This document shows positions 1 through 64,000 of a stretch of 64,000 nucleotides of DNA, piece by piece. This DNA comes from an uncultured Chlamydiales bacterium (lineage in GTDB: Bacteria > Chlamydiota > Chlamydiia > Chlamydiales > JAAKFR01), in the NCBI GenBank assembly GCA_963699155.1, contig OY969414.1:267757-331756 (forward strand), given 5' to 3'. Position 1 is the first letter of the stretch. The number at the start of each line of letters is the position of its first letter. The notes below the pieces were generated by a model. The model worked only from the letters and a program-made list of their open reading frames with translations. It did not search any database and had not been told where the DNA came from. The translations under genes and the position numbers were made by a program.

Positions 1-6
1 CGCCAT
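1..6 (-). CDS. Start of a gene running off the left edge (ATG GCG...), probably co-transcribed with the NHLP-like gene
   Basis: CAT at 4-6, with a Shine-Dalgarno-like AAGGGAG just upstream on the minus strand (ctccctt at 11-17); only two codons visible. Confidence 0.4.
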
Positions 7-68
7 GTTTCTCCCTTATTGATTCAGGCCGAAAGGATTATAACACTGGCTCCAATAAAGCTCAATTT

Positions 69-641
69 TTACCCTTTTTGGATCCAAAGGGACAAGGCAT
101 CGGCGGCCTTTTTGATTTCGGGAGTGAGCTGCTCCGAGGCTGAGATAAAGAGCAGAGGGAAAAAACCGATCAAATCTTTACTTGTTTTTGAATTGATCTC
201 AGTTAACTCGAGCTGACTGAGAAGGCTTTCATGAGTAATGTTCGGAAGCAGGAGATATTGCCGTTTGAGGTTTTGCGCGAGCAATTTCACAGAGAAATGG
301 GAAGGGAGTGGTGCTTTATACTCTTCGATCAAAACAGCTTTTGGATCTGCTCTCAGCTGCTTCAGAAATAGAGGATCCTTGAGGGCTCTCAAATTAATCT
401 GGAGCAAGGGATGTTTTGGATTTTTTTTCAGCTCCAACTCCAGATCAGCGATATTGTTCAGTTCAGGAAGAATGAAGTAGACTGTATTGGGCTCGGCCTC
501 CTCCACAATAAGGGAGGTGTTGTGAAAGAAATGGAGATCGCACTCCTCAGCCAAAACCTTTTTCGGGTCATTTTTGAGCCGCTCTCTAAATTTGGGGTTA
601 CGGGCCGCATGCACGAGCACATCTTTCACCGTTGTCGTCAT
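69..641 (-). CDS. Protein with two tandem nitrile-hydratase-leader-peptide (NHLP)-like domains
   Basis: HAARNPKFRERLKNDPKKVLAEE...IVEEAEPNTVYFILP and LRALKDPLFLKQLRADPKAVLIEEYKAPLP...QYLLLP both match the NHLP pattern (AWxDxxFxxxLxxxPKAxL...P...V.E.....YLVLP); AAGGAG RBS upstream. Confidence 0.7.
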   Translation of the reverse strand: MTTTVKDVLVHAARNPKFRERLKNDPKKVLAEECDLHFFHNTSLIVEEAEPNTVYFILPELNNIADLELELKKNPKHPLLQINLRALKDPLFLKQLRADPKAVLIEEYKAPLPSHFSVKLLAQNLKRQYLLLPNITHESLLSQLELTEINSKTSKDLIGFFPLLFISASEQLTPEIKKAADALSLWIQKG

Positions 642-701
642 CGTTTAGCTCCTTGGATCACCTTTCATATGGAGCAAAAGGAGAAAGATTTCTACTAATT
701 T

Positions 702-1691
702 TTAAAAGGTGTAGCGAAGCATCATGCTGGGGAAATACTCTTCTCTCTGCGTGATCTTACCTGCAAAGTCACAGTAGAGCTTCTCATTATAGGATTTCGC
801 AGCAAAGCCGGCGCCGGCAATTCCCCCAAAATACCAGCCCCCTTCCAAACTGAGCACAATCGCCCCAGCGGCTGTATGCCCATCAGCAATCAGTTTCGCT
901 CCGGCAGCGATAAAAAGAGTATTGATCAGAAGGGCTGTCACCGCTGTTTGCTTCAAACCGACATACCAGTAGCCGGCACCCGGGAGAACTGCATTTAACA
1001 CTTGCGCTTTTCGCACCGATTTAGCCCCCAAACGATAGCCAGTGACGATATTATTCAAGTAACCATATTGTTCAGGAAATTTTTCCGCATCGAGGCAAAG
1101 CGTATCGAAATCGGCTTGACGCACCGCTGAGAGGAGTGTCAACTTCTGCATCGCTGCGGGATCTTCGACCTCGAGAAGCTTGAGAATATGTTCAGCATGG
1201 CCAGGGCGTCCTAGCTGGTTATAGCTCTCATAGAGGATTACGAGCAGATCGCGCCATGCTGGGAAAGATCCATCGACTGTCAATAATTCGGTCGACTCGA
1301 CGGCGTAGACCACTTCCACATATTTCTGCCCCAAAAAGTAAGCCAAGGCGACCAGATACTCCAGCTCCAATCTCCTCTCTCGACGCACTTCAGGGATCAA
1401 ACAGAGCGCCCGCTTAAACTCTGTAATCGCACGATAGAGATCAAAATCGGCCGCAAACGCGAGCCCAATGCGATACTCTTTTCCCCAATCGCTCCCTTGC
1501 TCTTCTATCGTCAATGGCAGGAAGGGATTCACCGAAAAATCGGGTGGCAGCGACAAGAAGCAGCGCTTTTCCCTCTGCAGCTCTTTCGGATGGGGCGGCG
1601 CCACGACACAGGGCTCAATGACCGTCGGCACGCGAGCGCACGACGCCCCAAACGCCACTAACATCAAAAAGAGTACCCACCTTTTCCACAT
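702..1691 (-). CDS. TPR-containing putative lipoprotein with C-terminal membrane helices (TM2-like)
   Basis: Likely start MWKRWVLFLMLVAFGASC (lipobox-like); TPR-like DFDLYRAITEFKRAL; hydrophobic AVLPGAGYWYVG region. ORF track begins at 1748. Confidence 0.7.
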   Translation of the reverse strand: MWKRWVLFLMLVAFGASCARVPTVIEPCVVAPPHPKELQREKRCFLSLPPDFSVNPFLPLTIEEQGSDWGKEYRIGLAFAADFDLYRAITEFKRALCLIPEVRRERRLELEYLVALAYFLGQKYVEVVYAVESTELLTVDGSFPAWRDLLVILYESYNQLGRPGHAEHILKLLEVEDPAAMQKLTLLSAVRQADFDTLCLDAEKFPEQYGYLNNIVTGYRLGAKSVRKAQVLNAVLPGAGYWYVGLKQTAVTALLINTLFIAAGAKLIADGHTAAGAIVLSLEGGWYFGGIAGAGFAAKSYNEKLYCDFAGKITQREEYFPSMMLRYTF

Positions 1692-1767
1692 AGGACGGTA
1701 TTGTCTGCAAATAGGCAATTTATGGCAAACTCTTGCCAAATCAAACAATTTGGACTATCACTAAACC

Positions 1768-2181
1768 ATGGAAATCAAAAGAGCTGGCACACAACCCTCA
1801 GTCCCTGTCAAGGATGTGGAGAGAGGAGAGGAATATTTTACTGGCAAAGTCCGCTTCGATCCCCTTTTCCAAGCCAACTCACCCGCACGTGCAAACGGTC
1901 TCAGCGTCACTTTCGAGCCCGGTGCCCGTGCAGCATGGCACACCCACCCCCTCGGGCAGACCCTCATCGTCACTGCGGGCAGCGGCCTCATCCAACGCTG
2001 GGGCGAGGCGATCCAGCAAATCCGCCCTGGTGATGTCATCTGGATTCCCCCTGGCGAGAAGCACTGGCACGGCGCCTCTCCCACCACAGCCATGACCCAC
2101 ATCGCCATCCAAGAAGCCCTCGACGGCAAAGTGGTCGACTGGCTCGAAAAGGTCTCCGACGAACAGTACAATGCCACCTAA
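1768..2181 (+). CDS. Cupin-domain protein (small Mn-dependent hydroxynitrile lyase-like cupin family)
   Basis: [69 protein letters not shown] are typical of this family. Confidence 0.85.
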
Positions 2182-2182
2182 A

Positions 2183-2422
2183 AACCTGAGTTTTGGGTTG
2201 ATTTCCCTCGCAATCAGAGGAGTTTTTCGAGATGAGCTTGGGTTTTTTTTGCGAAGTTCATAGCCGAAGGCGACAAGGTACCTCGAAAGAGCTCCAGCGG
2301 AGCTCTTACGATGGGTTGTCCGAGAGTGACGTAGTCCCGAGGGGATTATTAACGAGCAAAAAAACACAAGATCAGCCGAAAAAGTCCCTGAGTGTGAGGG
2401 AAATCAACTCAAAACTCAGGTT
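2183..2422. mobile_element. MITE-like element with terminal inverted repeats
   Basis: 27-bp TIR AACCTGAGTTTTG(G/A)GTTGATTTCCCTC with 1 mismatch, degenerate IR continuing ~40 bp inward; core shares GACAAGGTACCTC...GATGGGTTGTCCGAGAGT with the 53-54 kb repeat. Confidence 0.85.
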
Positions 2423-3038
2423 AAAATAGCTTATTGAGTTCGAGCCAGCTGATGGTAAAGCGCAAGTAGTCGACATAGGTCAGCTCGTGCACTTTGAGAG
2501 AAGATTCTTTGCAGAGGCGGGGCAGATCTTGTTTAAAGATCTGGAAGCGTTCGGCGATTTTGGACTCACCTGGGATTGAACTTTCTGAAAATTGATTCAG
2601 CCATTTGCGCACAGCGCCGATGAGCCTATCAGGCTGGTCTGAATGGGCTGAGATATCATGGCCGGCGAGATCGGAAAGAAATTTTTGATAGCGGAAGCTC
2701 TCTTTATCGAGCACGAGACAGGCTTTACTCTGCTGTTTGACCCCGCCATAGCTCTTCGCGCCGAGAAAAATCCCCAATTCCAATGGCATATTGAACCGGG
2801 GCAAGCCCGAAACAAAGCTCAATTCTGTTCGTGAGAGGTCGTGAATGCCAAAACGGCATTCTTGGATCAGGTCGATAATCTTCTGAAAGCGCACCTGGCC
2901 GCTATCGTTCAGCTCTTTGGCACATCTAGGTAAAAAGCCACAATCTAATGTGGCAAAGACAAGCGCATCAAATAATGGCTCATACTCTTTATCGTAAGGA
3001 CAGTTGAGAAAGACCTGCTTATCGAAGGGTTCAGCCAT
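2421..3038 (-). CDS. Hypothetical protein, TIR-like / nucleoside-deoxyribosyltransferase-like fold
   Basis: VFLNCPYD, IIDLIQECRFGIHDLSR and PRFNMPLELG recall the NDT/TIR-like Rossmannoid pattern (D-S...N..xELG). Confidence 0.55.
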   Translation of the reverse strand: MAEPFDKQVFLNCPYDKEYEPLFDALVFATLDCGFLPRCAKELNDSGQVRFQKIIDLIQECRFGIHDLSRTELSFVSGLPRFNMPLELGIFLGAKSYGGVKQQSKACLVLDKESFRYQKFLSDLAGHDISAHSDQPDRLIGAVRKWLNQFSESSIPGESKIAERFQIFKQDLPRLCKESSLKVHELTYVDYLRFTISWLELNKLF

Positions 3039-3180
3039 GACAGCGTTTGCTATAGGCCGCCTTAGCTGCCAACACCTTCTTCACTGCACGCCTCGCAGCC
3101 GTTAGACTCACCTTACCCTTGCCTCGCGAAAGTACTACTTTCGGCAGTAAAATCTCTCTCACAGCTTTTTTTCTTACCAT
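3031..3180 (-). CDS. Small basic protein, 49 aa (below the ORF-track cutoff)
   Basis: MVRKKAVREILLPKVVLSRGKGKVSLTAARRAVKKVLAAKAAYSKRCHG; GAGGTG RBS upstream; its stop overlaps the next start (ATGGCTGA). Confidence 0.6.
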   Translation of the reverse strand: MVRKKAVREILLPKVVLSRGKGKVSLTAARRAVKKVLAAKAAYSKRCHG

Positions 3181-3233
3181 GCTCACCTCTCAGAAAACTC
3201 TATTTTAACAGAAACTGGTTTTATTCGGGAGGA

Positions 3234-3398
3234 ATGAACCTATCCCACTGTTCAAAAAAATTGATTTTTGTAGGTTTTTTTCACAGATTTTAGAGTCGCT
3301 GCGCAGGACATACTTGAATAAGTAGGCCTGCGCAGCGACTCTAAAAGATGTGGAAAAAGAGTCAAAAAGCAAGTTTTTGAATAGTAGGATAGGTTCAT
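3234..3398. mobile_element. RPE/MITE-like palindromic element, 165 bp
   Basis: Outer IR ATGAACCTATCC.ACT.TTCAAAAA..TTG.TTTTTG; perfect 20-bp inner stem 3288-3307 / 3327-3346. Confidence 0.85.
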
Positions 3399-3400
3399 GG

Positions 3401-5821
3401 TTAATGCTTCATCTCGGCGGGGATGGGTGGACAGTACTGGCACTCGGGAGCTGTAGGTGGTCCACCTTCAAAGATTGAGCAGGGGTTAGCATCCCAGTTG
3501 TGCTGATAGCCCTCTTCATCGGTGAGTTTGATACCACCACAAGCGGAAGTGACTACTCGGGGACGAATAAAGAGGATGAGGTTGCGTTTTTGTCTCATCT
3601 CTACTGTGCGGCCAAAGAGCGAACCAATGCAGGGTAAGGTACCGAGGCAGGGAATGCCAGAATGGACATACTGCACTACATCCGATACATGCCCACTCAT
3701 GACCAAGAAGGTGCCATCAGGAACATGGACTCGCGTTGTTGTCAGAATTTTAGTGGTGACGGGTGTTAAATTTGTCGCTCCAGGCACTCCCACGACATTG
3801 GCTATACTTTGATTAATCTGCAGCGTCACCATGTTGTCAGGTGCGATGGTGGGAGTGATTTGAAGCCCAACACCGACATCTTCGTACTGGATATTTTGGG
3901 TCACCGATCCCGTTTGTTGGATCACCGTACTGGTTGTTTGATAGGGAATGTTTTCGCCCACAAAGAAATCAGCCGGCTGCCCATCCTCAACCATCAATTT
4001 GGGATTTAAGACGATCGTTGTATCTCCTTCCTCATCCAAAGCACTGATTAAAGCGCCGAGTGTGAGGAACGATTTTCCGTTATGGCGAATGATGTTTCCT
4101 AAGATGCCTAAGCTGAATGCCTCGACATCATTCACGATATCTGAAAATCCTGCAAGCTGCAGTGGAGTTGCTAAAGGGAATGGGAATGCGGCGTTACCTG
4201 GCGCAGGAAGACCGGGGGGAACTGTGGATGCAGCTGCATCGGCAAAGCCTTGGAGATTGGGGTTGGGTGGTACTGCACTCAAAAGGCCAGAGCCAAAATC
4301 GAGTTGGCCATTTTCTTGGCCGAGAGCGATCCACTGGACACCGAAATCGAGGGAGTTTTCGAGGGTGGTATCGAGAATGAGGACTTCGAGGTAGACCTGT
4401 TTGGGGAGGGTGTCGAGGACGTCGATGAGTTGGACCACTTTATTGATCGATTCGTCAGTGCCTGTGATGACGATCGAGTTGTTTACAGGGACCCACTGGA
4501 TGCTGAAGATGGTGTTGATAAATTCGGGATTGCCGACGCCGGTCATCTGCAGATTGGTGCCCATCTGGTGCAGCGAATCGGCGATATCATCCCCGCTCTG
4601 ATACTTGAGCTTGTACATGTAGAAGGTGTTATTGGCGAGCTCCATGATGGGTGGGGGCACGGGAATGATAGAGGTGATGCCAGAGACGTCGAGAGAGTTG
4701 AGAATAGAAAGTGCTTTTTCAATGATAAAGGGGGTGCCGACGATGAAGATGGTTGAGGAAGCAGCCTCAGGGGTGATGGAAAGGGTTGAGCCCTGAGCAA
4801 GGGGGTTCAAAATTTCACGAGCATACTCTGCAAGTGCGGATGGATCGGCATTTTGCACTTGATACTGTGCGACGCTGATGGCGAGATTGGGAGTATCAAG
4901 TGCAGTGAGGAGGTCGGAAATTTTGTGGACGTTGCCGGTGATGTCGGTGACGATCAGATGGCGGGTTTCGGGCGAGGCTTCTACAATCGCTTCGGGAGAG
5001 AGGAGCGGTTTTACGAGCGCTGCCATCCGGTTAGCATCGACATTGGCGAGCTGAAAGACGCGTGTGATAATCGCATTGCCACATGCTTCCTCAATATTGT
5101 CATCAGTGACGACGGTCGAGACTTTTGAGAGCTTTTGGTCACGGTAAATCAAGACATTGTTGCCCTGCTCAACAACCGAGAGGTTGTTCATTTTGAGCAC
5201 TTGGAGGAGTGCGGCCGAGAGATCTTCGACAGAGGTTTGATCTTCAGAAACGATCGTGATCGTAAGCGGACGGCCATCGGGACCTAGAAGATCGGCATTA
5301 TTGAAGATATAGTTGGTGTTGGAGATTTTGCTGATGAACTGGATCAGCTGCATCACCGAAACATCTTCGAAATTGATGGTATAACCATCGTGGACAGGTC
5401 CACAATTGGGTCTTTGATGTTTGATTTGGCGATGTTCAGGCAGATTGAATGGATGGGCAAACTCTCCGAGGTGGCGCGTCGGTTGCTGAGCATATTGTGA
5501 GGAGATGCCATCATCTTGCGTGGGTGGCGCAGAGATTGGCATGTTAGGTGCTTGATATCCTTGTAGAGGCGCCTGTGGGGGAGGTTGTTGGCCCAAAGCA
5601 GGCGCAGGTGGGCCCATCAAAGGAGATTGAGTTTCTGGGGCCAGAGGTGGTGGTTGACAACCTTGTGAGCAGTCGGCGATCAATCCTTCGTCAAGATGAA
5701 CGTGGGCCAGTTCGCGGATGATCGCTTCCGGAGTTGATTCTTCAGCAAATCCAAGTCGTGACAAAACCAAGAGAATGGCCGTAACAGATGTGCGCATAAT
5801 ACAGGTTTTAGGTGCCATCAT
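3401..5821 (-). CDS. sctC: T3SS outer membrane secretin CdsC/SctC
   Basis: Secretin N domains, QVYLEVLIL...DFGVQW, HSGIPCLGTLPCIGSLF, RNLILFIRPRVV; last gene of the chlamydial CT663-674 cluster; start may be 5797. Confidence 0.93.
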   Translation of the reverse strand: MMAPKTCIMRTSVTAILLVLSRLGFAEESTPEAIIRELAHVHLDEGLIADCSQGCQPPPLAPETQSPLMGPPAPALGQQPPPQAPLQGYQAPNMPISAPPTQDDGISSQYAQQPTRHLGEFAHPFNLPEHRQIKHQRPNCGPVHDGYTINFEDVSVMQLIQFISKISNTNYIFNNADLLGPDGRPLTITIVSEDQTSVEDLSAALLQVLKMNNLSVVEQGNNVLIYRDQKLSKVSTVVTDDNIEEACGNAIITRVFQLANVDANRMAALVKPLLSPEAIVEASPETRHLIVTDITGNVHKISDLLTALDTPNLAISVAQYQVQNADPSALAEYAREILNPLAQGSTLSITPEAASSTIFIVGTPFIIEKALSILNSLDVSGITSIIPVPPPIMELANNTFYMYKLKYQSGDDIADSLHQMGTNLQMTGVGNPEFINTIFSIQWVPVNNSIVITGTDESINKVVQLIDVLDTLPKQVYLEVLILDTTLENSLDFGVQWIALGQENGQLDFGSGLLSAVPPNPNLQGFADAAASTVPPGLPAPGNAAFPFPLATPLQLAGFSDIVNDVEAFSLGILGNIIRHNGKSFLTLGALISALDEEGDTTIVLNPKLMVEDGQPADFFVGENIPYQTTSTVIQQTGSVTQNIQYEDVGVGLQITPTIAPDNMVTLQINQSIANVVGVPGATNLTPVTTKILTTTRVHVPDGTFLVMSGHVSDVVQYVHSGIPCLGTLPCIGSLFGRTVEMRQKRNLILFIRPRVVTSACGGIKLTDEEGYQHNWDANPCSIFEGGPPTAPECQYCPPIPAEMKH

Positions 5822-5914
5822 TTGTGATTATAATCAGCCCTCTGGTATTGGTATATCCAAAATCTTTTTTTTGACACATCAAATCACATCGATATTTCAT
5901 TTTGAGTAATATTC

Positions 5915-7471
5915 TCAAGCGATTCTCTCCATGCCGATAACGGCCACAGGACGTTCGAAAAATGCACGTCCCTCTTTTTGTGAGACTTTTCTAAAGATCG
6001 TCTCCACTTGCTTCGGAATGGCAAGAAAAATATTCTCATTCAACGCCTCTAAAAATTGCGTCTCATCTTGTTCAATCTCTTCGACATGTTTCGCGCGCCC
6101 TGCTTGGAAAGTATGCATAAGAAGGGTATCGCCGATGTCGAATTTGGAATCCACCTCGAAGATATCAACAGCCACTGAGCTTCCGAGAAGCGCATTGTCA
6201 GCAGAGAGTCTTCGTGGCGATTCGGAGCCCTGAGGGATATACCAGAGTGGTGTATAGCCGCAGGAAATGTAGGAGAAACGTTCGATCACCGGATAAAGAG
6301 TGAGTAAACTGAATGAAAAGACCTCACCCATTCCCGCATCGATGACACGCGCATTCAGATGTTTGACAAAATCGACAGGTCTCTCAATTTCTGGAGCCAA
6401 AGCCCGCACCATTCCCTTGAGAATGGCGATGTGGAGCATCCCTTCGACCCCTGTGGTTAACGACTCTCCGATCACGATGTTGAAGACATTGTCTTTCTGT
6501 TGGAAAAAATCATAATACAACGAAGAGACGGCCGTATTGCAGTTGGAGGCGATCGACAGATCAAGACGGGGCCATTTGGGCGCTTCTTTCGGGGTGAGCA
6601 CCCCTTGGGCCTCACGCAGACTTTCACTAAATTCGCCTAAATAATCGCTTCCTCTACGATCACGCTTCATCTCATCCGAAGAGATATAATTATTGAGCGT
6701 TTTGATGAAATCGACAATATCTTCGTAACGATCTTCTGGTTTGGGCTGAAGGGATTTCGCTAAAATTTTTTGTAGCCCACGAGGAACTTCAGAAATGTGA
6801 ATTGTTCCATGAGAAAGACGGCCCGTAACCAGCTCGTAAGTGATCACACCCAAGGCATAAATATCTGTCGAGAAGCTGACCTGGGTAGGATCCGCCCTCT
6901 GCTCTGGCGGCATATAAAAAGGTGTGCCCATAAACTTCTTGGGCGCTCCTCTCTCGGTAAAGATTTGGGAAATGCCAAAATCGATCACCTTGACCCCGCC
7001 CTGTGCTGTGAGGAGGATATTTTCCGGCTTAAGGTCACGGTGAATGATGCCATGAGCATGGAGGTGAGTGAGCGCATGGGCAATCTGTAAAATCACTTCT
7101 AAAGACCGCTTGAGCGACATCGCCTCTTGCAGAATCATCTGTCTGAGGGAAATGCCCTGGATGAATTCCATCGCAATGTAGACACCACCTGCCCATTTTC
7201 CATGTCCATACAGTTTGACAATATTGGGATGGTTGGTCAGCTCGATGATCTCGGCCTCTCTCAGAAAATGGTCGACCATTTCGGGATTGGAGATATATTT
7301 TGGCTGGAGCACTTTAATGGCGATGGGTTCATGAGTGTCAGGAAGTATGCCCAAATAGAGGAGGCTCATGCCACCTTTATTGAGGAGACTTTCAATCTTG
7401 TAGTTGCCAATTTTTTTCGGCAACGTACCCTCTTTCGCTGAGCTCTCTTTTCTTGCGATCCGCATTGTCAT
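5915..7471 (-). CDS. pkn5: T3SS-linked Ser/Thr kinase Pkn5 with C-terminal PP2C/SpoIIE-like region
   Basis: IAIKVL, HRDLKPENILL, DFG, GTPFYMPPEQ; position between cdsQ and cdsC as CT673. Confidence 0.9.
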   Translation of the reverse strand: MTMRIARKESSAKEGTLPKKIGNYKIESLLNKGGMSLLYLGILPDTHEPIAIKVLQPKYISNPEMVDHFLREAEIIELTNHPNIVKLYGHGKWAGGVYIAMEFIQGISLRQMILQEAMSLKRSLEVILQIAHALTHLHAHGIIHRDLKPENILLTAQGGVKVIDFGISQIFTERGAPKKFMGTPFYMPPEQRADPTQVSFSTDIYALGVITYELVTGRLSHGTIHISEVPRGLQKILAKSLQPKPEDRYEDIVDFIKTLNNYISSDEMKRDRRGSDYLGEFSESLREAQGVLTPKEAPKWPRLDLSIASNCNTAVSSLYYDFFQQKDNVFNIVIGESLTTGVEGMLHIAILKGMVRALAPEIERPVDFVKHLNARVIDAGMGEVFSFSLLTLYPVIERFSYISCGYTPLWYIPQGSESPRRLSADNALLGSSVAVDIFEVDSKFDIGDTLLMHTFQAGRAKHVEEIEQDETQFLEALNENIFLAIPKQVETIFRKVSQKEGRAFFERPVAVIGMERIA

Positions 7472-8733
7472 AGCGATAAAATACGGACTCCTAGCAAATC
7501 ACCCATCCGAATAAGTTCCCCTCGCCCTACTTTTTTCCCGTTGAGGACAAGATCGACACCTTGCTCAGGAGCTACATGGAGGTCCAACAGATTACCTGGA
7601 GCGAGTTTCATCAATTCCGCTGCTGTCATTTTGAGCCTTCCTACTTCGACAGTGAGCTGCACCGGCAGCTGTTCTGGAGTGATTGCAGGGGCTTGACCTG
7701 TTTCTTTAGTTTCATCTTCCTCATCGAGCGTGCCAAAGAGCTCCTCATCTCTTTCGCCAGAAGCTTCAATATCAGCTAGGTCGCCGTAAAGATTCTCCTC
7801 TTCGCCATGCTCTGAATTGTCTGATCTCTGGGTTGGCTCATCTTCCCACATTTCTCTTACCTCTTCATAAATCGGATATTGGGTGATTTTGATCGACCCC
7901 TCTTTCAGCCGCCCTCGTAGAATAGGTTTCTGCTGCAAAGTCAAAACGACAGACCCTTTATGCTCTGTCGGATCATAAGAACAGTGATCGAGAATGACAA
8001 AGTCTCCCGTTTTCGCGCTCTGCCACTCCTCAAAACGAAGCCGGCTATGTCCCACTTCTAACCCGATGTCGACGAGAATTTGGTGACGCAACGCTTCCGG
8101 CAACTCAGAAGGAGCTCTTTGCGCAAAGTAGCTTTTCCATTCCATTCGGAAACTTTCGGGAAGAAGCAAACGCCCCCATAAATGACGCTGATCGATCTGC
8201 AGAGAGAGATCGATAGCAAAAGAGGACTCTTCACCCATTTTTTTTCTTAAATTTTCTGTCAAAGGACCCAATCTAGGGCTGAGAGGCTCCATAAAAGAGT
8301 GCTTAGTCAAAAGACGCAAAAGCTCTGCCCCAAAGTAGCTATAAAAACCATCGACGAGATCAGCTTCATAAAAATTGGGCGCCTCATCTTGTGTAACAAA
8401 AAGAGCTGCCATCAGCTCTTTCACCGTTAACTCGCTAGCGATAAAATAACAGGGAGCAGGGAGAGGTGCGCATTCGATCGTCAAAGGAACTATCGGCTCA
8501 CCTAAACCGGAAAAAAGCTGCCCCGCCGTAATCCATCCCTTTGTCTCATGCGTCAGAACCAGTTGTGGCTTGTTAAAGAGATGCCGCAGCCCCTCTTCAA
8601 ACTCTTTCCAGTTGAAGGGTGCAGGAAGACCAAATTGAGGCTTTTCATCGAGCTCTCGTAACTGAGCATCAACTTGCTTGATCCAATCGAGCGGTTGCGT
8701 CGAAGTCATAAATCGCACTATATCGAAGTGCAC
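7468..8733 (-). CDS. sctQ: T3SS C-ring protein CdsQ/SctQ (FliM/FliN-like SPOA domains)
   Basis: C-terminal LPVQLTVEVGRLKMTAAELMKLAPGNLLDL...GRGELIRMGDLLGVRIL; real start possibly 8709. Confidence 0.92.
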   Translation of the reverse strand: MHFDIVRFMTSTQPLDWIKQVDAQLRELDEKPQFGLPAPFNWKEFEEGLRHLFNKPQLVLTHETKGWITAGQLFSGLGEPIVPLTIECAPLPAPCYFIASELTVKELMAALFVTQDEAPNFYEADLVDGFYSYFGAELLRLLTKHSFMEPLSPRLGPLTENLRKKMGEESSFAIDLSLQIDQRHLWGRLLLPESFRMEWKSYFAQRAPSELPEALRHQILVDIGLEVGHSRLRFEEWQSAKTGDFVILDHCSYDPTEHKGSVVLTLQQKPILRGRLKEGSIKITQYPIYEEVREMWEDEPTQRSDNSEHGEEENLYGDLADIEASGERDEELFGTLDEEDETKETGQAPAITPEQLPVQLTVEVGRLKMTAAELMKLAPGNLLDLHVAPEQGVDLVLNGKKVGRGELIRMGDLLGVRILSL

Positions 8734-8903
8734 CTATTTCGTACATTTCAATCTCACACCTATGCCAGAACGCATAAAGACAATGTAAAGGCGCTCCTAA
8801 AGATATTGTAAAGAGGAACCAACTTGAGTAGGTGATCAGAAAGTGGAGGTAAGGGCTAAGACCGATTTCGTCCACAAATTGAGTTGCCGTTTTCTGTATG
8901 GCA

Positions 8904-9153
8904 TCTTCAACACAGAGACGCAGAGACTCAGAGATTCACAGAGAGGGATCAACGCTGGAGGGCAAAAAAATCGCTTTTTTTGGTGCATGCACCAAAAACA
9001 CCAGAAGAGAAAAGTCATTAAAGAAAAAGAGGGGCCTTCAATACGACTGTCATTGATCACCCCTTTTTCTTTGATGACTTTTCTCTTCGGTGGTTTGAGC
9101 TTCGCTCAAAGAAGCGATTTTCTCTGTGAATCTCTGAGTCTCTGCGTTGAAGA
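8904..9153. mobile_element. Nested palindromic MITE with CACAGAG-type terminal repeats inside the T3SS operon
   Basis: TCTTCAAC..GCAGAGACTCAGAGATTCACAGAGA at 8904-8945 is inverted at 9121-9153; inner IR ~9000-9034 / ~9059-9094; two small side hairpins. Confidence 0.85.
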
Positions 9154-9264
9154 TACCCTCACATCTATGCCCAATCAATATTTAGCCACTGCATAATTGA
9201 CATGTTACTTCAGCTTTATGGGTTCTTGCTTCGATAGCTTCGTCTCAACTTTCCTGATCGCTGA

Positions 9265-9990
9265 CTATCTGGGGCCGCGGTGATTGCTCTGGTCACCCTC
9301 GCGATGATCGCGCTGGCCGCGCTGCTCACGCGCCCGTTCGCTTTCTTCGGTAGTGATCGGCTGAAAGGGGGGAGGGAGGCCTTCTGGTTGGGGAACGGCT
9401 ATCAGATGGTTGCCTATGCTGAGTTCCGTAATCTGGACATTCTTTGCATTGAGCGCTTCGACCATCTGGAGCAGCTGCTCCTTATTCTGTTCCACGAGTG
9501 TGATCGCATTGTTTTGCTGTTGAGGTGACATGAAATTGTCAAAATGGATAGTGAGGTTGTTCGCCTCATAGGAAATGGTCAGATTACTTCCGGCAAAGGC
9601 CTGTGGTACTTCAGGACTCTCTTTGAGGTTAAGAGAAGCGAAATCTTTACCTCCCATCTGGCCTACAGCCATCGTTGAGACCATCTTTTGGATCAGTTGA
9701 CCAATCTGCTGCACCTGAGCTACAGCTGTTGTCGAAGAAATAGACCCACTAGCTGTTTCCACGGCAGCTTCTGCGCCCTCTTCAAGCGCTTGCTGCTTCG
9801 ATTTGATGCCCACATCTTCCATCGTCAGATCGAAGAGCCCTTTCTTTTTAGGCTCCTCCTCTTTTCCGAGTACTTTTTCCTTACGTCCAGGGAGTGTGAA
9901 AGGCTTTTGATCATCTTGAGTTTCACTGGAACCTGATTTACCAGGTGGTGTACTAGAAGGCCTTCTGTTGTCACTTGGGGGGATGCTCAT
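9265..9990 (-). CDS. cdsP: CT671-like T3SS protein CdsP (putative needle-length ruler)
   Basis: Position between cdsO and cdsQ; FAGSNLTI...LTIHFDNF...QLLQMVEAL conserved chlamydial region. Confidence 0.75.
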   Translation of the reverse strand: MSIPPSDNRRPSSTPPGKSGSSETQDDQKPFTLPGRKEKVLGKEEEPKKKGLFDLTMEDVGIKSKQQALEEGAEAAVETASGSISSTTAVAQVQQIGQLIQKMVSTMAVGQMGGKDFASLNLKESPEVPQAFAGSNLTISYEANNLTIHFDNFMSPQQQNNAITLVEQNKEQLLQMVEALNAKNVQITELSIGNHLIAVPQPEGLPPPFQPITTEESERAREQRGQRDHREGDQSNHRGPR

Positions 9991-10487
9991 TCCTGACTCC
10001 TTTTCTTCTTTTGTGCTTCATGGAGCACCTGACCAATTTCATCCTGTTCTTTCGCCTCTTTCTTGTCGGCCTCGGCACGTGCCTCTTTGGTCCATTGCTC
10101 TTTGTGAAGCTGAATTTTTTCTTCTTCGAGCCGCTTTTTCTTCAACTCTTTACGCGCCTCATCAAGATTGCGCTCGGCAATGCGCACCTGCTCTTTCTGC
10201 GCTTTGACTTTTTCCTCTTCTTTCTTCAGCTTTTCCTTCACAACCTTGAGGTAAGCCTTCATCTGGAGCACCTCATCACTGGTCGTTCCCTCATCCATCG
10301 CCTTTCTCAATTGGGCCAGTTTGTCATTATGGTGGTTCAGAACCCGGTTGCGCTCCTCTTCTACCTTTTTAAGCTTTTCCTCTTCAACATTTAACGCTCT
10401 TTTCTTTTCCTCGACGACCTTTTCGGCTTTCCGCACACGGTCCTTTTTTACCGCAAGAACTTGTTCTAGGGGATATTTTTCCGTCAC
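9987..10487 (-). CDS. sctO: T3SS stalk protein CdsO/SctO
   Basis: YPLEQVLAVKKDRV...AEKVV, coiled coil, directly after the ATPase (CT670 position). Confidence 0.88.
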   Translation of the reverse strand: MTEKYPLEQVLAVKKDRVRKAEKVVEEKKRALNVEEEKLKKVEEERNRVLNHHNDKLAQLRKAMDEGTTSDEVLQMKAYLKVVKEKLKKEEEKVKAQKEQVRIAERNLDEARKELKKKRLEEEKIQLHKEQWTKEARAEADKKEAKEQDEIGQVLHEAQKKKRSQE

Positions 10488-10494
10488 GATTCAC

Positions 10495-11823
10495 CTACTT
10501 AAATAGGGCGCGCAGCTGCTGTAGGGTCTCTTCAAAAGTGGTTTTTTCCTCGATCGTCTGTTTGAGGAAACGGTTCAACTTATCGATGTGGTCGATGGCA
10601 TAATCGGCATCGCGATCCGATCCCCGCTTGTATTCACCGATCCTGATTAACATCTCATTTTTGCGGTAGTTGGCGAGCACCTCCCGTCCTTTACTGACAG
10701 AACGGAGTTGTTCGGGCTTGGCGACTTCGGTGAGAAGACGACTGATCGAAGCGAGCACATCGATGGCAGGATAGTGATAAGCCTGCGCTAGTGCATTGGA
10801 AAGAATGATATGGCCATCGAGGATCGATTTGACCTCATCTGCGACAGGCTCATTCATATCATCGCCTGCGACGAGAATCGTATAAAAGGCGGTGATGGAG
10901 CCGATATCAGAATTGCCAGAACGCTCTAAAAGCCTCGGAAGAGTGGAAAAGACAGAAGGAGTGTAGCCAGCGCGCGCGGGAGGCTCGCCTGCTGCAAGAC
11001 CGATCTCGCGCAAAGCCCGCGCAAATCGTGTCACCGAATCCATCATCAGGATGACCCGCTTGCCTTGGTCGCGGAAGTATTCGGCAATCGCCGTTCCCAC
11101 ATAGGCGGCATTGAGACGCAGCTGTGAAGCCTGATCGGAGGTTGAGACGATGATGACAGAACGTGCGAGACCCTCTTCGCCGAGATCTTTCTCGATAAAT
11201 TCGCGCACTTCTCGTCCCCGCTCACCGATCAACGCGATTACGTTGATATCGGCCGAGGCATATCTGGCGATCATGCCGAGAAGGGTCGACTTCCCGACGC
11301 CAGCGCCTGCAAAAATCCCTACGCGCTGGCCTCGTCCACAGGTCAAAAAGGCATCGATGCAACGTACACCGGTCGGCATCGGTTCGGTGATCCGTTGCCG
11401 TTTTAGTGGATCAGGGGGTGCTCGGAATATAGGATAGGTCTCTGTGAGATTGAGAGGCCCTTTCACATCGGTGTCGAGCGGCTCTCCCATTCCATTCAAG
11501 ACCCTGCCAAGTAGTTCAGGGCCCACTTTGATATGGAGCGCCATCCGCGTGGGAATCACTTCAGAAGAGGGGCCAACGCCAGTCATTTCCCCCAGCGGCG
11601 AGAGATAGACCTCATCTTGGGTAAAGCCGACGACCTCTGTCATCAGCGGCGGCAGATCTTGACGCTTCACCAAGCAGACTTCTCCGATTCTTACCTGAGG
11701 AACAACCGCTTTGATGAGCATGCCGACCACTTCTGTGATCCGCCCCATCATCGTCGTCAGCTGAACCTCTTCGAGACTCGAGATCAGTTTATCAAATTCA
11801 GGTGATGAACCTTCATTAGCCAA
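10495..11823 (-). CDS. sctN: T3SS ATPase CdsN/SctN
   Basis: Walker A GAGVGKST, IGERGREVRE, MMDSVTRFARA, DEVKSILDGHI. Confidence 0.97.
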   Translation of the reverse strand: MANEGSSPEFDKLISSLEEVQLTTMMGRITEVVGMLIKAVVPQVRIGEVCLVKRQDLPPLMTEVVGFTQDEVYLSPLGEMTGVGPSSEVIPTRMALHIKVGPELLGRVLNGMGEPLDTDVKGPLNLTETYPIFRAPPDPLKRQRITEPMPTGVRCIDAFLTCGRGQRVGIFAGAGVGKSTLLGMIARYASADINVIALIGERGREVREFIEKDLGEEGLARSVIIVSTSDQASQLRLNAAYVGTAIAEYFRDQGKRVILMMDSVTRFARALREIGLAAGEPPARAGYTPSVFSTLPRLLERSGNSDIGSITAFYTILVAGDDMNEPVADEVKSILDGHIILSNALAQAYHYPAIDVLASISRLLTEVAKPEQLRSVSKGREVLANYRKNEMLIRIGEYKRGSDRDADYAIDHIDKLNRFLKQTIEEKTTFEETLQQLRALFK

Positions 11824-12460
11824 GTTGCGTACTCATGATCGTTTTGATTCCTGAAACTGATGAACCCACAATGCTCGCAAACAACTCCCCCCGCTGGCTA
11901 GCGCGTTGTACGGCATACTGGAGTTTAAGATAAGAGGTGATATCTGGCTTCTCAGTATTCTGTAGATAGTCCAATGCCCCTCCTAATGTCCCCTGAGCCC
12001 CATCTAGCCAATTCGAAACCCAGTCGACCACACCCTGACCTTGCTTCTGCGTCGGCGGTGTAAACTCCCCATCCGAGTTTTTCGCGATCGCCTGCATATC
12101 GGGATTCATCTTTTGCGTCACCTTCTGCATGGCCGTATAGTGGTCATCAGTAAATTTGCTCGCGATGTTGGGATCTTGAATCTTGTCCTGGATATTTCCG
12201 AGCTGGTTTTGCAGCTTCACAAGCGTGTCTGAAAGCTCTTCAGGAGCCACAGCTCCCTGTTGACGCGCTGCATCCCCGGCCACTTCCATGGGGCTGGGCT
12301 TGGTTGTCTGAGATTCCGGCGTCGCTGGAGATCCTTGCGGCCCTACATTAAAGGGACGGGGCTCTTGAGCTTCTTCCCCAGCGCCAATACGTGGCTTTTC
12401 AGGGCCAAAGGGAGGAGTCGGTTGTGTGGGACTCACTCCACCTGAGTTTCCGAATGACAT
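11816..12460 (-). CDS. CT668-like T3SS-associated protein
   Basis: Synteny (cdsG-CT668-cdsN); C-terminal LKLQYAVQRASQRGELFASIV...IKTIMSTQL. Confidence 0.75.
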   Translation of the reverse strand: MSFGNSGGVSPTQPTPPFGPEKPRIGAGEEAQEPRPFNVGPQGSPATPESQTTKPSPMEVAGDAARQQGAVAPEELSDTLVKLQNQLGNIQDKIQDPNIASKFTDDHYTAMQKVTQKMNPDMQAIAKNSDGEFTPPTQKQGQGVVDWVSNWLDGAQGTLGGALDYLQNTEKPDITSYLKLQYAVQRASQRGELFASIVGSSVSGIKTIMSTQLG

Positions 12461-12473
12461 AGCGACCTCTCGA

Positions 12474-12926
12474 TTATGCGGCTGGGCCGCGTTCTGAGAC
12501 TTTTACCATCAACTCTTTTTCCCAATCGAGAAGTGACTGAGCGAGCTGCCGTGTTGTCGGTGCGTCGCTCTTATCTAAGACCTCTTGGGCTAGTTCTGCG
12601 CCTTTTTGCAATGCCTCTATCTTCTCCTGATCACTCCGCTCTTGAAGAACAGAAAGAATATAAGAGAAAGCAAGAAATGCTTTGGCGCGGTAGTTGGTCT
12701 GTTCCACCTCCAAAATCTCATTGAATTGGCGTTGAGCAGACGTAATATCCATTTTATGAAGCGCGATTAACCCGAAACCCATCTTGCGTGCCAAATTTTG
12801 GGGATCGAGAATGCCGACAGCATTAAAGAGCTTTTTTGCACTTTCTTCATCGCCTTGTTTGATCGCGACAAGCCCTGATTCCACCAACAGGGGAAGATCT
12901 TCCTTAAAATCTTGAAGCGTAGCCAT
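12474..12926 (-). CDS. cdsG: TPR needle chaperone CdsG (CT667-like)
   Basis: LLVESGLVAIKQGDEESAKKLFNA; synteny after cdsF. Confidence 0.82.
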   Translation of the reverse strand: MATLQDFKEDLPLLVESGLVAIKQGDEESAKKLFNAVGILDPQNLARKMGFGLIALHKMDITSAQRQFNEILEVEQTNYRAKAFLAFSYILSVLQERSDQEKIEALQKGAELAQEVLDKSDAPTTRQLAQSLLDWEKELMVKVSERGPAA

Positions 12927-12945
12927 TGTATTATCCTCTCGTTAA

Positions 12946-13179
12946 TTATTGCCCTTTAGTTGCCCTTGCCATCGTGACCATTTCGTTGTTCACTGCGCTC
13001 AGAGTGTTAGAAACGGCCTCAATGTACTGCGACATGATCTGCATGAAGAACTGCATCTGAAACATCGTCGCCAAGTTGACAGTCCCGCCAGTCGCCTTCT
13101 CGAGCTGTGTCAGATAGCTTTGGACGTTTTGAACATACTTGTTCAAACCTGCCAGCATCTGAGTAAAATTGAAAGACAT
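12946..13179 (-). CDS. cdsF: T3SS needle subunit CdsF/SctF
   Basis: GTVNLATMFQMQFFMQIMSQYIEAVSNTLSAVNNEMVTMARATKG; 77 aa; CT666 position. Confidence 0.88.
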   Translation of the reverse strand: MSFNFTQMLAGLNKYVQNVQSYLTQLEKATGGTVNLATMFQMQFFMQIMSQYIEAVSNTLSAVNNEMVTMARATKGQ

Positions 13180-13200
13180 AGTTCTCTCCTCAATTAAAAA

Positions 13201-13449
13201 TTAAAACATCTTACGGTTGACGCGCTGAATGACCTTTTGGACTGCCAAATAGCCATGCAAGAGGGTCTGCGCTTGATCGAAGACCTTCTTATCCTCTCCA
13301 TGCCGCAATATTCCCTTAAGCTGTGTGATCCTCTCTTCCACTTGCTCTTTCATCGCACGCAGTTTTCCAGGATCTTTCAAATCTTGTTCTAAGTCGAAAG
13401 AGATCTCAGCCGCTTTTTTCTTCTTTTTACCGCTATCCATCCCAAACAT
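13201..13449 (-). CDS. cdsE: Needle chaperone CdsE (CT665-like)
   Basis: MFGM...FDLEQDLK...IKGILRHG...LLHGYLAVQKVI; synteny. Confidence 0.82.
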   Translation of the reverse strand: MFGMDSGKKKKKAAEISFDLEQDLKDPGKLRAMKEQVEERITQLKGILRHGEDKKVFDQAQTLLHGYLAVQKVIQRVNRKMF

Positions 13450-13455
13450 AATTGT

Positions 13456-15393
13456 TTACTCTCCTCTATAAGAGTTGCATGTATTGTATTCGATTTTATA
13501 TTTCAACCCGTCTTTCTCTAGGAATACAGCATTGGGTTGAATGCTAGTAATTGTGTAGCTATCGAGACAGTCACCCCGTGTCAGAATGCGTCCATTGATC
13601 ACCACGTTCACATTGACATCACCATGTTTCGAATAGCCTGTGACGTGAAATCTTCCTATGGCTTTCTTATTGAGATCGACGACACTAGCTTCTGGGGTCA
13701 CAGCAACGACAAAATTCCTCACTGCACGGATTCCAGGGATCTTTTTCAGATCGTCAACCATCTTCTCAAATGCGAAAATGTTGTTAGAGCCGACATAACC
13801 GGTTAACTGAAGATCGCCGTTAGCTAGTTGTGGGGTCACAGCTCTAAATCCTTTCTGTGCCAAACGACTGTTCACCTCTTCTACGACCGATTGTTCCACT
13901 ACAACACGATTTTGCAAAAGATCGATGAAATTGAAGTTGACATTGAGATAGTCCATCAACTCAGACGCTTGCTTCTCAGTAGGTAGATAGCCACTGACAA
14001 CGAAGCTTCCAGGCTCCGGTGAGTGCATGCTGACTCCTTTAAAGTCTGCCTGTTTCGAAAGCAGAATGTTCATCTCTTGCCAGACCGCTTCATCGTTGAC
14101 CACGTTATCATCGATTCCCTTCAAATAGCCGAGACCTTTCAGTTGATAGAGAAGTTCATTGTGTTCCACTCCATTACGGACGTGGCCAAGCAAAAAGAGC
14201 TTGCCATTGGCAGGGTTGAAGGTGAATTTGACGGCAGGATAGTTTTTGGTGATCGACTGGATATCGGCTAAAAAGTCTTTACGTGGTACTGTGACTTCAC
14301 TTTGTTGAAAGAGAGAGACAAGGCCAATACCCAAAAGAACCGCAAGTCCTCCCACAATGAGCGAGAGCACCAATGCACCTGGAGAAACGCGTCGACGTCT
14401 CGGTGGTGGGGTGACAGCCGCAGCAACGGGTAGAGGCTCATGGGCCTCTTCCTCTTCTTCTGGTGGAAGTGCCTCCTCCTCCTCTTCTGCAGCTGTTTCA
14501 TAGACTGGTGTAGCGATCGTTTCGGCAGGAGCTTCTCGGTCGATCAAGAGGAAAGCTGACGTGCCGAGAGCGACGACTGAGTTGGCTGACACCACCTTGG
14601 GTCTGCTAATTCTTTCTCGATCGACAATCACTCCATTGCGAGATCCTAGATCCTCGGCCGTTACAACGCCATCGTGGGCGACATGCAAACGGGCATGTTC
14701 CCTGGAAACGCTTAAGTCATTAAAGATAATGTCGCAGGTTGCTGTGTCGGTCCCGATGAGATAGCTGCGATCGAGGTCCAAGGCAAACTCAGCACCCGTA
14801 TTGGGACCTGCTATCACTTTCAAAAGGAAGCGGGTTGTCTGCGTCAGGTCGATACGGAATTCCGGAACCTCAGACTCTTCAAATGTTTCATGCAGGGGCT
14901 CTTCTTCACGAAGCTTTTCTTCGAACTTCTCTTCGGGCTCCTCAGGCGCATGTAAGGCCGGTTCTTGTGAACCAAACACCTCTTCTTCTAAAGACTCCTT
15001 GGGCTTCTCTGCCACTTCTTCAGCTGGCTCTGGAGCTTCTTCTTCAAACTCTTCATGAGGAAGTTCCGATTCGAAGGCATAGTCGACAGGGGCGCCTTCA
15101 GGGTGAAAGCGGAAGGTCGATCCACCAATGGTCACAATGTCCCCATCATTCAATGGAGAGGGAACAATCGCAGGCTTGCCATTGATCAAGACAGGGATGG
15201 TTTCACTCAAGTTCTCAATGGAAAAGCCCGTCTCAGTTCGGCGCACCCGTGCATGGAGCCGTGAGACTTTGGGGTCTTCGATCACGATGGTACAAAGGTC
15301 TGGATCCCTTCCGATCGTCCATTCTTCGCCATGTTCGAGCGAAAGGATCAACCCTTTCAACACTCCCTCTTCGGCGATGAATTCAGCACTCAT
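13456..15393 (-). CDS. sctD: T3SS inner-ring protein CdsD/SctD with two FHA domains, TM helix and periplasmic BON-like repeats
   Basis: WTIGRDPD...VSRLHA and DIIFNDLSVSREHA...DLGSRNG FHA motifs; acidic linkers; TM LVLSLIVGGLAVLLGIGLV. Confidence 0.93.
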   Translation of the reverse strand: MSAEFIAEEGVLKGLILSLEHGEEWTIGRDPDLCTIVIEDPKVSRLHARVRRTETGFSIENLSETIPVLINGKPAIVPSPLNDGDIVTIGGSTFRFHPEGAPVDYAFESELPHEEFEEEAPEPAEEVAEKPKESLEEEVFGSQEPALHAPEEPEEKFEEKLREEEPLHETFEESEVPEFRIDLTQTTRFLLKVIAGPNTGAEFALDLDRSYLIGTDTATCDIIFNDLSVSREHARLHVAHDGVVTAEDLGSRNGVIVDRERISRPKVVSANSVVALGTSAFLLIDREAPAETIATPVYETAAEEEEEALPPEEEEEAHEPLPVAAAVTPPPRRRRVSPGALVLSLIVGGLAVLLGIGLVSLFQQSEVTVPRKDFLADIQSITKNYPAVKFTFNPANGKLFLLGHVRNGVEHNELLYQLKGLGYLKGIDDNVVNDEAVWQEMNILLSKQADFKGVSMHSPEPGSFVVSGYLPTEKQASELMDYLNVNFNFIDLLQNRVVVEQSVVEEVNSRLAQKGFRAVTPQLANGDLQLTGYVGSNNIFAFEKMVDDLKKIPGIRAVRNFVVAVTPEASVVDLNKKAIGRFHVTGYSKHGDVNVNVVINGRILTRGDCLDSYTITSIQPNAVFLEKDGLKYKIEYNTCNSYRGE

Positions 15394-15401
15394 TTTCTTT
15401 C

Positions 15402-15806
15402 CTATCTCTTACTCGATTCAAATTCGGCCGTTTCTCGGCGCCAAGCCTCTGCATAATTGACAAACTCTTCCAGCCGCTCGTAAAAAGTACGGTACGATTC
15501 ATGTTCTAGCAAAAAGTGGACCAAGATCACTTTTTTTCCATCGACATCCAAACCTAAGGCTGCTTCTCCCGTTTCACGGCCAAACAAATTTGCCGTCATG
15601 ATCTTCAGCAAATAGTCATCGGTGTGCTGCTTAGGCAAATCTGCCAGCACGGCCTGCAATTTGATGATCGACTCTTCATTTTCCCGTAGAACGATATCAA
15701 GTTGAGGCTCAAGGCGCAGAGAATAGGAACCATCCTCTTTTGCTTCAATGACTTGCTCAAATCCCAACTCAATGCTAAGCTGCTCGATGTACTGTTTCAG
15801 CGCCAT
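15402..15806 (-). CDS. scc4: CesT-family T3SS chaperone, CT663/Scc4-like
   Basis: LLKIMTANLFGRETGEAALGLD...FVNYAEAWR; first gene of the cluster. Confidence 0.8.
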   Translation of the reverse strand: MALKQYIEQLSIELGFEQVIEAKEDGSYSLRLEPQLDIVLRENEESIIKLQAVLADLPKQHTDDYLLKIMTANLFGRETGEAALGLDVDGKKVILVHFLLEHESYRTFYERLEEFVNYAEAWRRETAEFESSKR

Positions 15807-15872
15807 GTGTGCAGAACTTTACATATATTTAGTTTCATTTTTGTTGTTTTTTAAATATACGTCCATACGTTT

Positions 15873-16274
15873 ATGAAATCCATTAGAATGATCTTAACAT
15901 TGTCTTTACTGTTTTCTAAATTATCTGCTATGACTTTTTCCGAGTCAGGAAAAATGCCCTGGGGATGCGATAGCGACCTGCTTTCAGCAAAGCGCGAACG
16001 CATTGAAAATGAATCGCATAAACATACCATCGGCCAAAAAACATGCCGTGCGATGATCCGCTTCTTCCAAAACTACATCTCTCCCATCGACGGACCGCGC
16101 AGCAGCTTTTATCCCACCTCATCGCAATACACCCTCGATGCGATCGAAAGGCATGGCATCCTCCAAGGCATCGGCATGGGATGCGACCGCCTGCTGCGCG
16201 AAAATGGCGAGCTCTGGATCTACGACCTCACCGACAACTACGGCATCACCCGCAAAGTCGACCCAATCCGATAA
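15873..16274 (+). CDS. YidD-like (membrane protein insertion efficiency factor family) protein with N-terminal signal peptide
   Basis: IRFFQNYISPIDGPRSSFYPTSSQYTLDAIERHG...GCDRLLR; the canonical CRFxPTCS cysteines are replaced by Ser. Confidence 0.8.
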   Translation: MKSIRMILTLSLLFSKLSAMTFSESGKMPWGCDSDLLSAKRERIENESHKHTIGQKTCRAMIRFFQNYISPIDGPRSSFYPTSSQYTLDAIERHGILQGIGMGCDRLLRENGELWIYDLTDNYGITRKVDPIR

Positions 16275-16335
16275 GTTTTCTTTTTGACAGCCATTTATCA
16301 AATCTGTATTCTTCTTTCCCATAAAGGAGGTTTTC

Positions 16336-17382
16336 ATGTCTATAAGACTGGTTTCACAAGCCGATTCTTCTGCGATGGAGATTTCAGGCAACTATTTGTA
16401 TATCAATGGTGGCACTGCTTTGGGCCCTGCTAGACCCATCAAAGCTGTCGTTCAATTGAATCCTGCACGAGTTCAGATTATCACAGAAGCGGGGCAACAT
16501 AAAACGGTACAGCCCTATGACATCGATCTATCTCCTCTGTTAGATCTGAAAGGTCTCGCGGCTCTTCTCTTCCAGGGCCAAAAATTAGGGCTTTCGCAAA
16601 TGAGTAAGGGCGATATCAGAGTCTATCTGAAAGGAATGACACTGGGCGGTGGGGACTTTTCGATTGATCCTGCCACAACATCAGTAGCAGTGGTTCTGAA
16701 TAAACTACGAACACTTTTGAAAGAAGACTACAGCGCTAAGGAAGAAAAAACCGAGGAAGAAAATAAGTATGTTTGGAAGGTCACCAAAGCTGCTGAGAAA
16801 GCGACTACTATCACATTAGAACTCACCATCGAAAAACACAAATATGAAACGACAATCGATTTGAAGAGTCGTGAAGATCAAGGCAAACTTGGGGACGAAC
16901 TATCAGGAAAAGTAGAGTCAGAGCTTTCTTTAGACACAACGGATCATGCTTACAACATCTCGATGAAGCAAATCGAAAAAACTAAAGCGGAAGAGAAGGC
17001 CAAACAGGAGAAAGAAGAAGGGAAAGCGAAAACTGACGAGGCCAAGCAAAAAGTAAAAACCGAAAAAGCGAAAACGGAACAGGTCGAACAGCAAACAAAA
17101 GATAGTGAGAAAAAAAATAAAGCTGAGATTGAAATCCTCAAGGCGGAAAAAAAGAAGAAAGATGCAGAAACCGATAAGATAAAAACTGATAAATGGACCG
17201 GCATTGCTAGCACTGCAGGTGGTATAACTATTGCGGTAGCCAAAGTCTTTATGCCCAACGGTGTCATTACCCCTATCCCACTGCCAGACACTCAGGCTCC
17301 CCCAACATCCACACCCACGATTACCGATGCTTCTGCTACACCTCCACTTGCTATAGAAGCCTCTAAAGAGGAAAAAAAATGA
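16336..17382 (+). CDS. Orphan coiled-coil protein, paralog of the next gene
   Basis: AAGGAGG RBS; N-terminal domain ending YLKGMTLGGG; K/E-rich coiled coil; hydrophobic GIASTAGGITIAVA; Pro/Thr tail. Confidence 0.8.
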   Translation: MSIRLVSQADSSAMEISGNYLYINGGTALGPARPIKAVVQLNPARVQIITEAGQHKTVQPYDIDLSPLLDLKGLAALLFQGQKLGLSQMSKGDIRVYLKGMTLGGGDFSIDPATTSVAVVLNKLRTLLKEDYSAKEEKTEEENKYVWKVTKAAEKATTITLELTIEKHKYETTIDLKSREDQGKLGDELSGKVESELSLDTTDHAYNISMKQIEKTKAEEKAKQEKEEGKAKTDEAKQKVKTEKAKTEQVEQQTKDSEKKNKAEIEILKAEKKKKDAETDKIKTDKWTGIASTAGGITIAVAKVFMPNGVITPIPLPDTQAPPTSTPTITDASATPPLAIEASKEEKK

Positions 17383-18578
17383 CTCTGACTGTAACGAGAG
17401 AGCTCCTCTATATCACTCCAGGAACTACTGATCACTCTACTAGGCCCCTTTCGGCTAGAGTAGAATGGCAGCCTTCCAAGGCAGTTATTGTGACGCCTGA
17501 TGGCAAAGATCACGAGGTGAAACCCTACGATGCCGCATTCCTAAAAGAATTCTCTGCACAAACCTTTTCGCTTCTCCTCCAACGAGGGATGAGGCTAGGA
17601 GTTTCAAGACTTACCAATGGGGATTACCGTCTTTTTCTTCAGGGAACACTCCTTGGAGGCGGCCGCCTTTCTATCGATGACAAAACTCATCCATTTGTTG
17701 TCAATAAGGTTCGTGCTTTTTTAAACCGACCCCAAGAAATCTGCCAAGATGACATCCATACTTGGTATTTAGAAGGTGGCGTCACGGTCACTCTTCAGCA
17801 CAGAGAAAAAGAAATTGAAATAAGCAGCTCAGGTGATAAAGGAGCTCTTAGCGAGAAACTTTTGAAAGAGGTTATAGACAGCTTGGCACTGGAGACGACT
17901 GAACATTCCGTCAAAATTGAACTTCTACTTGCAGAACAAAAGCAACCCGATATGGAAAAAGCCGAACTTAAACATCAACTCCTTGCTGAGCAATTAAAGC
18001 AAGAACAGATCAAGACAGCAGAAGCAAGGCAAGATGCTGAATATAAAAAGCAGAAAGCGGAACTAGAAAGGCAAAACCTTCAAGCCGATACTGAATTAAA
18101 GAAAGCTACCGCATCCACAAATAGACAAATTGGGATAGGTGCGGTCCTCGGGGGTGGCTCTACAGTTGCTCTCGTTCTTTACCAAATTGGACCGGCTATT
18201 GCCCAAGGCGCGCGTACGTGTGTTGTTGAAGGGCTAAAGTGGATATCAACTCCTAAAAAACCAGACTTAGCGACAAAGGGGATAATGCTTATCCATAAAT
18301 CGCCTAAGTTATTCAGCCGAATTGCTCGGGTTGCCGCACCGGGCGTCTCACTTATGTTTGCAGCAGGTTCAGTGGGATACCGCATTTATCACAGAAAGGA
18401 AGATCCAAATTGGCAACTGAAAGCAGGGATTGATGTTGTGACAGGGGTTGCAGGGTGTTTCCCTGGCGTGGGGAGCATCTTTTCCGCAGCGGGGTCGGCG
18501 ACAGTCGCAGTCTTGGATGTTAAAGATAATCTGGCCAGAAGTGGGGCTGAGAAAACAGAAAAAGAGGGGAGTGTATGA
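17379..18578 (+). CDS. Orphan coiled-coil protein with Gly-rich hydrophobic C-terminus
   Basis: ATGA overlap with the previous gene; N-terminal domain ending FLQGTLLGGG; GIGAVLGGGSTVALVL and GIDVVTGVAGCFPGVGSIFSAAG segments. Confidence 0.8.
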   Translation: MTLTVTRELLYITPGTTDHSTRPLSARVEWQPSKAVIVTPDGKDHEVKPYDAAFLKEFSAQTFSLLLQRGMRLGVSRLTNGDYRLFLQGTLLGGGRLSIDDKTHPFVVNKVRAFLNRPQEICQDDIHTWYLEGGVTVTLQHREKEIEISSSGDKGALSEKLLKEVIDSLALETTEHSVKIELLLAEQKQPDMEKAELKHQLLAEQLKQEQIKTAEARQDAEYKKQKAELERQNLQADTELKKATASTNRQIGIGAVLGGGSTVALVLYQIGPAIAQGARTCVVEGLKWISTPKKPDLATKGIMLIHKSPKLFSRIARVAAPGVSLMFAAGSVGYRIYHRKEDPNWQLKAGIDVVTGVAGCFPGVGSIFSAAGSATVAVLDVKDNLARSGAEKTEKEGSV

Positions 18579-28332: not shown

Positions 28333-29499
28333 TTAAATCAGCTGCAAAAGCAAAGTCAGTCCAATTGTGCCATAGAAAATCGGTTTTACTGGCTTGAAAT
28401 CGTAGAGCTTATACAAGATATTGAGCACCGTCAATACGATCAAAGCGGGATAACAGACTTGCAAAATAGGGATGAGGAAGGCACTGATCCCTTGGAAGTG
28501 GAGGGTTGAAACGAGAAAGGAGACAGCCAAAGTAAGTAGCAGCGCGACCCAGTAAGGACATTTCTCTCTCAAAAATGCGCGGTGCAGAAATTCGGCAAAG
28601 ACAGCTGTCAAGGCAATCTCTGTCGTAAAGCAGGCAAAACAGACTGCAACGCTGGCAATCAGACCCGCTTGCGGCCCTAGCAGCTTGTAGGCGAGCGTTC
28701 CTAGAAGTTGATCATGGGCAACCTCGCTCAATTCTTGACTGTAACCTGCCGCTAAAAAGGAAAAGGCAACATAGACGAGCGATAGAAGGAGTGCAGCGAT
28801 CAAACTTCCCGCTACAGCCGTTTTCATCATGGCTTTGCGATCCTGTCCCTCGGTTTTCCGCAAACAGAGCAAAACGACCGAAGAGAAGAAAAAGGCAGCG
28901 AGTAGGTCCATCGTATTATAGCCGCTCAAGATTCCATGAGAAAAAGTCTGCCAGGCAGAATGGGAAGAAGCTTCTGCAGAAGGCATCACCCATAAGCCAC
29001 GCAGGACAATGACTCCTAAAGAGAGGAGCAGAACAGGTGTCAGGACGTAGCCTAAAAGCGCCAACACCTTTCCCTGACGGAAGGTGAAGAAAAAGAGAAA
29101 AACAGCAGAAAGGGCGCTGAATAGGGGCAGATTCAACCAGCTCAGCGAATCAAATTGAAAGGCATCGAGGGTAGCATAGGAGATCGCGATGCAGCGGGGA
29201 ATGCCGCCTAGAGGACCGATCAATCCTAGAATGGCAAGTGTTACTAGGAAACCAGGAATTTTTCCGATGCGGTTAAAAAAGGTCATGTAGTTGCCATCAT
29301 AGAGCATCATCGCCAGGAGGCCCATCAAAGGGACACAGACGGCTGTCAGAATCAGCCCCATGATGCCATAAACATTTTGATCTTGGGTAAATTGGCCCAT
29401 GGCGAGAGGAAAAACGATGTTTCCTGCCCCAAAGAACATGGAAAACATCGCTAAGCCTGTGGCTACAACAGCTGAGAAACTCCTTGCAAGAGTAACCAT
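28333..29499 (-). CDS. brnQ: Branched-chain amino acid transporter BrnQ
   Basis: GLAMFSMFFGAGNIVFP, GYNTMDLLAAFFF, ACFTT; ~12 TM segments. Confidence 0.93.
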   Translation of the reverse strand: MVTLARSFSAVVATGLAMFSMFFGAGNIVFPLAMGQFTQDQNVYGIMGLILTAVCVPLMGLLAMMLYDGNYMTFFNRIGKIPGFLVTLAILGLIGPLGGIPRCIAISYATLDAFQFDSLSWLNLPLFSALSAVFLFFFTFRQGKVLALLGYVLTPVLLLSLGVIVLRGLWVMPSAEASSHSAWQTFSHGILSGYNTMDLLAAFFFSSVVLLCLRKTEGQDRKAMMKTAVAGSLIAALLLSLVYVAFSFLAAGYSQELSEVAHDQLLGTLAYKLLGPQAGLIASVAVCFACFTTEIALTAVFAEFLHRAFLREKCPYWVALLLTLAVSFLVSTLHFQGISAFLIPILQVCYPALIVLTVLNILYKLYDFKPVKPIFYGTIGLTLLLQLI

Positions 29500-29720
29500 T
29501 TTTTCTCTCCTTAAAAATAAAAGGGGTTAATTATATCATATTTCGAGGTTTAATTCTCCCTCGTTATTCAATCAGTAAAAAAAGTAATGAAAAAATGATT
29601 TAGAATGTCCCCTGAGGGACAATAATGATGACGCGGACGATAGAGACGAAATGATCGTTCAGCATATCCTCATTTTACTTGTGACAGGGTTTTTTTAACA
29701 AATTGATTTTCATAATCCCC

Positions 29721-29789
29721 CTCTGTGCGCTCTGTGTGCTCTGTGGTGCGCTTTTTTATTTTACTACAGAGAGCACAGAGCACACAGAG
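29721..29789. repeat. CTCTGTG/CACAGAG short-repeat hairpin
   Basis: ctctgtgcgctctgtgtgctctgtggt ... actacagagagcacagagcacacagag, immediately downstream of nth. Confidence 0.8.
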
Positions 29790-29799
29790 AGAGAGGGAA

Positions 29800-30426
29800 T
29801 CAAACTCTTTCTTTAATAGCCTGGCAGATAGGGCATTCTGAGATGACATGCCGCAGGGCGGGGCAGAAGGCTCTGGCATAGTAGATGATCTGGAGGTGGA
29901 GGCGGATCCACTCTTTTTTTGGATAGAGCCTTTTGAGGTCGGCTTCAACAGCTTTGACCGTTTTTCCTTTGGAGAGACCCCAACGACGGGCAGAGCGGAA
30001 GATGTGGGTGTCTACGGGGAAGGCGGGAATGTGAAAGGCCTGCGCCATGATGACAGAAGCTGTTTTGTGGCCAACTCCGGGGAGGCTTTCTAACTCCTCG
30101 AAGGTGTGTGGGACCTGTCCATTATAGTTTTCGAGAAGTAGGCGGGAGAGCTCACGTAGAGCATGCGCTTTTTGGGGAGAGAGGCCGCACGGTTTGATGA
30201 AAGAGCGGATCTCTTCTTCAGAGAGTTTTGCCATTTGTTGAGGAGTGGAGGCTTTGGCGAATAGCGCGGGCGTGATTCTGTTGACCATCGCATCGGTTGA
30301 GCGGGCAGAGAGGACCACTGCGATGAGGAGAGTGTAGGGATCGGAATGAGAGAGTGGGATAGCGGGATCAGGGAAATGTTCATCTAACAGCTGTTTGACG
30401 AGGCGGGCTCGGGTTTTAGGGTTCAT
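29800..30426 (-). CDS. nth: Endonuclease III
   Basis: LLIAVVLSARSTD, HhH motif LPGVGHKTASV, AFPVDTHIFR. Confidence 0.95.
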   Translation of the reverse strand: MNPKTRARLVKQLLDEHFPDPAIPLSHSDPYTLLIAVVLSARSTDAMVNRITPALFAKASTPQQMAKLSEEEIRSFIKPCGLSPQKAHALRELSRLLLENYNGQVPHTFEELESLPGVGHKTASVIMAQAFHIPAFPVDTHIFRSARRWGLSKGKTVKAVEADLKRLYPKKEWIRLHLQIIYYARAFCPALRHVISECPICQAIKERV

Positions 30427-30427
30427 T

Positions 30428-31876
30428 TCATTTACCAATACAAAACTGTGAAAAAATGGAGCTCAGAATCTCTTCTGAGATGTCGGTGCCGATCATGCGG
30501 CCCAAGGCTGCAAGTGAGCTGCGCATTTCAGCGGCCAGGAATTCGGGAGAAACTTTCTCTTTTAAACCGGAAATGACTTTGTGAAGGGCTCCCACAGACT
30601 CTGCAAGCGCCTCATGATGGCGAAGTGTAGTGATGACGAGCTCCTCCTTCGAGGGAGCTCCCCCTTTCCAGATCAGCTGCGCGATCTTGCTCTTCAACTC
30701 CTCCAAACCGATTCTCTCTTTAGCCGAAATTTTGAGCTGGTGGGGGAAAGGGGTTTGGGAGAGCGAATGAGAGGGAAGATCGGTTTTATTCCAGAGCAGC
30801 AGGGTGCGGTCGGTCGGCAAGAGATGGAAGAGCTCTCTCTCCTTTTCTCCAACCTTTTGGGCTGCGTCGAGGACTAAAAGGATCAGATCGGCAGCAAAAG
30901 CTGCCTTTTTGGAACGACGGATGCCCTCCTTTTCGATGATCTCCTCCGTCTGGCGGATGCCCGCCGTATCCGTTAAGCGAAAATGGAGACCGCCGATCGT
31001 CAACTCCTCATGCAGAAGATCACGCGTCGTGCCGGCAATCGGAGTGACGATAGCCCTCTCCTGATCGAGGAGGGCATTCATCAACGACGATTTTCCCGCA
31101 TTGGGTGGGCCGATGATGCAGAGAGAAATGCCCTCCACCATTTTTTTGCCATCGTGGAATGTGTCTAAGAGCCTTTCCATCTCGTAGCCAAGTTGCTGCA
31201 ACTGATGGATGATCTCATTCTCGGAAAGGAATTCAAGACCCTCTTCAGGGAAATCGACCCATGCTTCTAAAATCGCAGCGAGGCGAATCAGCTCTCCTTG
31301 AAAGGTCGATATCTTTAGTGAAAGTGCCCCCTCTAAATGTTTCCCAGCCGCAGCAAAAGCTTGTTCATTTTTGGCGCTGATCAGATTTTGGACCGCTTCC
31401 GCTTGAGCAAGGTCGAGTTTGCCATTGAGGAATGCTTTGAAGGTAAACTCCCCTGGCATTGCCGATCGAGCTCCAGCCTCTAAACAGGCCTCCAAGACCT
31501 TCCTAGAGGCGATCATGCCGCCATGACACTGCAGCTCCACAGTATCTTCCCCCGTATAGGACTTCGGCGCTTTCATGACTAGCACGAGCGCCTCATCGAC
31601 CATCTCCCCTTTTACATTGTGAATTTTGGTCAGATGAGCGGTATGAGAAGCATAGCGGTTTACATCACTCTTACAGACTTTGGCAGCAATCTGAAAGGCC
31701 TCATTTCCTGAGATCCGAATGATGCTGATCCCCCCCTCACCTGGCGGTGTGGCGATAGCTGCAATGGTTTCGCCAGGGATAAAAGGGCGATGAATAAATT
31801 TCACGTCTCGACTTTGTAAATTTTTTGGCGGCATCTCAGAGAGAACCGCGGGTCCTTTTTTAATTTTTTCGCTCAT
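30428..31876 (-). CDS. mnmE: tRNA modification GTPase MnmE (TrmE)
   Basis: TIAAIATPPGEGGISIIRISG, GPPNAGKSS, DTAGIR, C-terminal FCIGK; true start may be slightly downstream. Confidence 0.97.
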   Translation of the reverse strand: MSEKIKKGPAVLSEMPPKNLQSRDVKFIHRPFIPGETIAAIATPPGEGGISIIRISGNEAFQIAAKVCKSDVNRYASHTAHLTKIHNVKGEMVDEALVLVMKAPKSYTGEDTVELQCHGGMIASRKVLEACLEAGARSAMPGEFTFKAFLNGKLDLAQAEAVQNLISAKNEQAFAAAGKHLEGALSLKISTFQGELIRLAAILEAWVDFPEEGLEFLSENEIIHQLQQLGYEMERLLDTFHDGKKMVEGISLCIIGPPNAGKSSLMNALLDQERAIVTPIAGTTRDLLHEELTIGGLHFRLTDTAGIRQTEEIIEKEGIRRSKKAAFAADLILLVLDAAQKVGEKERELFHLLPTDRTLLLWNKTDLPSHSLSQTPFPHQLKISAKERIGLEELKSKIAQLIWKGGAPSKEELVITTLRHHEALAESVGALHKVISGLKEKVSPEFLAAEMRSSLAALGRMIGTDISEEILSSIFSQFCIGK

Positions 31877-32004
31877 TAATAGCGCCTCCGGCTATGAATT
31901 TCGCGAAAAAATTAAAAAACGATCTCGCGTTTCCTCCGATCTGCTCGCCAAAAATTTTACAAAATCGAGATTCAAAAAAAAGAAATGGTGCATTATTCTA
32001 ACTA

Positions 32005-32355
32005 ATGCCGACAATTTTAATTAAAAATATGAAATTAGTACTAGCTCTACTTTTATTTGCTTCGCCTCTTGTCGCTGCCCCACACGACGAAGTATTGGTG
32101 GTCGAGGAGCTGATTGCGACCACTGAAAAAAATTTGAAGGCTCAAGAAGAGCTTCTGAAACAGCTCCACAACTACCATAGCGCGCGGGATGCCTTTATCG
32201 CTGATCCTGAGAGCAGCAAACGGGCCACAGCCCTCGTCAAAAGGGCTATGCGCCTGCAGACTCATATCGAACAGGAGCACCTCTCCCAACTCTTTTCCAG
32301 CGATTTTTTGACTGAATTGTCTTTCTACAATCAGGTCGGGAAGGGACGAGGCTAA
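32005..32355 (+). CDS. Small exported hypothetical protein
   Basis: Signal-like MKLVLALLLFASPLVA followed by a helical domain. Confidence 0.65.
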   Translation: MPTILIKNMKLVLALLLFASPLVAAPHDEVLVVEELIATTEKNLKAQEELLKQLHNYHSARDAFIADPESSKRATALVKRAMRLQTHIEQEHLSQLFSSDFLTELSFYNQVGKGRG

Positions 32356-32356
32356 C

Positions 32357-33250
32357 TTGTCCAAAACAGATAAAATTTACTATATCGATCGGCGCACCAA
32401 GGAGACAAAATTAGAGAAAGTCTATTGTGGACCCTTTCTCCGCTTTCTTTATTCCACTCTTTTGGGCAAACAGTTGGTAAACTGTCTCGCCTATTTTCCC
32501 TATTTTTCCAGGTTGGTCGGTTGGTGGCAGAGAAGGCCGTGGACAAAGCGAAAGATCGCCCATTTTATCCATAATTATGGCATCGACTCTACTGAATTCG
32601 AACAAAAAGTCACCGATTACGGCTCTTTCGATGCTTTTTTTACACGGAAGTTGAAAAGAGAGGCTCGTCCCCTAGGTGAAGGGCCCATTATTCCTGCTGA
32701 CGGCCGCTATCTTTTCCATCAAGATCTTTCACGAGCCGATGGCTTTGTCGTGAAGGGAAAAAAATTTAGCCTCGAAAAGCTGCTCAGGAGCCCTTCTTTA
32801 GCAGAAAAATATAGTGAAGGCTCCCTTTTAATCGCGCGGCTCTGCCCTACCGACTATCACCGCTTTCACTTTCCTGTCGATTGCACTCCAGGGCCTGCCC
32901 AGTTGATCAACGGCTCCCTCTTTTCGGTCAACCCTATCGCTGTGAAACAAAATATCGAGATTTTTACAGAAAATAAGCGGATGATGACAGCGCTGCAAAC
33001 GGAGAAGTTTGGGACAATTCTCTTCATCGAAGTGGGCGCAACAGCCGTCGGAGCTATCCACCAAACCTTCCATCCTGGAAAAGCCTACAAAAAAGGGGAT
33101 GAGAAGGGCTATTTCTCCTTTGGAGGCTCATCGCTGATGCTTTTGTTTGAAAAAGAGAAAATTCACTTCGCATCTGATTTGCTGGCAAGCTCTGCGCAAT
33201 ACACTGAAATTCTTTGTCTTATGGGTCAGCCTCTCGAAAGAGCCATTTAA
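32357..33250 (+). CDS. psd: Phosphatidylserine decarboxylase proenzyme
   Basis: FDAFFTRKLK, RLCPTDYHRFHFP, EVGATAVG, GYFSFGGSS autocleavage motif. Confidence 0.95.
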   Translation: MSKTDKIYYIDRRTKETKLEKVYCGPFLRFLYSTLLGKQLVNCLAYFPYFSRLVGWWQRRPWTKRKIAHFIHNYGIDSTEFEQKVTDYGSFDAFFTRKLKREARPLGEGPIIPADGRYLFHQDLSRADGFVVKGKKFSLEKLLRSPSLAEKYSEGSLLIARLCPTDYHRFHFPVDCTPGPAQLINGSLFSVNPIAVKQNIEIFTENKRMMTALQTEKFGTILFIEVGATAVGAIHQTFHPGKAYKKGDEKGYFSFGGSSLMLLFEKEKIHFASDLLASSAQYTEILCLMGQPLERAI

Positions 33251-33312
33251 TTCTTTATTTAAATTCTCTAAAACGATATCTAATGTATTAAATCCTATAC
33301 ATTTGCTTTCCC

Positions 33313-34644
33313 ATGTTTATCGCATTTGCTTCATTGATTCTTGGTATCATTATTCTGATCTCGTTGCGTGATTGGGCGCACTATGCGCGCAGGTCAAACA
33401 AATCGATCCAAAAGAGCCTCAAAAAGGCCTCTCAACGCATTTCATTACAGGATTGGGAAGGAGCATCTAAAGAGTTGATTCCCCTTCTAGAGAGCAGTAA
33501 AGGGGGAAAAGAGGCAGCTCTCTGTGAGATTCAGTTATTGAAAGGGCAAGGAATGACGGAAGAGGCGCTGCTTAAGACGCATGCAGCGGCTCTCACTTAC
33601 CCTGAGGAGCTCTCTTTCCGTTTAGAAGAGGGAGTTCTTTTAGCTGAACTCGGTCTATATCAAGAGGCTGTAGAGGCCTTTAAAGCCTCCTCTTCGATTC
33701 TCCGGACTGAAGCTGAGGTGATCGCCTTTGCGGAAGCGGCGCTGAAAACGGGAAATCCCCATCTCTGTTTAGACCTCCTACAACCCTATTTAGAGCCTAC
33801 AGGCAGTGGCAAAGCAGAGCATACCCGCAGCGGTAAAGCGATGGCCTTAGCGGCGGACGCTTTCTATGAGCTAAAAGAGTTCTCCCATGCCATTCAAGGT
33901 TATCTGCACGCCCTGCGTGCAGGACATGCCAGCCACCATACCTTTCTGCACCTCGGTCACTCCTATCGAAGGCATGGCAACCTCGCAGAGGCTGAGAAGA
34001 TTTTCAGGGAGCTCAACGATAAAGATCCAGCCGACATCGACGCTGTTTTAGGCATCGGTAGCTGCCTCCAAGAAAGGGGACAATACACCAAGGCCTTCCT
34101 CGTCTATCAGACGGGACTCTCCTGGAGTCGGGACTTACGCCTTCTACAGAAAGCGGCCTATGCCGCCTTGCGCACCAAACGTTATGCCCAGGCCGAATCC
34201 TATTTTTTTGAAGTCACGCAGCGCCTAAAACCCGATGCACTCACCCTCGCCTACTATGGACTCTCCCTCGAATGCCAGAAGAAATGGAGTGATGCCCAGC
34301 AGATCTACCACAAACTTGTAGAGTTCTTTCCCGATTCACACCATGGCTACCGCGCCCTCGCCTGGATGTTCGGCGTCGGCATGAGTCAAAATCTCACCCC
34401 CGATCAGGGCCTCCACTTTGCCCAAAAAGCACTCCAACTCCAAAATGATTCCACTTCCTGGGAAATTCTGAGCGCCTGCATTGCCCGCACCGGCGAATTT
34501 GAGAAGGCCTACCAGATTCAACTCTCCCTCGCTAAACAAGATCGAGACCACACCACCCGCAATCGCCGCCAGCAGGTCCTCCGCACCCTTCGCAAAAAAG
34601 AACCCCTCCAGGACCAGCAGGTCCTCCGCTCTCTCGTCGCTTAA
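33313..34644 (+). CDS. Membrane-anchored TPR protein (CT700-like)
   Basis: N-terminal TM, multiple TPRs; position between psd and secA. Confidence 0.8.
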   Translation: MFIAFASLILGIIILISLRDWAHYARRSNKSIQKSLKKASQRISLQDWEGASKELIPLLESSKGGKEAALCEIQLLKGQGMTEEALLKTHAAALTYPEELSFRLEEGVLLAELGLYQEAVEAFKASSSILRTEAEVIAFAEAALKTGNPHLCLDLLQPYLEPTGSGKAEHTRSGKAMALAADAFYELKEFSHAIQGYLHALRAGHASHHTFLHLGHSYRRHGNLAEAEKIFRELNDKDPADIDAVLGIGSCLQERGQYTKAFLVYQTGLSWSRDLRLLQKAAYAALRTKRYAQAESYFFEVTQRLKPDALTLAYYGLSLECQKKWSDAQQIYHKLVEFFPDSHHGYRALAWMFGVGMSQNLTPDQGLHFAQKALQLQNDSTSWEILSACIARTGEFEKAYQIQLSLAKQDRDHTTRNRRQQVLRTLRKKEPLQDQQVLRSLVA

Positions 34645-34645
34645 A

Positions 34646-34704
34646 CCGTGCCTTTGCCTGTGCCTATGCCCGACCTTATAATTCGGGCACAGGCACAGGC
34701 ACGG
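34646..34704. repeat. Hairpin built of GTGCC(C/T) hexamer repeats
   Basis: ccgtgcctttgcctgtgcctatgcccga / tcgggcacaggcacaggcacgg; partial copy at ~37817-37830 after secA. Confidence 0.75.
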
Positions 34705-34719
34705 GATTTTGTGAGGCGA

Positions 34720-34748
34720 TTGCAATTTTGGGGATTTCGGAGTATAAT
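34720..34748 (+). promoter_or_regulatory. Sigma66/sigma70-type promoter for secA
   Basis: TTGCAA-17 bp-TATAAT, 31 bp upstream of ATG 34780. Confidence 0.7.
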
Positions 34749-34779
34749 GTGGAATTCTAATCCAAAGGATAAGTGGGAC

Positions 34780-37700
34780 ATGTTTGACTTTTTGAAAAAA
34801 TTGTTTGGCACATCACAAGAGAGAAGCTTGACTCGATTTCGAAAGATCGTGATCGAAGTGAATAAATGGGAAGAGAGATATCAGAAGCTGAGTGATGCTG
34901 AGGCTCGCCAAAAGACAGAAGATTTCAAAAAGCGCTATCAGGCTGGAGAGATGCTCGATCAGCTCCTGCCAGAAGCCTATGCTCTAGTCAAAAATGTCTG
35001 CCGCAGGTTATCGGGCACCGAGGTCCACGTTTCCGGTTATGATCAGAAGTGGGACATGATCCCCTACGATGTCCAGATTTTGGGCGCTATCGCCATGCAT
35101 AAAGGCAATATTTCTGAGATGCAGACGGGAGAAGGAAAGACGCTCACCGCGGTCATGCCTCTCTATCTCAATGCCCTTTCTGGTGAGTCTGTCCATCTGG
35201 TCACAGTGAACGACTATTTGGTCAACAGGGATGCTCAATGGGTCGGCTCTGTCTTGCGCTGGCTGGGCCTCAAGACTGGTGTTTTGACTAATGAGACTCC
35301 ACAACAATCCCGAAAAGAGGTCTACAATTGTGACGTCGTCTATGGCACTGCCTCCGAATTTGGATTCGATTATCTCCGTGACAACTCGATGGCAGCTACC
35401 CAAGAGGAGCAGGTGCAGCGCGGCTATTTCTATGCCATTATCGACGAGATCGACTCTATTTTGATCGATGAGGCGCGCACCCCGTTGATCATTTCCGGCC
35501 CCACTCCAAAAAGCACGCAGATGTATGCGGAATTGAAAGAGGGCGCTGCTCAGCTCGTCCGGATGCAGCGCGATTTAGCGGGAAGGATCTCTCTAGAGGC
35601 CAAAAAAGTGGTCGAACCCTATTTTCAGGCTGAAGAGCTGCCCAAAGAGAAAAAAGAGCTCGAAGCGCTCAGAGATGCCTGTTGTCGTTTATGGCTTGTG
35701 GGTAAGGGAATGCCTCACAATAAAATCTTGAGACGGGCAAAAGAAAATCCCGACCTTCGCACGGAAATCGACAAATGGGACACCTATTTCCACTCCGACC
35801 AAAACAAAGAAGAAAAACTGGACACGATCGCAGAACTCTTCATGGTGGTCGATGAGAAAGGGAATGAATTTGAGCTAACCGATAAGGGGATCCAAGCTTG
35901 GGCTGAGCTCACAGAAGGTTCTGCCAGCGATTTTGTCATGCTCGACCTCGGTTATGAATATGCCAAAATCGATGCAGACCCTGCTCTCAATGAAGAACAG
36001 CAGTTAGCAAAAAAGCTACAACTCAACGAAGAGGATGCACAGCGAAAAGAGCGCTCCCACAACCTGCGCCAGCTCCTCCGCGCCCATCTGTTGATGGAAA
36101 AGGATGTCGACTACATCATAGAGGGTGGAAAGATCGTCATCATCGACGAGCATACGGGAAGACCTCAACCGGGACGTCGCTTCTCAGATGGTCTCCATCA
36201 GGCGATCGAAGCCAAGGAAGGGGTTGAAATCCAGAAAGAAACCCAAACCTACGCTACGATTACCCTCCAAAACTACTTCAGGATGTATTCCAAGCTGGCT
36301 GGCATGACCGGTACAGCGATTACCGAAGCCTCCGAATTCAAAGAGATTTACAAGCTCGAAGTCCTCCAGATACCCACCTACAAGACTGCCCAGCGCAAAG
36401 ACTTTAATGACGAAATCTACATGACAGAGCGGGAAAAATATAATGCCATTCTCAAGGAAGTGAAGGAGGTCCATGAAAAGGGCCGTCCGATCCTAATTGG
36501 GACAGAATCGGTTGAAGTCTCTGAAAAACTCTCTCGTATCTTGCGCCAAAACCGGATCGAACACAACGTGTTGAACGCAAAGCACCATGACCAAGAGGCT
36601 GAAATCATCGCTCAGGCAGGTCACCAAAGTGCTGTCACCGTCTCCACCAATATGGCGGGCCGCGGTACTGACATCAAATTGAAAGGGGATGTGGCATCTC
36701 TCGGTGGCTTGCACGTCATTGGTACCACGCGCCACCAGTCTCGCCGCATCGACCGTCAGCTGCGCGGCCGTAGCGCCCGTCTCGGCGACCCTGGCTCTTC
36801 CAAATTCTTTATCTCCTTCGAAGACCAGTTGATGCGCCTCTTCGCTTCGCCGCGGCTCAATGCAATGATCCAGCGTTTTCGGCCACCTGAAGGGGAACCG
36901 ATCTCCGCCAACATCCTCAATCGATCGATAGAAACGGCTCAGAAGAGGGTGGAGGGGCGTAATTATACGATCCGTAAGTATACACTCGAATATGACGATG
37001 TCATGAACAAGCAGCGTCAGGAAATCTATAGCTTCCGCAACGAAATCCTTCACACAGATGACCTGATGCCCCTTGTCAGAAACCTCTTCCAGCAGGTCTG
37101 TCAAACCTTCGCAGCTGAGGCTTTCCAATCGCGCAGCCAAGAAGGGAGATGGAATCCTGAAGCTTTTCGCCAGCAGCTTATCAACCATTTCCCTGTCAGT
37201 TTTGAAGAGGGCGCCTTCGACGATGATCATAGTAGTGCTGAAGAGCTCGAGCAGAAAGCAACCGATAAGATCATCGAAGCGTTCGAACATAAATTCGCTG
37301 CCCAAACAAGCAATGCAGCCCGCTCCAATCCGCAGCTCGATGCGATGAAAATGGGCAACAACGCAATCCGTGGGGTGATGCTCCAAAAGATTGACCAGCT
37401 CTGGCAAGAGCACCTACTCACCATGGACCATCTCCGCTCTGAGGTCTCTCTGCGCACCATTGCCCAGCGCGATCCACTACTCGAGTTCAAACATGAGGCC
37501 TTTAAGCTCTTCCACGAATTGACAGGCAGTCTTAATAGCGAAATCGCGCGCAACCTCTTCCGCTTCGAAATCGCCGCCTACCATCCGAGCCTCTTCCAAG
37601 ATCTGCTCAAGCAGATCAGCTTAGAGACAAACCGCATGATCTTTGATGGCATCCCTGCCCAAGAGGAGGCGCCTCCTCAAGAGCCCCCTAAGCCGGCCGG

Positions 37701-37806
37701 CATCCCCATCATCTCCCCACCCAAAATAGGTAGGAATGATGATTGCCCCTGCAAGAGCGGCAGGAAGTATAAAAAGTGCTGCGGCCTCACCGAAGAGCTT
37801 GCCTAA
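34780..37806 (+). CDS. secA: Preprotein translocase ATPase SecA
   Basis: EMQTGEGKTL, IIDEIDSILIDEARTPLIISG, TNMAGRGTDI, C-terminal GRNDDCPCKSGRKYKKCC zinc motif. Confidence 0.98.
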   Translation: MFDFLKKLFGTSQERSLTRFRKIVIEVNKWEERYQKLSDAEARQKTEDFKKRYQAGEMLDQLLPEAYALVKNVCRRLSGTEVHVSGYDQKWDMIPYDVQILGAIAMHKGNISEMQTGEGKTLTAVMPLYLNALSGESVHLVTVNDYLVNRDAQWVGSVLRWLGLKTGVLTNETPQQSRKEVYNCDVVYGTASEFGFDYLRDNSMAATQEEQVQRGYFYAIIDEIDSILIDEARTPLIISGPTPKSTQMYAELKEGAAQLVRMQRDLAGRISLEAKKVVEPYFQAEELPKEKKELEALRDACCRLWLVGKGMPHNKILRRAKENPDLRTEIDKWDTYFHSDQNKEEKLDTIAELFMVVDEKGNEFELTDKGIQAWAELTEGSASDFVMLDLGYEYAKIDADPALNEEQQLAKKLQLNEEDAQRKERSHNLRQLLRAHLLMEKDVDYIIEGGKIVIIDEHTGRPQPGRRFSDGLHQAIEAKEGVEIQKETQTYATITLQNYFRMYSKLAGMTGTAITEASEFKEIYKLEVLQIPTYKTAQRKDFNDEIYMTEREKYNAILKEVKEVHEKGRPILIGTESVEVSEKLSRILRQNRIEHNVLNAKHHDQEAEIIAQAGHQSAVTVSTNMAGRGTDIKLKGDVASLGGLHVIGTTRHQSRRIDRQLRGRSARLGDPGSSKFFISFEDQLMRLFASPRLNAMIQRFRPPEGEPISANILNRSIETAQKRVEGRNYTIRKYTLEYDDVMNKQRQEIYSFRNEILHTDDLMPLVRNLFQQVCQTFAAEAFQSRSQEGRWNPEAFRQQLINHFPVSFEEGAFDDDHSSAEELEQKATDKIIEAFEHKFAAQTSNAARSNPQLDAMKMGNNAIRGVMLQKIDQLWQEHLLTMDHLRSEVSLRTIAQRDPLLEFKHEAFKLFHELTGSLNSEIARNLFRFEIAAYHPSLFQDLLKQISLETNRMIFDGIPAQEEAPPQEPPKPAGIPIISPPKIGRNDDCPCKSGRKYKKCCGLTEELA

Positions 37807-37847
37807 CTCATACATCGCGCCCGTGCCCGAACCAATTCGGCTCTTCC

Positions 37848-37880
37848 TCTTTCATTTAAATTTTTAAGTTTGTTATGGTG
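37848..37880 (+). promoter_or_regulatory. Duplicated promoter motif, copy 1
   Basis: TCTTTCATTTAAATTTTTAAGTTTGTTATGGTG, i.e. TTCATT-17-TATGGT with TG extension; nearly identical to 38735-38767. Confidence 0.6.
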
Positions 37881-37913
37881 GCAATATCTTTATCCGCCTG
37901 GAGGATTGCAAAC

Positions 37914-47662: not shown

Positions 47663-48483
47663 CCTCTTTTTCTGAATCCTATTTTTCCTACATCCTCAGC
47701 AAACCGCTGACTGAGGTGTGGAAGGTCTTTTTGCTCGGTTTAGCCAGAGTTGTGCCCGCCATCGCACTTGCCCCCTTCGTCGGCGGAAAAATGTTGCCCG
47801 ATGCCTTCAAGCTAGGCCTTGGACTGCTCGTCGTTTTGATCTTCCTTCCCATTCTCGTGGTCCAGCACTCCACTCCCATCGTCTCCGATCTCACCTTCAT
47901 GCTCCTGCTGACAAAAGAGGCGTTCATCGGCGCCATCTTAGGCTTTATGGTCTCGATCCCCTTTTACTACATCCAGGGGGCTGGCGCCCTCATCGACCAT
48001 CAGCGGGGCAGCCAAAGCTTGCAGGTGATGGATCCCTCGACCCAGATGCAAACCTCTCCCTTTGGCACCCTCTTCAATGACATGATGCTGGTGATTTTCT
48101 TCTACATCGGCGGGCCCATCCTCTTTTTTGACGCCATCTTCGACTCCTACGCCGCCCTTCCCTATGACCAATTCTTCCCTCCCGCCTTCTTCGATCTCAA
48201 CCACCCCATCTGGGTCAGCATGATCGAAATCTGCAACATCGTCATCAAAATTTCCCTACAACTCTCGGCCCCTGCCGTCATCGCGATGCTGCTCTCCGAC
48301 CTCTTCCTCGGTATCGCCAACCGCATGGCTCCCCAAGTCCAGATCTCCTTCCTCCTCTGGTCGCTCAAAGCTTTCGTCGGCATCGCCATGACCTGGGCCG
48401 CCTGGTGGCTCACGATCAAGCAATTTGAGCGCGAAGGCCTCACCTGGATGAAATACTTCACCAAATTTGTCACTGATCTATAA
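47653..48483 (+). CDS. sctT: T3SS export apparatus SctT
   Basis: LARVVPAIALAPF, AGALIDHQRG, SDLFLGIANRMAPQVQI. Confidence 0.95.
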   Translation: MEIASFSESYFSYILSKPLTEVWKVFLLGLARVVPAIALAPFVGGKMLPDAFKLGLGLLVVLIFLPILVVQHSTPIVSDLTFMLLLTKEAFIGAILGFMVSIPFYYIQGAGALIDHQRGSQSLQVMDPSTQMQTSPFGTLFNDMMLVIFFYIGGPILFFDAIFDSYAALPYDQFFPPAFFDLNHPIWVSMIEICNIVIKISLQLSAPAVIAMLLSDLFLGIANRMAPQVQISFLLWSLKAFVGIAMTWAAWWLTIKQFEREGLTWMKYFTKFVTDL

Positions 48484-48497
48484 TAATAGCTCATTCT

Positions 48498-49988
48498 ATG
48501 GCAGCTACGATCCAACTAGAAAAAGCCACCTCTCCTCGCTTAGACAGCGCACCTCCTCCATCAACTCCAGCAGTTGATGTTGCGAGCTTCGGCACCCTGC
48601 TTCTCCGGCAGCCTCCCAAAAGACAGGCAGAAATTTTGGAGAGAATTGGCCAGCTCGAAAACAAAGATCAAATTCTCCCACAAATTGTGGAGCTGGCGGC
48701 GCAGCGCGATTACAGAAAATTTTCCTCACTTTTTCTCGATCCTCAGTTTGATTACTATGCCCTCGCCGCTGTCTCAGCACAGCTTTTGACACCGATTCAG
48801 TTTGGAACTTTGATCTATGTGCGCGCAGGTTTGACAGAGGAGGTCCATGTAGAAGATATCGAGGTGGTTCCCCTTTTTGTGGACGAAGCGCCCTCACCCA
48901 GAGCGTGGAACTACATCAAACAAACCTTAAAATCTTACAAAGACCGAACCCTACTCACAGACCAGGAGTTAGCGCAATTCTTCGAGAAGATGCGCTCGTT
49001 ACCCCCTTCAGAGCGTGCTTTCGTGCTGATTCCCGATGTCCGGATAGGGCTGGAGGCCCTGCAAAACATCTCTTTTCGCTTAAATGCGAATGGCTACTTC
49101 AACCTCTTTTGCGGCCTGAAAATAGATCAGAGAAAGATCCGCATGATTCCATCGATAGGCATGGTAAAAGCCATTCTCGATGTGACTGGCGATGATGGAT
49201 TCACCTTCCGCTTATCGATTGGAGAATCAGCAGCTGAAGAGTTGCGGCTGACCCAACTCCATGAAAATGCCAGAGATTTGATGATCCCCTGCCCTAACAT
49301 AGCTCCCGCCCCCAAAAAAGCGGATGGCTTTTTATCTCCATGGGTCGATTACATCTTTCACGAAATCTATCATCTCTTTACCTGTCGCCATGTTCCTCAG
49401 AAGGTCCGCCGTTTTTTCTGCGAACTCGCTGTGCTATTCAATCCTGACCTATTTTCGACCTCCTCTGAAAAACAGGCCGCCTGGGAAATCTACACCACCC
49501 TGCTCGATTTAGATATCGGCAGCTATCGTCCCGATAATCTCGGTCAATCGGCCCCACCTCATGGAGTGATCTACTATTTATTAGAAACTCTTCTTCCCGC
49601 GCGAAGACCTTACTACATCTATTCCAAAAAACTACCCGCAGACTTTGATGCGGAAGCCCACGAAATGGCTTCTCAGAAGTTCATTTCCCAAGTTTATGGA
49701 CTCTTCGCCGTCTGGAACCTTTATAAACCAAACTACAAGCACTTTGAAGAAATTACCTCCTTTTTTTACCAATTAGAGGGCGATCTTCAGCAACAGATCG
49801 GCATGGCCTATATCAATGTTCAGTCATTTGTCCTTTACGCCGTTGAAAACGGAATCTCAGAAAAGCAATTCAACCAGCTTTCGCCAAAAGAGATTAAAAA
49901 ATTATCTAATAAGGTAATGGCAAATTTGGATGGCCTCCTCGCACAATTAAAAAGCGGCCAATCGATACAAACAATTCTCAGTGAATGA
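48498..49988 (+). CDS. Hypothetical protein with an HExxH motif, candidate effector
   Basis: S/T/P-rich N-terminus; FHEIYH at 49359-49373. Confidence 0.65.
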   Translation: MAATIQLEKATSPRLDSAPPPSTPAVDVASFGTLLLRQPPKRQAEILERIGQLENKDQILPQIVELAAQRDYRKFSSLFLDPQFDYYALAAVSAQLLTPIQFGTLIYVRAGLTEEVHVEDIEVVPLFVDEAPSPRAWNYIKQTLKSYKDRTLLTDQELAQFFEKMRSLPPSERAFVLIPDVRIGLEALQNISFRLNANGYFNLFCGLKIDQRKIRMIPSIGMVKAILDVTGDDGFTFRLSIGESAAEELRLTQLHENARDLMIPCPNIAPAPKKADGFLSPWVDYIFHEIYHLFTCRHVPQKVRRFFCELAVLFNPDLFSTSSEKQAAWEIYTTLLDLDIGSYRPDNLGQSAPPHGVIYYLLETLLPARRPYYIYSKKLPADFDAEAHEMASQKFISQVYGLFAVWNLYKPNYKHFEEITSFFYQLEGDLQQQIGMAYINVQSFVLYAVENGISEKQFNQLSPKEIKKLSNKVMANLDGLLAQLKSGQSIQTILSE

Positions 49989-50022
49989 AATAAAAAGCCT
50001 AAAATCGTATAATTTTTAACTT

Positions 50023-51064
50023 ATGGCTCTTGCTAAAGTGGAAGAACGCATTCATCGTCTGGAACTTGCCCTCAATACTCAGCGCGCATTGAACGGAGGA
50101 AGACCAGCGGATTATTGGACTATTTTTTCCCTTTCTCAAGAAACTAGGTTTCTCGGGTCAAGTCAACACTGATACTTGGCGTTTCGATGTGCTGAAGAAA
50201 AGCAAGTGTGATCAGTTAGCTGCTAAAATTATACGTTCTGCTTCAAAGGCTTATCCGTTTCTCCACGCAAAACAATCCATGACTTGGTTTACAGGGACCC
50301 TCTCAAGTAGCCTTATTGGAATGAAGCGATGGTCTTTGAAGAGTGGTTTACCTCATCCCGCTCTTGTTCCGATAGGACTTTCCGTTTCTAAAAACATCGT
50401 CCCCTCCACAGGTGAGTTAGGGCAGGGAGTCTGGTTAGGTGGGGTTAACCAGACCAAACTTTCAGGAACAACAGACTTCGTTACTGCCTATGAGTTTGCT
50501 AAAAAATGTTTGCCATTCCAAAAAGAGAAGGAGCTCGCCCTCATTCTTGAAGAGAGGGAAGAAGCGGCACTAAGAAATGACTTTTTAAGAATAAAAATAG
50601 CAGTTCTACGTTTGCTCCACTATGGAGCCCCTCCAGAAATGGTAAAGCAAGCAAGAGATCATATTACTCGGAAATATCTCCCTGGGGCCCAAAACCTTCC
50701 TCCTCGCTGGACTGAACACTTGCGTCTTGTGGGTCTTCCTACAAGACAAGTGCCACTAAAGCTGACCCCTTTTGGTGAAGGAACAGAAACAACTTTCACC
50801 CCAGGTACACTCATCGCCATTCGGTCTTCTCTCGAACAGATCTCTAGAATAGGGATGATCCTTGTAAATGACCCGGACAGGAAAAAATGTGAAGTGATCT
50901 ATTCTAAAAATGAAACCGCTTTTTATTTTGACGAATATCTTTTTAAGAACATCTTATCTTTTAGAGAGACGCCCGATCAAGTGGCCTTGTCCTATCCCCC
51001 CCATCGAAAGCAGCGCGATCGAGAAGCTGATCCCATTTTTTCCACTCAGCTATCGCCTCAATGA
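50023..51064 (+). pseudogene. Hypothetical gene split by a single-base frameshift in a T6 tract
   Basis: ATG 50023 opens a 49-codon ORF; removing one T from 50123-50128 fuses it to the frame of ORF 50189-51064. Confidence 0.5.
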
Positions 51065-51129
51065 ATGGCAGGATCTTCTGATTTGATACCGAAAAACCTG
51101 TAGAACTTTCAAAAGAAGAGAAATCCTAT

Positions 51130-51375
51130 ATGGAGAAACCCTTCCCCATCGTATGGGCTTCTATACAGAAATTCGAGTTCACTCAAGTTCGTTCGTCTTT
51201 TAAAACTGAGCGAGCCGTTGGCCAAGTACTTGAGGTGGGTAGTGACCTCACCTATCTCTTTACCAAGCGGCGCCACATTCCAGAAATGCGCAAGTGGCTC
51301 GATGATCAGCAGATCCACTCCGTCCAAGTGATGAGCTTCGGCGCCGGTTGTTACATTCACTCAACCCTCACTTAA
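51130..51375 (+). CDS. Small hypothetical protein
   Basis: 81-aa ORF in series with neighbouring genes; no recognisable motif. Confidence 0.45.
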   Translation: MEKPFPIVWASIQKFEFTQVRSSFKTERAVGQVLEVGSDLTYLFTKRRHIPEMRKWLDDQQIHSVQVMSFGAGCYIHSTLT

Positions 51376-51418
51376 TCATCCATCGATAATGGCATGAGAT
51401 CCGCTTCTAAGTACCTGC

Positions 51419-53215
51419 ATGGACTATCACCCCATAGAAAATTACGGGATTATCGGCGACATGAATACGGTCGCTTTGGTGGGTCTGCATGGTTCGATCG
51501 ACTTCATGTGCTATCCTGAATTTGACTCCCCTTCCATTTTTGCCGCTCTCTTAGATAAGACCAAGGGGGGGTTTTTTCGTATTACCCCCCAAATGGCTAA
51601 CGTCAAATATAAGCAGATCTATTTACCCGATACAAATGTCTTGCTCACCCGCTTTCTTTCACCAGAGGGAGTGTGTGAAATCACCGATTTTATGCCGGTC
51701 CAAGGTTTTTTTTCTGAAAACTATTTAATCCGGAGGGTGAAAAGCATCAGAGGAAATAATCCCCTTCATATGCACTGCGCCCCCCGTTTTAATTATGCGC
51801 GAGGTTCACACCATGCGGAGCATCGTGGCAATGAGATCCTCTTTCGAGGAGAGGGTAATGCATTACAACTCCGAAGCACTATCCCCTTGATAGCGCGTGA
51901 GGGGGATGGATATGCCACTTTTACGTTGAAGGAAGGGGAGAGTGTCGATTTTGTCTTAGGAAAGATCGATGACCGTGTGATTGATGACTTAGCCGAAGTA
52001 GTGACTAAAAGCTTGTTTGATACTATCCACTTCTGGCGGCGTTGGATCGCACGTTCTCAATACAGAGGGAGATGGCTCGAGATGATGAACCGCTCTGCCC
52101 TTCTCTTGAAGTTGTTAACTGCCAAAAAATATGGGTCTATTATCGCCTCTCCTACTTTTGGATTACCTGAACATGTCGGAGGCAGCAAAAACTGGGACTA
52201 CAGGTATACGTGGATCCGGGACGCTGCCTTTTCTTTATATGGGTTGATCCGCTTAGGCTTCACCAAAGAGGCAGAAGACTTTATCCGGTGGATGGAAACC
52301 ATGGTTTGCGATGTCAACCGCCCCGGCGAGCTCAACTTGATGTATTCGATTCGTGGGGAGAAAAAGCTCACGGAATATGAGTTAGACCATTTAGAAGGGT
52401 ATAAAGGATCGGCACCCGTCAGAATTGGCAATGCGGCTTATCAGCAGTTACAACTCGATATCTATGGGGAGCTGATCGATTCGATCTATCTGTATAATAA
52501 ATATGGGGAGACAATCTCCCAAGATCTCTGGTTCAAACTCTCCGCACAAGTAAATTGGCTCTGCAGCAACTGGAATCAACCCGACAATGGGATCTGGGAG
52601 GGTCGGGAGGGGAAACGCTATTTCCTCTATTCCCGACTCATGTCTTGGGTGGCGATCGACCGGATGATTAGAATGGCTAGGCGGAGCTCATTTCCGATGC
52701 CACTGACGAAGTGGATCGAGGTAAGAGACCAGATTCATGCGTCGATCTTCGCCGATTTTTGGAGTGAGAAAAGGAACTCATTTATCCAATACAAGGGATC
52801 AGAAGATTTAGATGCCTCTTGTTTACTGATGCCACTGATAAGATTTATCGGGCCCAAAGATCCCCGGTGGCTCTCCACACTCAAAGCGATCGAAGAAGAT
52901 CTCGTTTTAGACACTCTCGTCTATCGGTATAAATCGATGTACACCGAGGGTTCCTTCTCACTCTGTAGTTTTTGGTATATCGAATGCCTTTCACGGGCTG
53001 GCTATCTCGAAAAAGCACGCTTCTATCTAGAAAGAATGCTCGCTTATGCAAACCACCTCGGCCTCTACGGAGAGCAGCTGGGATTGCAAGGGGAGCATTT
53101 GGGCAATTTTCCGCAAGCCTTCACCCATCTCGGCTTCATCAGCGCCGCCTACAACCTGAATCAAAACCTCAACGATGCCCGCAATAAAGAGACCACTGAC
53201 TCCGAATTCATCTAG
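51419..53215 (+). CDS. Glycoside hydrolase family 15 (trehalase/glucoamylase-like)
   Basis: YGIIGDMNTVALV, FDSPSIFAALLD, WDYRYTWIRD, QLDIYGE, GIWE, GNFPQAFTHL. Confidence 0.92.
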   Translation: MDYHPIENYGIIGDMNTVALVGLHGSIDFMCYPEFDSPSIFAALLDKTKGGFFRITPQMANVKYKQIYLPDTNVLLTRFLSPEGVCEITDFMPVQGFFSENYLIRRVKSIRGNNPLHMHCAPRFNYARGSHHAEHRGNEILFRGEGNALQLRSTIPLIAREGDGYATFTLKEGESVDFVLGKIDDRVIDDLAEVVTKSLFDTIHFWRRWIARSQYRGRWLEMMNRSALLLKLLTAKKYGSIIASPTFGLPEHVGGSKNWDYRYTWIRDAAFSLYGLIRLGFTKEAEDFIRWMETMVCDVNRPGELNLMYSIRGEKKLTEYELDHLEGYKGSAPVRIGNAAYQQLQLDIYGELIDSIYLYNKYGETISQDLWFKLSAQVNWLCSNWNQPDNGIWEGREGKRYFLYSRLMSWVAIDRMIRMARRSSFPMPLTKWIEVRDQIHASIFADFWSEKRNSFIQYKGSEDLDASCLLMPLIRFIGPKDPRWLSTLKAIEEDLVLDTLVYRYKSMYTEGSFSLCSFWYIECLSRAGYLEKARFYLERMLAYANHLGLYGEQLGLQGEHLGNFPQAFTHLGFISAAYNLNQNLNDARNKETTDSEFI

Positions 53216-53235
53216 CAGTACCTAAAGCACAAAAA

Positions 53236-54395
53236 TGGGTGGGAGAGGTTTTTCCAAAATGAAGTCTAAACGACAAAGACATCACAATCGATCTTAAAGG
53301 GCTTCTCATTTATCTGTCGGGCGGATCTGTCACTAGCATGTCAGCAACCCCCTGTGCCTCGGTTCACAAGTAAACTTGTGAACTCTCGGACAACCCATCA
53401 AAAACCCTCCACTGGAGGCTTTTTGAGGTACCTTGTCCCCTTGAGCCGCATCTTGCTTTGCCATATCGCTTCAGCAGCTGGGGAGCTGTACACAGTACTA
53501 GCCCCCACGCTCCGCTCAGCTGCTGAAGCAATCTGGCTTTGCAATCTGCGGCCGCGGGCTGCTCAGGCACGAATACCCCGCCGGACTTCGTCTCTTAGCG
53601 GGGCCCCTTTCGTGTCGCTTCGCAGACATGTCTGGGGGAGGTCCCCTCGCTTCGCTCGCCCACCTCCCCCAGACCCCCTCCCCCGCCCGGTTTTGTCAAA
53701 AAAAGCTGAGAGTGACTCAGGCATTTTAGGCGAGATCTGGCGCTTGCTTCCCTCACCAGGAAGCAGAGCCGATATCCTATAGCATGGGTGTAGAGCCTTT
53801 TCATGCTGTCAGATCCTTTCCAAAAATGGGTGGGGGTGGGGTTAAAAGGGGAGGGGGGCGAGCGCAAAGCGCGAGGGGCCCTCCCCTTAAAATTACTGCG
53901 AGCTGACACGAAAGGGGCCCCCAGCATAGAGACGAAGTCACGCTGGGGAATGAGTGCGCGAGCAGCCCGAGGCCGCAGATTATAAAGCCAGATCGCTTCC
54001 GGAGCTGAGCCGAAGGCGTGGAGGGTAGTGCTGTGCATAGACCCCCGTTCGCAGGCAGGAGTGGCGAGGCATTACTCACGCAAGATGTAACCTGAGATAC
54101 TTTCACCGCCTCAGGGTTTAACCAGCACCAGGCAGTGCGGGACCGCGCCGTAGGCGCCCAGCGAGGAAGCGATATGGCAAAGCAAGATGCGGCTCAAAGG
54201 GACAAGGTACCTCAAAAAGCCTCCAGTGGAGGGTTTTTGATGGGTTGTCCGAGAGTTCACAAGTTTACTTGTGAACCGAGGCACAGGGGGATCTGACACG
54301 CTAGTGACAGATCCGCCCGACAGATCTCTAATCTACCATTTAAGTTTGATGATTGTATCTTGGGCAAATCACTTCCATCTCGACAAATCTCTCCC
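53236..54395. repeat. Giant nested inverted-repeat structure (~1.1 kb)
   Basis: Near-identical ~160-bp arms 53312-53472 / 54166-54325; diverged inner arms ~53491-53700 / ~53815-54036; degenerate outer arms reach ~53236 / ~54395. Confidence 0.9.
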
Positions 54396-54399
54396 AAAA

Positions 54400-54472
54400 A
54401 TGGGCGGGAGAGGGGTTTAAGGGGAGGGGGGCGAGTTGGTGCTGTAAGCGCCAACAAGGGGCCCTCCCTTTA
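54400..54472. repeat. Third copy of the GGGGAGGGGGCGAG...GGGGCCCTCCC(C/T)TTAA palindromic unit
   Basis: Matches 53821-53890 and the reverse complement near 53636-53700, with a different internal hairpin. Confidence 0.7.
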
Positions 54473-54487
54473 ATCTGTGAGTGGATT

Positions 54488-54904
54488 CTAAAAATCGTCT
54501 AGGGGGAATTCGGAGTTTTCGGGGAAGAGCAGCTGCTTGCCTAGTTTTTTGTGCCAGTGGATGAGTAAGGGGGCGCCGAGATTCATCGTTTGAGGTCTTC
54601 TGTCACGGTCAACGATCGCAAAGAGGAGAAGTTTTCCTTCGTTGAGAATGCCGACATCTTTGAGATCGTTGTGGGTGAGGGTCGGTTCGTAGGAGGGATA
54701 ATAGAGAAATGGATCGGCTACGAAGAAGGAGAGATTGGGGTTTTCGACCGATTCTAAGCGAAGAAAAGGGACCTCTCTCTCATGTCCGATCAGCCGATAG
54801 TGGGTATATTTTTCAAATCCAAAGAGACCTTTGGGAAAGAGGAGCTCTCTTTCAAAGGGCCAATTATCGACAGGGGGACGTTTCAATCGGTTGAGCTGAG
54901 GCAC
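54488..54904 (-). CDS. fliW: Flagellar assembly factor FliW homolog (CsrA antagonist family)
   Basis: FPKGLFGFE...PFLRLESVENPNLSFFVADPF...Y...TMNLGAPLLI...GKQL. Confidence 0.85.
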   Translation of the reverse strand: MPQLNRLKRPPVDNWPFERELLFPKGLFGFEKYTHYRLIGHEREVPFLRLESVENPNLSFFVADPFLYYPSYEPTLTHNDLKDVGILNEGKLLLFAIVDRDRRPQTMNLGAPLLIHWHKKLGKQLLFPENSEFPLDDF

Positions 54905-54910
54905 AGCCTC

Positions 54911-55282
54911 TCAGTATTTTCTAAATGACCATCGAAAAAGAAGCATCACTCCGAAGCCGATCACAGCAGCGATGATAAAAGCGGGGAGCGTTACTAATAA
55001 AAACAAAATGGTTCCTATCAACACGAGGGTTTTAAGGATCCCTTGTTCGGTGAAGTACTCTTTCAGCCGCAGAAAGTAGCTGAATATTTCCTTATGAAAG
55101 GTGAAGCCAAATCCTAAGCCAACCAGCGTAGATCCTGTGAGAATGTAGAAAAATGACAGTACCAGACCAATAAAGACGAGAATAAGTCCTACAATCTCGG
55201 TAGTGTAATTGAAGATGGGATCGAAACGGTGTGGTTCTTTTAAGGAATCCTTGCCACGTTTGTCAAAATTAGGTTCGTCCAT
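54911..55282 (-). CDS. Small membrane protein, CT565-like
   Basis: Four hydrophobic segments; EQGILKTLVL motif; located beside the Gsp cluster. Confidence 0.6.
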   Translation of the reverse strand: MDEPNFDKRGKDSLKEPHRFDPIFNYTTEIVGLILVFIGLVLSFFYILTGSTLVGLGFGFTFHKEIFSYFLRLKEYFTEQGILKTLVLIGTILFLLVTLPAFIIAAVIGFGVMLLFRWSFRKY

Positions 55283-55355
55283 GATACCTCTAAGTCTAAT
55301 GAAATTCTAGCTTTTCAATGATTTACTTGAAAGGCGCAATTTGCAGACAAAATAA

Positions 55356-55389
55356 AATTAAGAATTAGCAAATTTATTAATTCTTAATT
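55356..55389. promoter_or_regulatory. Perfect 12-bp inverted repeat in the divergent promoter of the T2SS operon
   Basis: AATTAAGAATTA-N10-TAATTCTTAATT. Confidence 0.45.
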
Positions 55390-55460
55390 GAGATTCACAA
55401 TTTGATTTAATTCTAAAGCTTCTGTATTCTTTCAGGCTTATTAGAGTGGCGGTTTAGTTA

Positions 55461-56942
55461 ATGCGCTTATTTAGCGTTGTCAATATCACTTTAGCAGCCT
55501 TAATTGCGCTGACAGCTCTCATCTTCCTTCTTCCCGCTCAAGAGGAGGATCTGGTGATCGCCATGCCACGCCCCATGCAAAAAGAGCTGCCCAAAAGTCC
55601 ATTTGGAGAGACGGAAGAATACTTTGAAGAAATTGGTGAGGGCATTTTGTCGCTTGTCTGGGTTCCACCGCAGATGCAGCTGCCCGATCTGAGAAAAGAG
55701 CTCATTTATAATGGCAAAAATTGTAGACCCGATGCTCTATTGGGACGCGCGAGTTTCCATCTTTCGTTGCGCGGATCAGGTGAGCGGGCTCTGATCAATG
55801 AGGGAGCGCGTGTCTACCTCGTTTATCAAGGCAACTTCACTCCGAAATTTCTGAAAGCAGCAAGAGCTGCACAGCAAAATGGTTCCTCAGCTCCATTTGG
55901 GGGTGAAACGGCATCACCAGCTTCTGTTTGGGGGGAGAGATCAACTCCCCTTTGGGGTGAGACACATGGGGAGGAAAACAACGAGAGAGGATGTTACGTC
56001 TTTAGCCCTGGAAACCAAGCCACGCCTCTCTGGTTTGAAATTAAAGCAGCGGGAGAGAATCTACTTGAGGTTCGCGTCCATATGCTCGATGAAAAGGGAG
56101 TCTTGGTCGTTTCTCCTACCGATTTTCGCTCATTTCCTCTCCATGCACAGGAATTTCCTAAATCGCAAACGGCGGGCTGGGATATCGGTGGATACAGAGT
56201 GGACACCACACTCCTCGTCCGTCAAAAAGCGCGTTGGATTGGTGCCGACCGCTTTCTTGAGATGCATGGCGGAGAAGAATTTAGTTACACAATTGGTAGA
56301 GAAAGAATCGATTTCCTAGAGGGAGAAGAGCCCTATTCCTGCTTCGTTTGTGAAGGGGATTATTTGGTTTGGGAAGATGAAAAATGGTGTTACGGAAATA
56401 GTTTAGACAACACGGGCCAACTTCCTCTCCTCGTTGTCAAAAAAATCGATGAAAAGATCATGACCTTCGAGCTTTGGGACCCTGAAGGAAAGGGGAAAAC
56501 CATTCTGAGCCTCATTCGCACCAAAGATCATCAGCTGCTTCCCAATGTTTCCCAGGAATTGAAATTTGTCGGTGCCAAAACATGGGCCCAATTTATCGTC
56601 GAAAGCAAAAATGGGGGTAGGCTCAACTTGAAGCTGCATGACTGGCTTGTTCTTACCCAAGAGGGATGGATGAAGCTAGATGCACCGGAAAAAATTGATG
56701 CCTTTGTCGCACAACATATCACAGGGCCACTCTTTATTTTAGATAAGATGACAAAGCAAAATGGCAGGCAGGTCTTGATGGGCCATCTCTTTAATGCCAC
56801 TCGAACTGAAGTGGAGGAGGTGGAGTTGACCGCTTCTTCAACTACTTCGATTGCCAATTATTATCGGCACATCCCCATCAATCCCCCTATCATGCCCGCC
56901 ACAGCTGATATTACGGTAGAAGGTAGCGAAAGATGCGAATAA
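55461..56942 (+). CDS. CT573-like protein, first gene of the chlamydial Gsp operon
   Basis: N-terminal TM; RVDTTLLVRQKARWIG.DRFLEMHGG motif; upstream of gspD. Confidence 0.75.
   Translation: MRLFSVVNITLAALIALTALIFLLPAQEEDLVIAMPRPMQKELPKSPFGETEEYFEEIGEGILSLVWVPPQMQLPDLRKELIYNGKNCRPDALLGRASFHLSLRGSGERALINEGARVYLVYQGNFTPKFLKAARAAQQNGSSAPFGGETASPASVWGERSTPLWGETHGEENNERGCYVFSPGNQATPLWFEIKAAGENLLEVRVHMLDEKGVLVVSPTDFRSFPLHAQEFPKSQTAGWDIGGYRVDTTLLVRQKARWIGADRFLEMHGGEEFSYTIGRERIDFLEGEEPYSCFVCEGDYLVWEDEKWCYGNSLDNTGQLPLLVVKKIDEKIMTFELWDPEGKGKTILSLIRTKDHQLLPNVSQELKFVGAKTWAQFIVESKNGGRLNLKLHDWLVLTQEGWMKLDAPEKIDAFVAQHITGPLFILDKMTKQNGRQVLMGHLFNATRTEVEEVELTASSTTSIANYYRHIPINPPIMPATADITVEGSERCE

Positions 56943-64000: not shown

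Follow-up and report, generated by a model that had tools for sequence, protein, structure and literature searches.

The DNA analysed here is a window of 64,000 nt (G000:C1:267757-331756) from the genome of an uncultured Chlamydiales bacterium, which consists of a single contig of 2.40 Mb with a G+C content of 47.5%. Coordinates preceded by "g" are positions on the whole genome (G000:C1), and all others are positions in the window. As the congeners are long-read MAGs of the MFD series, this genome too was probably assembled from a metagenome with long reads. Three same-genus MAGs (MFD10064.bin.2.108, MFD02416.bin.1.76 and SRP262948_co1_220) have repeats in common with it.

A palindromic nest of repeats fills the gap 53216-54487 between two convergent genes, a GH15 gene on the forward strand and fliW on the reverse strand (Table 1). 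In the congener G002, sctT (80% identical) and fliW are convergent neighbours separated by 145 bp. Here, in the region 47653-54904, the spacing from sctT to fliW is 6.0 kb and contains two orphan ORFs (ORF496 and ORF291), the GH15 gene and the nest. GH15 had no match in congeners G001-G003 or in G025, and ORF496 was likewise not found in the three congeners. In G003 the same junction is filled otherwise, by a 156-aa ORF, and fliW is missing from it. As the content of the sctT-fliW junction differs among congeners, the nest sits at a variable junction, which can be marked as a variable spot within the genus. The nest contains three ORFs, of 142, 147 and 101 aa, none with a Pfam match, and for annotation the ORFs of 101-147 aa within it should be treated as spurious.

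Architecture and module composition of the palindrome

Four nested inverted pairs were identified by an inverted-repeat search of the window (Table 1), and layer identities were calculated by globally aligning the left arm with the reverse-complemented right arm. The middle layer (53316-53482 against 54157-54321) was identical at 160/167 positions (95.8%), the inner layer (53483-53695 against 53810-54042) at 73%, and the outermost 40 bp, representing the outer layer (53276-53315 against 54322-54361), at 60%. These alignments and inverted pairs bear out the first-pass annotation, which had described a nested palindrome of ~1.1 kb with three layers of unequal arm similarity, near-identical arms of ~160 bp, diverged inner and outermost arms and a short centre, here 114 bp. 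The short hairpins it had noted within the arms are also present, TTCACAAGTAAACTTGTGAA at 53363-53382 and AAAAACCCTCCACTGGAGGCTTTTT at 53399-53423, both mirrored in the right arm. It had missed a 114-bp unit (T) that interrupts the right arm only and makes that arm longer; the palindrome is not symmetric.

The longest exact inverted repeat measured 92 nt, whereas 200 shuffles gave 10.7 on average and 16 at most, and the stretch 53231-54476 is predicted to fold as single-stranded DNA into one long hairpin (-464.5 kcal/mol). Widely spaced inverted repeats of such a size are generally tolerated. The persistence of a long near-perfect palindrome had been raised as an instability puzzle; the perfect arms are short (92-125 bp) and ~690 bp apart, so that no special account of persistence is needed. 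The palindrome has no clean inverted-repeat ends and no target-site duplication, and its ends are copies of modules.

Table 1. Coordinates of the flanking genes, inverted pairs and repeat modules at the locus (window positions).
Feature	Position	Strand	Description
GH15 glucoamylase/trehalase-like gene, 598 aa	51419-53215	+	Pfam PF00723, 1.5e-70
fliW, right flanking gene	54488-54904	-	Pfam PF02623, 3.4e-26; G002 ortholog 63% identical
Inverted pair	53348-53472 / 54166-54290		125 nt, 99% complementary
Inverted pair	53511-53579 / 53945-54013		69 nt, 83%
Inverted pair	53600-53650 / 53871-53921		51 nt, 80%
Inverted pair	53276-53351 / 54286-54361		76 nt, 74%
Truncated outer G fragment (loop and 3' stem of CTCTCCC/GGGAGAG hairpin)	53231-53253	+	Direct repeat of 54395-54418
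Outer shell, left half (a and b_out)	53254-53315	-	Colinear with left half of IS4-derived MITE-A
b hairpin, left copy (GTCGGGCGG...CCCCCTGTG)	53316-53356	-	92.7% complementary to 54282-54321
F-H block, left copy (83 bp, two hairpins)	53357-53439	-	83/83 complementary to 54199-54281
P hairpin module (e, loop, f), left copy, empty T site GCTGGGGAG	53440-53566	-	Inverted pair I5, 36-nt arms
Module g, left copy	53567-53634	-	13 genomic copies; best 95% at g32k, 79% to right arm
Inner G hairpin, minus orientation (REP-like, GC-rich)	53635-53695	-	G-family match
Centre, 114 bp	53696-53809		97.4% identical to g2206992-2207105
Inner G hairpin, plus orientation, AGGGGAGGGGGGCGAG-loop-CGAGGGGCCCTCCCCT	53810-53900	+	~26 clean genomic copies
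Module g, right copy	53901-53962	+	Module matches
P hairpin, right copy, first half (f')	53963-54042	+	Inverted pair I7; 97% identical to g410782-410853
T unit, solo copy in P loop	54043-54156	+	Family also forms tandem arrays
P hairpin, right copy, second half (e')	54157-54198	+	Inverted-pair, module and arm alignments
F-H block, right copy	54199-54281	+	100% complementary to left copy
b hairpin, right copy	54282-54321	+	Arm alignment
Outer shell, right half (b'_out and a')	54322-54394	+	100% identical to g410429-410502; colinear with right half of MITE-A
Outer G hairpin, plus orientation	54395-54476	+	Ends 11 bp before fliW stop codon

Module borders were defined by the breakpoints of genome-wide BLASTN matches. 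In this search against the organism's own genome, which the first-pass annotation had proposed, almost every base of 53231-54476 fell within repeat modules dispersed in the genome; 53240-54435 is nearly all dispersed repeat, with 54 islands genome-wide, and the centre alone is rare. The order in the window is G (truncated), a, b, F, H, e, f, g, G(-), centre, G(+), g, f, T, e, H, F, b, a, G(+). Module g is a short linker, H and F are two small hairpins, and b is a hairpin followed by the short pieces b_out and a. The P module is a hairpin of 123 bp with 36-nt arms, made up of the halves e and f. The G hairpins are REP-like, GC-rich and 37-57 bp long, of the form AGGGGAGGG-GGGCGAG-loop-CGAGGGG-CCCTCCCCT, and their orientations along the locus are -, -, +, +. 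G occurs at 26-41 loci (~26 clean), and copy numbers of the other modules are 11-54. The centre has only two genomic copies and was not found in 30 relatives. On the minus strand of the centre (53706-53720) lies a terminator-like hairpin, CTGAGTCACTCTCAG, followed by T7, which is conserved in the second copy of the palindrome.

Dispersed copies and the origin of the layers

The second copy of the whole palindrome is located at g2206559-2210200 (2.206-2.210 Mb), where it is split by an IS481-family and an IS4-family element. After in silico removal of both insertion sequences it is a colinear paralog of 53243-54325 that retains the two arms and the centre (97%), carries T in the arm corresponding to that of the window, and has a full G(-) hairpin where the window has the truncated outer fragment. 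Its identity to the window is ~97% from the loop of the inner G(-) hairpin through the centre, G(+) and g', ~95% over the rest of the right arm and 82-85% to the left. The switch in identity falls exactly at the interruption by the IS481-family element (IS-B), which sits in the paralog's loop equivalent to that of the inner G(-) hairpin, and is what heterology-limited exchange between the two loci would be expected to give. The possibility that the entire palindrome transposed as a single unit was also considered and is unsupported, the two copies being truncated at different ends and without duplications.

This paralog also bears on whether the palindrome could be an assembly artefact, either a fold-back chimera or copies of a repeat wrongly joined. 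A region made of repeats in what is probably a long-read metagenome assembly would offer the opportunity for this. A fold-back chimera would not yield arms that differ by layer (60-96% identity) or a T unit on one side only, and the same architecture is found independently at 2.206-2.210 Mb; from these three observations a fold-back chimera is unlikely. At the right flank, the genes next to fliW are intact, and the pspC-like gene upstream of it has an ortholog near sctT in G003. Altogether, we regard an artefact as highly improbable.

Elsewhere in the genome, the single-arm order G-g-P-(T)-H-F-b-G recurs at ~10 other loci, and at g2375779-2376206 one single arm spans all three layers contiguously, at 84%. 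The layers, being contiguous in such single-arm copies, are not three concentric insertions, as had been suggested. The more general proposal of a BIME/REPIN-like mosaic formed by repeated insertion fared better, as dispersed modules are found inside or beside one another, and both F-H and T have empty-site counterparts.

F-H is present in 11 genomic copies, 100% identical in eight and 98% in the other three, and the modules flanking it at those loci are 75-93% identical. It is missing at an otherwise homologous junction of b and e, read across an insertion sequence at g2274.4k (...CCCCCCGCGACC joined to CCTTGAGCCGC), and from the corresponding composite in congener G001, and in congeners the H part alone is present, in other contexts. 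Judging from its near-invariant copies and from the junctions without it in a paralogous copy and in G001, F-H inserted recently and site-specifically, always at this one junction, and is the youngest layer of the nest; its invariance could instead reflect gene conversion or selection.

The near-identical 160 bp of the two arms consist of the genome-invariant 83-bp F-H block and of flanks in which the arms resemble other copies as closely as they resemble each other. For module e, identity is 93% both to its counterpart in the other arm and to five other loci, and modules f, g and G show 84%, 79% and 76% to the other arm compared with 92-95% to copies elsewhere. These values weigh on an in-situ inverted duplication, in which fold-back or template switching at the inverted G doublet would have been followed by divergence and partial arm-to-arm gene conversion. 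Such an event would fit the mirror-symmetric arrangement around the inverted pair of G hairpins and a high-similarity tract that ends exactly at the heterology created by T in the right arm, but it is an improbable origin, given that outside F-H the arms resemble each other no more than they resemble other copies, and that the high-identity core is invariant in 11 of 11 genomic copies and not just in the two arms. The ranking of identities already speaks against left and right module copies being sisters. On the same two grounds, gene conversion between the arms is not needed to account for the near-identical layer.

The T unit belongs to a family of 111-112 bp with ~54 genomic copies, solo or in tandem, with arrays at g739.8k, g756.3k and g2375.4k. 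The filled right P loop reads GCTGGG-T-GGGGGTCT, while the left loop (GCTGGGGAG) and the corresponding loop of the paralog (GCTGGGGGTCT) are empty; the filled site shows a GGG duplication. By comparison of these sites, T is a later insertion into the P loop. Solo T units are also found in at least six loops of G hairpins.

The nearest relatives of the left-arm pieces differ from piece to piece (g1231k 100%, g32k 95%, g446k 94% and g445k 92%); the stretch 53259-53315 is 98% identical to g1231036-1231092, the 100% match at g1231k being to b_out (53276-53315). This patchwork points to recombination among copies. Recent copying is seen on the right side, where 53971-54476 is 99.2% identical to g410348-410853, which lies in another intergenic gap. 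That locus is a right-arm copy of 506 bp (f T e H F b a G) in a divergent gap, and an ORF from the minus-strand neighbour runs into the copy.

The outer layer is colinear with the body of MITE-A, an element of 399 bp whose own halves are just 64% complementary, so that the low similarity of this layer is built in. A closer correspondence, in which each outer half would match the corresponding half of MITE-A, was only weakly supported (left 75% against 61%, right 66% against 66%).

Insertion sequences, MITEs and transposition enzymes

Scanning with DDE_Tnp_1 (PF01609) identified an IS4-family element of 1368 bp (IS-A) in three copies (g941509, g2208710 and g2274383). IS-B, the IS481-family element situated next to it, is 1243 bp long, encodes a 373-aa transposase (NF033577 at 262 bits) and has the ends TGTATAG...CTTTACA. 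It occurs at g2207156-2208398, g31274-32516, g33103-34345 and g942951-944193, in the loop of a G hairpin in all four cases and with 7-bp duplications in two of the four. MITE-A is a derivative of IS-A of 399-400 bp with the inverted-repeat ends of this resident IS4-family element (g445378-445776, g1229303-1229701 and g2084516-2084915). Both IS-A and MITE-A target CCC(T/A)GCGACC or CCCTGCTTCC, which is the 3' stem of the b hairpin, and generate 10-bp duplications; the 3' stem of the left b hairpin in the window is the counterpart of this insertion site at other loci. The end sequences of IS-A and IS-B are absent from the window region g320972-322244, and the ends of F-H, T, P and G match those of neither element.

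A search for RAYT, IS200/IS605 or IS630 enzymes had been proposed, and profile searches of the complete genome returned none. There was no match to Y1/RAYT and IS200/IS605 (PF01797), with the control positive in 6/14 genomes, and none genome-wide to IS110 (PF01548), IS630-type DDE_3 (PF13358) or TnpB (PF07282), with positive controls.

Several further arrangements of these elements were observed. At g31273-34345, two inverted IS481-family copies in terminal G hairpins bracket a complete arm (G g f T e H F b G), a layout that resembles a composite transposon. Shorter elements of 120-125 bp with the ends of IS-A/MITE-A are present at g193732, g2083887 and g2172708. Hairpin tip loops are flipped between near-identical copies, both in the 18-bp centre of MITE-A (g445560-445600 compared with g2084700-2084740) and in the 10-nt loop of the CTCTCCC/GGGAGAG hairpin (window 53233-53242 compared with 54397-54406), which suggests inversion via exchange between the stem arms.

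Probable nested insertion, function and likeness to known repeat systems

We interpret the locus, with a probability of roughly 0.75, as a head-to-head pair of composite repeats, a BIME/MITE-like mosaic that has grown by nested site-specific insertion. This interpretation draws on the observed module make-up, copy numbers, filled and empty sites, insertion sequence targets with their duplications, and the second palindrome copy. One composite non-coding arm (G-g-P-H-F-b-a-G) would have been paired head-to-head around the 114-bp spacer, between convergent genes and at the edge of the 6 kb that G002 does not have between sctT and fliW. The arms are made up of small, lineage-specific hairpin modules scattered in the genome (REP-like G, MITE-like P, b and others), and it is into these that further elements preferentially insert. 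The junction of b and e receives the 83-bp F-H, the loops of P and G hairpins the 111-bp T, the G loops the IS481-family element, and the 3' stem of the b hairpin the IS4-family element and its 399-bp MITE. With targets mirrored in both arms, successive insertions together with recombination among dispersed copies may have produced layers of unequal similarity. For F-H and T we infer active, site-specific spread, and exchange among copies would explain the patchwork of nearest relatives.

A more far-reaching version holds that the G loop, the P loop and the b-hairpin stem are dedicated landing pads for at least four unrelated elements, and that F-H and T spread by an undescribed route free of RAYT, TnpB, IS110 and IS630. 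We consider this version doubtful. If true, either an IS4 or IS481 transposase would be hijacked through structure and not end sequence, or the route would be host-driven and rely on replication or hairpin formation. Palindromes would in that case gain one layer after another.

Selection for a functional element, whether a bidirectional terminator, an mRNA-stabilising hairpin, a structured RNA or a protein-binding site, was weighed against nested insertion. The H stems are terminator-like on both strands, with seven terminator-like sites compared with 2.4 expected, although they are just 5 bp long. Their pairing is kept by compensatory changes at 2/5 pairs across four genomes, but the loci in this comparison were picked by an exact flank pattern, an ascertainment bias that extends to the invariance of the flanks. 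The location between convergent GH15 and fliW, and a hairpin of similar shape (by eye) 3' of fliW in congener G002, would suit such a role. The same modules, however, are found in a variety of unrelated settings, some interrupted by insertion sequences, and identity reaches into the loop bases, which speaks for recent copying more than for selection. A search of 52500-55500 against Rfam at a permissive threshold gave nadA as the best hit (22.5 bits, compared with a gathering score of 37.5; E = 0.06), and no evidence was found for the structured-RNA or nucleoid role that had been proposed. A selected element therefore appears unlikely as an explanation of the locus. The H stems look like weak bidirectional terminators, and individual hairpins may act as terminators or at mRNA ends; there is no sign that the palindrome itself has a role, and it probably has no dedicated cellular function, and the finding does not point to a new one.

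For the preferred reading, a mosaic grown by nested insertion, the closest known systems include the BIMEs of enterobacteria and pseudomonads, mosaics of REP/PU hairpins (PMC2817692, PMC3333891, PMC3184786). The G hairpins share with them an intergenic location, often between convergent genes, GC-rich imperfect palindromes in both orientations, spacing by other conserved motifs, and use of the hairpins as targets by insertion sequences. They differ in their low copy number (~26-41 G hairpins rather than hundreds, below the >100 per genome expected of REPs) and in the lack of a RAYT; the modules are longer, and MITE-sized and minisatellite-type units are included. REP hairpins carry a GTAG (or CGTC) tetranucleotide as an end tag (PMC3733652); GTAG was seen at none of the ends of the G hairpins listed, and CGTC is found in the ends of a separate MITE, H2. 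REPINs are inverted REP doublets mobilised by RAYT (PMC3116915). The G(-)-centre-G(+) segment is likewise an inverted REP-like doublet with a spacer of ~114 bp that can fold as one hairpin; unlike a REPIN, it has no RAYT, and the doublet with the present centre exists in only two copies and is not replicated in many, and nothing indicates that it moves as a unit.

IS-derived MITEs such as Nezha, Chunjie, the Correia elements and the Rickettsia RPE (PMC3184786, PMC3733652) are also comparable, being short, hairpin-forming elements without transposase, and MITE-A has insertion sequence ends and 10-bp duplications. The palindrome in the window, in contrast, has neither the ends of a resident insertion sequence nor a target duplication, and presence or absence at homologous sites, as expected of MITEs, was found for the sub-modules F-H and T and not for the whole palindrome. 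REP-targeting insertion sequences include IS1397/ISKpn1 (IS3), ISPpu9/10 and IS621 (IS110) and ISRm22 (IS4), and the families named in a survey of such targeting are IS3, IS110, IS4, IS256 and IS5, with IS481 not among the five (PMC1525189). The IS481-family element in 4/4 G loops and the IS4-family element or its MITE at the b-hairpin stem behave similarly, but these insertions are in the paralog and at other loci and not within the window copy. The T unit, solo and in tandem arrays of 111-112 bp, is similar to minisatellites of the MIRU type, except that solo T units prefer the hairpin loops of other repeats. To our knowledge, this preference is not a described property of MIRUs.

Apart from traces in one further family within the order, the repeat families were confined to the same genus. 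JGI metagenome contigs, scanned for exact patterns of the centre and of F-H, gave no matches and hence no independent assembly, and a full-text literature search found no description of REP/MITE families in Chlamydiae. The modules are new, lineage-specific families of a known kind, a BIME/MITE-like nested mosaic, and known processes explain most of what is seen. They document such a nested repeat system in an environmental chlamydial lineage without RAYT, supply clean target-site data on two elements, one of the IS481 and one of the IS4 family, and provide a concrete case of how a large multi-layer palindrome can arise from site-specific insertions into mirrored hairpin targets.

Other mobile elements were observed in the same genome. 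A separate MITE family of ~170 bp with the ends ATTCAACGCAAAGACG and CGTCTTTGCGTTGAAT is present at g70084, g534906, g885313, g912716, g1345030, g1490924, g2332251 and window 2267-2327, and contains a variant F-H pair whose stems differ in sequence yet remain complementary (AGCGCCA/TGGCGCT and CTGAC/GTCAG). Two further insertion sequences, one of ~1415 bp in ~15 copies (g661423-662837 and ~14 more) and one of 1454 bp in five (g1434941-1436394 and four more), are nearly identical among their copies, and the genome is rich in apparently recently active insertion sequences.
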